In this document: positions 1-64,000 of the stretch, piece after piece
How positions within the stretch are numbered: position 1 is the stretch's first letter
Layout of the letters: every line of letters begins with the position of its first letter
Translations under genes and position numbers: made by a program
The notes under the pieces: generated by a model
Seen by the model: only the letters and a program-made list of their open reading frames with translations
The model's database searches: none
What the model was told of the DNA's origin: nothing
Origin: an uncultured Nitrospiraceae bacterium
GTDB lineage: Bacteria > Nitrospirota > Thermodesulfovibrionia > Thermodesulfovibrionales > Dissulfurispiraceae
NCBI GenBank assembly: GCA_963727805.1
Contig: CAVSHF010000003.1
Span: 1,344,001-1,408,000, forward strand
Length of the DNA: 64,000 nt
Direction of reading: 5' to 3'

Positions 1-65
1 GGAATGGCGATGAGCATAGCTATTGTCGAAAGCTGGGTAATCCTGCGCAGAAGCCTTATCCTCAT
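1..65 (-). CDS. napH: NapH-like membrane ferredoxin, 5' fragment (runs off the window)
   Basis: Read by hand: ATG at 65 overlaps the napG TGA (ATGA) and gives MRIRLLRRITQLSTIAMLIAIP..., the RR-x-x-Q start typical of NapH/MauN. Position follows napG. Confidence 0.75.
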   Translation of the reverse strand, partial: MRIRLLRRITQLSTIAMLIAI

Positions 66-541
66 TTGTCAGCCTTTGCCTTCACAATAATTGCTGCGGG
101 ATCGACAGGACAAACATTCTCACATATTCCGCAACCAACACATTTTTCCTGATCGACTACAGGCCTCAATTGATCATCCATGATAATCGCCTCGTTGAAG
201 ATCGGGCAGTTCTCGTAGCAACTCCTGCAGAGTATTCCCTGCCATGGCAAACAGGTCTTCTTGTCGATAATCGCCGTTCCCATCCTGACATTCTGCATAC
301 GCGCTAACTCGCGGTCCAGGGCCCCCGATGGACAGACTGGAGGACACTTCATGCAGAGATAACACGGGATTTCGCGGGCCCTGATGTAAGGAGTCCCCAT
401 CATCGACAGCCCGTCGAGAAGGCTTACGACTATTATCGACCGATACGGGCAGACCTGTGCGCACTTTCCGCACCGGATGCAAGAGCCAAGAAATTTCCTC
501 TCACCCTGCGCTCCGGGCGGCCTCAGAGGCTTTCTACTCAT
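62..541 (-). CDS. napG: NapG/MauM-type polyferredoxin (4 x [4Fe-4S])
   Basis: LRPPGA motif; CIRCGKCAQVCP, CYLC..CPPVCP, C..CRSCYENCP, CVGCGICENVCP; inside the nap operon. Confidence 0.88.
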   Translation of the reverse strand: MSRKPLRPPGAQGERKFLGSCIRCGKCAQVCPYRSIIVVSLLDGLSMMGTPYIRAREIPCYLCMKCPPVCPSGALDRELARMQNVRMGTAIIDKKTCLPWQGILCRSCYENCPIFNEAIIMDDQLRPVVDQEKCVGCGICENVCPVDPAAIIVKAKADK

Positions 542-761
542 CGATCGAAGAATAGACTGGATAAACTCCCACCACTCCTTCCAATGTCTGCATATTTCTT
601 ATACTCTCTTCTATAACACCTATCGAGTCGCCATCCATAACAACAACAATCTGGTTTTCTTTGACTCCGTACACACTCACTTCAGGCATCTGAGCGAGGA
701 TCCCTAATACAGCCCCAATCAAACCCTCTTCGGTTTCTACTACGGCACTTGCGATCGGCAT
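534..761 (-). CDS. napD: NapD Tat-proofreading chaperone
   Basis: 75 aa, MPIASAVV...IVVVMD...LEGVVGVYPVY; directly downstream of napA. Confidence 0.85.
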   Translation of the reverse strand: MPIASAVVETEEGLIGAVLGILAQMPEVSVYGVKENQIVVVMDGDSIGVIEESIRNMQTLEGVVGVYPVYSSIDE

Positions 762-3079
762 TATACCTTCTCCACCCGCACCGCGCAGATCTTGAATTCT
801 GGCTGCTTCGAGAGTGCGTCAAAGGCGTCAATAGTCACTAAGTTGATGAGCCTGTTTGGGTCATGGAATGATGCATAGACAAGTCCATCCCTCGGCACAT
901 CGACGACCTTCGCTTCCATGACGACCGAACCCCTTCTTGAGGTGATCTTCACCATGTCCTTGGTCTTGACCCCGATATTTCTGGCATCCCTTGAGTTCAT
1001 CTCTAGGAACCCGTGGGGAGCTGCGCGCTTCAGTTCAGGCACGTTGTAAGTCATTGTACCGGTGTGCCAATGTTCAAGCTGCCTGCCGGTAGTAAGAACA
1101 AAAGGATAGTCTGAATCGGTGGGCTCAGCCGGGCCTTTGTGCGGCCTGAGCCAGATGGTTGCCCGGTTTCCATCAACCTTTGCCCCGTAGAATGACACAT
1201 CCTCGGCCTGGGGATCGAACTTTTTCACGAGAGGGTCACCATATTTTGCAGTGTATCGCCTTGCTGTGCCGGTGCTGTCTTCCGTCGGCACAGGCCATTG
1301 CATTCCATGGGCCTTCCTGAGACGCGCCCTTGTCATGCCCTTGAAATCGTAGGCCGTCCCTTTAGAGGCCATGCGTATCTCGTTCCAAACATCTTCAGTG
1401 CCCTTGTATGCGAAAAGTTTCTTTGCTTCAGCGTCTCTCCCGAGGGCCTTGAAAAGCCTGTTCGCAAAATCGATCATGACCTGGAGGTCAGGTTTGGCTT
1501 CTGCAGTAGGGTCTACAGCCTTTTCGAGATACTGATATCTCCTCTCAGATTGCCCATAAGTGCCATCCTTCTCGACCCATAGAGCCGCAGGCAGGACAAG
1601 GTCGGCAAGTTCAGATGTCCTCGACGGATGATAAGCCTCAGAGACGACGAGAAACGTTTCATCCGATGCCATCCCCTTACGATAGGATGCGAGATTGGGA
1701 AGGCTTTGACCAGGATTCGTGCAGGCGATCCAAAGGCATTTTATGTCACCCTTATTAAACTCCTGGAACATCTCGATCGCTGTAGGACCTGGTTTGGGCG
1801 CTATACGTCCTTTCGGAACTGACCAGAATTTCTCCATTTCCTCCCTGTCTTTGTCATTCGCAACAACCCTGCCATAGGGAAGTAAATGGCTCAGGAGCCC
1901 ACCGTCTCTGACCCCGCCGCAGGCGTTTGGTTGTCCTGTGAGCGAAAAAGACGTGGCGCCAGGCCTACATATCTGGCCGGTAATAAGATGAAGGTTGTGG
2001 ACAAGATTGTTAGCCCATACCCCTCTTGTTCTCTGATTGAGACCCATGCACCAATAGCTCGATGTTGCCTTTGACTGTGCAAACCACCGCGCTGCCTTGA
2101 TGATGTCCTCTTTCGAGCATTTTGATACTTTTTCAGCCATCTCAGGTGTATACTCGTCGAGAAACTTCACGTAGTCGTCCCATGTAGTTTTTTCGATCTT
2201 GGGCGGAGGGCCGGGGTCGATCATCTTCTTGAAAACCGTATGCTTGTCAACGAAGTTTTTATTGTAGAGGTTTTCTTTCACAATGACATGCGCCATCGCG
2301 TTCAGAATCGCAAGATCCATGCCCGGAATGAAACTCATATGAAGATCAGCGATTTTTGCCGAAAGAGTTTTCCTCGGATCGGCAACAATGATCTTTACGT
2401 CCTTTCCCTTCTGCTTTCTTTCATTGACTATCCTAAATATGACAGGATGGGCCTCGGCCATGTTCGATCCAATGAGGAAGAAACAGTCCGCGTGATACAT
2501 GTCGTCATATGAGCCCATGGGCTCATCCTTGCCGAACGTGGAGACATATCCAACTGCTGCGGAAGCCATACAGAGACGAGGATTCCCGTCAATATTGTTG
2601 GTTCCCAGCCCACCCTTGAAGAATTTCGATATGAAGTATGACTCTTCGGTGTATGCCTGCCCCGAGCCATAGAAAGCTACTGAATTGGCACCATTTTTCT
2701 TTATCGATTCGGCGAACTTGGATACCATGAGATCCATCGCCTCTTTCCATGATATACGCTCGAACTTATTGCCTTTCCTGAGCATGGGATATTTTGCTCT
2801 GTCAGCCGCATAAAGTATCGGAGCAAGAAAATATCCTTTAATGCAGAGGAAACCCTTGTTCCAGTTGTCATTGTCACCTTTGACGCTGACAACCTTACCG
2901 CCCTTTACTCCTACATAAACCCCGCAGCCCGCGCCACAATATCTGCAGACGGCCTTGACCCACTTTTCAGCTTGTACTGCCGCCTCGATCCCCGGTGGCA
3001 ATGGCAGATCGAGTCCAATGGCCGAAGCCGCTGCAAGGGCCGCCGAGAATTTGAGCAATTGTCTTCTTGTTAATTCCAT
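761..3079 (-). CDS. napA: Periplasmic nitrate reductase catalytic subunit
   Basis: Tat signal (LTRRQLLK); CRYCGAGC...C [4Fe-4S]; DGNPRLCMASA with the Mo-ligand Cys; SLTGQPNACG; TGR..EHWHTGTMT; QPEFK. Confidence 0.96.
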   Translation of the reverse strand: MELTRRQLLKFSAALAAASAIGLDLPLPPGIEAAVQAEKWVKAVCRYCGAGCGVYVGVKGGKVVSVKGDNDNWNKGFLCIKGYFLAPILYAADRAKYPMLRKGNKFERISWKEAMDLMVSKFAESIKKNGANSVAFYGSGQAYTEESYFISKFFKGGLGTNNIDGNPRLCMASAAVGYVSTFGKDEPMGSYDDMYHADCFFLIGSNMAEAHPVIFRIVNERKQKGKDVKIIVADPRKTLSAKIADLHMSFIPGMDLAILNAMAHVIVKENLYNKNFVDKHTVFKKMIDPGPPPKIEKTTWDDYVKFLDEYTPEMAEKVSKCSKEDIIKAARWFAQSKATSSYWCMGLNQRTRGVWANNLVHNLHLITGQICRPGATSFSLTGQPNACGGVRDGGLLSHLLPYGRVVANDKDREEMEKFWSVPKGRIAPKPGPTAIEMFQEFNKGDIKCLWIACTNPGQSLPNLASYRKGMASDETFLVVSEAYHPSRTSELADLVLPAALWVEKDGTYGQSERRYQYLEKAVDPTAEAKPDLQVMIDFANRLFKALGRDAEAKKLFAYKGTEDVWNEIRMASKGTAYDFKGMTRARLRKAHGMQWPVPTEDSTGTARRYTAKYGDPLVKKFDPQAEDVSFYGAKVDGNRATIWLRPHKGPAEPTDSDYPFVLTTGRQLEHWHTGTMTYNVPELKRAAPHGFLEMNSRDARNIGVKTKDMVKITSRRGSVVMEAKVVDVPRDGLVYASFHDPNRLINLVTIDAFDALSKQPEFKICAVRVEKV

Positions 3080-3091
3080 CGTAATCCCTCC

Positions 3092-3451
3092 TTAGCGAAT
3101 TTGTTCCACGGACTTCGGCTTTAATGAGTGCCCATCGTGACAGCCCCAGCAAATCTTCAGTCTTTCTTTGTGTCCTGACGCCGCACCGGATACCTGTTCG
3201 GCGTGACAACCGGTGCATTTCTCGGGGCTTGGACGCATTATGAAATTCTTGTCAAGATCTCCGTGACAAACGACGCACCCGACACCCATAAGACCGTGTT
3301 TGCCGTCCTGCCATACCTCAGACTCTTTGTCGTGACATTCACTGCATGCTTGGTCCGGAGGCACAGCTGGGTGCTTTTTGACCACGGCCATTGACACTAC
3401 CGGTAGAAATGTCAAAATCAATAAAATGGTAATAAGTCTTTTCTTTATCAT
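3092..3451 (-). CDS. napM: Tetraheme cytochrome c, NapM-like
   Basis: Sec signal peptide plus four CxxCH motifs (CSECH, CVVCH, CTGCH, CWGCH); immediately upstream of napA; SD GGAGG. Confidence 0.8.
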   Translation of the reverse strand: MIKKRLITILLILTFLPVVSMAVVKKHPAVPPDQACSECHDKESEVWQDGKHGLMGVGCVVCHGDLDKNFIMRPSPEKCTGCHAEQVSGAASGHKERLKICWGCHDGHSLKPKSVEQIR

Positions 3452-3459
3452 GCCGCCTC

Positions 3460-3609
3460 CTAAAAAAGGATGGCGGCATTTGTGCCGCCATCCAAGTACT
3501 GTGCCTGCGCTACTTCACAACCGGTTTCGGCACCAGATGAGAAATGAAGACCGCCTGCCATAGTCAGCACAGACGCCGCGATATATACCAGAAACAACTT
3601 TTTACTCAT
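3460..3609 (-). CDS. Unannotated 49-aa small ORF (possible nap leader peptide or NapC remnant)
   Basis: AGGAG SD 6 nt before ATG 3609; MSKKLFLVYIAASVLTMAGGLHFSSGAETGCEVAQAQYLDGGTNAAILF*; hydrophobic N-terminus; TAG overlaps the napM SD. Confidence 0.55.
   Translation of the reverse strand: MSKKLFLVYIAASVLTMAGGLHFSSGAETGCEVAQAQYLDGGTNAAILF
3462..3493 (-). terminator. Intrinsic terminator-like hairpin in the nap leader
   Basis: GGATGGCGGCA-CAAA-TGCCGCCATCC (perfect 11-bp stem) followed by T6 on the minus strand. Confidence 0.7.
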
Positions 3610-3707
3610 ACCCATCTCCTCGATAATGCTTGATAATTTCCAAAAGCCTTTTCATAAAAAAGCCGCCTTGAATTACCCCTTCGAATATTGCTGAATTACT
3701 ACATAAA

Positions 3708-3736
3708 AGTATAGCTATTTCTATTGTAATCGTGAA
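3708..3736 (-). promoter_or_regulatory. Putative sigma70 promoter of the nap operon
   Basis: TTCACG-N17-TATACT on the minus strand. Confidence 0.4.
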
Positions 3737-3740
3737 TTGC

Positions 3741-3778
3741 GTAAATGTTCAGTTAATAACGGTAAATTTTCTGTTAAT
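3741..3778. promoter_or_regulatory. Helically phased direct repeats (candidate regulator operator)
   Basis: gtaaatgttcagttaat (3741-3757) and gtaaattttctgttaat (3762-3778), 15/17 identical; GTWAAT cores at 3741, 3752, 3762, 3773. Confidence 0.5.
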
Positions 3779-3832
3779 TTCAGTCTCTATAATTCGAGAG
3801 CTGGGTGTCGAGAGAAATTCTGACTTTTTCGG

Positions 3833-3862
3833 TTGACAACTGCGGGAAATATTCCCTAAACT
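3833..3862 (+). promoter_or_regulatory. Putative sigma70 promoter of argS
   Basis: TTGACA-N18-TAAACT. Confidence 0.55.
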
Positions 3863-3870
3863 TAACGGTT

Positions 3871-5511
3871 ATGGAAAAAGCGCTTCGTGCAATACTCGAC
3901 CAGGTGGTGAAGAGACTGACTGGATCGGAGCTCGGCACTATCGAGATAGAAATCCCAAAAGAGGAAGGGTTCGGAGACCTCTCGACTCCCATTGCCATGG
4001 GACTGGCGAAAGTACTCAAAAAGCCACCAAGGAAGATAGCAGAGGAGATCGTAGCCATGATCGAACCGGCAGACATCTTCGAAAGGATTGAGATCGCCGG
4101 CCCCGGATTTATAAACTTCTATTTTTCGCGGGTCTTTATCTGTAGGAAACTCATAGGACTTCTTAATAAAGGCGATTCCTTTCTTTCCGAGAACATCGGG
4201 AAAGGCAAAAAAGTGCAGATTGAATTTGTGAGCGCAAATCCCACGGGCCCTCTTCACCTCGGACATGGGAGGGGAGCTGCCTTCGGAGCAGCCCTCGCAA
4301 ACTTGCTTGCCGAGACGGGTTTCCGGATTGAAAAAGAATTTTACATCAATGATGCGGGCAGACAAGTGCGACTCCTGGGCTTATCCGTATTCGCCAAGTA
4401 TAAAGTTTTGTGCGGAAAGGAATACCCCTTCCCCGAGGAGGGATATCGGGGGTACTACATAGATGGCCTTGCAACTGAATTCAGGTCACTCTTCGGCGAA
4501 GAATTTGCCACCAAAAATTTCAATGAAGCTTCAGAAACTGTAATCGACTTTTCATATAAAAAAATGCTGGATTTAATCAGAAAAGACCTTGAGGACTTCG
4601 GGGTCTTTTTTGATACCTGGCAGAGTGAGCGGGAACTCTACAATAAGGGGGAAGTGGAAAAGGCCCTAGATGATCTGAAGGCCCGTGATTACGTTTATGC
4701 GCAAGAAGGTGCTATCTGGTTCAGATCTACGGCCTTCGGTGACGACAAGGACAGGGTCATCATCAAAAAAGATGGTGAGTACACTTATTTCGCTCCCGAC
4801 ATCGCGTATCACCGCAACAAGGTGCTCCGGGGCTTCAGTGAACTCATCGATATCTGGGGCGCGGATCATCATGGCTACGTTCCCCGGATGCAGGCGGTCA
4901 TACAAGCCCTCGGTCTTCCGAAGGAGAGCCTTCGAGTGCTGCTCGTTCAGATGGTTTCGCTTCTGAAAGGCGGCGAACCGGTCCAGATGTCAAAGCGCGC
5001 CGGCGAATTCATTACCTTAAGAGAGATCATGGACGAGATCGGTCCCGATACAACTAAATTCCTGTTCCTGACAAGAAGGTCTGATAGCCACCTGGAAGTG
5101 GATATTGAAGTCGCCAAGGCACAATCGAGCGAAAATCCCGTATTCTATGTCCAGTACGCCCATGCGAGGATCAACAGCATCTTCGAGAAGGCAAGGGAAT
5201 TGGGATTCAATATGCAGGATTCCGGAGATTTCAACGGTGAGCTATTTAACGACGAGGAGATGAAGATCGTCAAAAAAGTACTCTCATATCCCATGATGCT
5301 CAGGGGTGCTGCGCTGGCCCGCGAACCTCACCGGATAACTTTCTGCCTCCAGGAATTGGCCGGGTTATTCCATCCGTACTACCACCGGTACAGAGTTATT
5401 ACCGAAGATAACGAATTAACAAGGGCACGCCTTGCCATCTGTGCAGCTGTAGCTATCGTCCTGAAACACGGCTCGAAAATATTGGGAGTAAAAGCACCAG
5501 AGAAGATGTAG
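3871..5511 (+). CDS. argS: Arginine--tRNA ligase
   Basis: EFVSANPTGPLHLGHGR (HIGH), WGADHHGY, MSKRAG, YVQYAHARI. Start placed at ATG 3871, downstream of the promoter. Confidence 0.97.
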   Translation: MEKALRAILDQVVKRLTGSELGTIEIEIPKEEGFGDLSTPIAMGLAKVLKKPPRKIAEEIVAMIEPADIFERIEIAGPGFINFYFSRVFICRKLIGLLNKGDSFLSENIGKGKKVQIEFVSANPTGPLHLGHGRGAAFGAALANLLAETGFRIEKEFYINDAGRQVRLLGLSVFAKYKVLCGKEYPFPEEGYRGYYIDGLATEFRSLFGEEFATKNFNEASETVIDFSYKKMLDLIRKDLEDFGVFFDTWQSERELYNKGEVEKALDDLKARDYVYAQEGAIWFRSTAFGDDKDRVIIKKDGEYTYFAPDIAYHRNKVLRGFSELIDIWGADHHGYVPRMQAVIQALGLPKESLRVLLVQMVSLLKGGEPVQMSKRAGEFITLREIMDEIGPDTTKFLFLTRRSDSHLEVDIEVAKAQSSENPVFYVQYAHARINSIFEKARELGFNMQDSGDFNGELFNDEEMKIVKKVLSYPMMLRGAALAREPHRITFCLQELAGLFHPYYHRYRVITEDNELTRARLAICAAVAIVLKHGSKILGVKAPEKM

Positions 5512-5556
5512 GGAAGCTCAGCATGGTAGTCCCCCTTATAGCGCCGACATGTCATC

Positions 5557-5649
5557 TCAGACCCCTTTTTCCATTTGTACCACTGGTTTGGCGGCATAAC
5601 AGCCTCCAATGAATATAAGAAATAAAATATGCATTACTTGTTTCCCCAT
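5557..5649 (-). CDS. Candidate 30-aa small lipoprotein-like peptide
   Basis: GGAGG SD 7 nt before ATG; MGKQVMHILFLIFIGGCYAAKPVVQMEKGV*; hydrophobic core plus IGGC lipobox-like motif. Confidence 0.35.
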   Translation of the reverse strand: MGKQVMHILFLIFIGGCYAAKPVVQMEKGV

Positions 5650-5933
5650 GCCCTTGCCTCCGCAAGCGCTCTGTTCAGATGACAATTATTAAACCACCTG
5701 GTCATTATTGCCAGGCGTACATCACACTGAAGAACAGAATAGAACATACTCTGCTTAATTTCATACTATTATAATCACAACCTATATATGTATGCCCCTA
5801 TCACCACGAAATACCAGCTTGGTCTAACAAGGCATTAATGTCAAAGGACCACAAATTGCCCGATTTGCAGTGAAATGGACAATCCCGGAGATATCGCGAC
5901 ATGCTGCATGCAGATAGGGAGAAACTGGTTGGT

Positions 5934-6653
5934 CTATGCTGTCAGTATTTCGAGGGAGATCAATTCAAGCGCCCGCACCGGGTCTTCATGTTTGAGGATG
6001 CCTCTGCCCATCACGATATAGTCCGCACCCTCTTTGATAGCGGCTTGCGGGGTGGCCGTTCGATTCTGATCATCGGGGGGCACCCATGAAGGCCTAATTC
6101 CCGGCGTGACTACCAGAAAATCTTTGCCACAGGCGTTTTTGATAATAGATATTTCCTGCGGTGAGGCGACTACTCCGTCGAGGCCCGCCTGCTGGGCCAA
6201 GGAGGAGAGGTTCTTAACTTGCGACTTGACGCCGTGCTGCACGCAGAGTTCATTCTTCAGGGCGTCGCTGTTGAGGCTTGTGAGGACCGTTACACCGATC
6301 ATCTTAGGTCTTCTTAAGTTCTCTTTAAGGCACACATCGTCGACCTTGTCCTTGCATCGTTTCATCATATCCAGCCCGCCCGACGTGTGCAGATTAAACA
6401 TGTAGACGCCAAGTCGCGCTGCCGCAACAGCAGCCTTCGACACCGTATTGGGAATGTCGTGAAACTTGAGGTCGAGGAAGACCTTCTTGCCCTTATCGTG
6501 TAATTTTTCGACTATCGAAGGCCCAGTGGAAACGAAGAGCTCGAAACCGACTTTATACGTATTGATGTCGTCGCCAAGCATTTCGACTATGCCGAGTGCT
6601 TTCTCGGGCGCAGAAACATCAAGCGCTATGATGAGTTTATCTTTCCAGGACAT
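5934..6653 (-). CDS. pyrF: Orotidine-5'-phosphate decarboxylase
   Basis: LIIALD, FLDLKFHDIPNTV, VTPGIRP, DDQ.R. Confidence 0.97.
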   Translation of the reverse strand: MSWKDKLIIALDVSAPEKALGIVEMLGDDINTYKVGFELFVSTGPSIVEKLHDKGKKVFLDLKFHDIPNTVSKAAVAAARLGVYMFNLHTSGGLDMMKRCKDKVDDVCLKENLRRPKMIGVTVLTSLNSDALKNELCVQHGVKSQVKNLSSLAQQAGLDGVVASPQEISIIKNACGKDFLVVTPGIRPSWVPPDDQNRTATPQAAIKEGADYIVMGRGILKHEDPVRALELISLEILTA

Positions 6654-6675
6654 TTTTCATGTATGGGGGTGGATA

Positions 6676-7224
6676 TTATACTTTCGGAAGTGTAATTCCC
6701 TTTTGCGCTTGGTATTTCCCGGCCTTGTCTTTATACGATACCTCGCACATCTCGGCAGCCTGAAGAAAGATGATTTGAGCAATTCCTTCGTTTGCGTATA
6801 TTTTTGCGGGAAGCGTTGACGTATTTGAAATCTCTATCGTCACATGCCCTTCCCACTCAGGCTCAAGAGGTGTAACATTGACAACAAGCCCGCACCGCGC
6901 ATAGGTCGATTTGCCGAAGCAGATGACAAGCACGTCTCTTGGTATCTTGAAGTACTCCAGCGATGTGGCGAGCACAAAAGAATTAGGCGGGATAATGCAG
7001 GCATCACCTTTAAAGTCTGCAAAGCCCGCAGGATCGAATTTTTTTGGATCGACGCACGTGCTGTTGACATTAGTAAATATCTTGAACTCGTCGCCAATCC
7101 GCATGTCATAGCCGTAGGAGCTAACTCCGTATGAAATAACGCCCTGACGCCCCTGTGAGTCGCTAAAGGGCGCGATCATACCATTGCGCGCCATCTCACG
7201 AATCCACCTGTCATTTTTGATCAC
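6676..7224 (-). CDS. dcd: dCTP deaminase
   Basis: [44 protein letters not shown] start after a GGGAGG SD. Confidence 0.95.
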
Positions 7225-7280
7225 AGATCCTCCCAACGGATATCAAAAAAAGGAACTGCAAATAATACGGAAAGACCGTA

Positions 7281-7553
7281 TCAGACTTCGAAAAGACTGC
7301 GGGGCTGCTCGGGCTGCAGGTCGTCGTAATCCTCAAGGGCTTCGGCGTACTCCCTGATTAGTTTCATGGAATCGAGAGCGACCGCTTCGTCTACCTTCTG
7401 GATCGCAAAGCCGGCGTGCACAAGCACATACTCACCCACCTGCGCTTCCTCGGGCAGTAATATCAGGCTGACTTCCCTTCGGGCGCCGAAGACATCAACA
7501 GTCGCAAGAAGGTTATCTATATTGATAACTTTTGAGGGGACGGCAAGACACAT
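7281..7553 (-). CDS. hypC: HypC/HybG/HupF hydrogenase assembly chaperone
   Basis: MCLAVPSKV start with Cys2; GEYVLVHAGFAI. Confidence 0.95.
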   Translation of the reverse strand: MCLAVPSKVINIDNLLATVDVFGARREVSLILLPEEAQVGEYVLVHAGFAIQKVDEAVALDSMKLIREYAEALEDYDDLQPEQPRSLFEV

Positions 7554-8032
7554 TCTATATTCCACTCCTTCAGCTTATCGATGGTCAAATCGATGACTTT
7601 CTCTATATTAGCATTAACAATATCAGACATTTCAAGGCCGAAGGTAAAATCAATGTCAGCTGGCTGCATGCCGATCAGGCAAACCTTCGACGGCATGACA
7701 CCTTTCAGCTTCGCAACCGAAAGGAGATCGGCAAGACCGATCTGATGCACGGAAAGTTTGGAAAAGATAACGGCAGGGATCTGGTCGTTTTCGAGTATCC
7801 CGATATAACCAGGCTCCCTGCCGAAATTTACCGCGTCGACTATCAGGACCCGGTCGAACTGCTCGAAAAGAGGAAGGAGGTCAAGGCCCAGCGTGCCGCC
7901 ATCGATAATCTCCAACTCCGGAGAGTAGTCATACCTCTCCTTTATCGTTGTGACCACGTGGACCCCAAGCCTCTCATCTTTAAGCAGTATATTCCCGAGC
8001 CCTAAAAGTACTGTCGACAAATTAGTGCCCAT
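7517..8032 (-). CDS. hyaD: Hydrogenase maturation endopeptidase (HyaD/HybD family)
   Basis: GLGNILLKDE, IIDGGTLG, IVDAV, SVHQ; follows the cytochrome b gene. Confidence 0.92.
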   Translation of the reverse strand: MGTNLSTVLLGLGNILLKDERLGVHVVTTIKERYDYSPELEIIDGGTLGLDLLPLFEQFDRVLIVDAVNFGREPGYIGILENDQIPAVIFSKLSVHQIGLADLLSVAKLKGVMPSKVCLIGMQPADIDFTFGLEMSDIVNANIEKVIDLTIDKLKEWNIECVLPSPQKLSI

Positions 8033-8666
8033 CCTCCATATTTTTATAGCCGCTGAATATCGAGCTCATCAAACCATTCCTCTCGATGAGGTCATTGTGC
8101 CACGAGATGTACACATGAACGATCACGAAAAGGCCAATGACCCACATGATCAAGTGGTGGACAAGCCTCAGATAGGCAACGCTCATCAGGCTCAGCGACC
8201 AGCCCCCAAGAAGCGTCCAAAGAATTCCGCCTCCAAGAGCCTCTTTATACATCGCAAAACCCGTAACGATCTCTATGATGTATAAAACAAACAGAAACAG
8301 GTACGAAAGCCCGGCCAACCCGGTATGTCCCGGATAGTGCGGCAGGTCCTTCCTGCAGAATGCATAGAACGCTGCCGTACAAACCGTGTTATCCAACCTC
8401 TCTTTCGACGTCGGGATGAACTGGTTGAGCTTCGCATACTTGTTGCCTGCAAACCACCAGTACATCCTCACTATGACGCAGACCGTAAAGAGAAAGGCCG
8501 CGACAAAGTGAACGAACCGCATGTAAGCCATGATCAGTGAATCGGCATCTCCATCCAAGAAGGGGGCGCCGATGTAAAACCCCGTTACGGATAGCACCAC
8601 GATGCTCAACGCAATCAGCCAGTGCGCCACTCGTACCGGGAACTCCCAAACATAAACTCGACTCAT
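8022..8666 (-). CDS. hyaC: Ni/Fe-hydrogenase b-type cytochrome subunit
   Basis: YVWEFPVRVAHW, RFVHF, RLVHH, IVHVY, SSIFSGYK; four TM segments. Confidence 0.95.
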   Translation of the reverse strand: MSRVYVWEFPVRVAHWLIALSIVVLSVTGFYIGAPFLDGDADSLIMAYMRFVHFVAAFLFTVCVIVRMYWWFAGNKYAKLNQFIPTSKERLDNTVCTAAFYAFCRKDLPHYPGHTGLAGLSYLFLFVLYIIEIVTGFAMYKEALGGGILWTLLGGWSLSLMSVAYLRLVHHLIMWVIGLFVIVHVYISWHNDLIERNGLMSSIFSGYKNMEDGH

Positions 8667-8676
8667 GGCGGCCTCC

Positions 8677-10389
8677 TTATCTCAATTTGACGCTGACGAT
8701 CTCTTGCCCCTGGGTATCAAGAACATGGATGGCACACGCCATGCAAGGATCGAACGAATGGATCGTTCTCTGGATCTCCAGTGGCCTATTCGGATCGGCG
8801 ATCGGTGTTCCCATAAGGGCCTCTTCGTCCGGTCCTCTCTGTCCCTTGGTGTCTCTCGGCGATGCATTGACCCCACCGGGGACTACACACTGATAGTTAT
8901 CGATCTTCTGGTCCTTAATAACAATCCAATGGCATAGGGCTCCACGCGGGGCCTCATGATACCCATACCCTTTAGCCTCTGCCGGCCAGGTAGAGGGCTC
9001 CCACTTTTCAGTGTTGGCGGTTTTCAGGTCTCCCTTTTTCATGTTCGCCGCAAGCTCGCCGATATAATCAGGCATTTTGTCGGCAATAATCGCCGTCTCG
9101 ATACCCCTCGCAGCGGTCCTGCCGAGTGTCGAGAAAAGCGCTGCCGGTCCAACTCCCAGCTTACCCAGGACCATATCGACAGTTGCCTTGGTCTCTTTAT
9201 GCCCTGACGCATACGCAACAAGCATCCTGGCAAGAGGCCCGACTTCAACTGATGCTCCGTCATAACGGATCGCCTTGACCCAAGAATACTTCTTATCAAG
9301 ATCAAGAGACTCATATGGCGGCTTTGGTCCGGTGTAGTTAGGATCTGTCTCACCAACCCACGGATGGAGCGGTTTTGAATCACCGCCTTTATATTTATAC
9401 CAGGAACGTGATACCTCTTCCGTCATTTTCATGTGATCAACGGGAAGGACCTTGCTCAGGTCCTTATTCTTTATGTAGCCCCTCGGCAACCAGACTTTAT
9501 CAGTATTCGGCTCGTTTGCACTCTGATATTCGCCGTACGAAAGGTAATTCCCCACACCACCACCAATCGCCGCCCAGTCCTTATAGAAAGAAGCGATTGC
9601 GAGGAGGTCAGGTATGTATACCTTCGAGACAAAATCCTTCGCCTTCTGAGCGAGATCCAGCATCATTGCAATGCTACCTGCGTTCAGTGCATTCTGGCTG
9701 TTCGGATCAACCGGTGTGGCCATGCCGCCGACAACGTATGTCTGCGGATGAGGATTTTTTCCACCGAGAAGGGCATGGATCCTTATAAAGTCTTTCTGAA
9801 ACTCAAGCGCCTCAAGATAGTGTGCTACCGCCATAAGATTCGCTTCGGGCGGCAGCTTATAAGCCGGATGTCCCCAGTATCCGTTTGCGAAGATACCGAG
9901 CTGACCGCTCTCGACGAAAGTCTTCAGCTTGCCGGCAACTGACTTAAAGTAGCTGACCGATGAGTTGTTCGGCCAATCGGAAAGCGATGAAGCAAGAGCC
10001 GCAGTCTTTGCAGGGTCTGCCTTCAAAGCACTTACGACATCGACCCAGTCAAGGGCATGGAGATGATAGAAATGGATTACATGGTCCTGAATGGTCTGTG
10101 AACAGTTGATAATATTACGGATGATTCTCGCGTTGTCGGGGATTGTAATGTTGAGCGCAGCTTCAACAGCTCTCACGGAGCTGGTAGAGTGTACGGTAGT
10201 TCAAACCCCGCAGATACGGGACACGAACGTCCATGCGTCCCGCGGGTCTCTGCCTTTCAGCATGACTTCCAAGCCTCTCCACATTGTGCCTGCAACCCAG
10301 GCGTCAGCGATTTTTCCGCCTTCGACCTTGGCTTCGACACGCATATGTCCTTCTATTCGCGTCATGGGATCAACGACTATTTTAGCCAT
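8677..10389 (-). CDS. hyaB: Group 1 [NiFe]-hydrogenase large subunit, 570 aa, with an in-frame TGA at codon 63 (putative selenocysteine in the L1 motif RICGVU)
   Basis: ORFs 10201..10395 and 8677..10176 share one frame, joined by TGA (10201-10203) plus TTVHSTSS. Motifs [43 protein letters not shown] plus a 15-aa cleavable tail. SD GGGAGGA 6 nt before ATG 10389. Confidence 0.9.
10161..10189 (-). promoter_or_regulatory. Bacterial SECIS-like hairpin downstream of the in-frame UGA
   Basis: CAGCUC-CGUGA-GAGCUG perfect 6-bp apical stem (10167-10183), extendable imperfectly; loop begins 23 nt after the UGA and has G at position 2. Confidence 0.65.
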
Positions 10390-10404
10390 CCTCATTCCTC
10401 CCTA

Positions 10405-11469
10405 TTAGTCCTTATTTTTGCCTTTTGTGGCTGTCCTGATAGCTGCGTGAGCCGCTACGGCGGCCACTGCAACTGCCGCTATACCAAGGCCGATCTTGTC
10501 AGCATTGGCCATAACACCCGCGCCGGGTACCTTGGGCATTCTCTTGTAGAACGGATATGCCGCATCCCAGTTCCCCGGTGTCGAGCAGGCAATGCAGCCA
10601 TGTCCGGCCATTACCGGCCAGCTCGTACCACCGTTCCACCTGACTGTCGGACAGTTCTGATGCGACATCGGGCCCTTGCAGCCCATCTCGTAAAGACACC
10701 ATCCCTGCTTGGCTCCATCGTCTCCCCAAGCCTTCACAAACTGCCCGGCATCAAAATGCGGACGCCTCTCACAGTTGTTGTGGATCAGTTTTCCAAAAGC
10801 AAACTTCGGACGGCCATTGCTATCCAGGGCGGGTAATGCACCAAAAGTGAGGAAATGTACTACGGTGGCGGTGAAGTTCTCTACGTTCATCGGACAACCG
10901 GCGATATTGACGACTGTGCCGCCGATAGCTTCCTGAATACCAACATATCCACACGGATTCGGGGCGGCTGCGGAGAGCCCGCCGAAACAGGCGCAGTTGC
11001 CTACAGCGATATTCGCCATTGCGCCGGCCGCGACTTCCTTGAGGATAGCCATCGAGGACTTCCCGGCAACGCAGCAATAGACTCCGCCGTCCTTCGAAGA
11101 GACTGCTCCCTCATAAACAGCGATATACTGGCCCTTCTTGTTTTTCAGAATGTCCTGCAGCGATTTCTCAGCGGCTGTTCCACAAGGGGCCATGAGAGTC
11201 TCATGGTAATCAAGCGAGATGATATCAAGCACAATCTGCCCGATAGTCGGCTTTGTCGCCCTCAAGACTGATTCGGAATCACCGGTACATTCCGCAAAGT
11301 GCATCCAGACAACCGACGGTCTCTGCTTCTTTTCCAGGGCTTCGGCGATCTGAGGGACCGCGGAAGAGCTCAAACCTAAAGTCGCAGCTGTTCCAGCGCA
11401 AAACTTCAGGAAGTCCCTGCGCGACACCCCTCGTCGCGTCAGATAAGAATAAATGCTCTCGTTCTCCAT
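10405..11469 (-). CDS. hyaA: Membrane-anchored [NiFe]-hydrogenase small subunit
   Basis: Tat signal SRRDFLKFC; proximal ECTGDSES...GNC...GCP; distal H..C...CLY.MGCKGP; medial C...WP...CIAC ([3Fe-4S]); C-terminal TM anchor with His. Confidence 0.95.
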   Translation of the reverse strand: MENESIYSYLTRRGVSRRDFLKFCAGTAATLGLSSSAVPQIAEALEKKQRPSVVWMHFAECTGDSESVLRATKPTIGQIVLDIISLDYHETLMAPCGTAAEKSLQDILKNKKGQYIAVYEGAVSSKDGGVYCCVAGKSSMAILKEVAAGAMANIAVGNCACFGGLSAAAPNPCGYVGIQEAIGGTVVNIAGCPMNVENFTATVVHFLTFGALPALDSNGRPKFAFGKLIHNNCERRPHFDAGQFVKAWGDDGAKQGWCLYEMGCKGPMSHQNCPTVRWNGGTSWPVMAGHGCIACSTPGNWDAAYPFYKRMPKVPGAGVMANADKIGLGIAAVAVAAVAAHAAIRTATKGKNKD

Positions 11470-11523
11470 ACCCGTCCTCCTGTGACGAAATTTAACTCTA
11501 CAATATAGAGCTAATGGTACCAC

Positions 11524-11552
11524 ATTGTAGACGAAATGCTACGTGGTGTCAA
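11524..11552 (-). promoter_or_regulatory. sigma70 promoter of the hydrogenase operon
   Basis: TTGACA-N17-TACAAT, about 55 nt upstream of the small-subunit ATG. Confidence 0.7.
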
Positions 11553-11584
11553 GTACTGATAATTTATAGATTATTAAAATTTTT

Positions 11585-13909
11585 TTATAGATTCGCATTC
11601 CGAATAATATATGCCTGACCAAGCGAAAGACATGCGTCATTGCAGGGGATATTCTCATTCGTAAAGACGGCAAAACCGAGGGTGGATAGCTCGCGAAGAG
11701 TTCTTTCTAAGAGCATTGCATTCTGGAAGCATCCCCCGCTCAGAGCAACGCGGTCCATTCCAGTTTTTCCCCTTATGCGGCATACCATATCGACGATTAC
11801 CTTAATCATGGTAATGTGGAAACGTAACGAAATAACTCTCTGATCAATATGGCTTTTCACCTCACCGGCAATCTCGGAAATCATCTCAGAAAAATCGATG
11901 ACAGATGTCTTTCCATCATAAATACGATAGGCATAAGGGGCTGTTTGAGCGCTGTTGTCGGTATCGGGGAGCGCACTTTCGAGCGCTACGGCAGCTTCGC
12001 CTTCATAGGTGCTGGTGTGACAAATCCCAGCAAGTGCCGAGATCGCGTCGAAAAGCCTTCCCGCGCCTGAGGTGAGGGGAGAGAGAGTCCGATTATCGAT
12101 AATCTTAAGCAGCGTGTCGAGGTTGCTCCTGCTGTATCTTTCTAAATAGCCTATATCCGTAAGATACTGATAGACGTCGCGGTCGTCCGCGGCGGACTGC
12201 TTCAAATAGCTGACCGCAATCCTCCATGGCTCTTTGATAGCCTTTTCACCTCCCGGCAGTGGAACATAGCGAAAGTGGCCAACCCTTTCGAATCCTTCAA
12301 GAGAGCAGACTAGAAACTCGCTTCCCCACAAATGACCGTCAGTGCCGTAACCTGTGCCGTCAAAAGCGACGCCGATTACTTTTCCTTTAATGCCGTTCTC
12401 CGCCATAACCGCTGCAATATGGCCATGGTGATGCTGTATTCCGTATCCCTTCAAGCCTTTTTCACCAATGTGCTGTAGCGCCCATTGGGTTGACAGATAT
12501 CCGGGATGAAGATCATAGGCGACCGCGACCGGATCGGACCGGTAAACCTGCTTGAGATTTTCTAGCGACTCCTCGAAAAATTCGAGGGTCTCCAGATTCT
12601 CCATATCGCCGATGTGCTGGCTGACAATCGCCGCATTTCCCCTCGTGAGGGTGAAGGTGTTTTTCACCTCCGCACCGCAACCGAGGACATCTGGGCCTTC
12701 TTCGCCCAGCATAATCGCTTCCGGTGTGTATCCCCTCGACCGCCTGATAAAATGAGTTTTTCCATCGATAACCCTAATCACGGAGTCATCCACCCGCATA
12801 AAAATGTCCCGGTTATGAAATAAAAAAGCATCGGCGAGCCCCCCAAGCCTGTCAAGGGCATCATCATTGGCGATTACAATAGGTTCTTCGGAGAGATTTC
12901 CGCTCGTGGCGACGAGAGCCCTGAAATGGGGGAGTTCGTTGAAGCTTTGAGGCTGATTAGTCCGGCAATGAAAGAGAAGATAATGCAGCGGTGTATAAGG
13001 GAGCATAAAACCGAGAAAGCTGTTGTGAGGCGCCACAGCATCGGGAAGGCGGGATGGCTTTCTTTTGAGCAGAACGATCGGCCTGCGCATGTCGCAAAGC
13101 ATCTTTGCTTCATCGGTAGAAACATGGCAGAACTGACTGACTATGGCGACGTCAGGAGACATCACGGCAAACGGTTTATTTCTCCGTCTCTTTCTTTCTC
13201 TGAGCAACCTGACAGCTTCTGCGTTTTCGGCATCGCAACAGAGATGAAATCCTCCGAGCCCTTTTATCGCGACAATCGCACCCTGTTTCAATAATTCTAT
13301 CGCCGCGGGAATCGGTTCCCGTTCATCAACTTTGAACTTTGAACTATGAACTTTTAGGTGTACTTGAGGTCCGCATGAAGGACAAGCATTAGGCTGGGCA
13401 TGGAATCTCCGGTCCGACGGATCGTTATACTCCGCCAAACACTGAGGACACATAGGGAAAACCGACATAGTAGTATTTGGCCTGTCATAGGGAACTTTTC
13501 TGGTAATACTGTATCTCGGACCACAATTGGTGCAGTTGGTGAATGGATATTGAAAGCGCCTATCCGAAGGAGTTAATAGTTCTTTCAGGCAGTCGTCACA
13601 TATTGAAATATCCGGTGAGACATGCGTGAATCCTCCTTCGTCGATGCTCCGGAGGATTGTAAAGTCGTCATAGCCTGTGAGAGGCAGCTCTTTGATCTCT
13701 ATTGATTCGATCCTGGCAAGCGGAGGGAGATTCTCGCGGTGGGCTTTCGCAAATCCTTCGGCCTCATCGCCCTCAACCTCGATGATCACGCCCTCTGAGG
13801 TATTCGTCACATACCCCGTCAATCCCAGTTTTCGTGCAAGGTTATACACTGAGGGCCTGAAACCGACGCCCTGCACCGTTCCTTTAATCGTTATGTGAAA
13901 ATGAGCCAT
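11585..13909 (-). CDS. hypF: Carbamoyltransferase HypF
   Basis: GTVQGVGFRP acylphosphatase domain, two CxxC-x18-CxxC Zn fingers, KGLGGFHL, QHHHGH, DGTGYGTDG. Confidence 0.97.
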   Translation of the reverse strand: MAHFHITIKGTVQGVGFRPSVYNLARKLGLTGYVTNTSEGVIIEVEGDEAEGFAKAHRENLPPLARIESIEIKELPLTGYDDFTILRSIDEGGFTHVSPDISICDDCLKELLTPSDRRFQYPFTNCTNCGPRYSITRKVPYDRPNTTMSVFPMCPQCLAEYNDPSDRRFHAQPNACPSCGPQVHLKVHSSKFKVDEREPIPAAIELLKQGAIVAIKGLGGFHLCCDAENAEAVRLLRERKRRRNKPFAVMSPDVAIVSQFCHVSTDEAKMLCDMRRPIVLLKRKPSRLPDAVAPHNSFLGFMLPYTPLHYLLFHCRTNQPQSFNELPHFRALVATSGNLSEEPIVIANDDALDRLGGLADAFLFHNRDIFMRVDDSVIRVIDGKTHFIRRSRGYTPEAIMLGEEGPDVLGCGAEVKNTFTLTRGNAAIVSQHIGDMENLETLEFFEESLENLKQVYRSDPVAVAYDLHPGYLSTQWALQHIGEKGLKGYGIQHHHGHIAAVMAENGIKGKVIGVAFDGTGYGTDGHLWGSEFLVCSLEGFERVGHFRYVPLPGGEKAIKEPWRIAVSYLKQSAADDRDVYQYLTDIGYLERYSRSNLDTLLKIIDNRTLSPLTSGAGRLFDAISALAGICHTSTYEGEAAVALESALPDTDNSAQTAPYAYRIYDGKTSVIDFSEMISEIAGEVKSHIDQRVISLRFHITMIKVIVDMVCRIRGKTGMDRVALSGGCFQNAMLLERTLRELSTLGFAVFTNENIPCNDACLSLGQAYIIRNANL
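13327..13354. repeat. Degenerate 7-bp tandem repeat (4 copies) inside hypF
   Basis: caacttt gaacttt gaactat gaacttt. Confidence 0.6.
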
Positions 13910-13959
13910 AAAAACAATGCAAGAACTAACTCCTCAACTCGACTTTTGACTCCCCAATC

Positions 13960-14607
13960 CTATACTTTTTTGACAAATATTTCCTTGGCCAGTTCCGGGT
14001 CGATGGCAATAGTCGTCTCATCCATCTGGAGAACTATGGACGGCTTCCGCTGGAGCAGCCGGATGATTGTACCGGGGATAATCCCGATCGAGCTGAGACG
14101 CCCAATCCGCGATGCCTCTGAGGGCGTGATAAAAACGATCTTCCCTTCCTGCCCAACCTCGAAATTGGGTAGCCTCACAACAACCGGACGAACATCTACA
14201 CTATATTTCTTGCAGCACTCTCCGCGGGGAATCGGCTTGCCGTGCGGGCACAGAGGCGGATGGCCAAGAAAAGTGCAGACGCTATCGGTGAGTTCCTGGC
14301 TCAATATGTGCTCCATCTTGCAAGCATCTTCCTCTATCGCATTTTTGGGCAGGTCAAAGATATCGGTAAAGAGTCTTTCGGCAAGCCTATGTCTTCTGAT
14401 AAGCGCCTTTGCGAGATCGATACCCTTGTCGGTCAGGCAAATCTCGCTGTCACTGAGAACCGCGAGCCCTTCCCCCTTCAGCATTTCGACGAGCGTGTCG
14501 ACTTCAGAATCATCAGACGAAAGCTTGAATCTCTTCAGATCGCGGTGCCCCTCCTCTGCCAATACCCAGAGGAGTTCCAGCGCTTCATCTATTCTCTCTT
14601 TTTCCAT
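13960..14607 (-). CDS. DtxR/MntR-family metal-dependent regulator with a FeoA-like C-terminal domain
   Basis: LT.KG...A..LIRRHRLAERL, ACKMEH, CPHGKPIP, RL...GIIPG. Confidence 0.88.
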   Translation of the reverse strand: MEKERIDEALELLWVLAEEGHRDLKRFKLSSDDSEVDTLVEMLKGEGLAVLSDSEICLTDKGIDLAKALIRRHRLAERLFTDIFDLPKNAIEEDACKMEHILSQELTDSVCTFLGHPPLCPHGKPIPRGECCKKYSVDVRPVVVRLPNFEVGQEGKIVFITPSEASRIGRLSSIGIIPGTIIRLLQRKPSIVLQMDETTIAIDPELAKEIFVKKV

Positions 14608-14668
14608 AAAACCTCCCAAAAGCGGTTAAAAAGTAAATGGACGAATGGGCAAAAAGACTAGACACTTC

Positions 14669-15307
14669 TCATTCACTCATATAATCATTCACTATCTCTT
14701 CAAACGGCAGTGCGAGCGACATTACGGGGTAAAAGCTTTTACGGTGTATCGGACAGGGACCGTATTTCATGAGGCACTCGAGATGCTCCTTTGTTGCATA
14801 CCCTTTATGCCTGTTAAAGCCATAGCAGGGATAGGCCGCGTGGTATGCCATCATGATCCTGTCCCTGGTGACTTTAGCTATGATCGATGCCGCCCCTATG
14901 GAAGCACTTTTGGCATCGCCTTTTATGATAGGCAGCTGTCTTGTTTGGATATTCGGAATAGTGAGGGCGTCTACGAGCAAAAGTTCGGGGAGAGTTCCAA
15001 GTTCCGCAACGGCGTCAAACATTGCTTTTTTTGTCGCATTCAGTATGTTGATCCTGTCGATCTTCTCTTCGTCGACGATGCCTATACCAACCCGTCCCGA
15101 AGACAGGATGATCGCATACAGTTCTTCCCGTTCGGCCTGCGGGATTTTCTTAGAATCCCTGACACCGCTGATTTTTATGCTGCGATCCAGGATGACCGCT
15201 GCGGCCACTACGGGTCCGGCGAGGGGACCCCTACCCGCCTCATCGACCCCGGCTATTATCGAGAACTCGCCGTTTCCAGCGGATTCATCAAATTCATAGG
15301 GGTCCAT
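14669..15307 (-). CDS. rnhB: Ribonuclease HII
   Basis: GVDEAGRGPLAGPV, DSKK, AASIIAKV.RD, HKGY.T. Confidence 0.97.
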   Translation of the reverse strand: MDPYEFDESAGNGEFSIIAGVDEAGRGPLAGPVVAAAVILDRSIKISGVRDSKKIPQAEREELYAIILSSGRVGIGIVDEEKIDRINILNATKKAMFDAVAELGTLPELLLVDALTIPNIQTRQLPIIKGDAKSASIGAASIIAKVTRDRIMMAYHAAYPCYGFNRHKGYATKEHLECLMKYGPCPIHRKSFYPVMSLALPFEEIVNDYMSE

Positions 15308-15313
15308 GGGGTA

Positions 15314-15685
15314 CTATTCTTTGGTGACCTCTTTCTTAACAAACTCCCTGGCCTTTTCCTTGACCTTAGCGTCCTTCCCTTTCTTGTGCCTCAGGTAGTA
15401 GAGCTTAGCCTTGCTCACATCACCCCTTCTCAGGACCTCGATCTTGTCAATAGACGGCGAATGCACGGGAAAGATTCTCTCAACGCCGACGCCGAAAGAT
15501 ATCTTCCTAACCATGAAGGTCTCGTTGACCCCCTGTCCCTTTCTGGCGATGACGACGCCCTCGAAGGGCTGAAGTCTTTCCTTGTCGCCTTCTACAACTT
15601 TCACAAACGTCCTGACTGTGTCGCCAACGTTGAATGCCGTAACGTCCTTCCTAAACCTCTCTTCTACAGCCTTTATCAAGCTCAT
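15314..15685 (-). CDS. rplS: 50S ribosomal protein L19
   Basis: [32 protein letters not shown]. Confidence 0.97.
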
Positions 15686-16448
15686 CGTTCTCCTCCGACA
15701 ATATAATCTCTTTTCGCGAGCAAAGCTCCTGCAGCATCCTTTTATCTTCAGCGCTCAACGCGGCTGTTTTCAGCAGATCGGGTCTTTTCTCAAGAGTCCT
15801 CTTCAGGGCCTCTCTCCGTTTCCACTCCGCTATCTTCGCGTGATTGCCCGAAAGTAGAATATCAGGGACCCCATGCCCCATGAATTCCGGAGGCCTTGTA
15901 AAATGGGGATAATCAAGTATTCCCCATGAAAAAGATTCCTCTTTCGCCGACTCGTCATCCCCCAGCACCCCTGGGCAGAGCCGGACAATGCTGTCTATTA
16001 TAACCAAAGAGGCAAGTTCGCCACCAGTCATAATATAATCGCCTATCGAAATTTCTTCATCGATAAGGGTTTCCTTCACCCGCTCATCGATTCCCTCATA
16101 CCTGCCGCAGATTAGGAGCAGGCGTCGCTTCTCTTGCGAGAGTTCCTCGGCAAAAGCCTGGTTATAGGTCCTGCCCTGAGGGCTGAGAAGAATTTTTCTC
16201 CTCTCCTCCCTGTCGGATCCAATTGCATTGATGGCATTGAACATCGGCTCTATCTTCATCACCATCCCTGAGCCGCCACCGTAGGGGGAATCATCAACCG
16301 TCCGGTGCCTGTCCGTAGTATAGTCACGAAGGTCATAGACCTTCACATCAAGCAGCTTCTTCTGGACAGCCCTTTTCAGAATACTTTCGCCCAGATAGGC
16401 GTGAATGATCGACGGAAATATAGTGACTATGTCGAATCGTGTACACAT
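15651..16448 (-). CDS. trmD: tRNA (guanine37-N1)-methyltransferase
   Basis: [39 protein letters not shown]. Confidence 0.97.
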
Positions 16449-16459
16449 AATTCACGCAC

Positions 16460-16490
16460 AATAATAAGGGGCGTTCTCGACGAACGCCCC
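16460..16490 (-). terminator. Intrinsic terminator after khpA
   Basis: GGGGCGTTC-GTCGA-GAACGCCCC followed by TTATTATT. Confidence 0.65.
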
Positions 16491-16516
16491 ATTACCGTTG
16501 TCGCTTATGCTGCTCT

Positions 16517-16747
16517 CTATTCCAGGATCTCAAGGACACAGCGTTTGCCGATCTTCGTCCCCGCAGCACCGAGTATTGTCCTCATTGCGCGGGCCGTCTT
16601 GCCCTGCTTCCCGATCACCTTACCAAGATCGCTCTGGGAAACCCTGAGCTCGTAAACCGTCGTTTTTTCTCCTTCGATCTCACTGACTTTCACCTCTTCA
16701 GGCCTATCCACAAGTGCCTTTGCCATAGCCTCGATCAATGCCTTCAT
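16517..16747 (-). CDS. khpA: KH-domain RNA-binding protein (KhpA/UPF0109)
   Basis: [25 protein letters not shown]; follows rpsP. Confidence 0.93.
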
Positions 16748-16801
16748 GTTTCCACCTCCACAGGATTAGAGTCAATAGATTAAAGAGAGGGAATTGTTGG
16801 C

Positions 16802-17038
16802 CTACATGCCCGCCTTTTGCAGAAGGCGTTTCACTGTATCGGAGGGCTGAGCGCCCTTGCCAATCCAGTGCTTGGCACGTTCAACATCGACCTCAATCTT
16901 CGACGGTTCGACCAAGGGGTTATAAGTACCGAGGATCTCTATGAACGGTCCATCCCTTCTTGCTTTCGAATCGGCAACAATAATCCGGTAAAAAGGCCTT
17001 TTGTGCGCCCCCAGCCTTGTCAATCTAATCTTAACCAA
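16802..17038 (-). CDS. rpsP: 30S ribosomal protein S16
   Basis: [21 protein letters not shown]...[11 protein letters not shown]. Confidence 0.97.
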
Positions 17039-17141
17039 CTAATCACCTCCTGAACTGATTCTCGTAGTCAAAAATTGTAATATATTTGGACCAAATAATT
17101 CAAATTATCAAACGGTTCGCCGGGTTGATAATCTGTCCTGC

Positions 17142-18470
17142 CTAGAAGGGCATAAACTTGGGAAGCCTGAATCCCTTTTTCCCGCCACCTTTTATCATCT
17201 TCATCATCTTACGCATTTCGAGGTATTGCTTGAGGAGCCTATTGACATCGGTAACCGTCGTCCCACTACCAATGGCGATCCTTTTCCTCCTGCTGCCGTT
17301 GATGATCGTATGGTCGTTCCGTTCCTTTTTGGTCATCGAGTTGATGATCGCCTCGATCTTCACGAATTCCCTTTCGTCGACCTTTATGTCCTTCATCGCC
17401 TTCCCCATGCCGGGTATCATGCCGAGGATGTTTTCGATTGACCCCATGGAGCGCAGCTTCTTCAACTGATCCCTTAGGTCATCGAAGGTGAACCTGTCCT
17501 CGACGATCTTCTCCTGGAGCTTCTCGGCCTCCTTCCGGTCAAAGGTATCTTGGGCCTGCTCGATGAAAGAGATGATATCTCCCATGCCGAGTATCCTTTT
17601 TGCGATTCGATCCGGATGAAAGGGTTCGAGCATATCGATCTTTTCGCCCATGCCCATGAACTTTATGGGCTTCCCGGTAACTTGCCGGATCGAGAGGGCA
17701 GCGCCACCCCTTGCATCGCCATCCATTTTGCTTAGGATGACGCCATCGATACCGATAATCTCGTTGAAACTCTTGGCGATATTCACTGCATCCTGGCCGG
17801 TCATTGCGTCGGCAACGAAGAGGACCTCACTGGGATGGGCATTCACCCTCAATTTCCTGAGCTCATCCATCAATTCCTCATCGATATGGAGCCGGCCTGC
17901 GGTATCGATAATCACAATGTCCCGGGCGTCAAGCCTCGATTGTTTCAAGGCGTCAGCACAAAGCGACACAGGATCTTTGTTCTCTTTCGAATAGTAAACA
18001 GGAACATCGACCTGCTTCCCAAGAGTAATCAACTGTTCGATAGCAGCAGGCCTCTTCAGATCAGCAGCAACGAGCATGGGACGCCTACCCTCTTTCTTGA
18101 AAATACGAGCGAGCTTGGCAGATGTTGTTGTCTTTCCTGACCCCTGGAGGCCAACCATCATTATCACGGTGGGAGGATTCGGGGCCAACTTAATTCGTTC
18201 ATTGGCAACACCAAGAAGTGTCGTCAATTCTTCATGGACGATCTTGATGACCTGCTGAGCGGGTGAGAGACTTTCGAGGACTTCATTGCCGACCGCTCTT
18301 TCACGGATGAGCTGAATAAAGTCCTTGACGACTTTAAAGTTGACGTCTGCTTCGAGGAGCGCCAGCCGAACCTCTTTTAGGGCAGCATCAACATCCTCTT
18401 CCTTGAGAAGTCCCCTGCCCCTCAATTTCTTGAATATGGTTTCGAGCTTTTCGCTTAAACTTTCAAACAT
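17142..18470 (-). CDS. ffh: Signal recognition particle protein
   Basis: ALLEADV, GLQGSGKTT, DTAGR, DGDARGG, Met-rich M domain. Confidence 0.98.
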   Translation of the reverse strand: MFESLSEKLETIFKKLRGRGLLKEEDVDAALKEVRLALLEADVNFKVVKDFIQLIRERAVGNEVLESLSPAQQVIKIVHEELTTLLGVANERIKLAPNPPTVIMMVGLQGSGKTTTSAKLARIFKKEGRRPMLVAADLKRPAAIEQLITLGKQVDVPVYYSKENKDPVSLCADALKQSRLDARDIVIIDTAGRLHIDEELMDELRKLRVNAHPSEVLFVADAMTGQDAVNIAKSFNEIIGIDGVILSKMDGDARGGAALSIRQVTGKPIKFMGMGEKIDMLEPFHPDRIAKRILGMGDIISFIEQAQDTFDRKEAEKLQEKIVEDRFTFDDLRDQLKKLRSMGSIENILGMIPGMGKAMKDIKVDEREFVKIEAIINSMTKKERNDHTIINGSRRKRIAIGSGTTVTDVNRLLKQYLEMRKMMKMIKGGGKKGFRLPKFMPF

Positions 18471-18471
18471 A

Positions 18472-19002
18472 CTATTTCTCCTGTCGCTTCAACAGCGGAC
18501 TAATTTCGGATACGAGCCTCTTCGCATAATCACCGCTTATGCCGAGATGCTTGCTAGTGATCTTTCCATCACGGTCGATGATTACCGTCGTCGGGAGTGT
18601 AAAAGCGCCATACTGCTTCATTACCTGTCCGCTATCGATAGCAGCGTCATATGAAAGCCTGTATTCTTTTACAAATGACCTCACCCTCGCCATAGCATCA
18701 GGTCCCTCATCAGCCGCAATGGCGATTATCGCAACTCCTTTATCTTTATAGCGCGCATAAATGGATTGCAATTCAGGAGCTGAGATGCGGCATGGCTCGC
18801 ACCACGTGGCAAAGAATTCCAGAATGACCACCTTCCCCCGATAATCGGCAAGGGACACTTTCTTTCCGCCAATATCTTCGAGAACAAAAAGGGGTGCCGT
18901 GTTGCTGTCGGTCTGCTTCGGATTCTCATGACCCCTTGAACAGGACACTGCCAGCAATATAACGCAAACAAGGGACACCAAATGGACAAGCCGTCTTGTC
19001 AT
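18472..19002 (-). CDS. TlpA/ResA-like thiol-disulfide oxidoreductase lipoprotein
   Basis: Lipobox LAVSC; FFATWCEPC; LPTTVIIDRDG. Confidence 0.87.
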   Translation of the reverse strand: MTRRLVHLVSLVCVILLAVSCSRGHENPKQTDSNTAPLFVLEDIGGKKVSLADYRGKVVILEFFATWCEPCRISAPELQSIYARYKDKGVAIIAIAADEGPDAMARVRSFVKEYRLSYDAAIDSGQVMKQYGAFTLPTTVIIDRDGKITSKHLGISGDYAKRLVSEISPLLKRQEK

Positions 19003-19039
19003 ACCAAGAAGCTGGATTCTAAGCAATCCGGAGAAAGAA

Positions 19040-19369
19040 TTAGGTCAAAAGGGTGTCGATCTTTGATTTCAGCTGAGGCTTTGGAACCGCCCCGACGATC
19101 TGGTCGACTTTTTGCCCATCTTTAAAAAATATAATTGTAGGTATCCCCATGATCTTAAACTTACTTGCTATATCGGAGTTCTCATCGGTGTTAAGCTTTC
19201 CCACCTTGATTTTCCCCGCATAATCCTTTGCAAGCTCCTCAATGGTGGGGGCGACCATCCTGCAGGGACCGCACCATACAGCCCAGAAATCTACCATAAC
19301 GATACCTTTATATTCAGTTACTTCCTGGTCCCATGTAGCACTCGTAAGATTGACGATACCTTCTGCCAT
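19040..19369 (-). CDS. trxA: Thioredoxin
   Basis: VDFWAVWCGPCR, IMGIPT. Confidence 0.96.
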   Translation of the reverse strand: MAEGIVNLTSATWDQEVTEYKGIVMVDFWAVWCGPCRMVAPTIEELAKDYAGKIKVGKLNTDENSDIASKFKIMGIPTIIFFKDGQKVDQIVGAVPKPQLKSKIDTLLT

Positions 19370-19402
19370 ACCAAAGCCTCCTTAGAAATAAATACTTGTT
19401 GA

Positions 19403-19431
19403 ATTATAATGGAACAACCCTCTTTTGTCAA
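19403..19431 (-). promoter_or_regulatory. Consensus sigma70 promoter of trxA
   Basis: TTGACA-N17-TATAAT, exact consensus. Confidence 0.8.
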
Positions 19432-19573
19432 TATTTACAAGCCGTTGTGAAGTGGCACAGCATACGACTTCAGCAGTTAATAACTTCGTATATTTATTTC
19501 GAATTCGTATCTGTGCTTTTACCTCTCGAACACCGGAATTCCTAATCTCCTAAGCTTGAAGGGCTTAGGATAC

Positions 19574-19602
19574 TTTACAATCCCCGTGCAGTCTACTAAA
19601 AT
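19574..19602 (+). promoter_or_regulatory. Putative sigma70 promoter abutting the start codon at 19609
   Basis: TTTACA-N17-TAAAAT, then 6 nt to the ATG; no SD. Confidence 0.6.
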
Positions 19603-19608
19603 TAGTCT

Positions 19609-20814
19609 ATGAAATATCTTGTAATTGGAAATGGTATCGCCGGCACAACAGCATCGCTGAACATCAGAAAATTTGACGCTAACGGCGAAATCACCATCAT
19701 CACCGAAGAGGACCTCCCCCTTTACAGCCGCATCCGGCTCCCTGAATATCTCGCAGGCGCGATCGACGAAAAAAAGCTGCTGCTCTACAATGACCTCTGG
19801 TATGAGCATAACAGGATTACTCTCATCACGAACAACAAGGTGGCCTCAATTGACGCTGGGAAAAAACTGATCTTCCTTAATGGAAATGTGCGAATCCCCT
19901 ATGACAAATTGCTCGTTGCGACCGGCAGCAGAGCATCTGTCCCTGCCCTGAGCGGCGTGGATAAAAAGGGGATATTCACCCTGAGAACGATTGCTGACGC
20001 GCGGAGGATCAAAGAATATGCAGAGAAGGCTGTTAGCATCGTCATCCTCGGTGGCGGAGTCCTCGGGCTCGAGATAGGCAATGCCCTCAGGAACATCGGC
20101 AAATCGGTGACTTTTGTCGAATATTTCCCTCGCCTCTTGCCAAGGCAGATGGATATCGAGGGATCACGCATCTTCAGGGGGAAACTCGAAAGTTACGGAC
20201 TGCGTTTTATTTTCGAAGCCAGGGCCGATCAAGTTCTCGGGAATGATACCGTAGAAGGCCTGATGCTGCTGGACGGCAGGTCTGTGATAGGTCAAATGCT
20301 TATTATTTCCGCAGGCATAATCCCGGAGATATCTCTCTTTAGCACCACGGGCATTGCCCTCGGCAAAGGGGTCCCGGTCAATGACCGCATGGAGACAGAA
20401 TTACCCGATGTCTATGCTGCCGGTGACGTGGTGGAATACCGCGGAACGGTTTATGGTATCTGGCCCGCTGCAGAGAAGCAGGGCGAGGTTGCCGGTATCA
20501 ATATGGCTGGGGGAAACACGAAGTACACTGGGACCACACCGTCACATACTCTAACTGTTGCAGGTATCGAAGTGGTGTCCGCTGGAGAGTTAGACCTTGA
20601 TTGCAAGCTCCCGGCTCTGGTATACAAAGATACGGGGGAAGGTATTTACAGAAAGATGGTTATCAGAGACAACTGTGTTGTGGGCTGCATCTTGTGCGGT
20701 GATACGACGGGAAGAAGAGAAATCATAGCGGCAGTCAAGGAGAGGCGCCCGGTCAAGGACATGCAGGAATCCTTTGAGAAACTAAATTTAATATGGATGC
20801 AGCCACAAGAATAG
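19609..20814 (+). CDS. FAD/NAD(P)-dependent oxidoreductase (NirB N-terminal / NADH:rubredoxin reductase-like)
   Basis: VIGNGIAG, YDKLLVATGS, ILGGGVLGLE, VYAAGD; lacks the NirB BFD and siroheme domains. Confidence 0.85.
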   Translation: MKYLVIGNGIAGTTASLNIRKFDANGEITIITEEDLPLYSRIRLPEYLAGAIDEKKLLLYNDLWYEHNRITLITNNKVASIDAGKKLIFLNGNVRIPYDKLLVATGSRASVPALSGVDKKGIFTLRTIADARRIKEYAEKAVSIVILGGGVLGLEIGNALRNIGKSVTFVEYFPRLLPRQMDIEGSRIFRGKLESYGLRFIFEARADQVLGNDTVEGLMLLDGRSVIGQMLIISAGIIPEISLFSTTGIALGKGVPVNDRMETELPDVYAAGDVVEYRGTVYGIWPAAEKQGEVAGINMAGGNTKYTGTTPSHTLTVAGIEVVSAGELDLDCKLPALVYKDTGEGIYRKMVIRDNCVVGCILCGDTTGRREIIAAVKERRPVKDMQESFEKLNLIWMQPQE

Positions 20815-21161
20815 CTGAAGAGAGGATCAGGAAGGCGATGGAGGAGGGCGAATTCAACAACCTCCCGGGTGCCGGCAAACCGTTCTCCTTCGAAGATGAA
20901 ACGTGGATCCCCGAAGACCTCCGGCTCGCCTATCGCATTCTAAAAAATGCCGGATGTATTCCTCCTGAACTCGAACTGAAAAATGAGATCATCACGCTCA
21001 GAGACCTCATAGAGACGATCGATGACGACAAGGAGACACTTAAACGGCTCAGGCAGCTTAATTTCAAGATTATGAAGTTTAATATGATGCGAGAAAAACC
21101 CCTCTCCCTCGAACAGTTCCCCGAATATGAACAGGCGCTGTTCGACAAGGCAAGGGACTAA
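20793..21161 (+). CDS. DUF1992 (DnaJ-family domain) protein
   Basis: IAEERIRKAMEEGEFNNLPGAGKP, RLAYRILKNAG.IPPE. Confidence 0.85.
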   Translation: MDAATRIAEERIRKAMEEGEFNNLPGAGKPFSFEDETWIPEDLRLAYRILKNAGCIPPELELKNEIITLRDLIETIDDDKETLKRLRQLNFKIMKFNMMREKPLSLEQFPEYEQALFDKARD

Positions 21162-23404
21162 ATTTCAGGTTGTTTCTGCTTTTGTTTTTGCTGAGCGTGG
21201 TAAAGAATCATGTACTCTTTTTCAATGTCTTCATACTGTTGCTCAAGAGCCTTCATTTTCCGGTCTTTCGCCATAAGCTGATCTTCCATCTCAGTTATTT
21301 TTGCCTCGAGTTCAGCAGTTTGCCCTGCTGGCGGCGCAGGCTCCACTAAAATTGCTGTGGGAATGTACTCCTCACCCGCTAAAAGTCTATTCAGCTCCTC
21401 CTCCCAATGCCTGAATTTATCGGAGAGACGGCTTTCCTCTTTTTCAAGGACCATAATATAAGATACAAGCTTACTGGTATCGTCTTCAAGGGCAGCCACA
21501 GAACTGCTGACTTCGTCCATGAGGCCATGAGACTCGGCAATGGCTTTAACCTTATCCTGCTGATCTTTGTTCCTTTGTGGTAGAGCTCCAAGCCGCATCC
21601 GGGCATTTTCGAGTATGTCCTTTACCAACATCAATTCCGCGATTATATTCTTTTGAAAGTCGATAATGCCAAGGAGCTTCTTGATCCTTTCGGACTCCGG
21701 CCCCGTTTCTTCCGCTGGAGCTCCAGTCGAGCCTGTAAGTTCGTCTGACGGCACTGCTTCAGCTGCAACTGCGACTTCAAGGATGTCGGGATCTTTCGCG
21801 ATCCCCGGCATTTCGGGCTTCTCCTCAATCGCCACTGCGTGCTCTTCCTCTTCTATTGTGACTGTTTCGATATTCTCCAAGCTTTCAAGCGGTTTCTGGG
21901 TAGGAAGACCGGAATGCTCACTGAGTGCAGCAAGGTAAAGCGTCCTGTATCTTCTGCCCCGCACAAAAAGAAAGACAGCAAGGGCAATCAGAGTTATGTC
22001 CGTGATCCCGACCAACAGCAGCGTCTTCTCCCAATCGATCTCTTCAGCAGCACGCAATGGGGGCATTGCCTTTTCAGCAGTCTGCGTCTGCACTTGCGCT
22101 AGAACAGCGGGCGGGGCAGAAGGTTCGACTGCCTTGAAAAAAAGGTCCTTCATCCTGTTGAAGGTCTTACCTTCAGCAGATAACTTAACCATGTAATCAC
22201 CCGACTGGGTTGTGGTGAATTCGCCTGCATAGATACCCTCATCAGGGGCAGCCTTCCCGGTAAGCGGTATTTTAAGGCTTTTACTGTCGGGGCCGATTAC
22301 CTCGGCAAAGAAATTGACTTGATCAAGGACGTCTTTTTCTGCAATCCTTTTGTCGTCCTTTTCGAGCCAGGCATCGATGACAACTTTATCCCCCTTGGTA
22401 AGAGCATTCTTCCCAAAGGAGCTTTTAAGCTTAAGGTTCGTCAGAACAAATATCCGGTTACCTTCACGACTGCTGAGTCTCACCTTCCATTTTCCCGCCG
22501 TCGGCTCCTGGACCGTGATCATATCAAAAATATTGGAGCTATACCATTGAATGTTCTTCGCCGATCTTCCCTGAATATTCTTTTTGCCGGAAGGGTCGAT
22601 CAGAACGGTCGTGGTCCCTGCCTTTTTCGTGATAAGAAGGACTGCTTCCCTGATATCCCCGTCGATCGTAAAGGTGTCTCCCTGGAGCGCGACCGAATCA
22701 GGAGATTTTATTTTCTCGAAGATCGAAGCAAACATGATATGGATATCCTTGTCGGTCGCCGCATATCTGAAAAAGCCCCCTGTCTTTTCCGCCATATCGC
22801 TCAGGAGCCCCGAATCGGACAGCTCTGAAAAAGCGACAGTATAGATTTTTATTTCAGCCTTGTTCACTTCAGGCAGCAACTTCATGAGATTTTCGAGAGA
22901 GGCTGCATCCTTCCGGGGATCACCGAGTGCAAGCTTTCCATCGGACATAAGGATTAGGGCCCTATTTTTCCTATTCGAAGACTGAAGCTCTTCAAAACCC
23001 TTTTTCACTGCCCCGGTAATATCTGTCGAGAATTCCCTTGACGTTATTTTTTTGACGGCATTGGAAAACGCGGTCCGATTATTCCTTATATTGGATGTCA
23101 AAGGAATGAGCGTCTTTGCCGAATCGCCGAAGCTGATAAGGCCAGCCTTATCGTCTTCCCCCAAAAGGGATATAAAAAGACGCGCCGCATCTTTTCGGTA
23201 ACTCCGGGGATCGGTTTTCTTCATGCTGCCGGAACTATCTATTAAGAGAATTATGTCAAAACCCTGATCTTCCTTTTGATGCACATCGGATGCAGCGGGA
23301 GGGATTTCCTTCACAACCTTTTTAAGCTCGGCGGAAGGGGCAACGGAGGTCAGGACAAGGAAACCAAGGATAAGCACAACAAATGCCATTCGCCTGTTCT
23401 TCAT
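21158..23404 (-). CDS. Secreted VWA-domain membrane protein with a cytoplasmic coiled-coil tail
   Basis: Signal peptide; MIDAS motif DSSGSM...T...LMSDG; TM helix near aa 465-485; acidic linker and coiled-coil C-terminus. Confidence 0.8.
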   Translation of the reverse strand: MKNRRMAFVVLILGFLVLTSVAPSAELKKVVKEIPPAASDVHQKEDQGFDIILLIDSSGSMKKTDPRSYRKDAARLFISLLGEDDKAGLISFGDSAKTLIPLTSNIRNNRTAFSNAVKKITSREFSTDITGAVKKGFEELQSSNRKNRALILMSDGKLALGDPRKDAASLENLMKLLPEVNKAEIKIYTVAFSELSDSGLLSDMAEKTGGFFRYAATDKDIHIMFASIFEKIKSPDSVALQGDTFTIDGDIREAVLLITKKAGTTTVLIDPSGKKNIQGRSAKNIQWYSSNIFDMITVQEPTAGKWKVRLSSREGNRIFVLTNLKLKSSFGKNALTKGDKVVIDAWLEKDDKRIAEKDVLDQVNFFAEVIGPDSKSLKIPLTGKAAPDEGIYAGEFTTTQSGDYMVKLSAEGKTFNRMKDLFFKAVEPSAPPAVLAQVQTQTAEKAMPPLRAAEEIDWEKTLLLVGITDITLIALAVFLFVRGRRYRTLYLAALSEHSGLPTQKPLESLENIETVTIEEEEHAVAIEEKPEMPGIAKDPDILEVAVAAEAVPSDELTGSTGAPAEETGPESERIKKLLGIIDFQKNIIAELMLVKDILENARMRLGALPQRNKDQQDKVKAIAESHGLMDEVSSSVAALEDDTSKLVSYIMVLEKEESRLSDKFRHWEEELNRLLAGEEYIPTAILVEPAPPAGQTAELEAKITEMEDQLMAKDRKMKALEQQYEDIEKEYMILYHAQQKQKQKQPEI

Positions 23405-23524
23405 ATCTCAACTCCGGTCCGAGATTATCAAATATAAGTATACAACAAAAATATATGTGGTTGTTTGAAAATATCACGTCTCAAATCCTCGACTCTGATG
23501 ATGCCGTTTAAGTTAAAATAAACT

Positions 23525-25402
23525 ATGTCCACAACGACACTATCTCAGGCTTCCGTAGAATTCCTCATAAAAATGGTCGCTGACTCCATGGACTATTACG
23601 AACCTCGCCCGTGCCAGATCGAGATGATGGATGCCTGCGCGCGGACTATCGAAGAAGGCGGTATGCTAATGGCGGAGGCCGGGACAGGCACGGGCAAGAC
23701 CTTTGCCTATCTGGTGCCGAGCATCATCTCCGGGAAAAAAACGATTGTTTCCACAAGGACCATCAACCTCCAGGAACAGCTGGCCCATAAGGACCTCAAA
23801 TTTCTGTCCTCGATTGTCGAGGTCGACTATGCCGTCGCAAAAGGCAGAGGGAACTATCTCTGCCTGAGGCGCCTGAACGCGTTCAGACACGAGACCGATG
23901 AAGAAGAGCGCGAATACCGTTCTATCCTTCAATGGGCATCTGAAACCAAGGATGGAGATGTCGACGACTATGGGGTCGTGCGGTTCTCCCTGTGGGATCG
24001 GATATCGGCCGACCCCGATGCGTGCAAATGGAAGAAGTGCGGCTATTATGGCCAGTGCTTTTATTTCGCGGCTCGTCGACGATGGGCTGCGGCACAGATC
24101 ATTGTTGCCAACCATTCGATCATAGGCATCAACGCCATGCTACCCGAAGACTCGAAACTGTTCCCAGATGCCGAAGTTCTTATTGTCGATGAGGGTCACG
24201 CACTTGATCATGCACTTACCGACCAGATCGGTCTGAACATCTCGAACCGCGTTTTTGACTATGTCTTCAACAAGCTACTCAAGGTGAGCGATAAGGGGAC
24301 ATATAAAGGGCTTCTCTCGCAGTCTCCTAACCTTTTTCCTGCTGTCGAATCGCTGAGGAGCGAGGTCGAGCTATTCTGGATACTGCTCAGAAGGTCCCAT
24401 AGAGACGAGGAGATGATCAGGGGAGCCTTCGAACTCAAAGAACCTCTACTAAAGCTTTCTGAATCCATTCAGGAACTCATCGAAAATATGCGATCGGCGA
24501 CGATGGGACTTTTCGAGGAGGACGAGGAGCTTGAATTAAGGGCTGCCCTCATCAAACTCAATGCCCTTTCCGAGGCCATCGAGCAATTCCCAGAAGGGCT
24601 TCCCGACTATATACGCTGGATCGAGATTGAGGAAAGAAGGACCTCCCTGAGGATGTCGCCGGTCTATCCGCGGGATTTTATCATCAAGAGTATGCTTCCG
24701 GCCCATGAATCGATAATCGTCACTTCGGCCACACTATCAGTTTCGGGTGATTTCAGATTTTATGAACATATACTCGGTCTGGAAAGTGCCGGGAAAAAGG
24801 CGTTCCCCTCTCCTTTCGACCTTGCACGACAGGCAGTGATTGAGATCAGACGGGGCATTGATTTGAGGAATGATCCTCAGAGCATAGGAAGACTTTCGGA
24901 GGTCATTATTGAAGAAGCGTCGAGAAAAGATGGTGGCATCCTCATCCTTTTTACTTCCAGGGATATAATGAAACGAACCTGGGACGTAACCGCTTCAGCT
25001 CTAAGGATACTGGGACATATCGCGATGATGCAGGGCGAGCACCTTCAGAACAGGACCATGCTCGAAATCATGAGGGAGAGCGACAATGCGGTCATCTTCG
25101 GCCTTGACTCTTTCTGGGAAGGGGTAGACATTCGAGGGGATGCGCTCAAATGCCTCATAATCACCAAACTGCCCTTCGAAGTGCCGACAGAGCCGATTAC
25201 GCTTGCACGGACAGAGGACATTGAGCAAAGGGGAGGAAACTCTTTTTATGAATATTCCTTGCCCCGTGCCGTGATTAAGTTCAGACAAGGCTTCGGCAGG
25301 CTTATTAGATCAAAGACCGATACCGGAAGAATTGTCATATGCGACGACCGCATCGAAACGAAAAGATACGGAAAGAAGTTTTTACAGAGCATTCATGGTT
25401 GA
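23525..25402 (+). CDS. DinG/YoaA-family ATP-dependent helicase
   Basis: EAGTGTGKT, KGRGNYLC plus Fe-S Cys cluster, VDEGH, TSATL, FWEGVD, QGFGRLIR. Confidence 0.93.
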   Translation: MSTTTLSQASVEFLIKMVADSMDYYEPRPCQIEMMDACARTIEEGGMLMAEAGTGTGKTFAYLVPSIISGKKTIVSTRTINLQEQLAHKDLKFLSSIVEVDYAVAKGRGNYLCLRRLNAFRHETDEEEREYRSILQWASETKDGDVDDYGVVRFSLWDRISADPDACKWKKCGYYGQCFYFAARRRWAAAQIIVANHSIIGINAMLPEDSKLFPDAEVLIVDEGHALDHALTDQIGLNISNRVFDYVFNKLLKVSDKGTYKGLLSQSPNLFPAVESLRSEVELFWILLRRSHRDEEMIRGAFELKEPLLKLSESIQELIENMRSATMGLFEEDEELELRAALIKLNALSEAIEQFPEGLPDYIRWIEIEERRTSLRMSPVYPRDFIIKSMLPAHESIIVTSATLSVSGDFRFYEHILGLESAGKKAFPSPFDLARQAVIEIRRGIDLRNDPQSIGRLSEVIIEEASRKDGGILILFTSRDIMKRTWDVTASALRILGHIAMMQGEHLQNRTMLEIMRESDNAVIFGLDSFWEGVDIRGDALKCLIITKLPFEVPTEPITLARTEDIEQRGGNSFYEYSLPRAVIKFRQGFGRLIRSKTDTGRIVICDDRIETKRYGKKFLQSIHG

Positions 25403-25411
25403 GGAGGTATT

Positions 25412-25615
25412 ATGAACATAGTTTTTTCTGAAGGCGGTAATGTCCTGATCGACTTCGAAATCGCAAAAGATTCCCATGTCTATTTCAATAATGGCATCAT
25501 CGATTTTTACCGGGAATGGGAAGAACTTCCAGCTCATAGCGGAGAAAAATTCCTGAAGATCGCAGAATTGGTATATCAGACGCTCAATGCTGAATTAATG
25601 AAACTGACGAAATAA
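25412..25615 (+). CDS. Hypothetical protein (67 aa)
   Basis: Strong GAGGAGG SD right after the helicase stop. Confidence 0.65.
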   Translation: MNIVFSEGGNVLIDFEIAKDSHVYFNNGIIDFYREWEELPAHSGEKFLKIAELVYQTLNAELMKLTK

Positions 25616-25723
25616 CATAGACTAATATCGTTGCTATTACAACCAATTCCGACTCCATATCAGGTTTGATTCGCTGATAATAATAGGGCAGCAATGAGAA
25701 TCTACATCCTGAGCAACATTTTT

Positions 25724-25766
25724 TGTGAGCAAGGTCACATATTAGAACTCAAAATTAACCTAGAAT
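25724..25766 (+). promoter_or_regulatory. CRP/FNR-family (CRP/HcpR-type) site with a class II promoter
   Basis: TGTGA-gcaagg-TCACA (25724-25739) and -10 TAGAAT (25761-25766); site centre about -41.5 from the predicted TSS at ~25773. Confidence 0.65.
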
Positions 25767-25840
25767 TAAATTAGGCAGCTGGCTGACGCTGTCAAGATTT
25801 CGTAAAATGAAGCACTGCAGCACAGCAAGGAGGCATAGAC

Positions 25841-26026
25841 GTGGTATTACCGAACTTAGGATTGTTTTCAATAGGCGCTATCGCACTTTGTATCGGCGTT
25901 GTCATCTCCGTTAAAGACTATGCAAGCAAACAACTGAAATGTAAAAAATGTGGCGCAAAAGAAATGCGCACAAGAGCTGGGCATTTAGTATGTAAAAATG
26001 GTCATAAAATCATAATAGGCAAATAA
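25841..26026 (+). CDS. Small membrane protein with a C-terminal Zn-ribbon-like motif (61 aa)
   Basis: AAGGAGG SD plus GTG; N-terminal TM helix; CKKC-x12-CKNGH. Confidence 0.65.
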   Translation: MVLPNLGLFSIGAIALCIGVVISVKDYASKQLKCKKCGAKEMRTRAGHLVCKNGHKIIIGK

Positions 26027-26445
26027 GACAGCTGCATTAGCTTTAGTAGTCAAGCACGAAATAGAAGTCAAGCAAATGCAGTTGGCTATGGCATTCCTCA
26101 TAGCAGGAGAAGAGGGTTATTTTGTTATGACATGCATCACATCCCGCTCATTAGAGCGCAAATCGTACCACTTTGCATAACACCTGTCAATGTTATAAAA
26201 GATCTTGCTATTAGAGGACATTATCATATTGCCGTAACCTGTTATAAAAGATCGGTTCTCCAGAGAAATGAATTGTTATATTTCAGGTTTAGTTTTCTCG
26301 TTGAAATGCCTAATCCAACTCGACTGATGCATCTTTTAGTGACTAACATCACCAAATGCGAAATATCATCACTTTGGGTCTTACCTTCTGATATAAAATG
26401 AGCTATGATAATGATACGAAGAACCGAACTTGGGAGGGTAGCAAT

Positions 26446-26718
26446 ATGTTTATAAGAGTTGTATACCACGACAATACATACGATGCTATTCCTGCTTTTA
26501 TCCTCCAACTCGGCATCGATTGCAAAAAGGTCAAAATGTTTTATCGCAATTCCGAAAGAAGATGGATTACTGTGGGCGTAGATCCCATGAGAAAGACAGC
26601 GCAGATATTAGCTCCTCCTGCTGGCGCTGAAAGACGTGCTCCTCAGATCTTCGAAAGACCTCTTTTACGGAACAGGATCGCATGCCAGCTCAGCGAAATT
26701 AATAAGCAACTTTCCTGA
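26446..26718 (+). CDS. GSU3473-family small protein
   Basis: GGGAGG SD; MFIRVVYHDNTYD...F...WITVGVDPMR...GAERR, a pattern recalled for this family. Confidence 0.7.
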   Translation: MFIRVVYHDNTYDAIPAFILQLGIDCKKVKMFYRNSERRWITVGVDPMRKTAQILAPPAGAERRAPQIFERPLLRNRIACQLSEINKQLS

Positions 26719-26928
26719 GGCAAAGTTTCGCAACACAGATTATCGAAAGCAGCGCCGATCTATCGATATCACAGCCGCTTTTAAGACATGCGAACATCCG
26801 CAGTACTCAGTCTATTCCCATGCAAACGTCATGAAGCTTCAGGACGTGGTAAACACCCGGGGCTTAGTTGGAAGCTTAGTGAACGAGTCAGGGAAGAAAT
26901 AACCTCTAATCTTTCAATAAGTTTGAAA

Positions 26929-27015
26929 CGGAGAGGGGGGGATTCGAACCCCCGGTGAGGTTGCCCCCACAACGGTTTTCGAGACCGCCGCTTTCAACCG
27001 CTCAGCCACCTCTCC
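26929..27015 (-). tRNA. tRNA-Ser(CGA)
   Basis: GGAGAGG acceptor stem, anticodon arm GCGGT-CTCGAAA-ACCGT, long variable arm, GGTTCGAATCC; CCA not encoded. Confidence 0.96.
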
Positions 27016-27123
27016 AGGGCCACTCAAAGACGGTTTGTTATTATACATGAATGATTTTTTCCCGGTCTACTTTAAGTGATCTGAAAGGATGAGGAATCAA
27101 GAAATTTTTAAAAAAGCGGTTTG

Positions 27124-27591
27124 TCAGGTGCCGCTTCTCCGTTCGCTAAAAAAGCTTTTAAGCAACTGTGAGCACGCTGCTTCGAGCACCCCCGAGACGA
27201 CCTCTACCTGATGGTTGAGCCTGTTGTCTGAGAGCAGCCGGTACAGGTTTGCGACAGCGCCTCCCTTTACATCGCTGCATCCATAAACAAGCCGCCCGAG
27301 GCGGGCATTCACCATTGCACCGGCACACATCGGGCAGGGCTCTTTTGTGACATAAAGGGTGGCGTCTAAAAGTCTCCATTTCCCGAGCTTCTGCGCGCCT
27401 TCCCTGATGGCCATAATTTCGGCATGGCCGGTGGGATCATAGGATGTTTCCCTGTTATTGTGAGTTGACGCTATCGCCTGCCCGGCGACGACCAAAACCG
27501 CACCAACCGGAACCTCTCCCTCTCTGAAGGCCGCCTGTGCCTCCCTGAGGGCTAACCTCATGAAATTAACGTCTTGATCCACTTCACCCAC
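27124..27591 (-). CDS. tadA: tRNA adenosine(34) deaminase
   Basis: GEVPVGAV, HAE, EPCPMCAGA, LNH. Confidence 0.94.
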   Translation of the reverse strand: MGEVDQDVNFMRLALREAQAAFREGEVPVGAVLVVAGQAIASTHNNRETSYDPTGHAEIMAIREGAQKLGKWRLLDATLYVTKEPCPMCAGAMVNARLGRLVYGCSDVKGGAVANLYRLLSDNRLNHQVEVVSGVLEAACSQLLKSFFSERRSGT

Positions 27592-28202
27592 TGTTCGATA
27601 CCTTCTCCTGTCTTGCTCGACACTTCAAAGATCTCCATTGAAGGATTGAGGGAACGGGCATCCCGCTTGATCTTCTCGACATCTACATCAAGGAACGGCT
27701 TGAGGTCGATCTTGCTGATCAGAAGGGCCTTGGACTCCTGGAAGATAATGGGGTATTTCAACGGTTTGTCATGCCCTTCGGTGAGGCTCAGAATTGCAAC
27801 CTTGATATCTTCACCAAGCTTAAACTCCGCCGGGCAGACAAGGTTTCCAACGTTTTCGATAAAGAGCAGCCTGATAGAATCGAGCGGCAATTCGTCAAGG
27901 ACGTCTGAAATCATGCTGGCATCTAGATGACAGGCCCCTCCCGTATTGATCTGCACTACAGGCACACCTAGACGATCAATGCGCTCGGCATCGTCAGTCC
28001 CCATTATGTCTCCTTCGATGACGCCCAGATTCACTTCATCACCGAGAGTCCTGATCGTCGTTTCGAGCAGCGTCGTTTTGCCGGCACCAGGAGAACTGAT
28101 AAGGTTAATAACAAAGATGCCTCTGTCGTCGAAGGACTTCCGGTTCCCTTCTGCGATCCGCTCATTGGCGGTGAGGATCTTGTTCGCAAGCTTCAGCTTC
28201 AT
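27558..28202 (-). CDS. hypB: Hydrogenase nickel-incorporation GTPase HypB
   Basis: SSPGAGKTT, TGGACHLDA, ENVGNLVCPA, DKPLKYP. Confidence 0.96.
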   Translation of the reverse strand: MKLKLANKILTANERIAEGNRKSFDDRGIFVINLISSPGAGKTTLLETTIRTLGDEVNLGVIEGDIMGTDDAERIDRLGVPVVQINTGGACHLDASMISDVLDELPLDSIRLLFIENVGNLVCPAEFKLGEDIKVAILSLTEGHDKPLKYPIIFQESKALLISKIDLKPFLDVDVEKIKRDARSLNPSMEIFEVSSKTGEGIEQWVKWIKTLIS

Positions 28203-28547
28203 TCAAAAAACCTCCATTTCAGTTATCATCAATTCGCGACCGGTCAGCAGTGTGTAGGAAACACCGCCGCAATGGGGGCAGCTCAGAATATAGATCTCTT
28301 CGGTCGTAAAATCCTTTCTGCAGTCATTGCAAAGACCAGTGACAGGGACCTCTTCAATTTCGAGAGCAGCATTATCAGCAATAGTCCCTTCCTTGACGGC
28401 GTTGAAGCCAAAAAGCAAGGCATCCGGCATAACTCCGGATGCCTTGCCTATCAACAACTTTATACTCCCTATTTGACTAAACCCTTTACTCCTGCAATTT
28501 TCAAGGGCAACGTCCAACAGGCTCTCGGCAATGGACAACTCATGCAT
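28203..28547 (-). CDS. hypA: Hydrogenase nickel metallochaperone HypA
   Basis: MHELSIA, CNDC...CPHC, GREL. Confidence 0.96.
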   Translation of the reverse strand: MHELSIAESLLDVALENCRSKGFSQIGSIKLLIGKASGVMPDALLFGFNAVKEGTIADNAALEIEEVPVTGLCNDCRKDFTTEEIYILSCPHCGGVSYTLLTGRELMITEMEVF

Positions 28548-28549
28548 AC

Positions 28550-28888
28550 CTACTTGCTGACTTCTTTCTCGTAGGCGTCTTTGCCTGCTTCAACAGCAGC
28601 AGTAATAGCAGATTTTTTCTCTTCGAATAATTCTTTTGCCTTCTCGACCGTCGAGGTAACCTTTTCCTTCGCCGTACCGGCGTAATCAGTCGCTTTTTCC
28701 TTTACGGTACCAGCGTAGTCAGTCGCCTTTTCCTGCACGTCATCTGCCAGTTCCTTAATCTTTCTTCTCGTTTCAATCCCCGACTGCGGGGCGAGAAGAA
28801 GCGCAACCCCAGCGCCAACCATACCTCCCAGAACAAATGCGAGTAATACGGACCCTGCGCTGTAACCTTCGTCATCATGATGGCTCAT
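28550..28888 (-). CDS. YtxH-domain protein
   Basis: GGMVGAGVALLLAPQSG.ETRRKI plus amphipathic 11-mer repeats. Confidence 0.9.
   Translation of the reverse strand: MSHHDDEGYSAGSVLLAFVLGGMVGAGVALLLAPQSGIETRRKIKELADDVQEKATDYAGTVKEKATDYAGTAKEKVTSTVEKAKELFEEKKSAITAAVEAGKDAYEKEVSK
28661..28726. repeat. 33-bp tandem duplication in the YtxH gene
   Basis: Encodes KATDYAGTVKE / KATDYAGTAKE. Confidence 0.85.
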
Positions 28889-28901
28889 AGGTATACCTCC
28901 T

Positions 28902-29300
28902 TTATTTTTGATGCTTTAATAGAACGCCAAGCGCCGTTTGAACACCTGCCTTAATCCCAAGCGCTCGCAGCGATATTTGGTCCTTCAGGTCGCCAATGAG
29001 CATGCTGATTGCCTGCACATTCGACGCGACGTCCAATACCGCTCCGGAAACCTCCCGGACACTGCCAGACACAGCAGCAATATCGTCGCTGACCTGGCGA
29101 ATGCTTTTCAGGGTCTTTTCAGTTTCTTCAAGCACCGGCTTCAACCTCTGGTCGGTAGTCCGGACAAATTCATCCATTGTTGCCGCCATTTTCTTCATCT
29201 GCATGGTTGAATAAATGAGAAAGAAAAGAGCTGCCACAAACGTAATGATGACAATTAAGAACCCGATGGTCAATAGCAAAACCCAGTACTGGCTCCCCAT
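28902..29300 (-). CDS. DUF948 (YoxC-like) membrane protein
   Basis: N-terminal TM plus coiled coil; usual partner upstream of YtxH. Confidence 0.75.
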   Translation of the reverse strand: MGSQYWVLLLTIGFLIVIITFVAALFFLIYSTMQMKKMAATMDEFVRTTDQRLKPVLEETEKTLKSIRQVSDDIAAVSGSVREVSGAVLDVASNVQAISMLIGDLKDQISLRALGIKAGVQTALGVLLKHQK

Positions 29301-29417
29301 ATGGCTCCCCCTTCAAACTTATTAGAGCAACACAATGCCTTACCGCTTAAGTTATTTAAAGTATATAGTATCGGGTCTGAAGTTACAAGCAGCACAACAG
29401 GGCAAATTCCTAAGCTA

Positions 29418-29993
29418 CTATAACGTTCCATTGCGGAGTTGCCGATAGACGTGGACAATCCTCTGGATGACTGTAACGTGGCTCAAGATAAAAATAATAA
29501 CAACGACGGGAAAGAGAAGTCCTGTGACGCACCCGAATGCCAGGAGGACAACTCTTTCAGGCCTCTCCATAAGCCCAACCTTGCAATCGATGCCAAGCCC
29601 TTCAGCGCGCGCACGGGCATAGCTTGTTGTAAGTGACCCGACGAGGCCGCCTATGGAAAGAAGCGCCCCTGTCAGACTCCCGATAGTATAAAAATACCAT
29701 GACACACCTATGAAGAGCATCGAATCGGCATATCTGTCAAGGGTTGAATCCAGGAAAGCCCCAAAGCTGGTACGTTTACCGTTAGTGCGTGCGATAATTC
29801 CGTCGAGCATATCCAAGGCCCCACCAGCAAGGATTAAAATGCCCCCGACAATAAGATGGGATGGGATGACAATGGCGGCGACGGCCGTCACAAAAAGGCC
29901 GGCAATCGTTATAACATTGGGACTAAAGGGTATGCGTCTTGCCAGAGGCGCCAGCGGTTTGTCAAGGATATGACCAAACCATGCACTGAACAA
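29418..29993 (-). CDS. CDP-alcohol phosphatidyltransferase (PIP/archaetidylinositol-phosphate synthase-like)
   Basis: SPNVIT, DMLDGIIAR...GAFLDSTLDR (CDP-AP signature), SYARARAEGLG, GLMERPER. Confidence 0.88.
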   Translation of the reverse strand: MFSAWFGHILDKPLAPLARRIPFSPNVITIAGLFVTAVAAIVIPSHLIVGGILILAGGALDMLDGIIARTNGKRTSFGAFLDSTLDRYADSMLFIGVSWYFYTIGSLTGALLSIGGLVGSLTTSYARARAEGLGIDCKVGLMERPERVVLLAFGCVTGLLFPVVVIIFILSHVTVIQRIVHVYRQLRNGTL

Positions 29994-31097
29994 TTACCTC
30001 TCCCTTTTGGCGGCGATAAAGTCCTCGACCATCTCCCTCGCCTCTTCATCGGGGAACTGCACACGCGGATGTTTCATGAAGTATGAAGACGGGGAAAGCA
30101 GTGCGCCCCCGATTTTCCTATCCCTCGCGATTTTACAGCATCGTATGGCATCGATTACCACTCCGCCGCTGTTCGGCGAGTCCTCAACGGAGAGCCGGAC
30201 TTCCAGATTCATTGCGACATTTCCGAAACCCCGGCCTTCCATCCTAAGGAAGCAGACCTTGTTGTCGTTCAGCCACGGCACAAAATCAGAAGGGCCTATG
30301 TGAACATCGTCTTCGGAGAGCCCGTGGCTGATCTGGGAAGTAACCGCCTCGGTCTTGGATATCTTCTTGGACTTGAGTCTCTTTTGGTTAAGCATATTAA
30401 GGAAGTCTGTGTTGCCGCCCACGTTCAACTGGTAGGTGTGGTTCATCTGAACACCCCTGTCCATGAAAAGCTTCGTAAGCATCCTGTGTATTATTGTAGC
30501 GCCTATCTGCGATTTGACATCGTCGCCGACGATGGGGATGCCCTTCTCTTCGAAGCGCCTGATCCACACGTCATCGGAAGCGATAAATACAGGAATGCAG
30601 TTGACAAAAGAAACACCGGCTTCTAGGCATGCCGTAGCATAATAACGCGATGCATCTTCAGAACCGACCGGAAGATAGTTCACCAGTATTTCAGCGCCAC
30701 TGCCGACGAGTACCTTCACGACATCGCATGGTTTCTCATCAGAGGCGATAAATCTCCTGTCGTCGGGATAATCAGTCATATGTGAAGAGATGCCATCACG
30801 AACTTCACCCATGTTGACCGTAACAGGATAATCCGGCAGTTGAGGGAAGAACACCTTCGTGCAGTTAGGTTTCGCAAAGAGGGCTTCCTTAAGCGGTTTA
30901 TTGATTTTGCGTTTATCGATGTCGAACGCAGCTACGACCTCTATGTCCCCTGGGCGATAACCGCCGAGATCATAATGCATCAGGCCAAACGCGTCGCTTG
31001 CTGCCTTCTTCCCCATCGCTCTGTAGTACTCGATCCCCTGTATTAAAGAACTCGCACAATTACCGACGCCGGCAATCGCAATCCGAATCTTGGCCAT
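29994..31097 (-). CDS. ino1: myo-inositol-1-phosphate synthase
   Basis: GVGNCASSL, NYLPVGS, GDDVKSQIGAT, QLNVGGNTDFLNM, SKKISKT, DSPNS. Confidence 0.95.
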   Translation of the reverse strand: MAKIRIAIAGVGNCASSLIQGIEYYRAMGKKAASDAFGLMHYDLGGYRPGDIEVVAAFDIDKRKINKPLKEALFAKPNCTKVFFPQLPDYPVTVNMGEVRDGISSHMTDYPDDRRFIASDEKPCDVVKVLVGSGAEILVNYLPVGSEDASRYYATACLEAGVSFVNCIPVFIASDDVWIRRFEEKGIPIVGDDVKSQIGATIIHRMLTKLFMDRGVQMNHTYQLNVGGNTDFLNMLNQKRLKSKKISKTEAVTSQISHGLSEDDVHIGPSDFVPWLNDNKVCFLRMEGRGFGNVAMNLEVRLSVEDSPNSGGVVIDAIRCCKIARDRKIGGALLSPSSYFMKHPRVQFPDEEAREMVEDFIAAKRER

Positions 31098-31114
31098 TGT
31101 CTTAATCTCCTCGA

Positions 31115-31534
31115 TTATTTTATCTCTATCGATTTGGGCGATTCCAGGACCTTCTTGGGGAGGATGACCTTTAGAATGCCATCCTTAAGGGTAGCCTGAA
31201 TACTATCTTTATCCACAACCTCGGGCAGGGTAAAGCTCCGCAAAAACCTGCCGTAGCAGCGTTCAACCTGATGATAATGTCTACCCTCCCTCTGCAGCCT
31301 TCTTTCACCGGCAATCCTGAGTTGGTCTCCCTGGACATTGATAGCGATGTCCGATTCCTTCGCCTCGGGCAAATCAGCCTTTACGACAAACATTTCGGGC
31401 GTTTCGTAAATATCGACTACAGGAACCCATCCGACGGACGACTCGTCCCTCGCCTTCTCATGGGCACTCGCGAAGATCTTGTTGATCCTCTCCCTTAAGG
31501 AAAAAATGTCTTCTATCGGGTCATGTTTGTCCAT
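31115..31534 (-). CDS. Hsp20/alpha-crystallin small heat-shock protein
   Basis: WVPVVDIYET, ERCYGRFLRSFTLP, LKDGILKVILPK; start uncertain (31534 or 31555). Confidence 0.9.
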   Translation of the reverse strand: MDKHDPIEDIFSLRERINKIFASAHEKARDESSVGWVPVVDIYETPEMFVVKADLPEAKESDIAINVQGDQLRIAGERRLQREGRHYHQVERCYGRFLRSFTLPEVVDKDSIQATLKDGILKVILPKKVLESPKSIEIK

Positions 31535-31630
31535 TTTCGATATATTCGCCTGCAAAATCGAAACAGATTCTTATAAATTAATTCAGGGGTTTCTGTCAAG
31601 TTGCAAGGGATATAACACGAGGAAATTCTA

Positions 31631-33265
31631 CTACTCAAACAGGGAAATGAACTCAAACTTGGAGGTGTCGATAAGGCCCAGATTGCTGAGCTTCAGCTGG
31701 GGAATGACAAGTAGGGACATGAAGGATAACATCATGAAAGGCGCCCTCAGACTTGTCCCAAGCGTTTTTGCAAGCCCGTCGAGTTGCCGGTATTTCTTGG
31801 CGACCTCGAACCCGTCTCTGCCAGACATGAGGCCAGCGATCGGTAGAGACAGGCATTCCATAAACTCGCTACATGCCGCAGATATGCCGCCTCCGTTTTC
31901 GATTACCAGGTTGACCGCCCTTTTGATGTCTTCATCTGAGACTCCGACACAGATGATGTTGTGAGAGTCATGTGACACGGAAGAGGCTATTGCCCCTTTT
32001 TTTAAACCAAAGTTTTTAACAAACGCGACAGCGGGTGGCGCGTCGTAATACCGGTTGATAACAACAAGCTTAAGGATATCCCGCTGAGGGTCTGATCGGG
32101 CAAAGCCACCGTTGATATAAGGAGAAGCGCGGAGTTTCCCGGTAGTCAGACTGCCATCGAGAACCTGTATCACATTCGCCATCCAGCCCGATGCCTTCAC
32201 AGTAAAGTCATCCGCAATTTTTGCGCTTACATTGAAATTATTCGGCGCCATCGATGGCAGATTGACGAAAAACGTCTCCCCATTTTCCGCCACTAGTTCT
32301 CCGTTAATATATGTCTGCCGAACAGAGAAATTTTCGAGGTTATCAACCACCAGAAAATCGGCGGGGTCGCCCTTTTGCAGTAGCCCTACACCCAGACCGT
32401 AATGCTTCACCGGGTTGACACTGGCACATCTGAAAACCTTTAAAGGATCGATGTGGCGCTCCAGCGCCCTATGGACATGCTCATTAATATGCCCCTTCAC
32501 CAGATCATCGGGATGCTTATCGTCGCTGCAAAACATACAACCGCGGTGGTTTTCGCGAAGCAGATCAATAAGATCATCAAAGTTTTTTGCAGCAGAGCCT
32601 TCACGAATTTGGATCTTCATTCCTTTTTTGAGTTTTTCGCGCGCCTCTTCCCTGTCGCCGACTTCGTGGTCGGTAGTAACGCCGGCATCTATGTACTTCG
32701 AAAGAGTTTCGCCTCTTAGTCCGGGGGCATGACCGTCCACACATTTCCTGAATTGTTTCGCAAGGGCTATCTTCGCCATGACATCCCGGTCTTCATTTAT
32801 TACAGCTGTATAATTCATGACCTCGCCCAGGAATTTGATTTCATCCCTCGCTAAAAGACCTTCGACTTCTTTCACGCCAATTGTCGCGCCTGAAGTCTCA
32901 AAGCGGGTGGTTGGAACACACGAGGGGGCACCAAAATAGAACTTAAAAGACTGTTTTTTACTATTTTCTATCATAAAGTCTACGCCTTCTATCCCCATTA
33001 CGTTGGCTATTTCGTGTGGATCGGCAACAGCAGCAACGGTGCCATGTCCCACCGCTATACGGGCAAATTCAGAGGGCACAAGCATAGAGCTTTCTATATG
33101 TACATGGGAGTCAACAAGTCCGGGGACGATGTAAGAACTGCACCTGCTGTACTCTTTGTTAATATCGATAATCCTGCCGTTTTTTATCAGCAGTGTTCCA
33201 GCATAAATAGAGTTGTTAAGAACATCGACGATATTACCCGATACCCTGTACACTTCCTCAGACAC
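31631..33265 (-). CDS. ade: Adenine deaminase
   Basis: PGLVDSHVHIESS, DPHEIANV, DGHAP, TDHE, REGSAAKN, SDDKHP, HDSHN. Confidence 0.95.
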   Translation of the reverse strand: MSEEVYRVSGNIVDVLNNSIYAGTLLIKNGRIIDINKEYSRCSSYIVPGLVDSHVHIESSMLVPSEFARIAVGHGTVAAVADPHEIANVMGIEGVDFMIENSKKQSFKFYFGAPSCVPTTRFETSGATIGVKEVEGLLARDEIKFLGEVMNYTAVINEDRDVMAKIALAKQFRKCVDGHAPGLRGETLSKYIDAGVTTDHEVGDREEAREKLKKGMKIQIREGSAAKNFDDLIDLLRENHRGCMFCSDDKHPDDLVKGHINEHVHRALERHIDPLKVFRCASVNPVKHYGLGVGLLQKGDPADFLVVDNLENFSVRQTYINGELVAENGETFFVNLPSMAPNNFNVSAKIADDFTVKASGWMANVIQVLDGSLTTGKLRASPYINGGFARSDPQRDILKLVVINRYYDAPPAVAFVKNFGLKKGAIASSVSHDSHNIICVGVSDEDIKRAVNLVIENGGGISAACSEFMECLSLPIAGLMSGRDGFEVAKKYRQLDGLAKTLGTSLRAPFMMLSFMSLLVIPQLKLSNLGLIDTSKFEFISLFE

Positions 33266-33268
33266 TAC

Positions 33269-34066
33269 TCACCGCCGTCCTTCATCTGGGATGTGTTCGC
33301 CGCAGAAAGTATAAGCCTTTTGCGATTTTTCGGCAAACGCAGCTGCTTTGAGCGGCCTGGCAAGAATGTATCCGATATGAGCATCTATAAGGTGCGCCAT
33401 TTCCAAAATCAGCGGCCTCGGGGCTTTTACCCTGTCGATATTCGCAAAACACCACTGTACGATGCTGCCATAAAATTTCAGGGCGCCCCGTGAAAGCGTA
33501 ATCGCCTCCGTACCGTCACCTCTGCATGAGTCACAAATGAGAGACCCTTGAGAGAGGTAGAATCTGCTTTCTGCCCTTTCTGATGTCCTATCCCCACACC
33601 GTCCACAGGCATCGAGCCTGGGCAGATAGCCCACGATACGGAGGAAGCGGATCTTGCAGAAGAGGAAATAGAGATCGTTGTGGTCTCCTGGTTGGAGCTT
33701 CGAGAGCATCCGTAACAGCAGTACGAACATATTCCCGTTGGGCTCCCTTTCAGGCAGAAAATGAACTATCATCTCGAGTATTTCAGCAAGCCGGACAAAA
33801 CATTCATAATCGTCCCTCAGTTGATGAAAAGACATAATAATATCGGATTGAGTCAGCCTCGGCAGGTTGGCATCCTCTTTTCCGATAAAGGATATCTTCG
33901 AATAGGTGAGAGGTTCGAGACTGCTGCCAAACCTGCTCTTGATCTTTCGCGGGCTCTTCGCAAAGGCCTTTAGAAGGCCGTAGTCGCGGGTGAGATAGGT
34001 GACGATGAGATCGGCCTCTCCGAAGACCGAGCTTTTGAGGACTATTCCTTCAGTTCTGCTCAGCAA
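33269..34066 (-). CDS. recO: DNA repair protein RecO
   Basis: EGIVLK...GEAD, KSRFG..LEP, CGRC...CDSC Zn finger; near era. Confidence 0.92.
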   Translation of the reverse strand: MLSRTEGIVLKSSVFGEADLIVTYLTRDYGLLKAFAKSPRKIKSRFGSSLEPLTYSKISFIGKEDANLPRLTQSDIIMSFHQLRDDYECFVRLAEILEMIVHFLPEREPNGNMFVLLLRMLSKLQPGDHNDLYFLFCKIRFLRIVGYLPRLDACGRCGDRTSERAESRFYLSQGSLICDSCRGDGTEAITLSRGALKFYGSIVQWCFANIDRVKAPRPLILEMAHLIDAHIGYILARPLKAAAFAEKSQKAYTFCGEHIPDEGRR

Positions 34067-34067
34067 A

Positions 34068-34520
34068 CTACATGATGTTGCCGAAGTCTTCCGGCTTGAG
34101 GTTTTTAAGCCATTCCTCGAGCTCGTCGGCCTTCCTGACGTCTAACACGTCTTCTTCCACAAAGATAGGCACCTGCACTCTTAGCGCCACGGCAACCGCA
34201 TCGGAAGGTCTTGAATCTATAGTGATCTCCCGAGTGCCGTCCTTGACATGTATGAGGGCATAGTAAGTATTCTCGATAATTTCGGTGATGACAATGCGTG
34301 ACGCTTTGACATCCAGGGAGTCAAAAACATTCTTTATCAGGTCATGGGTGAGGGGCCTAGGCGTGATCACTTTGCCGAGAGCAAGGGCGATCGAATCGGC
34401 CTCTGGTTTTCCAATCCATATGGGAAGAGTCCCATTGCCGTCGATCTGCTGAAGAAGCAGGATGTACATACCGCTCCTCGGGTCAAAAAGAAGACCCTCC
34501 ACCTTCATTTGTATCAGCAT
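34068..34520 (-). CDS. Bifunctional nuclease family (DUF151)
   Basis: LPIWIG..EA, RPLTHDL, DSRPSDAVAVALR. Confidence 0.92.
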   Translation of the reverse strand: MLIQMKVEGLLFDPRSGMYILLLQQIDGNGTLPIWIGKPEADSIALALGKVITPRPLTHDLIKNVFDSLDVKASRIVITEIIENTYYALIHVKDGTREITIDSRPSDAVAVALRVQVPIFVEEDVLDVRKADELEEWLKNLKPEDFGNIM

Positions 34521-35425
34521 TATCGGAACCCCAGTTCTCTTAATGTACGCTCGTCACTGCGCCAGTCTTTCCTGATTTTGACCCACAACTCGAGAAAAAT
34601 CCTTGTTCCCAGGAGACTCTCGATATCGTGCCTGGCCTTTGAGCCGATAGACTTCAGCCGTAAGCCCTGTTTCCCTATTATAATACCCTTTTGCCCTTCT
34701 CTTTCAATATAAATGTTTGCTCTGATAAAGACAACACCATCTTCCCTCTCGGACCATTCATCGATTTCTACAGCCGCTGAATACGGGACTTCTTCCTTGG
34801 TCGCTTCAATAATTTTTTCTCTGATGATCTCCGATGCCATGAAGCGCTCCATCTGGTCTGTGATGACATCATCAGGAAAGAGTTTGGGGCCCTCCGGTAG
34901 ATACTTTATAATAGTCCCGATGAGTTCATCGATGCCATTACTCTTAAGCGCCGATAAAGGGATAATCTCCCTGAACGGATAGAGTTTGCTATAGGCCTCA
35001 ATGACAGGGAGGACTTCCGGCTTCTTGACAATGTCGACCTTATTGAGCAGAAGAAATACCGGCTTCGCGACTGGCTTTATCCTCTCAAGGACGAAGAGGT
35101 CTCCGCTGCCGGGCGCTTGGGGCTCCACCATGAAGAGAACAATGTCGACCTCTTCGAGAGATTCATAGGCCACTCGGTTCATTGCCTCACCGAGCTTTTG
35201 CCGCGGTTTATGAATCCCAGGGGTATCAATGAAAATGATCTGTGCGTTAGAAATGGTTTTTATCCCGGTTATACGGTTTCTAGTGGTCTGCGGTTTCGAC
35301 GTGACAATAGCAATCTTTTCGCCAAGAATGGTATTCAGCAGCGTCGATTTACCAACATTCGGCCTGCCAATGAGTGATACATACCCACTATGGAAATGTT
35401 CGGACTGATTATGCAAGTCGTGCAA
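34520..35425 (-). CDS. era: GTPase Era
   Basis: GRPNVGKST, KPQTTR, DTPG, NKVD, KH domain. Confidence 0.97.
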   Translation of the reverse strand: MHDLHNQSEHFHSGYVSLIGRPNVGKSTLLNTILGEKIAIVTSKPQTTRNRITGIKTISNAQIIFIDTPGIHKPRQKLGEAMNRVAYESLEEVDIVLFMVEPQAPGSGDLFVLERIKPVAKPVFLLLNKVDIVKKPEVLPVIEAYSKLYPFREIIPLSALKSNGIDELIGTIIKYLPEGPKLFPDDVITDQMERFMASEIIREKIIEATKEEVPYSAAVEIDEWSEREDGVVFIRANIYIEREGQKGIIIGKQGLRLKSIGSKARHDIESLLGTRIFLELWVKIRKDWRSDERTLRELGFR

Positions 35426-36599
35426 CCGCTTCCCTTATCCGCCCGACAGCCTTATCGATATTCTCCATCGAGGTCGCATAGGAAATTCTTATGTAGTTGT
35501 CGTCTCCGAAGGCTTCGCCGTGAACAAGAGCAACCCTCGCCTCTTCAAGAAGATACAGTGCGAAATCGAGTGACGAAGCTACCTGCCTCGAACCAGTAGT
35601 CTTCCCATAAAGCGATGAAACATTCGGGAAGGCATAAAAGGCACCGGTCGGGTTGAGGCATCTAATCCCCTCAATACTATTCAGGCCGTTAACGAGGAAC
35701 TTCCTCCTCTTGTCGAACTCAGTGCGCATCATACCCACAAAGTCCTGAGGCCCCGTCAGCGCCGCCACCGCTGCCTTCTGGGATATCGAGGCCGGGTTCG
35801 AGGTAGATTGGCTCTGGATATTCGTCATCGCCTTAATGATCTCCTTTGGGCCTGCGGCATAGCCGATACGCCAGCCGGTCATAGCATGGGACTTGGAGAG
35901 TCCGTTAACGACGATCGTCCGCTTCTTTATCTCCTTGCCCAGAGAGGCGATGCTGACGTGTTCAAAACCATCATATACAAGCTTTTCATAAATTTCATCC
36001 GAGATAACATAGATATTGTGTTTAACCGCCATCTCGGCAATAGCTTCGAGGACCTTCTTTTCGTAGATTGACCCTGTGGGGTTTGATGGCGAATTAAGAA
36101 TAAGCGCCTTTGTCTTCTTGGTAATCTTTGATTCGAGGACCTCGGGCCTGAGCATAAACTTGTCTGCTTCATCCGTCTTCACAAAGATAGGGATCGCATC
36201 GTTCAGAAGCGCCTGGTCAGGATAGGAAACCCAGAAAGGGGCGGGGATCAATATCTCATCCCCTGAGCCAAAAAGCGCCTGCGCAATATTATAGAGCGAG
36301 TGTTTAGCCCCGCACGAAACGATAACTTCTTCCTTCGTATAGTCAAGGCCGTTATCATTGCTGAGCTTGCCGATAATCGCGTCCTTGAGAGGGTCAATGC
36401 CACCAACCGGCGTATATTTCGTGAAACCGTCGCGAATAGCCTTGATCGCAGCTTCTTTGATATGATCAGGAGTGTCGAAGTCGGGCTCGCCCACCCCGAA
36501 GTTTACGATATCGATCCCTTCAGCCTTCATAGCCTTAGCCTTTGAGTCCATGGCAAGCGTTGCCGATGGCTTGATCTTTCCTACCCTTTCAGCCAGCAT
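35409..36599 (-). CDS. aspC: PLP-dependent aminotransferase class I (aspartate aminotransferase)
   Basis: GEPDFDTP, NSPSNPTG, SDEIY, SKSHAMTGWRIG; AAGGAGG SD before ATG 36599. Confidence 0.9.
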   Translation of the reverse strand: MLAERVGKIKPSATLAMDSKAKAMKAEGIDIVNFGVGEPDFDTPDHIKEAAIKAIRDGFTKYTPVGGIDPLKDAIIGKLSNDNGLDYTKEEVIVSCGAKHSLYNIAQALFGSGDEILIPAPFWVSYPDQALLNDAIPIFVKTDEADKFMLRPEVLESKITKKTKALILNSPSNPTGSIYEKKVLEAIAEMAVKHNIYVISDEIYEKLVYDGFEHVSIASLGKEIKKRTIVVNGLSKSHAMTGWRIGYAAGPKEIIKAMTNIQSQSTSNPASISQKAAVAALTGPQDFVGMMRTEFDKRRKFLVNGLNSIEGIRCLNPTGAFYAFPNVSSLYGKTTGSRQVASSLDFALYLLEEARVALVHGEAFGDDNYIRISYATSMENIDKAVGRIREAVARLA

Positions 36600-36800
36600 C
36601 AGAATTTCCTCCTTAGTGACGATATCAACATACGATGCAGCAGTCATTTATTATACCCCATCTCCCGGGAAGTTCATAATTTTGATTGCCGCCCTCTTTA
36701 CCCTTCTATGAAGGGAGGGAATAAGATAATCTGTTATTCATCGGTGGAGAGGACTGGGGTAGCGTCTCTTTTCGGCTCAATGCAAGACGAGTAAACTCTC

Positions 36801-37907
36801 TTACAGATACTTTCTTTTTGCCCTGCTACCCAGAGAGGTGAGAATTTCGTAGGGGATGGTCCCGATTCTTCGGGCAAGATCATCAGCGCCGATCGATTCA
36901 GAACCCTGTCTACCCATAATGATAGCTTCATCGCATTCAGTGACGTCTTCGACATCGGTCAGATCAATCATGGTAAGGTCCATACAGACCCTGCCCACGA
37001 CTGGTGCACGTTTACCTCTCACAAGGACTTCGGCATTATTCGAGAACCTCGTGCTAAACCCATCAGCATAACCGACGGCGATAACTCCAATCAGGCTCTC
37101 TCGCTTGGTAACAAAGGTCCTCGCATAGCTGATGGGCGTGCCAGCGCCAAGTCGCCTGAGAGAAATGAATCTCGCCTTCACTGTCATGACCGGAACAAGG
37201 TCCGGCTTCAGACTACTGGCTTTCGAGTTCTGCAGAGGCGAGTAGCCATACAGCATTATTCCCGGTCGAACAGCGTCGAGGTGAGATTCAGGGATGCTTA
37301 GCACCGCCGCGCTGTTGGCGATATGAAATAATTTTATCTCAAGTCCGTTTTGAAACAACTCAGCTCTCAAATTAGTGAAGGAATCAATCTGGAGCTTCGC
37401 GAAAGAAGGGTCCGCAAGATCAGCCTCGGAGAAATGGCTCATAATCCCTTCGATACTGATACCCTTACTGGTTGCAATATCAAGAATAGCCCTTGCGGGG
37501 TGATCGGCGAGTCCGAGCCTTCCCATGCCAGTGTCAACCTTGATATGGACAGGAATTCTGACTCCCCTCTTCTCGGTCTCCTTGGCTATGCAGTGTGCCG
37601 ATCTTATATCGCTCAGCACAGGGATAAGGTTATATTTCAGAACATCATCGATATCGGGATCGAAGAGGACAAGAATAGGGGCCTTAATTCCCGCTTCGCG
37701 CAGCTTTCGGGCCTCTTCGGTAAATGCCACCGCAAGGTAGTCTGCGCCGGCCCGGACAAGCGTCCTCGAAACCTCAATGGCACCATGACCGTAAGCATCG
37801 GCCTTGACGATCGCGATGACTGCTCCATTGCGGGAAAATGCCTTAACCGCATGGAGGTTTTCGGAGACTGCACCCAGATCTATTTCTGCTACAACGCCCC
37901 TGTGCAT
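36801..37907 (-). CDS. alr: Alanine racemase
   Basis: IVKADAYGHG, HIKVDTGMGRLG, VGYADG, GRVCMD, TIPYE. Confidence 0.97.
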   Translation of the reverse strand: MHRGVVAEIDLGAVSENLHAVKAFSRNGAVIAIVKADAYGHGAIEVSRTLVRAGADYLAVAFTEEARKLREAGIKAPILVLFDPDIDDVLKYNLIPVLSDIRSAHCIAKETEKRGVRIPVHIKVDTGMGRLGLADHPARAILDIATSKGISIEGIMSHFSEADLADPSFAKLQIDSFTNLRAELFQNGLEIKLFHIANSAAVLSIPESHLDAVRPGIMLYGYSPLQNSKASSLKPDLVPVMTVKARFISLRRLGAGTPISYARTFVTKRESLIGVIAVGYADGFSTRFSNNAEVLVRGKRAPVVGRVCMDLTMIDLTDVEDVTECDEAIIMGRQGSESIGADDLARRIGTIPYEILTSLGSRAKRKYL

Positions 37908-37922
37908 ACTTATGACTGCATC

Positions 37923-38123
37923 CTATTTCTTTTCTTCTTCCTTGGCCTTATCGACTGGCTTCTTTGGTGTTACATCTACTTCGTCCGGCTCATTAACTGC
38001 CTTTTTGAAATTCCTGATCGCCTCGCCGATGCCTTTTCCAATCTGTGGCAGTCGCGCACCGCCGTAGAGAACCACGACGATGCCAAGTATGATTAACAGT
38101 TCCTGCGTTCCGAGACCAAACAT
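37923..38123 (-). CDS. tatA: Twin-arginine translocase TatA
   Basis: MFGLGTQELLIIL...G..RLP.IGKGIG.AIRNFK. Confidence 0.94.
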   Translation of the reverse strand: MFGLGTQELLIILGIVVVLYGGARLPQIGKGIGEAIRNFKKAVNEPDEVDVTPKKPVDKAKEEEKK

Positions 38124-38189
38124 GTATAACCTCCTCTCTCCTCGATAATTCCAATCCCCAGAAACTAAACAGCGACTATCCTTTGTGTG

Positions 38190-38846
38190 TCAGAGCCTGC
38201 CTTTACTGCCTATTATAATTTCATAATCGTCCACCGTATTGATATTAACAAAGGACTTACCCTCCGGATCCACCAGCCTCACGTCTGTCTCATCAACAAA
38301 ATACACCCTTATTTCCTTCAAAAACTGTCTGAGTGACACTTTATCATTGAGAATCCCTTGTTCGAGGGCTGGAAGGACTGTGTTACAGTACACCCCCAAA
38401 AGAGGCTGGGGTTCACTGTTGAAGACCGGAACCACCCCATCAATATGACCTCTATGTGATTGCTCGTTGTATTTTTCGCAAACAAGACGTATGACCCTGG
38501 CATCAAGAAAAGGCATGTCGCAAGCACTCACAAAAATTGATGGATCACGGGAATTAATCAATGAGGTATAAATACCGGCCATGGGCCCCCGGGACGGCAA
38601 CATGTCTCCTACTAACGGTACCCCGAGATAGAAATATGCTTCGGGCATGTTTGTGCTTATCAGAACATCCCGGAACAGCGTTCTCATCAGTGCGAGGTCT
38701 CTCTCAATGATGGGAATGCCTTTTATTCTAATAAATCCCTTTTGGATCGGAAATCTCGTGTTCTGACCACCGGCAAGAATTACGCCGGTAATTCCCTTTA
38801 TCTTTTGATTCTCCGCTCTGTCCATTGTTACTTCTGTTGCTATCAC
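38190..38846 (-). CDS. mobA: Molybdenum cofactor guanylyltransferase
   Basis: VILAGG...RF, GPMAGI, ACDMPF, FVNINT. Confidence 0.92.
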   Translation of the reverse strand: MIATEVTMDRAENQKIKGITGVILAGGQNTRFPIQKGFIRIKGIPIIERDLALMRTLFRDVLISTNMPEAYFYLGVPLVGDMLPSRGPMAGIYTSLINSRDPSIFVSACDMPFLDARVIRLVCEKYNEQSHRGHIDGVVPVFNSEPQPLLGVYCNTVLPALEQGILNDKVSLRQFLKEIRVYFVDETDVRLVDPEGKSFVNINTVDDYEIIIGSKGRL

Positions 38847-39646
38847 TTGATGATGATCCCGGCATACCCAACGACACGGTCAAAATCACCGCTCACCTCT
38901 CCAGAGGTCGAATATTTGATCAGCCTTGCTCCGCCAGCGCCTAATCCAAGAGCCGCATAGAGCATGACAGTCGCTGGAATGAAGCCGCACATGGATATCC
39001 CCTCCCTCAGGACGATGGAATAGAGGCCTTCGGGGTTAAGGTCGAGCACTTCTTTCATAGCGAGATTGTCAAGCTTCCGTGCAACTGCGTCTGGTTCGTA
39101 ATGGCTCATGTCCGAGCTCGCTACGATCACTACATCGTATTGGGCCTCTCTTACTGCCTCGGCGATTCCCTTACCCGCTGCAGCACACTCTTCGAGCGAA
39201 GCCCGCATTATCGAAATCGGCAGGATACGACACTCGTCAGAAAAGTAGGCTATAAAAGGAAGCTGCACTTCGAGGGAATGCTCGTATTTATGGGCCTGCG
39301 TGTCTTCAACGATGAGGGGAACCTTTTCTTTTATCCTACGTCCTAGTTCCTCGTCTACTTCAAAAGTCGCCGACGGGATTTCCCATTCACCCGAACTCAT
39401 TATGGACAAGGGGGCACCAAGCCCCGTATGATTGGGGCCAAGAAGTATGAAAGTCTTGGGAAAGCGTATTGCAGAGTAGACTGCACCTGCCACAGGCCCA
39501 GAATACATGAGGCCCGCATGCGGTGAGAGTATGGCGATTGCCTTTTCTCGCTCAGTATTTTTAATAATATATTGCCCGACTTGGTTCTTAAGCCGTACGG
39601 CATTCGCATCATAGAACTGCCCGGCAACCGCCGGCAACCGCTTCAT
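38843..39646 (-). CDS. amrB: AmmeMemoRadiSam system protein B (MEMO1 family)
   Basis: R.PAVAGQFY, PHAG.MYSG, GPNHTG, EHSLEVQLPF, SSDMSHY, MCG, VVGY. Confidence 0.93.
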   Translation of the reverse strand: MKRLPAVAGQFYDANAVRLKNQVGQYIIKNTEREKAIAILSPHAGLMYSGPVAGAVYSAIRFPKTFILLGPNHTGLGAPLSIMSSGEWEIPSATFEVDEELGRRIKEKVPLIVEDTQAHKYEHSLEVQLPFIAYFSDECRILPISIMRASLEECAAAGKGIAEAVREAQYDVVIVASSDMSHYEPDAVARKLDNLAMKEVLDLNPEGLYSIVLREGISMCGFIPATVMLYAALGLGAGGARLIKYSTSGEVSGDFDRVVGYAGIIIK

Positions 39647-41016
39647 CAGTAAACCTCGACTTCCTGCTCGTAAGTCAGACCGGAATGGTCGTGAAACTTC
39701 GTACACGCAGCTTCAAATGAGAGTTTCACCGTACCTGTCGGGCCGTTTCTCTGCTTGGCAACATGGATTTCTGCCGTACCCCGGTTATTCGGACTGTTTT
39801 TATTGTAGACCTCGTCCCGGTAAAGAAAGATAATCACGTCGGCATCCTGCTCGATGGCGCCTGATTCCCTAAGGTCAGCGAGGGTCGGTATCTTTTCATG
39901 CCTCGATTCGACGCTGCGGTTGAGTTGGCTGAGGGCGATCACAGGTACTCTTAGTTCCTTGGCGAGCGCCTTGAGAGACCGCGATATCTCGGATATCTCC
40001 TGCTCGCGTCTCTCAAAATTTCCCCGGCTTCTCATCAGCTGGAGATAGTCGACCACTACAAGGCCGATCCCTCCGTGCTCCATCTTGAGTCTCCGGGCCT
40101 TTGCGCGTATTTCAAGGACTGTAAGGGCGGAAGAGTCATCTATGAAAATGGGGGCATCGGCGAGCCTCCCCGCTGCGCTGGTGAGTTTCGGCCAGTCCTC
40201 CTTCCCGATGAATCCCTTTCTCACACGGGCGGAATCGACCATACTCTCTGAGCAGAGCATTCTCATAACGAGCTGTTCCTTCGACATTTCGAGACTGAAT
40301 ATCGCAACAGGCTCCTTCATATGCATGGCTGTATGCTGCGCTATGTTGAGGGCAAAAGCAGTCTTTCCCATACCGGGCCTGCCGCCTATAATGATCAGGT
40401 CGCTCGGCTGAAAGCCTGAGGTGAGTTCGTCGAGGTCTTTGAACCCCGAGGCGACACCGGTAATGGCCTCTTTTTTGTCATAGAGATGCTCGATCATCTT
40501 AAAGGTGTCTTTGATGACATCCTTCATGCTCGCAAAAGAGGTCTTCGTCCTCTGTTCCGCGATTTCGAAGATCATTCTTTCAGCATTGTCAACAATCTCA
40601 TCAGCATCGGAACTGTTTTCATAGACCCTTGCAGTGATATTCGTAGCAGTCCTGATAAGGTTGCGCAACAGGGCCTTTTCCCTCACGATTCTGGCATGAT
40701 ACTTGATATTTGCTGAGGTTGGGACGCTATCTGCGAGTGTGGAAAGATAGGAAACCCCTCCGACAGTGTCGAGATCGCCGCTCTTCCGCAAGTAATCCGC
40801 AACGGTGACAATATCGACAGGCTCGTTCTTTTCGAAGAGGTCAAGGATAGCCCGGTAAAGCCGCCGGTGCGACTCCCGGTAAAAGTCATCCTGCTCAAGT
40901 ATCTCAAGCGACTTCGGCAAGGCCTCGTTGTCGAGGATAATGGCACCGAGCACCGCCTGCTCCGCCTCGATGTTCTGAGGAGGCAGCTTATCGATTGTCA
41001 GGTCCGCTTGTTTCAC
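39646..41016 (-). CDS. dnaB: Replicative DNA helicase
   Basis: PPQNIEAEQ, GRPGMGKT, FSLEM, VDYLQL, LSQLNR, DLRESGAIEQDAD, KQRNGP. Confidence 0.98.
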   Translation of the reverse strand: MKQADLTIDKLPPQNIEAEQAVLGAIILDNEALPKSLEILEQDDFYRESHRRLYRAILDLFEKNEPVDIVTVADYLRKSGDLDTVGGVSYLSTLADSVPTSANIKYHARIVREKALLRNLIRTATNITARVYENSSDADEIVDNAERMIFEIAEQRTKTSFASMKDVIKDTFKMIEHLYDKKEAITGVASGFKDLDELTSGFQPSDLIIIGGRPGMGKTAFALNIAQHTAMHMKEPVAIFSLEMSKEQLVMRMLCSESMVDSARVRKGFIGKEDWPKLTSAAGRLADAPIFIDDSSALTVLEIRAKARRLKMEHGGIGLVVVDYLQLMRSRGNFERREQEISEISRSLKALAKELRVPVIALSQLNRSVESRHEKIPTLADLRESGAIEQDADVIIFLYRDEVYNKNSPNNRGTAEIHVAKQRNGPTGTVKLSFEAACTKFHDHSGLTYEQEVEVY

Positions 41017-41059
41017 TTCAAGATACCGGAATCAGTTTTAAATAAATACGTCAACTGCC

Positions 41060-41503
41060 CTATTCGGGCACCACCTGCACGTTAAGCTGGGCAGAAACTT
41101 CCGAATGAAGCTTTATCGCTACCGTGTATTCGCCAATTCTCTTGATTGGTTCGTCGAGTTGGATCTTTTTCTTGTCGATTTCGATCCCTTCGGCCTTGAG
41201 AGCATCGGCGATGTCCATGGAAGTCACTGAACCAAAAAGCTTATCTTCCTCTCCAGCCTTGGCCTTTATGGTTATTTTCGCCGCGGAGATCTTCTCCGCA
41301 AGTCCTGCGGCTCCAGACTTCACCTTCCTGGCCATCTCATGTATCTTCTTCTTTTCATGTTCGAATACCTTAACATTCTTCGTACTTGCCTCTACAGCAA
41401 GCCCTTGAGGGACCAAAAAGTTCCTTGCAAAGCCATCCTTTACATTAACGACCTCGCCGACATGGCCAAGGTCTTTCACATCAGTCTTGAGAATAACCTT
41501 CAT
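41060..41503 (-). CDS. rplI: 50S ribosomal protein L9
   Basis: MKVIL..DV..LG..G..V.VKDGFARNFL, KLFGSVT. Confidence 0.97.
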   Translation of the reverse strand: MKVILKTDVKDLGHVGEVVNVKDGFARNFLVPQGLAVEASTKNVKVFEHEKKKIHEMARKVKSGAAGLAEKISAAKITIKAKAGEEDKLFGSVTSMDIADALKAEGIEIDKKKIQLDEPIKRIGEYTVAIKLHSEVSAQLNVQVVPE

Positions 41504-41616
41504 ATAAAGCTCTCCTTACAATGATTGATTTTCGATGAATGTAATAGTATACCTAATTGCTTCATGAAATGTTAATATAGGGACTATTAATACTTTAAGG
41601 TCCAGCAGGACCGAGA

Positions 41617-43413
41617 TTACATCAGGCTTTTTTTGCAGAAAAAATGCCGCAGATTCCCATTGTAATCGCCTGATATGATATCAAAAACCCCATTGTTCAA
41701 CGAAACAAATGGCGAACTGTGCTCGTTCATGCGGATATGGGACAGCAGACCAGTTTCTTGGAACCTGAGCGACTGGTAGTCAAGAGAAGCGCCTCCGATA
41801 TCGGCCTTGAAGGTCCGTATCCTGCCATCCTGCTGCCCAACAAAAAGGTAGACAGCCTGATCGTCTTTGACAACTGTTGGCGCGGAAAAACCGTTGACCT
41901 TTATATCGTTCAAGCCCCCTTCGATCCGTTCCCAGACAGGAAGCCCTTTTTTCATTTCTTTTATATGGTACACATAGACTCGACCGTCGGCGGCGCCGGA
42001 GATGAGTTGCCATTCCCCGTCTCCGTTGAGGTCAAATGCCACTGGGGTACTGTGTTCCTTTATATGTACCCCCTGAAAGAAACGCTCCCTCTCTTTCCAG
42101 GCCACTTTTTTCGTGCCAGTGTCGATAAAAGCACGAACATTTCCATTCCCCTGTCCCGTAACAAGCATGCTCTTCCCATCCCAACTGGTAAGTATTCCGC
42201 GAGAAAAGCCCTGTACCTTTATGCCGCTGAAATATCCGGGTCTCTCAATCCATGGGATGCCATGGTCAGCATTGGTATGCTCGAAAAGCCTGAGGGTCCC
42301 GTCCATGTTGCCTATCACCATATATGTCTTGGACCCAACACATGAAAGAGTTGGGGTGCAAACAGGACCTGCAAAAATCCTGTTGTTGAAGAGGCCCTCA
42401 TTTTTTCTTAGGGACGTAAAGTCACCTTTCGCGTTTTCATAATAGGAGAGCACCCCGTCGCCATCGGCCACAACAAGGTCAATTCTACCCCTATCCAAAA
42501 GACTCGCGAAAGCCGGCGATGCAAAGGTCTTTGACGTGACCGCGACTTTGATCTGCCTGGCAGAAAGTCTGCCTCCGTTCTTTCTTATCTCAAACAGAAA
42601 GAGTTTCCCCATACTGTTGCCTATAGCAAGAAATACTTTATCGCCGATTTTTTTTGCCGTTGGTACCGCATACATTCCGAAGTTGGCTTTGATAGGAGGG
42701 TTTGCATCTTTTATGAATTTCAAATCACGACCGGTTGAGACATTTTTGAAAAAAAATATCTTCCCTTCTGAATTGCATGCAATGATGTCGGGCTTACCGT
42801 CGAAATCGTAATCGGCTACTGTCACCGCCGCATCGTTTCCGATCGCGATGGAGAGGTCGTTAATCCTCTTCCACGAAGGATTGGTTACGCTTCCCTCGTT
42901 TCTGAAAAAGAACAGCTTTCCCGAATCCGAAGAGAATCCCCCCGTGCCGATAATGAGTTCAGCCTTGCCGTCTCCGTCCAGGTCCGCAAGGGCGGGAGAC
43001 GAAAAGGCACCTGCCTTTACGCCATCAAAGTATCCGAAGGTCTGTTGCCACGGGCGCACAAGGGGTTCTCCGGAATTTTTATACCGATAGACATACCCGT
43101 TTTTGTTGCCGACGACCATGTCCTGCATTCCATCACCATCAATATCAATGAAATTAATTCTCATAAAAGGCATATTCTCAATACCGCTTCTGTTGATGCT
43201 CGTCGTCGTATCCTCTTCGCACGGTTGTTCCTTCGGGGCAACCGGTTCTCTGACCTCAGGATGATAGACAACTTCAGGAAGTGGTTTTTCCGAAAGGATC
43301 TTTTTTTCAGGCGGTGGAACATAGACGTTCTCTTTTTGCGTGGCACATGAGGAAACAATGATGGCGAAAAAAAGGAATGCGGATTTAAGAAAACGAAGAA
43401 ATAGGTTATTCAC
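41617..43413 (-). CDS. FG-GAP/VCBS-repeat beta-propeller lipoprotein
   Basis: Lipobox VSSC; repeated DIDGDG.QD, DLDGDGKAE, DYDFDGKPD, DLNGDG Ca-binding loops. Confidence 0.82.
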   Translation of the reverse strand: MNNLFLRFLKSAFLFFAIIVSSCATQKENVYVPPPEKKILSEKPLPEVVYHPEVREPVAPKEQPCEEDTTTSINRSGIENMPFMRINFIDIDGDGMQDMVVGNKNGYVYRYKNSGEPLVRPWQQTFGYFDGVKAGAFSSPALADLDGDGKAELIIGTGGFSSDSGKLFFFRNEGSVTNPSWKRINDLSIAIGNDAAVTVADYDFDGKPDIIACNSEGKIFFFKNVSTGRDLKFIKDANPPIKANFGMYAVPTAKKIGDKVFLAIGNSMGKLFLFEIRKNGGRLSARQIKVAVTSKTFASPAFASLLDRGRIDLVVADGDGVLSYYENAKGDFTSLRKNEGLFNNRIFAGPVCTPTLSCVGSKTYMVIGNMDGTLRLFEHTNADHGIPWIERPGYFSGIKVQGFSRGILTSWDGKSMLVTGQGNGNVRAFIDTGTKKVAWKERERFFQGVHIKEHSTPVAFDLNGDGEWQLISGAADGRVYVYHIKEMKKGLPVWERIEGGLNDIKVNGFSAPTVVKDDQAVYLFVGQQDGRIRTFKADIGGASLDYQSLRFQETGLLSHIRMNEHSSPFVSLNNGVFDIISGDYNGNLRHFFCKKSLM

Positions 43414-43435
43414 AACAAGCTACCTGCCTCTGCAT

Positions 43436-43467
43436 AAAAAATAAGGGGCGGGAGGACATCCCACCCC
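43436..43467 (-). terminator. Intrinsic terminator after the OmpA-family gene
   Basis: GGGGTGGGA-TGTCC-TCCCGCCCC followed by TTATTTTT. Confidence 0.7.
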
Positions 43468-43500
43468 TACCGTTAAACCTATTATACCTTATTTTATACC

Positions 43501-44280
43501 TTATTTTACGACGATCTCGAAATGGACCCTCCTGTTGGATTTCATGCATTCATCGTTCTTATTCTTGGGGGTCGGATTCTCCTCGCACAAAGGCCTCGTT
43601 TTACCGTATGCGATTGTAGTCATCCGTGACTCGTCAATGCCGCCTTCTTTCGCAAGGAATTCCTTCACGGCACCGGCCCTTCTCTCGCTGAGCCTCATGT
43701 TGTAATCATCGGCTCCATGCTGACAAGTATTGCCCTCTATCCTGACCGAAGTCCCAGGATTAGCCTTCAGGGTCTCAATATTCTTTTTGAGTATACCTTG
43801 AGCCTCAGAAGTGAGAGTTGCCTTGTCGAAATCGAAATGTACATCATCGAGAATTATAGGCTTGGGCTCCACTTTCGCAGCAGCTGGCAGTACTTCTTTT
43901 TTCGGCTCCGGTGCGGGCACAGTGACAGGAGCAGGGACCGGCGGAACCGGTTTCAGCGGGCAGAGTGCCTTAATTTTGTCCATCGCTTCCCTAGCCATAT
44001 CTATAGCTTCCTGCGTATGGCATGCCATATAGGCCTCATATGCCTTATCTACCATATCTTTTGCCGCATTAAATTCTGCCGGACATTCCTTATCTTTGCC
44101 CGCCGTGCGAGCCTGATCCAGCGCTCGATCTGCGTTGACTAATTCCGAGGGATAGTACAAATATCCGGATCTGTATTCGGGTCTCTTCTCCATATTGGCG
44201 CATCCGACCAGCAAAAAGACAGAAAGAATAAGCATAAACACAAATAGGACTCTTCTTAAAACAATCTCATTCATATACAT
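43501..44280 (-). CDS. OmpA-family peptidoglycan-binding lipoprotein
   Basis: Lipobox LVGC; helical N-domain; Pro-rich linker; VHFDFDK, YNMRLSERRA, NRRV. Confidence 0.9.
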   Translation of the reverse strand: MYMNEIVLRRVLFVFMLILSVFLLVGCANMEKRPEYRSGYLYYPSELVNADRALDQARTAGKDKECPAEFNAAKDMVDKAYEAYMACHTQEAIDMAREAMDKIKALCPLKPVPPVPAPVTVPAPEPKKEVLPAAAKVEPKPIILDDVHFDFDKATLTSEAQGILKKNIETLKANPGTSVRIEGNTCQHGADDYNMRLSERRAGAVKEFLAKEGGIDESRMTTIAYGKTRPLCEENPTPKNKNDECMKSNRRVHFEIVVK

Positions 44281-44624
44281 ACCTCCGTTTCTTTAGTTTT
44301 CAAAACAATCACAATCAGCCGCGAAACAAAACTTGATATAACCTCCTTTCTTGTCAAATAGGTTGAGTATCCTCAGGAGCACTGGCTCCTTCAGAAAATC
44401 CGTTTGCAAACCATCACTTCGACTCCTCCTTATCGTTTAAATCACAAATTTTATTATCACCCTCCGTTTGACCCAAACGCACCCTACATACAAGATATCA
44501 AATTTGAAGGTCTCTTACAATTCTTTCCTCTAGCGCGGTTATTGTTTTAAGCATTATTATTGAACCATTCTGAAGCAGTAGATAATTCTGAGATCATTTT
44601 CCTCCCTTCACGCAGAAGGGATTA

Positions 44625-45437
44625 TCATCCGCTCCTCTGCCGCACCGCTTCATAGAGACATACGGCTGCGGCAATGGCTACGTTCAAACTCTCCGCCTTG
44701 CCCGGAATCGGTATTTTTACAGACTCTATTGTCTTCGATCTCAGGACTTCGCTAACGCCGCGAGATTCGTTGCCGAAAACAAAAGCAACAGGTTTGCTTA
44801 AATCGCTCTCATAAAGAGACCTCCGAGCCCGAATATCGGTAACGATCAGATCAAGCGTCTTTAAAGCGACGTACTCGAGAAACTCGGAATATCCGCATAT
44901 TATTACGGGAATATTGAATATGCTGCCGGCCGTCGCCCTCACTGTTTTTGGAGACAAGGGGTCGCACGTTCCCGGTAGCATAACGACAGCGTCAGCGCCT
45001 GCGGCATCGGCAACTCTGATGATAGTCCCCAGGTTGCCGGGATCCTGAATGCCGTCGCACGCCGCAATAAGTGACTTCCCTGACACAACCAGCTCGCGAA
45101 ACTTGCACGGATTATGAGCAACAAGTGCGACAATACCCTGCGAGGATTCGGTGTCGGATATCCGTAACATAATCTCATCCGGAACCTCCACACGCACTTC
45201 GGGGGGCGACTGCATAACGGCCAGTTGAGTAAGAAGCATTTTCCCCTCTTCCTTGCGCATAAAGGTCTCAGTATGGAAGACCTCTTTGATCAGGATAGAG
45301 GCCGAAGCCGCCATTCCGACAAGATGAGGCCCCTCCACGAGAAACAGCTCTTCAGCTGAGCCTAGTTTCCTCTTCTTTACTTCGATCGCTTTCCTGATGA
45401 GCGGATTTGAAAGACTCGTGATTCTCTTGTATCTCAT
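44625..45437 (-). CDS. TrmH/SpoU-family RNA methyltransferase
   Basis: IQDPGNLGTIIR, FGNESRG, ESLNVA. Confidence 0.93.
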   Translation of the reverse strand: MRYKRITSLSNPLIRKAIEVKKRKLGSAEELFLVEGPHLVGMAASASILIKEVFHTETFMRKEEGKMLLTQLAVMQSPPEVRVEVPDEIMLRISDTESSQGIVALVAHNPCKFRELVVSGKSLIAACDGIQDPGNLGTIIRVADAAGADAVVMLPGTCDPLSPKTVRATAGSIFNIPVIICGYSEFLEYVALKTLDLIVTDIRARRSLYESDLSKPVAFVFGNESRGVSEVLRSKTIESVKIPIPGKAESLNVAIAAAVCLYEAVRQRSG

Positions 45438-45483
45438 TTTGAATTCCTTTCATCGTGATTATAAGTCTTGGGCGAAGTGATAG

Positions 45484-46320
45484 TTATAAAGTCACTTTGA
45501 ACGGTGACGGGACAAAGGTGATGATAAAGATGATCAAAGCGATGAAGCCTATTGTTTTTCTTCGCCTGTCGAGCGGCAACTCCCAGTAGAGTACCGGCGG
45601 ATGCTTTATTCCCAGGAGTAGCATCAGACCCGCCCAGAAAGCCCATCCCTCCCAGAAGAATATTCCCATAACCACAAGGATGACAATGAGGACGATGGAT
45701 ACATTTTTATGCTTGTCACCGAAAAGTGCGAAGGCAATATGTCCACCGTCGAGCTGTCCCACAGGAATGAGGTTGAGAGATGTTACGAAGAGACCAATCC
45801 ACCCTGCAAAGGCAACCGGATGCAACAGGATCTCTGCATTGTCGGGAGTGATACCAAGGATAACCCTTGAAAGACATGAGAACAAAAGAGAATCTCCGAG
45901 AGTGAGCACTCCCTCTGAAGTGGAAATTGTTACAACTGTTGACATACCAAGACCCGCAATGCAGGCAAATACAGAAACGACAAATCCCGCGAGAGGCCCT
46001 GATGCACCGATATCGATGAGAGCCCTCCGCGTGACAATAGGGGACTTCATCTTAATAAAAGCACCGAATGTACCAAAAAATGTGGGCGCCGGAATGAAAT
46101 AAGGCAGTGTCGCAATCGTATGATGTTTCTTTGCTGCGAGGTAATGAGACAGCTCATGGATCAGGAGTATCGTCATCAAAGTAACTGCAAAGGGGAACCC
46201 TTCGATGATGCGTTGAGGTTCTTGCAGAATATTGATACCCTTCTGAAGAGCGCCCGCAGCAAGCGTCGTCAGAAATGTGATAATGAAGAGTATCAGATGG
46301 AGTATGGGAATCTTTTTCAT
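45484..46320 (-). CDS. Site-2 protease (M50) family
   Basis: HELSH, GASGPLAG, NLIPVGQLDGGH. Confidence 0.93.
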   Translation of the reverse strand: MKKIPILHLILFIITFLTTLAAGALQKGINILQEPQRIIEGFPFAVTLMTILLIHELSHYLAAKKHHTIATLPYFIPAPTFFGTFGAFIKMKSPIVTRRALIDIGASGPLAGFVVSVFACIAGLGMSTVVTISTSEGVLTLGDSLLFSCLSRVILGITPDNAEILLHPVAFAGWIGLFVTSLNLIPVGQLDGGHIAFALFGDKHKNVSIVLIVILVVMGIFFWEGWAFWAGLMLLLGIKHPPVLYWELPLDRRRKTIGFIALIIFIITFVPSPFKVTL

Positions 46321-46330
46321 TTAGGGACCG

Positions 46331-47710
46331 TCAATCTTCGACCAAAATACCCTTCACATCATAATCATAGGCACCGACGATTTCAACATATGCAAATTCC
46401 CCAATCTTTAGTTCTGACTTCCGACTGTTTAACTCCTCATCGCAACCTCTTAGTTTAAGATGGCGAACAGGGGAATTATCGACTATGACCACTCCGTCTA
46501 TCTCCGGCGTATGAGAGCAGAGCCTGCCTATAATGACATCCTTATCGACTTCATCTATTATTACCCTAAACCTCTTTCCGACAAGATCCCTATTCTTTTC
46601 AAGCGAGATGGCAGCCTGACGACTCATGATCTCGTCAAGCCTCCGTTTCTTGACTCTTTCGGGTATCTGCCCCTTTAACTTCGCCGACGGAGTGCCTTCC
46701 TCTTTAGAAAAGGTAAAGACCCCAAGCCTCTCGAATCTCATTTCCTCGATGAAATCGACGAGTCCCCTGAAGTCCTCTTCGGTTTCCGAAGGGAAGCCGA
46801 CGATAAATGTTGTTCGCAGGGTAACGCCGGGTATTTTACGCCTGATCGTCCTGATGAGCTTCGTATATTCCTTGCGCGTGCCGCGCCTGCCCATAAGCCT
46901 TAGCAGACGGTCTTCAGAATGCTGAAGCGGGATATCGAGATATTTACATATTTTTTCTTCGGTCACAATAAGATTGAGGAGATCGTCCGTTATCTCGGTC
47001 GGGTAGAGGTATAAAAGTCTGATTCGGAAATCACCTTCGATCGACACCATGTCCCTAAGCAGCGCAATAAGGTCGTACTCCTTCCACTCCTTACCATAAT
47101 TAGTTATGTCCTGTGCCACAAGGATGAGTTCCTTCACGCCACTCCGGACATACGTGTGCGCTTCTTCGAGGATTGACTTGCGCGTAATACTCCTAAATGT
47201 TCCCCTTATCGACGGGATGACACAGAAAGTGCATTTCTTGTCACACCCTTCGGCGATCTTAAGATACGCAAAAGATGACGCAGCTTCACTGCTTCTACCT
47301 TTAGGCTTTTGGACTCTGATTTCTGACTTCTGATTCCTGACTTCCGGCCGTTTTTCAACATTCATACAATATTCGATAATCGCCCTCTCCTCACCTACTC
47401 CCCAGATGCCATCTATTTCAGGTATCTCTTTGAGAAGCTCATCCATGTATCTCTGGGCCAAGCACCCGAAGACGAGGAGTTTCTTCATATCCCTCCCGCT
47501 GCTACTCTTGAGTCTCGAGAGTTCCAATATCTCAGAGATCGACTCTTCCTTTGCGTCCCTGATGAATCCGCACGTATTCACCAGAATGATATCGGCATCC
47601 TCAGGTGCATTAACGGAAATAAGGCCCTCTGAAACAAAGGACTCCAGCAGATGGCGCGAGTCCACCATGTTTTTAGGGCAACCTAGAGTGGTAAGATAAA
47701 AAGCGGTCAT
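46331..47710 (-). CDS. rimO: Ribosomal protein S12 methylthiotransferase
   Basis: LGCPKNMVDS, NTCGFI..AKEES, GCLAQRY, KIAEGCDKKCTFC, PEIDG, TRAM domain. Confidence 0.95.
   Translation of the reverse strand: MTAFYLTTLGCPKNMVDSRHLLESFVSEGLISVNAPEDADIILVNTCGFIRDAKEESISEILELSRLKSSSGRDMKKLLVFGCLAQRYMDELLKEIPEIDGIWGVGEERAIIEYCMNVEKRPEVRNQKSEIRVQKPKGRSSEAASSFAYLKIAEGCDKKCTFCVIPSIRGTFRSITRKSILEEAHTYVRSGVKELILVAQDITNYGKEWKEYDLIALLRDMVSIEGDFRIRLLYLYPTEITDDLLNLIVTEEKICKYLDIPLQHSEDRLLRLMGRRGTRKEYTKLIRTIRRKIPGVTLRTTFIVGFPSETEEDFRGLVDFIEEMRFERLGVFTFSKEEGTPSAKLKGQIPERVKKRRLDEIMSRQAAISLEKNRDLVGKRFRVIIDEVDKDVIIGRLCSHTPEIDGVVIVDNSPVRHLKLRGCDEELNSRKSELKIGEFAYVEIVGAYDYDVKGILVED
47304..47345. repeat. Degenerate 7-bp tandem repeat (6 copies, 42 bp) inside rimO
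   Basis: ggctttt ggactct gatttct gacttct gattcct gacttcc. Confidence 0.65.
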
Positions 47711-48150
47711 TGGGTCCTTCCCACTTTCCTTTGTCTGACAATCGCATAATAGATCAGGGCATACCCAACAACCCCGCAGACCAGCCCAAGGAATACGGAC
47801 CCAACAATAAAAGGCGGCAATATCGGTTCCAGGTCTCTAATAAGCTCGGATATTCCCATAGAATGCCAGTTAATGTCCGGCAAAATATGCTCCAGTCCCA
47901 GCAGCCTTCCTCCTAGCCAGGTGGCAAAGGTAAATATTGGAACAATCGTCCACGGATTAGTAACGTACACTCCCACTATTGTAACAAATTTATTCAGCCT
48001 AAAAAGCCACGCTGCAAGTATGCCAAGGATGGTATGAAGACCGAGCAGTGGAGACATTCCGAGGAATATGCCGATCGCGAAGGACAGGGCAATCTTGCGG
48101 GGAGAGTCTTTGACCCCGATGACCTGCCGCAGTTTATCCCGGAGGGCCAA
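47707..48150 (-). CDS. DUF2062 membrane protein
   Basis: DSPRKIALSFAIG, P..G.HT, NPWT. Confidence 0.87.
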   Translation of the reverse strand: MALRDKLRQVIGVKDSPRKIALSFAIGIFLGMSPLLGLHTILGILAAWLFRLNKFVTIVGVYVTNPWTIVPIFTFATWLGGRLLGLEHILPDINWHSMGISELIRDLEPILPPFIVGSVFLGLVCGVVGYALIYYAIVRQRKVGRTQ

Positions 48151-49255
48151 AGTGCTGATATCCTTCCGCTTTCAGTGCTGACTTCCTTCCCTCTTTATTA
48201 ACTAATGCTCTCTCCTCGCGCGTGATTTCACCGATACAGGATACTTTTGTATCGTGTGCCTGGTTATACGATTCCAACGGAAAATCGGGAGCGGTGAAAA
48301 GAATCTCGTAATCCTCCCCTCCCGATGAGGCAAAGTCAAGAGGGTCTCTGTCCAATAATCCCGATACCTCTTTGAGTCCTTCTGAGAGGGGGATTTTGTC
48401 TAGGTATACAATGGCGCCAGTCCCGCTCTCGTCGCAGATCCTGGACAGGTCTATAAAGAGTCCATCGCTCACATCGAGCATGGAGGAAGCATAAGGTGCC
48501 ATATATTGGGAATCCCTCGCCACAGGCATGAGATGCCGGACCAAGAGGGGCCTGGCAGTCTCCCATTTTATCGTGATCATGCCATCACCTTTTTTCAATT
48601 CCAATCTATCAGGATCCCCTCCTGCCAGCTGCAAGGGCATATCGCTATACTCTTCTGCTTCCGCATTTTGTCTCCAATGTCTGATCTTCTTTATTCTTTC
48701 TTTCCCCTCGTTATTGAGCCGTCTCAATATCTCAAGCCCGCAGGCCGAGTCTCCCGTCGACGATGTGAGATAAATCCTGTCGCCGGGGATCGCACCAGCT
48801 CGTGTAACAATCCTCTCGCCGTCGCCGATTACTGTCGCCGAAAGAATGGTGTCGCACCTCGCCGCACAGAGATCTCCACCCAAGAGCTGCACTCGGTAAA
48901 GACACAGGGCCTGCTCTATTCCGTCATAGATCCCTTTGAAAAATTCGTCATCTGCAGCGCGCGTAAAAGCGAGATCGATGAAGAGGTACTTCGGGACCCC
49001 TCCCATGGCCATAATATCGCTCACATTAACCGATACGATTTTAAATCCCAAATGAAAGGGCGAGGTATAGCCCAGATCGAAATGGACCCCCTCGTTCATC
49101 ATATCCGTGGTGACGATAGTTTTTTTATGATGAGGGGCGATCACTGAGGCGTCATCGCCGATACCGACGACGACACCTTTTTCATCCGGACTGAGTCTAA
49201 ACCTTTCTCTTACTTCTTTGAGAAGTCTTAACTCTCCTGTCTGAAAGAGCCGCAT
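48134..49255 (-). CDS. thiL: Thiamine-monophosphate kinase
   Basis: GIGDDA, EGVHF, NVSDI.AMGG.P, GGD, DVSDGL, GGEDYE. Confidence 0.95.
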
Positions 49256-51713
49256 TCCTAGTAGTTGCAATTTTTATTTTTTTTGCGCCCCTGCTGTTTC
49301 CCGACTGTGCATGAGCAACTTTCTTCTGTTTCGCAGCCGGGAACGAGGCTTTTTTTTGTTCCACAAGGGTAGTCTTAAGCACCTCATCGACAGTATCAAC
49401 GATCACAAAATTCATACCTTCCTTCACATAGGTCGGCAGGTCATCAAGGTCTTTCTTGTTCCTCTTCGGCAGCACAACCGTCTTGATCCCCATTCTTTTG
49501 GCGGCAAGGGTCTTCTCCTTAAGGCCACCGATAGGAAGCACCCTGCCACGGAGGGTGATTTCTCCGGTCATCGCAACATCGCGCCGTACCTGCCTGCCGG
49601 TGAATGCAGATGCTATGGCCGTCGCCATCGTGATGCCCGCAGAAGGTCCGTCCTTAGGGATCGCTCCCGCCGGGACATGAATATGCAGGTCGCTTTGTGA
49701 AAAAGCATCGGCACTTATGCCGAGTTCCTTTTCCTTTGATCGCACATAGCTTAATGCTGCCTGGGCCGATTCCTTCATGACGTCGCCAAGTTGCCCGGTG
49801 AGGGTCAATATGCCCTTCCCCTTCATCAGCGTCGCTTCGATAAATATGACATCGCCGCCTGCCTCGGTCCAGGCAAGGCCGGTCGCAACGCCGACCTCGT
49901 TTCGTTTCATTTCCTCTTCAGGTAGGTACTTGGGAATGCCGAGGTATTTCGAGATGTTATTGGCGGTCATACTGAATACCTTAGCCTTACCCTCTGCCAC
50001 CCGCTTTGCAACCTTTCTACACAGGTTTGCGATTTCCCTCTCGAGGTTACGCACTCCCGCCTCGCGTGTATAGTGCGAGATGATACGGCCTATGGCCGAG
50101 TCGTTGATCTTCAACAGCTTTGTGGTGATTCCGTGCTCCTCAAGCTGTTTCGGTACGAGGTACTTCTTAGCAATTTGCAGTTTCTCCTCGTCCGTATAAC
50201 CCGATAGATAGAGTATCTCCATGCGATCCCTGAGTGGTCCAGGGATAGTGTCGGTCAGGTTGCCTGTCGTTATGAACATTACCCTAGAAAGATCAAAAGG
50301 CACAGCAAGGTAATGGTCCATAAAAGAATTGTTCTGCTCAGGATCGAGCACCTCAAGGAGCGCCGAAGAGGGATCGCCCCTGAAGTCTGAGCCGATCTTG
50401 TCGATTTCATCGAGCATAACAACAGGATTATTTGTTCCCGCCTGTTTGATACCCTGGATGATCCTGCCTGGAAGGGCGCCAACATAGGTCCGCCGGTGGC
50501 CGCGTATCTCGGCCTCGTCACGAACACCACCGAGCGACATCCTGATAAATTCTCTTCCAAGAGACCGCGCAATGGAGCGCCCAAGAGAGGTCTTTCCTAC
50601 GCCGGGAGGCCCGATAAAACAAAGGATGGGACCCTTCATCTTCTCTTTGAGTTTTCTAACGCTCAGGTATTCAAGAATCCTTTCTTTGACCTTTTCGAGG
50701 TCGTAATGATCTTCGTTCAGCACCTTGTCGGCCAGCTTGATATCAAGCTGATCCTTAGTGCTCTTGGACCAAGGCAATTCGGTCAGCCATTCAAGATAGG
50801 TCCTTATCGTACCCGCCTCGGCGCTATCAGGATGCATCTTTTCGAGCCTCTTCAACTGCTTCTCAGCTTCCTTCATGACCTTTTCCGGCATTTTGGCGTC
50901 TTCAATCTTTTTCCTGAATTCGCTGACTTCTTCAGCGCGCTCGTCGATATCACCAAGCTCCCGCTGGATAGCCTTAAGCTGCTCCCGCAGGAAATATTCC
51001 CTCTGTGTCTTGTCGATCTCTCCCCGTGCCTCGGTCTGAATCTTCTGCTGTATCGTAAGCAGCTGTATCTCCCTGGCCAGTATCTCGCTGATGCGCTTGA
51101 GCCGACCAACTGGATCAGCCATCTCGAGGATTTCCTGAGCCTGCTCGGTCCTGAGCCCAAGGTTCGACGCAATTAGGTCTGCAAGCCTCCCCGGGTCGTC
51201 GATATTCTCTATAACTACCATGACATCCGGCAGTATTGTCCTGCCAAGGGTGACCGCCTTATCGAGCTGTTCTTTGACGTTCCTGATAAGAGCCTCGTTT
51301 TCGAGAGAGACTCCCTCCGACTTCTGCTCTGGCAACTTCTCGATATTCGCAATGAAAAAGGGGTCAGCCTGCGTAAAATCGATGGCCTTGACCTTGCTCA
51401 AGCCTTGGACGAGTATCTTGACCCTGCCATCAGGCAATTTCAACATGCGGATGATCATGCATACCGTGCCGACCGAATAGAGATCGTCGGGCGTCGGCGA
51501 TTCAATATTAATATCCTTCTGACTCATAAGGACGACCATGCGGTTCGTATTCAGCGCATGGTCAATCGCTTTGATCGAAATATCCCTTCCGACAAACAGA
51601 GGAATTATCATATAGGGGAAAACCACTATATCTCTGACAGGCAGGACAGGGAGCGATCCCGGTATCTCAACCTCTTTCTCAGATACTTCTTCGTATTTTT
51701 CAGCCTCGCTCAT
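49197..51713 (-). CDS. lon: Lon protease
   Basis: LON N-domain, [31 protein letters not shown]. Confidence 0.98.
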
Positions 51714-51731
51714 TGCACTCCTCCGAATGGA

Positions 51732-52121
51732 TCAATTTCCCTTTCTCTCTATTGAAACCCTGATCAATTTACCCTTCAGCTTCGGAAATTTTACTTTAAG
51801 CACCCCTTCGCTATAGCTTGCAACAGCTGCAAGCGTATTGACAAGAACAGGAAGCTTTACTACCCTTCTGAAACCTTTAGGACTCCGCTCCATGCAGAGA
51901 TATTTAAAACCTCCCGGGAACATCTCCTGATCGCTCTCCTGAAAGCCCGCGCTTTCGATGAGCAGTAGATCTTCATAAACCCTTATGGACAGCCTTGAAA
52001 GATCCGCACCCGGAAGGTCGACGTCACAGACCAAGTAATCCCCAGTTTCATAAAGATCAATGAGGGGGTCGCTGCATGACTCGACCTCATAAAAAAATAA
52101 CCCCTTCAAAACTTTCTTCAT
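51732..52121 (-). CDS. Hsp20/alpha-crystallin family protein
   Basis: P.IDLYET, DLPG, MER...FRR...LP, ASYSEGVL; upstream of lon. Confidence 0.85.
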   Translation of the reverse strand: MKKVLKGLFFYEVESCSDPLIDLYETGDYLVCDVDLPGADLSRLSIRVYEDLLLIESAGFQESDQEMFPGGFKYLCMERSPKGFRRVVKLPVLVNTLAAVASYSEGVLKVKFPKLKGKLIRVSIERKGN

Positions 52122-52984
52122 TGCAAGGTTTTAACTTTTTCAATAAGGTACTTCCTGAATCCTGCTGCAAGTTCCTTATTTTTGAGAGCAAAATCAACCG
52201 TTGCTTTTAAATAACCGAGTTTATCCCCGGCGTCGAAGCGTCTCCCTTTTATAGGATATCCATAAATAGGTCTTTTTTTAACAAGGGTCCTCAGGGCGTC
52301 CGTAAGCTGGATCTCGCCGCCTGCACCGGGCTTCTGTTTTTCGAGTATTTCAAATATGTCCGGCGTAAGGATATACCTGCCGATTATTCCTAGGTTAGAA
52401 GGAGCCTCACCGGCCTTAGGCTTCTCGACAAGGTCCTTAATCTCGTATACCTTCCCCTTAAGAACGCCATCGATGATACCGTATCGGTGGACCTCGTCCG
52501 TCGGGACTTCCTCGACCGCGATTACCGGCGATTGTTTCTCCTCGTAAATCCGTATCATCTCTTTCAGCACCGTGGATCCAGGCTCAAGCACATCGTCGCT
52601 CAGTATGACAACAAAGGGTTCATCCCGGACGAAAGGCTTGGCACAAAGAATGGCATGTCCGAGTCCCAGGGCCTCCCGTTGGCGGATGTAGGCGAATTTG
52701 ATATACTGCAGCTTGTTAATCTCATCAAGAAGTTTCTGTTTGCCCGAATGCTTAAGCTTCTCCTCAAGCTCATAGGCCGAATCAAAATGGTCCTCGATGG
52801 CCCGTTTGTTCTTCCCTGTGATTATGATAAACTCCTCGATGCCGCAGGTTATGCATTCTTCGACACCATACTGGATCAAAGGCTTATCGACCAACGGCAT
52901 CATCTCCTTGGGGGATGCCTTGGTGGCCGGCAAAAAACGCGTGCCAAGACCAGCTGCGGGGAATATCGCTTTCTTAATAGTCAT
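52118..52984 (-). CDS. galU: UTP--glucose-1-phosphate uridylyltransferase
   Basis: PAAGLGTRFLPATKA.PKEM, GLGHA, VEKP, GEIQLTDA. Start reset to 52984 because the longer ORF runs into the tRNA. Confidence 0.96.
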   Translation of the reverse strand: MTIKKAIFPAAGLGTRFLPATKASPKEMMPLVDKPLIQYGVEECITCGIEEFIIITGKNKRAIEDHFDSAYELEEKLKHSGKQKLLDEINKLQYIKFAYIRQREALGLGHAILCAKPFVRDEPFVVILSDDVLEPGSTVLKEMIRIYEEKQSPVIAVEEVPTDEVHRYGIIDGVLKGKVYEIKDLVEKPKAGEAPSNLGIIGRYILTPDIFEILEKQKPGAGGEIQLTDALRTLVKKRPIYGYPIKGRRFDAGDKLGYLKATVDFALKNKELAAGFRKYLIEKVKTLQ

Positions 52985-53012
52985 GTTCATAGTCCTCACT
53001 AAACAAAATATT

Positions 53013-53099
53013 TGGTGCCGGAGACGAGGGTCGAACTCGTACGATGCGAGCATCGAGGGATTTTAAGTCCCTTGCGTCTGCCAGTTCCGCCACTCCGGC
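53013..53099 (-). tRNA. tRNA-Leu(TAA)
   Basis: GCCGGAG acceptor stem, anticodon arm AGGGA-CTTAAAA-TCCCT, variable arm, GTTCGAC, CCA encoded. Confidence 0.96.
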
Positions 53100-53253
53100 T
53101 ATAGGATAAAAACACAATAACACGGCACTGCAATAAAGACAGTTCTACTTAAGATACTAAAAACCGGACGTGCAGCGCAACCACATATCGCCAGACGGTT
53201 GTCTTATTCGTTCACGAAAAAGTAAAATAGAGTCCGTCTGCTTGACGGGCACA

Positions 53254-54033
53254 ATGAAACAGTACACTATCATACATCCCCTTTACATGGCTTTCTATTC
53301 GAAATCCCTCTACCGGGACATAACGAATAACTGGTCGACCTGGTTTTGTTTTCTCTATCTCCTCTCGCTGCTAGCCCTCTGCTGGATACCGGGAATGATC
53401 CGATTGGATGCCGATATTTCTACATACGTCGATGACGAGGCCCCCAAGTATGTAAACCAACTCCCTTCCATTGTAATATCAAAAGGTCAGGCCTCGATTG
53501 CCGAACCCCAGCCATCTATCGTGAAAGATCCGGAAAAGGGAGATCCCGTCATGATCATCGATACAACTGGACAGATCACTTCATTAGAGAATTCAAAGGC
53601 CACAATACTGGTCACTAAGACACAGTTATTTTTTAAAAACAGCCTTCAGGGCACCCGAATTATCAGTCTGTCAGAACTTGGCGATATGACTATCGACAAG
53701 GCCCTTGTTTATGATTGGCTCGAAGTTTTCTCTGAATGGTTTGCCATCCTACTATATCCCTTTGCACTGCTTTTTTCCTTCGCCTTTCGGAGCGGACAGG
53801 TCCTGATGTACGCTCTGATAGGATTGTTCTTTTCGCGGGCACTGAAGATCGGTCTCAATTATCAGGTACTGATGCGACTCGCAGCAATTTCCCTAACGCC
53901 GGTTATTATCCTCAATACGCTAATTATTTTCTTCAAGATAACTATACCGTCGCCGTGGCTCATAAATGCCATAATCACCACTGGATACCTTATCTATGCG
54001 ATCAGGGCAAGCTCATCGTCAGTTGATTCGTAA
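53254..54033 (+). CDS. DUF1189-like membrane protein
   Basis: FYSKSLY N-terminus, TM, periplasmic loop with IIDTTG, several C-terminal TM helices. Confidence 0.7.
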   Translation: MKQYTIIHPLYMAFYSKSLYRDITNNWSTWFCFLYLLSLLALCWIPGMIRLDADISTYVDDEAPKYVNQLPSIVISKGQASIAEPQPSIVKDPEKGDPVMIIDTTGQITSLENSKATILVTKTQLFFKNSLQGTRIISLSELGDMTIDKALVYDWLEVFSEWFAILLYPFALLFSFAFRSGQVLMYALIGLFFSRALKIGLNYQVLMRLAAISLTPVIILNTLIIFFKITIPSPWLINAIITTGYLIYAIRASSSSVDS

Positions 54034-54058
54034 GAATGGCCTCTAGGCTGTTTCCCTC

Positions 54059-54271
54059 CTACATCGCACCGGGCGTTATATTCCTTGTTTTCAGGTCTCT
54101 CAACTCCTTCTGAATCGGCCATTCAGTAAGGGCAAACCAGACAAATATCACGAGATTCACAATCGGTACGAACAGAAGGATCATCTGTACTCCAGAATAG
54201 CCGGCCTTCCTGAAGATCAATACCGTGAGGAAAACCCATACGATAAACCCAAGCACTGCAAATAGGCCCAT
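54059..54271 (-). CDS. Small two-TM hypothetical protein
   Basis: GGAGG SD; IFRKAGYSG...VPIVN...FALTEWP. Confidence 0.75.
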   Translation of the reverse strand: MGLFAVLGFIVWVFLTVLIFRKAGYSGVQMILLFVPIVNLVIFVWFALTEWPIQKELRDLKTRNITPGAM

Positions 54272-54298
54272 GAAACACCTCCATATTATCCGGCTCGA

Positions 54299-54664
54299 TT
54301 ATCTCCTGTTCATACCGGTGATCCAGGAGAGCAACGTGCTGACAAGACTAATCACCAGCGCACCCCAGAACGCGGGCCAGAAACCGTCGATCCCCAGCCC
54401 GAGATGCAGTGGCCCCGAAAGGACAGCCGTAACTGCGAGCATCGTCGCATTAATCACCAGGGTAAAGAGACCGAGTGTGACGATGATCAAGGGAAAAGTG
54501 AAAAGCTGTACCACCGGCTTTATCAGGGCATTGACCAGACCGAAGAGAGCGGCAATGATAAGGATCTTCCACCACTCTCCCGCAAAAGTAATGCCGTTAA
54601 TCAACCTTATAGCCGCAGCAAGCGATAGAGCATTGATGGACAACCTTAATATTACATATTGCAC
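54299..54664 (-). CDS. 4-TM phage-holin-family (YvlD/DUF360) membrane protein
   Basis: GLVNALIKP...TFPL...TLGLF.LVINA, GFWPAFWGA. Confidence 0.88.
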   Translation of the reverse strand: MQYVILRLSINALSLAAAIRLINGITFAGEWWKILIIAALFGLVNALIKPVVQLFTFPLIIVTLGLFTLVINATMLAVTAVLSGPLHLGLGIDGFWPAFWGALVISLVSTLLSWITGMNRR

Positions 54665-55002
54665 AATTTCTCCTTAGTTCTTTTTCTATGGTATCTAAAA
54701 TAAGTATAATATATTTCTGTAAAGCGAGCTATATAATAAAAAGTATTGTATTAGTCTCCGATACCCCCAAAGCAAAGTACGATCGCCACTCTGACTAAGT
54801 AACAGACCGTATGATTATGATAATTACTCATATTTATGTTAGATTTTCATGGTAGTAAGTTGATTGAATCTGCCTTATTTATAGATTGCCGACAATTCCA
54901 TAATTTCATGGTTACGGCGGATGTACCAGGGCCAGGATTCGGCTTCAGGTATTCCACATCATCCAATAACTTTTTTAAAGGGCAGGCGGGCGGGTCAAAG
55001 CA

Positions 55003-56373
55003 ATGCCTCATTTCAGGAAGGCATTCAAATGCTTCACAGAATGCTGTAAAGACTCCCGGGTCAATCTCTTTGAGGTCTTTCCACGCTTCAAGGCATTCTT
55101 TGCTAACAGGCTAAATCTTCTGTACGCACGTACTGCGGGCGATTTGTTTTTTACATCCCTCATCCTGATGGGTCTTTTTGGCCCTCAGGACCCAAACCGC
55201 AATATTTCCCTTTTTATATCCTGGGGCATATGGTGGACAAGTGTTGTCCTGAGCTGGTTCTTTTTTGGCAAATTGTGGTGCGGCGTTTGTCCCTTCCCCG
55301 GATTGGGCCGGCTCTTTCAAAAATATGGATTAAGCCTGAACCTCGACGTCCCTCAGTCCCTGAGAAAATTCTTTGTCCATCTCTCGGTACTCCTTCTGGG
55401 TCTAATCATCTGGGTTGAATCGGTCACGAACATGAAGGAATGGCCTGCAGGGACGGCCTATCTCCTTTTGAGCATCTTGTTTGGAGCAACACTTATGGCC
55501 ATACTTTTCAAAGGGCAAGCATGGTGCCGTCACGCATGTCCTCTCGGCAAGATCATAGGCTCCGCCGCGACGATTGCGTTAACCGAATTCAGGGCGGATC
55601 AGTCGAAGTGTAGAACCTGCAAGACCTTTGCCTGCAAGCGGGGCAGCGGTAGAAAGCCAGGGTGTCCTATCTATCTCGGCGCCATCAATGTTAAAAGTAA
55701 CTTCTACTGCCTTGTATGTGGGCATTGCGTAACGCTCTGTGAAAAGAACTCGCCGGCTATTTACCTGAGAAACCCTTTGGCTGAACTTACCTCTCATGTG
55801 GCGCTGACATCGCAGAAAACGACCTATCTTACCTATTCATATATAATCCCATTTTTTATGGGATCACAACTCGCACGTTTTACACAGCACCGTCACTGGT
55901 ATGGATTGGTAGAGGCCTTTTTCTTCAGTTCCAATCTGATCGCCTTTACGGTTCTTCTCATCTGTGGGTCTCTGTTCGTCCTAACCGTCATCCGAGTGGG
56001 AGCCACCCTTTTTATCCGAATCAAAAATGATGTCTTAGGTCTCTTTTCTCCAATGGTCCCAATCCTTGTCCCTCTGGCCTTTACCGGAGAACTCGCCTAT
56101 CGGCTTCATTACTTTCTGTCCAATGCAGGCAATCTCCTGCCTGTCCTGGGACGACAGGTCGGCATCAACATGGAGACGCTTGCGTTCACTATTCCAGGAA
56201 GCGTTATTCGTAGTCTATGTCTGGCAGCTTTGGCAGCGGGAGTGATTGCCGGAAGTTACGTGCTTCACGTCTTCTATCAGGGCAAGATAGTCGGACCTCT
56301 ATCGAAAAATAAATATATTGCCGTCTATGTATTAATATTCCTGATTTTCCTAGCTTATGTAGTGCTGTTCTAA
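55003..56373 (+). CDS. Membrane-bound 4Fe-4S-binding protein (NapH/MauN-like polyferredoxin)
   Basis: GKLWCGVCP, WCRHACPLG, CRTC...C...GCP, CLVCGHCVTLC; many TM helices. Confidence 0.8.
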   Translation: MPHFRKAFKCFTECCKDSRVNLFEVFPRFKAFFANRLNLLYARTAGDLFFTSLILMGLFGPQDPNRNISLFISWGIWWTSVVLSWFFFGKLWCGVCPFPGLGRLFQKYGLSLNLDVPQSLRKFFVHLSVLLLGLIIWVESVTNMKEWPAGTAYLLLSILFGATLMAILFKGQAWCRHACPLGKIIGSAATIALTEFRADQSKCRTCKTFACKRGSGRKPGCPIYLGAINVKSNFYCLVCGHCVTLCEKNSPAIYLRNPLAELTSHVALTSQKTTYLTYSYIIPFFMGSQLARFTQHRHWYGLVEAFFFSSNLIAFTVLLICGSLFVLTVIRVGATLFIRIKNDVLGLFSPMVPILVPLAFTGELAYRLHYFLSNAGNLLPVLGRQVGINMETLAFTIPGSVIRSLCLAALAAGVIAGSYVLHVFYQGKIVGPLSKNKYIAVYVLIFLIFLAYVVLF

Positions 56374-57374
56374 ACGGCCGCTGGCTTCATCTTCCGCGAC
56401 ATTTCTTCGAGTACCCTGAGCTTGGATATCTCGCCAAGCCCTATCAATGTGTCTCCGGCTTTTATACTGCTGCGGGAGGTCGGATTGAACTTCATTTCAC
56501 CAGTGGCGCGCTTAATGCCGACAATAATGATTCCGAGTTCCCTGCCGATGCCGCACTGGTCAATCGACTGGCCCTCCATAATCGAGCCTGTAGGAATTGT
56601 TACTTCTTCCATCTGGAGTTCAATATTCCCTGTCTTTGTGGCGAATTCGATGAAATCAACAACAGCAGGCCGCAACACGCTGTGGGCGATCCGCAGGCCA
56701 CCAATGTGATACGGAGAAACAACCTTGTTGGCACCGGCCCGCTTCAACTTGTTTTCAGATCCCTCCTCGCCCGCCCGGGCAACAATTTGAAGGTCCGGGT
56801 TCAGTTCACGTGCGCTGAGGACTACATAAAGGTTTTCGGCGTCTGTAGGCAAAACTGATATAAGTCCCCGCGCCCTTTCGATACCTGCCTCTTTCAAAAC
56901 GTCATCATTGGTAGCATCACCCGCTATAATGAGAAGGTCGTCAGTACGCGTCGCAGCATCGAAACTTTTCTCGATAGCTACAAAGGGAACATGTTTCGCC
57001 TTCAGTTCCCTGGAGATAATCCTGCCCATCCTTCCAAACCCACACACGATATAATGGCCCTTAAGTTCTTTTATCTTCTTCTCCAATCTTTTCCTCCCGA
57101 ACAGTTCCTGAAGCTCACCCTCAAGGATTAATTTCGCGCCGGCACTGAGCGCATACAGCACTGTACCGACCCCCACCAGCAAAAGGACAATAGTGAATAT
57201 CATTCCTTTGCTAGACAACTCATGGACCTCTCTATATCCGACGGTTGTAAGCGTAATTATTGTCATATACAGGGCATCGAGGAAATTCCACCCCTCTATG
57301 AGTTGGTAGCCAGCGGTACCAAAAGCGATGACGAGGAAGATGAGTGCCAGGGCCAATATGAATCTCTTTCTCAA
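56370..57374 (-). CDS. Potassium channel with TrkA-N/TrkA-C (RCK) domains
   Basis: Filter TTVGY; CGFGRMG; GDAT; C-terminal TrkA-C. Confidence 0.93.
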   Translation of the reverse strand: MRKRFILALALIFLVIAFGTAGYQLIEGWNFLDALYMTIITLTTVGYREVHELSSKGMIFTIVLLLVGVGTVLYALSAGAKLILEGELQELFGRKRLEKKIKELKGHYIVCGFGRMGRIISRELKAKHVPFVAIEKSFDAATRTDDLLIIAGDATNDDVLKEAGIERARGLISVLPTDAENLYVVLSARELNPDLQIVARAGEEGSENKLKRAGANKVVSPYHIGGLRIAHSVLRPAVVDFIEFATKTGNIELQMEEVTIPTGSIMEGQSIDQCGIGRELGIIIVGIKRATGEMKFNPTSRSSIKAGDTLIGLGEISKLRVLEEMSRKMKPAAV

Positions 57375-57379
57375 TGCCT

Positions 57380-57862
57380 TCAGCGAGCCTCCATGTCTTT
57401 ATTGATAGCAGCGATAACAGCGTCAATCATGATTCTATGAGACCCTTCCCAGTAGACTTTACCACAATCCCCGCATTTTAAAAAAGCTTTCGCGTTCCAT
57501 AGGACATACTCGGGAACCTCTGCAAAAATAGCGCTCCTTTCAACGAGCAGAAGCTCGCCGTTACAGGAAACACAGCGTTGTGCTGAAACAACTTTACCGG
57601 ATCGAGCGCCGAAGGCCTTGAAGACTTCCTTGATCTGTTCAACGGTGTCCTGGCTCCGGATAAGAAGGCAGTCACCGGCCTTCTTCCTCCTACAGATTCC
57701 CATATCTCTCGTGAGGAGCATCCTGTTTTCCTGCTTTGCAATTCTAACGAGTTCGTTATCATCGATCAGTCGGAAGTAGAGCGTATCGTATCCCATGATC
57801 CTCAGCCATTTGGCAAGGCTGCCGAGCATAACGTCGGCTAAAAAGCGTGGGCTATCGGGCAT
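57380..57862 (-). CDS. Mut7-C RNase (PIN-like) domain protein
   Basis: FLADVMLGSLAKWLR..GYD, LLTRD, RCVSCN...C..CGKVYWEGSH. Confidence 0.92.
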   Translation of the reverse strand: MPDSPRFLADVMLGSLAKWLRIMGYDTLYFRLIDDNELVRIAKQENRMLLTRDMGICRRKKAGDCLLIRSQDTVEQIKEVFKAFGARSGKVVSAQRCVSCNGELLLVERSAIFAEVPEYVLWNAKAFLKCGDCGKVYWEGSHRIMIDAVIAAINKDMEAR

Positions 57863-57972
57863 GTCTCTTATCTGTGTCCGTATTCATAGTCCGTGCTTAA
57901 TGAATAGGATATCATTCATGTAATATATATACATTTAACGATGGAGAACAAGGAGCAGTTATTGCGGTCCAT

Positions 57973-58020
57973 AAACAAAACCAGGCCATGGAGCGTTCTT
58001 CAAATCGCATCCATGGCCTG
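57973..58020 (-). terminator. Intrinsic terminator after rpoC
   Basis: CAGGCCATGGA...TCCATGGCCTG 11-bp stem followed by GTTTTGTTT. Confidence 0.7.
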
Positions 58021-58045
58021 TTATGACATTCCTGACTGCCAGAGT

Positions 58046-61000
58046 TTAGCTTTCTTCTGTCGCCGCCTTGCTTTCCTCTTCTATCTGCATAGCATAGAAG
58101 TCACCCTCAATGAACGTATCCCGATAAATTGGCATGCCAGTTCCGGCAGGAATGACCCTTCCCATTATGACGTTTTCCTTCAGTCCTTTCAACTCGTCCA
58201 CGCCACCGCTGAGTGCCGCTTCAGTAAGGACCCTGGTCGTCTCCTGGAATGATGCTGCAGAAACCCAGCTTTCGGTCGCAAGGGACGCCTTGGTGATGCC
58301 GAGGAGCAGGGGCTTTCCGTGAGCAGCTCTACCGCCCTCGCTCTTGACCCTCTCATTCTCCTCAACAAAAACCATCCTATCGACTTCGTCCCCAATGAGG
58401 AATATGCTATCGCCCGAATCCTCAATGCGAATCTTCTTCATCATCTGTCGGACAATGACTTCTATGTGTTTGTCACTTATCGAAACGCCCTGGAGCCGAT
58501 ACACCTTCTGCACTTCATCGACAAGGTAGCGCTGCAGCTCCTTAGGACCGAGTATGTCGAGTATGCTGTGAGGATTCACCGAGCCGTCCATGAGTGGCTC
58601 CCCTGCCTTAACCCAGTCGCCTTCGTGGACGGTAACATGTTTACCTTTGGGGATGAGATATTCCCTTGATTCATCACCCCCCTTGACCACAACAACACGC
58701 ATGCCTTTATGTGCACCCCTGAATTCGACAATGCCGTCGATTTCCGTAACCATAGCCTGTTCCTTCGGCCTTCTTGCCTCAAAAAGTTCCGCAACCCTCG
58801 GCAGACCACCGGTGATATCCTTCGTCTTGGTGGTTTCGCGCGGTATCTTGGCGAGGATATCTCCAGGTGCCATCTCCTCATTCCTTTCAACAAGCATATG
58901 GGCTCCGGAAGGCAGCATATACCGGGCAGGATTGTTGGAACCGGGGATCTTTCCGGTCTTGCCTGAGTTGTCTTTTATCGAAATTCTCGGCCTCATGTTG
59001 GCCGGATAATCGATGATGACCTTATGGGCCAAGCCGGTTGTTTCGTCGACCTCTTCCTTGAAGGTTACGCCTTCTACGATATCTCCGAGCGCAATCTTGC
59101 CTCCGATTTCCGTGAGAATTGGCGTTGAATAAGGGTCCCACTCGACGAGGCGCTGGTTCGCTTCGACACGTTGCTTGTCTTCGACATATATCCTTGCCCC
59201 GTAAACAAGATTATATTTTTCTTTCTCCCTTCCAGCCTTGTCGACGATTGCGATGATCGCGTTCCTGTTCAGGACCGTGATAAATCCTTCCTTGTTCTTG
59301 ACGGCGTTAAGGTCGACGAACTTCACGAAGCCAGAATTCTTGGCAGTTAGCACGGCTTGTTCGATAATTTTTGTTGCCGCGCCACCGATATGGAACGTCC
59401 TCATCGTCAGCTGTGTGCCGGGCTCTCCGATGGACTGGGCCGCTATGATACCGATGGTCTCACCTATCTCTGTGGCCTCACCCCTTGTCAGGTCGCTGCC
59501 GTAACATTTACCACAGACCCCAATCTTGCAATGACAGGTAAGCACTGAGCGGATCTTAACCCTGTCTATACCCGACTCAACAATTTTCTTCGACAGTTCA
59601 TCGTCCACCATCGTATTTCTTGCGGCTATCGTCTCATGGGTGACCGGGTCCTTAAGCGTCTCAGCGACCGTTCTTCCAAATATTCTTTCTTCAAGAGTCT
59701 GGATAATCTCGCCGCCCTCGATAAGAGCCGTGACACTGATGCCCTCCCGCGTACCACAGTCCTCTTCCATCAAAATAACATCCTGGGCAACATCGACAAG
59801 CCTTCGCGTAAGGTAACCTGCGTTAGCAGTCTTGAGTGCTGTATCCGCAAGCCCTTTACGAGCACCGTGCGTCGATATAAAGTATTGAAGCGGGGTCAGG
59901 CCTTCGCGGAAATTTGCAGTAATTGGTGTTTCAATGATCTCGCCCGACGGCTTGGCCATAAGGCCTCTCATACCCGCCAGCTGTCTGATCTGGGCCGTAC
60001 TACCTCTCGCGCCGGAGTCCGCCATCATAAAGATACTATTGAACGAGCGACTCTCCTGTAGTTCCTCCTCTGAGAGAGATTTCCCATCTTCGGCGCCGAG
60101 TTCCTTCATCATTTCGTCGGCGACCTTTTCGGTCACGTTCGCCCAGATATCAATAACCTTATTGTACCGCTCGCCTTGGGTGATAAGGCCGTCTGCATAC
60201 TGCTTGCTAACCTCCATGACCTCATCTTCAGCGTCCTTTATGAGTTCCGCTTTTTTTGTAGGAACATGCATGTCGTCGATGCAGATGGAGATTCCCGACT
60301 GAGTCGCGAAACGGAACCCTATCTTTTCAAGTTTATTCATAAAAATGACGGTTTCCCGCTTACCCACAACTTTATGTATATATTCGATCAGCTTTCCGAG
60401 CTCCTTTTTAGTAAGCTCTTTGTTGATCATTGTGAAGGGAACATTTTTGGGTAGTATCTCGCTGAAGAGCATTCTCCCGACGGTCGTTTCGACAAAGGAT
60501 CCGTTCATCTTTACCTTGACCATGGCATGGACATCGATTGCGCCGGCATCGTACGCGATTCGAACATCGTCGACATCAGCGTAAATCTTTCCCTCTCCCT
60601 TTACGCCCCTTCTCATCTTTGTCAAATAGTATATGCCGAGGACCATGTCCTGAGTCGGCAGAACAATCGGTTTCCCATTGGCAGGAGAAAGGAGGTTGTT
60701 CACTGACATCATGAGTACCCTCGCCTCGATTTGTGCTTCAAGGGAGAGCGGAACATGTACGGCCATTTGATCCCCATCGAAGTCTGCGTTGAAGGCAGTG
60801 CAGACGAGCGGATGGAGCCTTATCGCCTTGCCCTCGACGAGTATCGGATCAAAAGCTTGTATGCCGAGACGGTGAAGAGTCGGCGCTCGGTTCAGAAGAA
60901 CCGGATGTTCCTGTATCACTTCTTCAAGAGCATCCCAAACTTCGGGCTTTTCCTTCTCGACGAGTTTCTTCGCCTGCTTGATGGTTGTAGCATAGCCCTT

Positions 61001-62164
61001 TTCCTCAAGCTTGTTGAATACAAATGGTTTGAAGAGTTCCAGAGCCATCATCTTCGGAAGTCCACATTGGTTGAGGTTAAGATCAGGGCCGACGACAATG
61101 ACCGAACGACCTGAATAATCAACTCTTTTCCCCAGAAGGTTCTGCCTGAAGCGCCCCTGTTTTCCCTTGATCATATCGCTTAAAGATTTAAGCGCTCTTT
61201 TGCCTCCGGCCTTGAGGACCTTAGTTTTTTTGCTGTTATCGAAAAGAGCATCGACAGCTTCCTGCAGCATCCTTTTCTCGTTCTTTATGATAACGCTGGG
61301 GGCCTTGAGCTCCATTAGCCTCTTCAACCTGTTGTTCCTGTTGATAACGCGTCTGTAGAGATCGTTCAGGTCAGAAGTTGCAAACCTGCCACCATCAAGA
61401 GGGACAAGGGGTCTCAGGTCGGGCGGCAGGACCGGCACGATATCAAGAATCATCCAGTCAGGCCTGTTGCTTGATTTCGTGAATGCATCCACGACCCGCA
61501 GCCGTTTTGTAAGTTTTTTCTTTACGCCTAATGAGGAAACAGCATCTATTTTCTCCTTAAGTTCTTTTGCAAGGGTCGCAAGATCTACCTTTTTGAGAAG
61601 CTCCCTGATCGCCTCAGCCCCCATGCCAACCTTGAACTTAGTGCCGAATTCAGCTATCTTCTTCTTGTATTCCTCTTCGGAGAGGAGGTCCTTTTCCTTG
61701 AGCGTCGTATCTCCCGCATCGATTACAATGTAATCCTCGAAGTAGAGCACTCTCTCAAGCTGCCGCACCGTCATGTCGAGAAGCGTTCCGATTCTGCTTG
61801 GTAGTCCCCTAAGGAACCAGACATGGGCAACAGGCGTCGCAAGCTCGATGTGGCCCATGCGCTCCCTTCTCACCTTTGATTGTATGACCTCGACGCCGCA
61901 CTTGTCGCAGATGACTCCGCGGTGCTTCATGCGCTTGTATTTGCCGCAGAGACACTCCCAATCCTTAACAGGACCGAATATCTTTGCGCAGAAGAGGCCG
62001 TCATGTTCCGGCTTGAACGTACGGTAGTTGATGGTTTCAGGCTTCTTGACCTCACCATGAGACCATTCCCTTATCTTTTCGGGTGATGCAAGTTTTATCC
62101 GAATGGCATCGAAATCCCGAGGGTTCTTTGGCTTTTGAAATAGGGCGTATATGTCTTCCTGCAA
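58046..62164 (-). CDS. rpoC: RNA polymerase beta' subunit
   Basis: KPETINYRT, Zn finger, [28 protein letters not shown]. Confidence 0.99.
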
Positions 62165-62166
62165 AG

Positions 62167-64000
62167 CTATCCCTCCCTGCTTCTCTTTTTCTCCAGAAGT
62201 TCGACATCAAGGCCGAGGCTCTGGAGCTCTTTTATTAATACATGAAATGATTCAGGAACGCCCGGTTCGAGCACGGGATCGCCTTTAACGATGGCCTCAT
62301 ACATACGCGACCTCCCGCTGATATCATCACTTTTTACCGTCAGGAACTCCTGCAAGGTATGGGCAGCACCATAGGCTTCGAGCGCCCAGACTTCCATCTC
62401 TCCAAGCCTCTGACCGCCGAATTGAGCCTTTCCGCCTAGCGGTTGCTGAGTCACAAGCGAGTAGGGTCCGATAGAGCGTGCGTGTATCTTGTCTGCAACC
62501 AAGTGGTGCAGCTTGAGCATGTACATGCAGCCAACCGTAACCGGCCTTTGGAAAGGCTCTCCTGTCCTGCCATCGGTAAGGTTCATTTGTCCTGATGTAC
62601 GGAAGCCTGCCTTTTTAAGGAGATCCTTAACCTCGCTTTCACGCGCCCCTTCAAAAACAGGAGTGGAGACGTAGATATTATGGTTAACGGCTGCCCATCC
62701 GAGATGGGCCTCCAATATCTGTCCTACATTCATCCTCGACGGAACACCAAGTGGGTTCAATACGATATCCACAGGGCTGCCGTCGGGAAGATAAGGCATC
62801 TCTTCCGCGGGGAGGACCATTGAGACGACACCCTTGTTTCCATGGCGTCCCGCCATTTTGTCCCCCACCTGAATTTTTCTCTTCATCGCTATATAAACTT
62901 TCACTACTTTGTTCACCCCGGGAGGTAATTCATCTCCCTTCTTTACCCGTTCGATCCTCTCATGGTAACGCGTTTCAAGGTAGCGTATGTACTGGCTAAT
63001 CTCTCCGTTTGCCTCATCAATCTTCTCCCTCGAACCGGGGTCGTCGATCTTGATCTTCAGAAGATGGTCATCCTTGACCCTAAGCAGCTGCGCCTCGGTG
63101 AGCTTCTTGCCTTTCGGGCAGACCACTTCCTTGGTCTTCGAATCCTTCACATCCTCAACAACTTTTTGTCCGACAAGAAGCTTTCTGAAACGGGCGGCCT
63201 TCCCTTCTTTAAGTATCTTTATCTCTTCATCAAGATCTCTTTGGAGTCTGACGATGTCGTCTTCTTCGATGCTCTTGGTCCTTACGTCCTTTTCGATACC
63301 CTTCCTCGAAAGGACCCTCACATCGACAATAGTGCCTTCAATGCCCGGAGGAACATAAAGACAGCTTTCTTTGACCTCTTCGGCCTTCTCACCGAAGATA
63401 GCCCTCAGGAGTTTCTCTTCGGGGGTCAGTATGGTTTCTCCTTTCGGGGTGACCTTGCCAACGAGTATATCGCCTGCCTTGATCTCAGCACCGATCCTGA
63501 TAATGCCGCTCTCATCGAGATCCTTAAGAGCCTCTTCCCCGACGTTCGGGATGTCCCTTGTGATTTCCTCCGGACCGAGCTTGGTGTCCCGAGCTTCGAT
63601 CTCGAATTCATCGATGTGTATTGAGGTAAAAACATCATCCACAACCATCTTTTCGTTAATAAGCATAGCGTCTTCAAAATTGTATCCGCCCCAGGGCATG
63701 AACGCAACGATGACATTCTTCCCGAGCGCCAACTCCCCAAATTCAGTTGAGGGACCGTCTGCCAGGATGGCACCTTTTTCGACAGTCTCACCGGGGTTTA
63801 CCGTAGGCTTCTGGTTCATGCATGTTCCCTGATTGGACCTCTGGAATTTAACCAGGCTATAAATGTCAACACCTCCACTTTCTTCGGTTACCCTGACGAC
63901 GATGCGCGAAGAATCGACACTTTCGATCACACCTGCCCTTTTGGCGATAACAAGCCAGCCGGAATCTCTTGCGGCAAAGTGCTCCATACCGGTGCCTACA
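62167..64000 (-). CDS. rpoB: RNA polymerase beta subunit, 3' part (start lies beyond the window)
   Basis: [35 protein letters not shown]. Confidence 0.99.

Follow-up and report, generated by a model that had tools for sequence, protein, structure and literature searches.

A conserved in-frame UGA at the second N-terminal ligand of a group 1 [NiFe] hydrogenase from a Nitrospirota bacterium: a probable natural selenium bridge between nickel and iron

The large-subunit gene of a hydrogenase operon in the DNA presented above carries a TGA codon at the place where homologues encode a metal-binding cysteine. The question raised by this locus is whether the codon is a stop, encodes selenocysteine (Sec) or is translated as Cys and, if Sec is inserted, which place it takes in the active site. 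The operon lies in a window of 64,000 nucleotides (the whole stretch of DNA that was analysed) from a source genome (G000) that is 100% complete and composed of 5 contigs. The second Cys of the N-terminal ligand pair (L1; C79 of E. coli Hyd-1) is presumably a bridging ligand. Two of the four Cys ligands of these enzymes bridge nickel and iron (PMC8020662, PMC12134894), and that this Cys is among them follows from the Discussion of Takano 2026 (PMC13582414). The reading that we consider probable from the sequence data is that of a membrane-bound hydrogenase of group 1, likely 1f, in which Sec at codon 63 would form the Ni-Fe bridge.

The hydrogenase gene, its UGA codon and its operon

The TGA at codon 63 is the sole internal stop among the 570 codons of the large-subunit gene (Table 1). 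The L1 region reads TGC GGG GTT TGA ACT ACC GTA CAC on the minus strand (peptide RICGV*TTVH), and C60 and U63 pair with C76 and C79 of E. coli Hyd-1 in the alignment. The best PDB matches of the large subunit are group 1 enzymes, with HysA scoring far lower. The catalytic residues E13, D102, H103, R482 and H555 are retained, and L2 is followed by a cleavable tail of 15 residues. L1 with the UGA at its second ligand, L2 and the tail together give the protein the make-up of a group 1 membrane-bound [NiFe] large subunit. An earlier note on this DNA had placed the TGA exactly on the second Cys of L1 as the only stop, and had described L2 (TGC and TGT codons) and a cleavable tail as intact; these observations were confirmed.

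The operon order is small subunit, large subunit, cytochrome b, protease and hypC. The Tat-dependent small subunit, the cytochrome b, the protease and the hyp genes constitute the partner set of a group 1 membrane-bound [NiFe] hydrogenase. The operon and hypABCF are all open frames within the window, as the earlier note had stated, while hypD and hypE are found outside the window, elsewhere in the source genome. The proximal motif of the small subunit is C-T-G-D, where solved relatives carry a second Cys; C-x-x-D, C-x-x-N or C-x-x-C occur in relatives across both the UGA and the Cys types. About 4 kb beyond the downstream end of the operon, window positions 62-3451 hold genes coding NapA-like, NapG-like and small cytochrome c proteins, and these periplasmic nitrate reductase-like genes are a possible electron sink for the hydrogenase.

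Table 1. Features of the hydrogenase locus and of related loci of the source genome (positions are those of the window unless preceded by G000).
Feature	Position	Strand	Remarks
[NiFe] hydrogenase large subunit, group 1	8677..10389	-	570 codons; PF00374 767 bits
TGA, codon 63, second L1 ligand (Hyd-1 C79 equivalent), putative Sec	10201..10203	-	
TGC, Cys60, first L1 ligand	10210..10212	-	UxxU relatives have TGA there
SECIS-like hairpin: 6-bp stem, 5-nt loop, G at second loop position	10167..10183	-	loop starts 23 nt past UGA
Gly-Gly-Val replacing the usual (Ser/Thr)-Thr-Trp after Val-Pro	8869..8877, codons 505-507	-	Hyd-1 T532-T533-W534
L2 motif C549-x-x-C552-x-x-H555, all Cys	8725..8745	-	TGC 8745-8743, TGT 8736-8734
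Small subunit	10405..11469	-	Tat signal, C-terminal hydrophobic stretch, proximal motif C-T-G-D
Cytochrome b subunit	8022..8666	-	TIGR02125 above cut-off
Hydrogenase maturation protease	7517..8032	-	TIGR00072 above cut-off
hypC	7281..7565	-	TIGR00074 above cut-off
hypF	11585..13909	-	TIGR00143 above cut-off; upstream of operon
hypA and hypB-like GTPase	27558..28547	-	PF01155, PF02492
Sigma-70-type promoter match, 11/12	11524..11552	-	consensus match only; 7 sites found vs 4.0 expected
All-Cys twin operon	G000:C3:956-960 kb (L158)		starts just after a tRNA-ReC-like gene and two rhodanese genes
tRNA-ReC-like gene, long variable arm	G000:C3:960042-960162 (L158)		just upstream of twin operon
tRNA-ReC-like gene, long variable arm	G000:C3:994188-994317 (L160)		precedes YeeE-family transporter gene

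Conservation of the UGA codon and of a downstream hairpin

Contigs of two DNA runs (X1, possibly the source sample, and X2) span codon 63 with no alternative letter, an agreement of contigs and not of raw reads; a contig of run X5 reaches the codon near the contig end, and run X3 has no coverage. In the RNA runs X15, X16 and X19 contigs of close relatives span the UGA codon, also with no alternative letter among the matches listed, but the shares are small, DNA may be present, and these contigs are given no weight here. A sequencing error is ruled out by the agreement of contigs from separate DNA runs and by the conservation of the codon. The earlier note had proposed a search for orthologues with TGA at the same codon: in 61 genomes it is shared by 27 of the 30 best-scoring loci, of which 9 are CxxU and 18 UxxU (U standing for TGA), the other three being CxxC. 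Together with its presence in at least 119 GTDB loci, this rules out a singleton nonsense mutation.

Two wider samples were analysed. In the order of the source organism, 143 of 251 genomes matched the first 130 residues. Among the 150 matches listed (2 further matches are not listed), a hand count over the first 130 codons gave 28 with one TGA, 86 with two and 36 with none, i.e., 114 of 150 with TGA; half of the TGA-free matches (18 of 36) come from one genus. TGA positions in the 251-genome sample were read just for loci fetched individually. A pattern scan of GTDB gave at least 120 matches, 119 of them in the large-subunit frame (L088 failed the filter), divided into 52 CxxU and 67 UxxU; the pattern required TGA and thus yields no allele frequency. 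The 80 named matches among the at least 120 listed belong to Chloroflexota (35), Nitrospirota (28) and other groups (17), including Desulfobacterota and Methylomirabilota. L2 is CxxC in all 68 GTDB loci that cover it. The UxxC form was met in none of the loci, the GTDB pattern being unable to show it. Downstream of the UGA the source gene and its G005 counterpart differ by 204 synonymous versus 36 non-synonymous codon differences, and in four pairs from the same genus synonymous differences are four to six times as numerous as non-synonymous ones. A conserved in-frame UGA aligned with the Cys of homologues, one of the criteria for a bacterial selenoprotein, is what these comparisons reveal.

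TGA is otherwise a normal stop in the source genome, where it ends 559 of the 1629 frames with at least 300 codons, and a genome-wide recoding of UGA is ruled out by this usage. The same usage speaks for taking codon 63 as a genuine stop, whether it arose by nonsense mutation, gene splitting or sequencing error, as do the UxxU relative L037 of genome G022, which has a further TAG downstream at codon 376 (a broken gene or an assembly error), and the intact twin operon described below, which could free the UGA copy from selection. We nevertheless regard a true stop as extremely improbable: the codon is shared across several phyla, the contigs of separate runs agree, synonymous differences prevail downstream of it, the hairpin that follows is allele-specific, and a restart at codon 72 loses both L1 ligands. 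The closest protein-database match is a 499-residue fragment, member of a 75-member cluster, that starts from a GTG after the UGA; this GTG lies within the hairpin loop and is a false start chosen by gene callers. The mishandling by automated annotation that the earlier note had anticipated is therefore found in the databases, which hold the truncated form. As gene callers start past the UGA and lose both L1 ligands, H2 oxidation in Nitrospirota and Chloroflexota is probably undercounted by motif-based surveys.

The CxxU group of the source gene sits in a 23-row clade of the tree (support 97) together with 11 UxxU rows, which makes a loss of the first Sec (codon 60) in this group plausible. 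The closest named sequence comes from a Dissulfurispiraceae genome (Nitrospirota), and the source organism is therefore likely a member of this family. A second, distant CxxU clade (L169-L174, L051, L066, L068, L071, L093) has a different hairpin register, the copies of relatives being ~51% identical, and may reflect a separate acquisition of Sec at this ligand.

The hairpin downstream of the UGA has an unremarkable folding energy (z -0.01 over 74 nt), and an equally good fold is reached by 1055 of 5000 synonymous recodings. Folding energy was rejected as proof of a SECIS element because it is not significant, and covariation and the contrast between alleles were used instead. Of 149 distinct UGA alleles, 105 form at least five of the six stem pairs, versus 4 of 29 Cys alleles, and the Val wobble position is G in 141 and 4 of them, respectively. 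Two-sided changes were found at five of the six pairs among 31 distinct UGA hairpin cores (18 cells; none of 500 shuffles, which take no account of kinship, gave this result), and none was found among the 29 Cys alleles. Several of these compensations alter the encoded residues (S-S-V-R-A, C-S-V-R-A, A-S-V-R-S, A-S-V-R-G). Conversely, L204, a Cys allele within the UGA clade, keeps the residues and has lost the stem. When each core is counted once, overall pairing is 67.7% in UGA and 62.1% in Cys alleles, a difference kept small in part by lineages that adopt a different folding register; 44 of the 149 UGA alleles misfit the register of this hairpin. The hairpin characteristic of bacterial selenoproteins, in which the first or second nucleotide of the loop is G, is thus recognized here through covariation and not through folding energy.

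Decoding of the UGA and an all-Cys twin operon

The source genome carries selA, selB, two selD genes and tRNA-Sec (selC), that is, all components of the Sec machinery for which the earlier note had suggested a search. UGA is found at the expected sites of its two SelD, two MvhD and three Fdh genes; the selD genes (G000:C3:482960-483883 and C5:157506-158420) each have an in-frame TGA. selA was identified in 58 of the 61 relatives, so that its presence does not discriminate and its co-occurrence with the UGA is uninformative; it is not listed for G005, a genome that is 79% complete. A canonical tRNA-Sec is listed for all but three of the 37 UGA-type genomes, the exceptions being the draft assemblies G012, G028 and G035. 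In G028, a CxxU genome, the best match of the tRNA-Sec family (G028:C48:3665-3760) is a tRNA-ReC-like gene.

The tRNA-ReC class, defined by a length of at least 80 nt, a GCA or UCA anticodon and a U discriminator (Takano 2026, PMC13582414), is reported to place Cys at Sec UGA codons via SelB (PMC11415595). Two genes of the source genome, both missed by ARAGORN, have these properties: they are at least 80 nt long, tRNA-Sec-shaped, and carry a GCA anticodon and U73. Their presence makes the decoding of UGA as Cys a live alternative in this organism. The codon would then be read mainly by SelB-delivered tRNA-ReC, and the product would be an ordinary four-Cys [NiFe] enzyme whose translation depends on SelB and on the hairpin. 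The same caveat is stated by Takano 2026 (PMC13582414), and in G005 a 7-kb contig, which may be chimeric, holds both the CxxU operon and, upstream of it, a tRNA-ReC-like gene. However, tRNA-ReC shows no link with the UGA alleles. It was detected in 17 of 37 UGA-type genomes (20 without a match) versus 11 of 24 other relatives, i.e., 28 of 61 overall, with a model built on 20 genes from 19 of the same 61 genomes; scoring covered the 64 best candidates of each genome, and six matches were not read. An association with the UGA allele was thus not found. In GTDB, none of 50 UGA-type genomes reached the tRNA-ReC score range (taken from the 80 named ones, with Nitrospirota and unclassified genomes left out). 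The 29 best tRNA matches read in this mostly Chloroflexota set are 28 UCA/G73 tRNA-Sec genes and a single UCA/U73 gene. As no tRNA-ReC was found in many UGA-type genomes, the UGA allele does not need it. The all-Cys twin would, moreover, be redundant if the UGA were read as Cys, the tRNA-ReC-like copy beside this twin deviates from the consensus in the anticodon and T arms, and the counterpart site of G003, upstream of its own Cys twin operon (L162:2500-3050), holds a decayed look-alike. A reading mainly as Cys is therefore unlikely in our assessment; the sequences argue for Sec as the likely meaning of the codon-63 UGA throughout the family, with some Cys insertion possible in the source organism. 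A further tRNA-ReC-like gene, L192 (G032:C88:5391-5482), has a GUA (Tyr) anticodon.

The second hydrogenase operon of the source genome codes a large subunit with all Cys ligands that is 76% identical to the UGA large subunit. Comparison of the twin with the window in bins of 150 nt gave 59-85% identity across the large subunit and 97-100% across the small-subunit gene, the leader 5' of it and the beginning of cytochrome b. The DNA identity of the small-subunit gene pairs is 98.3% within G000 and 99.0% within G003 versus ~82% between these two genomes, a pattern that points to repeated gene conversion; in G002 the small subunits are not homogenised (77.5%). Presumably a given small subunit can partner either large subunit. 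The twin belongs to a separate all-Cys clade (support 99) with paralogues of G002, G003, G016, G183 and G231, genomes that also have a UGA copy. Methanogens keep Sec/Cys hydrogenase pairs in one genome and, by analogy with these pairs, the all-Cys twin would likely stand in under selenium shortage. As the Sec and Cys large subunits share 76% identity and nearly the same small subunit, the effect of a selenium bridge is directly measurable, and the source genome offers a built-in control for how it influences catalytic bias, the affinity for H2 and the recovery from O2. In the Chloroflexota locus L112 a Cys-type large-subunit start is found ~2 kb or less from the CxxU gene, possibly another Sec/Cys pair.

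Active-site surroundings, proposed mechanism and known systems

A Gly-Gly-Val sequence replaces the usual loop residues near the iron in the source enzyme. The Ser/Thr at this loop position (Hyd-1 T532) is taken here to contact an iron cyanide in the solved enzymes; a literature search on the cyanide-binding Ser/Thr found nothing. Gly505 is present in 30 of 106 UGA-type versus 0 of 27 Cys-type full sequences (near-duplicates included), and the Gly-Gly loop occurs in 0 of 116 full-length Cys database matches versus 4 of 4 truncated ones. Most UGA alleles are without the Gly change, so that the loop is not required for Sec. Its restriction to the UGA type would agree with an alternative in which Sec is inserted while this sub-lineage, marked by the Gly-Gly-Val loop, Cys486 and Asp521, has a changed active site and has given up standard H2-uptake catalysis, or in which the selenium does not bridge. 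The four ligand positions and E13, D102 and R482 are nonetheless retained, the complete operon evolves under purifying selection, and the loop is kept across a well-supported clade; we hold a departure of this kind to be quite unlikely.

In the favoured scheme, with Sec as the Ni-Fe bridge, SelB would bind the hairpin after the UGA and deliver Sec-tRNA. The Hyp proteins would load nickel and Fe(CN)2CO, and the protease would cut off the 15-residue tail. The dimer, exported by the Tat pathway and anchored, would oxidise H2 outside the membrane and pass electrons via cytochrome b to the quinone pool. When selenium is scarce, the all-Cys twin would substitute, using the almost identical small subunit, and tRNA-ReC might let some Cys into the UGA. 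The Gly residues at 505-506 may retune the cyanide pocket of the iron in this sub-lineage. The proposal of the earlier note, Sec at the C79-equivalent site of a Tat-exported, cytochrome b-linked enzyme, is supported by the alignment, the operon, the Sec machinery and the shared codon. A broader picture is put forward tentatively, as a possibility that we would not yet favour: a widespread, unannotated family of uptake hydrogenases with a Ni-Se-Fe bridge, often with a second selenium on the nickel, in which UGA is the majority form in Thermodesulfovibrionales and is common in Anaerolineae. In the source lineage, the bridge might alternate between Se and S, both because Sec and Cys large subunits take turns on a single small subunit kept alike by gene conversion and because tRNA-ReC reads through the UGA; glycines might have rebuilt the cyanide pocket of the Se form.

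The proposal of the earlier note that the L1 Sec site marks a candidate new hydrogenase type is not supported. CXXU was described in Group 4 (27 sequences) and in two Group 1 sequences, and the C79U exchange has been engineered (PMC13582414, PMC8020662). That note knew of no characterised natural example and the literature search likewise found none; nor did it find a description of a Group 1 L1-Sec clade in the open-access main texts that it covered. The in silico survey of Takano 2026 reports 27 CXXU and 16 UXXU sequences within a Group 4 set of 47 N-terminal-Sec sequences, ~0.2% (PMC13582414). Likenesses with the genes studied here are the N-terminal UGA, the CXXU and UXXU forms, a single downstream hairpin with G in its loop, the mosaic of Sec and Cys clades and the tRNA-ReC caveat (PMC13582414). 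That set consists, however, of Group 4 energy-converting complexes (CXXU/UXXC/UXXU), whereas the source gene is group 1 by sequence and operon, Tat-exported and cytochrome b-linked. Furthermore, UGA alleles are the majority in the order sampled here, and tRNA-ReC is not enriched with them, in contrast to the Group 4 set. The two Group 1 CXXU sequences of Baltazar 2011, whose Sec was predicted to be a Ni-Fe bridge (as given in the Discussion of Takano 2026, PMC13582414), share group and position with the source enzyme, but they are two exceptions compared to a clade of more than 100 genomes here. They may belong to this clade, and the tables of Takano or Baltazar may already list members of it.

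The closest functional parallel is artificial. E. coli Hyd-1 C79U shares the Sec position with the source enzyme, without co-evolved surroundings; it is active at 13% of native, the best of four variants, and has a lower KM for H2 than the native enzyme, but it is almost inactive at 10% O2 and not more O2-tolerant (Evans 2021, PMC8020662). Hyd-1 also differs by its O2-tolerance proximal cluster, where the source small subunit has C-T-G-D. Evans 2021 concludes that C576 is the position singled out for selenium and refers to purported natural examples at C579 (PMC8020662), and the partial text of a 2026 review gives UxxC as the sole form for hydrogenase catalytic subunits. A large natural clade that has UGA at the C79 equivalent, and in which encoded residues changed while the hairpin was preserved, suggests that selenium is of use at a second position as well.

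The canonical [NiFeSe] enzymes (HysA of Desulfovibrio and Desulfomicrobium; Vhu, Fru) resemble the present system in having Sec as a nickel ligand and Sec and Cys isoenzymes in one genome. Their Sec is the first L2 ligand, a terminal one (C576 equivalent), whereas L2 of the source enzyme is all Cys and its partner is a cytochrome b. A HysA-type identity was rejected on account of the TGC at the first L2 ligand and of the HysA-type models, which scored below cut-off with the source protein (NF045518, 388 vs 780; NF033181, 521 vs 600). The Geobacter-type uptake enzymes, which we take to be HydDB group 1f, a likely placement for the source lineage too, are 69% identical and branch beside the Nitrospirota clade. 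The C-x-x-D/N small-subunit motif is common and the gene order (small subunit, large subunit, cytochrome b, protease) is the same; the UGA at L1 separates the source enzyme from these 1f hydrogenases. The L1 Sec site itself is already in print, and what is added here is the all-Cys twin operon with its nearly identical small subunit, the two tRNA-ReC-like genes that could place Cys at this UGA, and the Gly that takes the place of a conserved Ser/Thr near the iron in UGA alleles alone.
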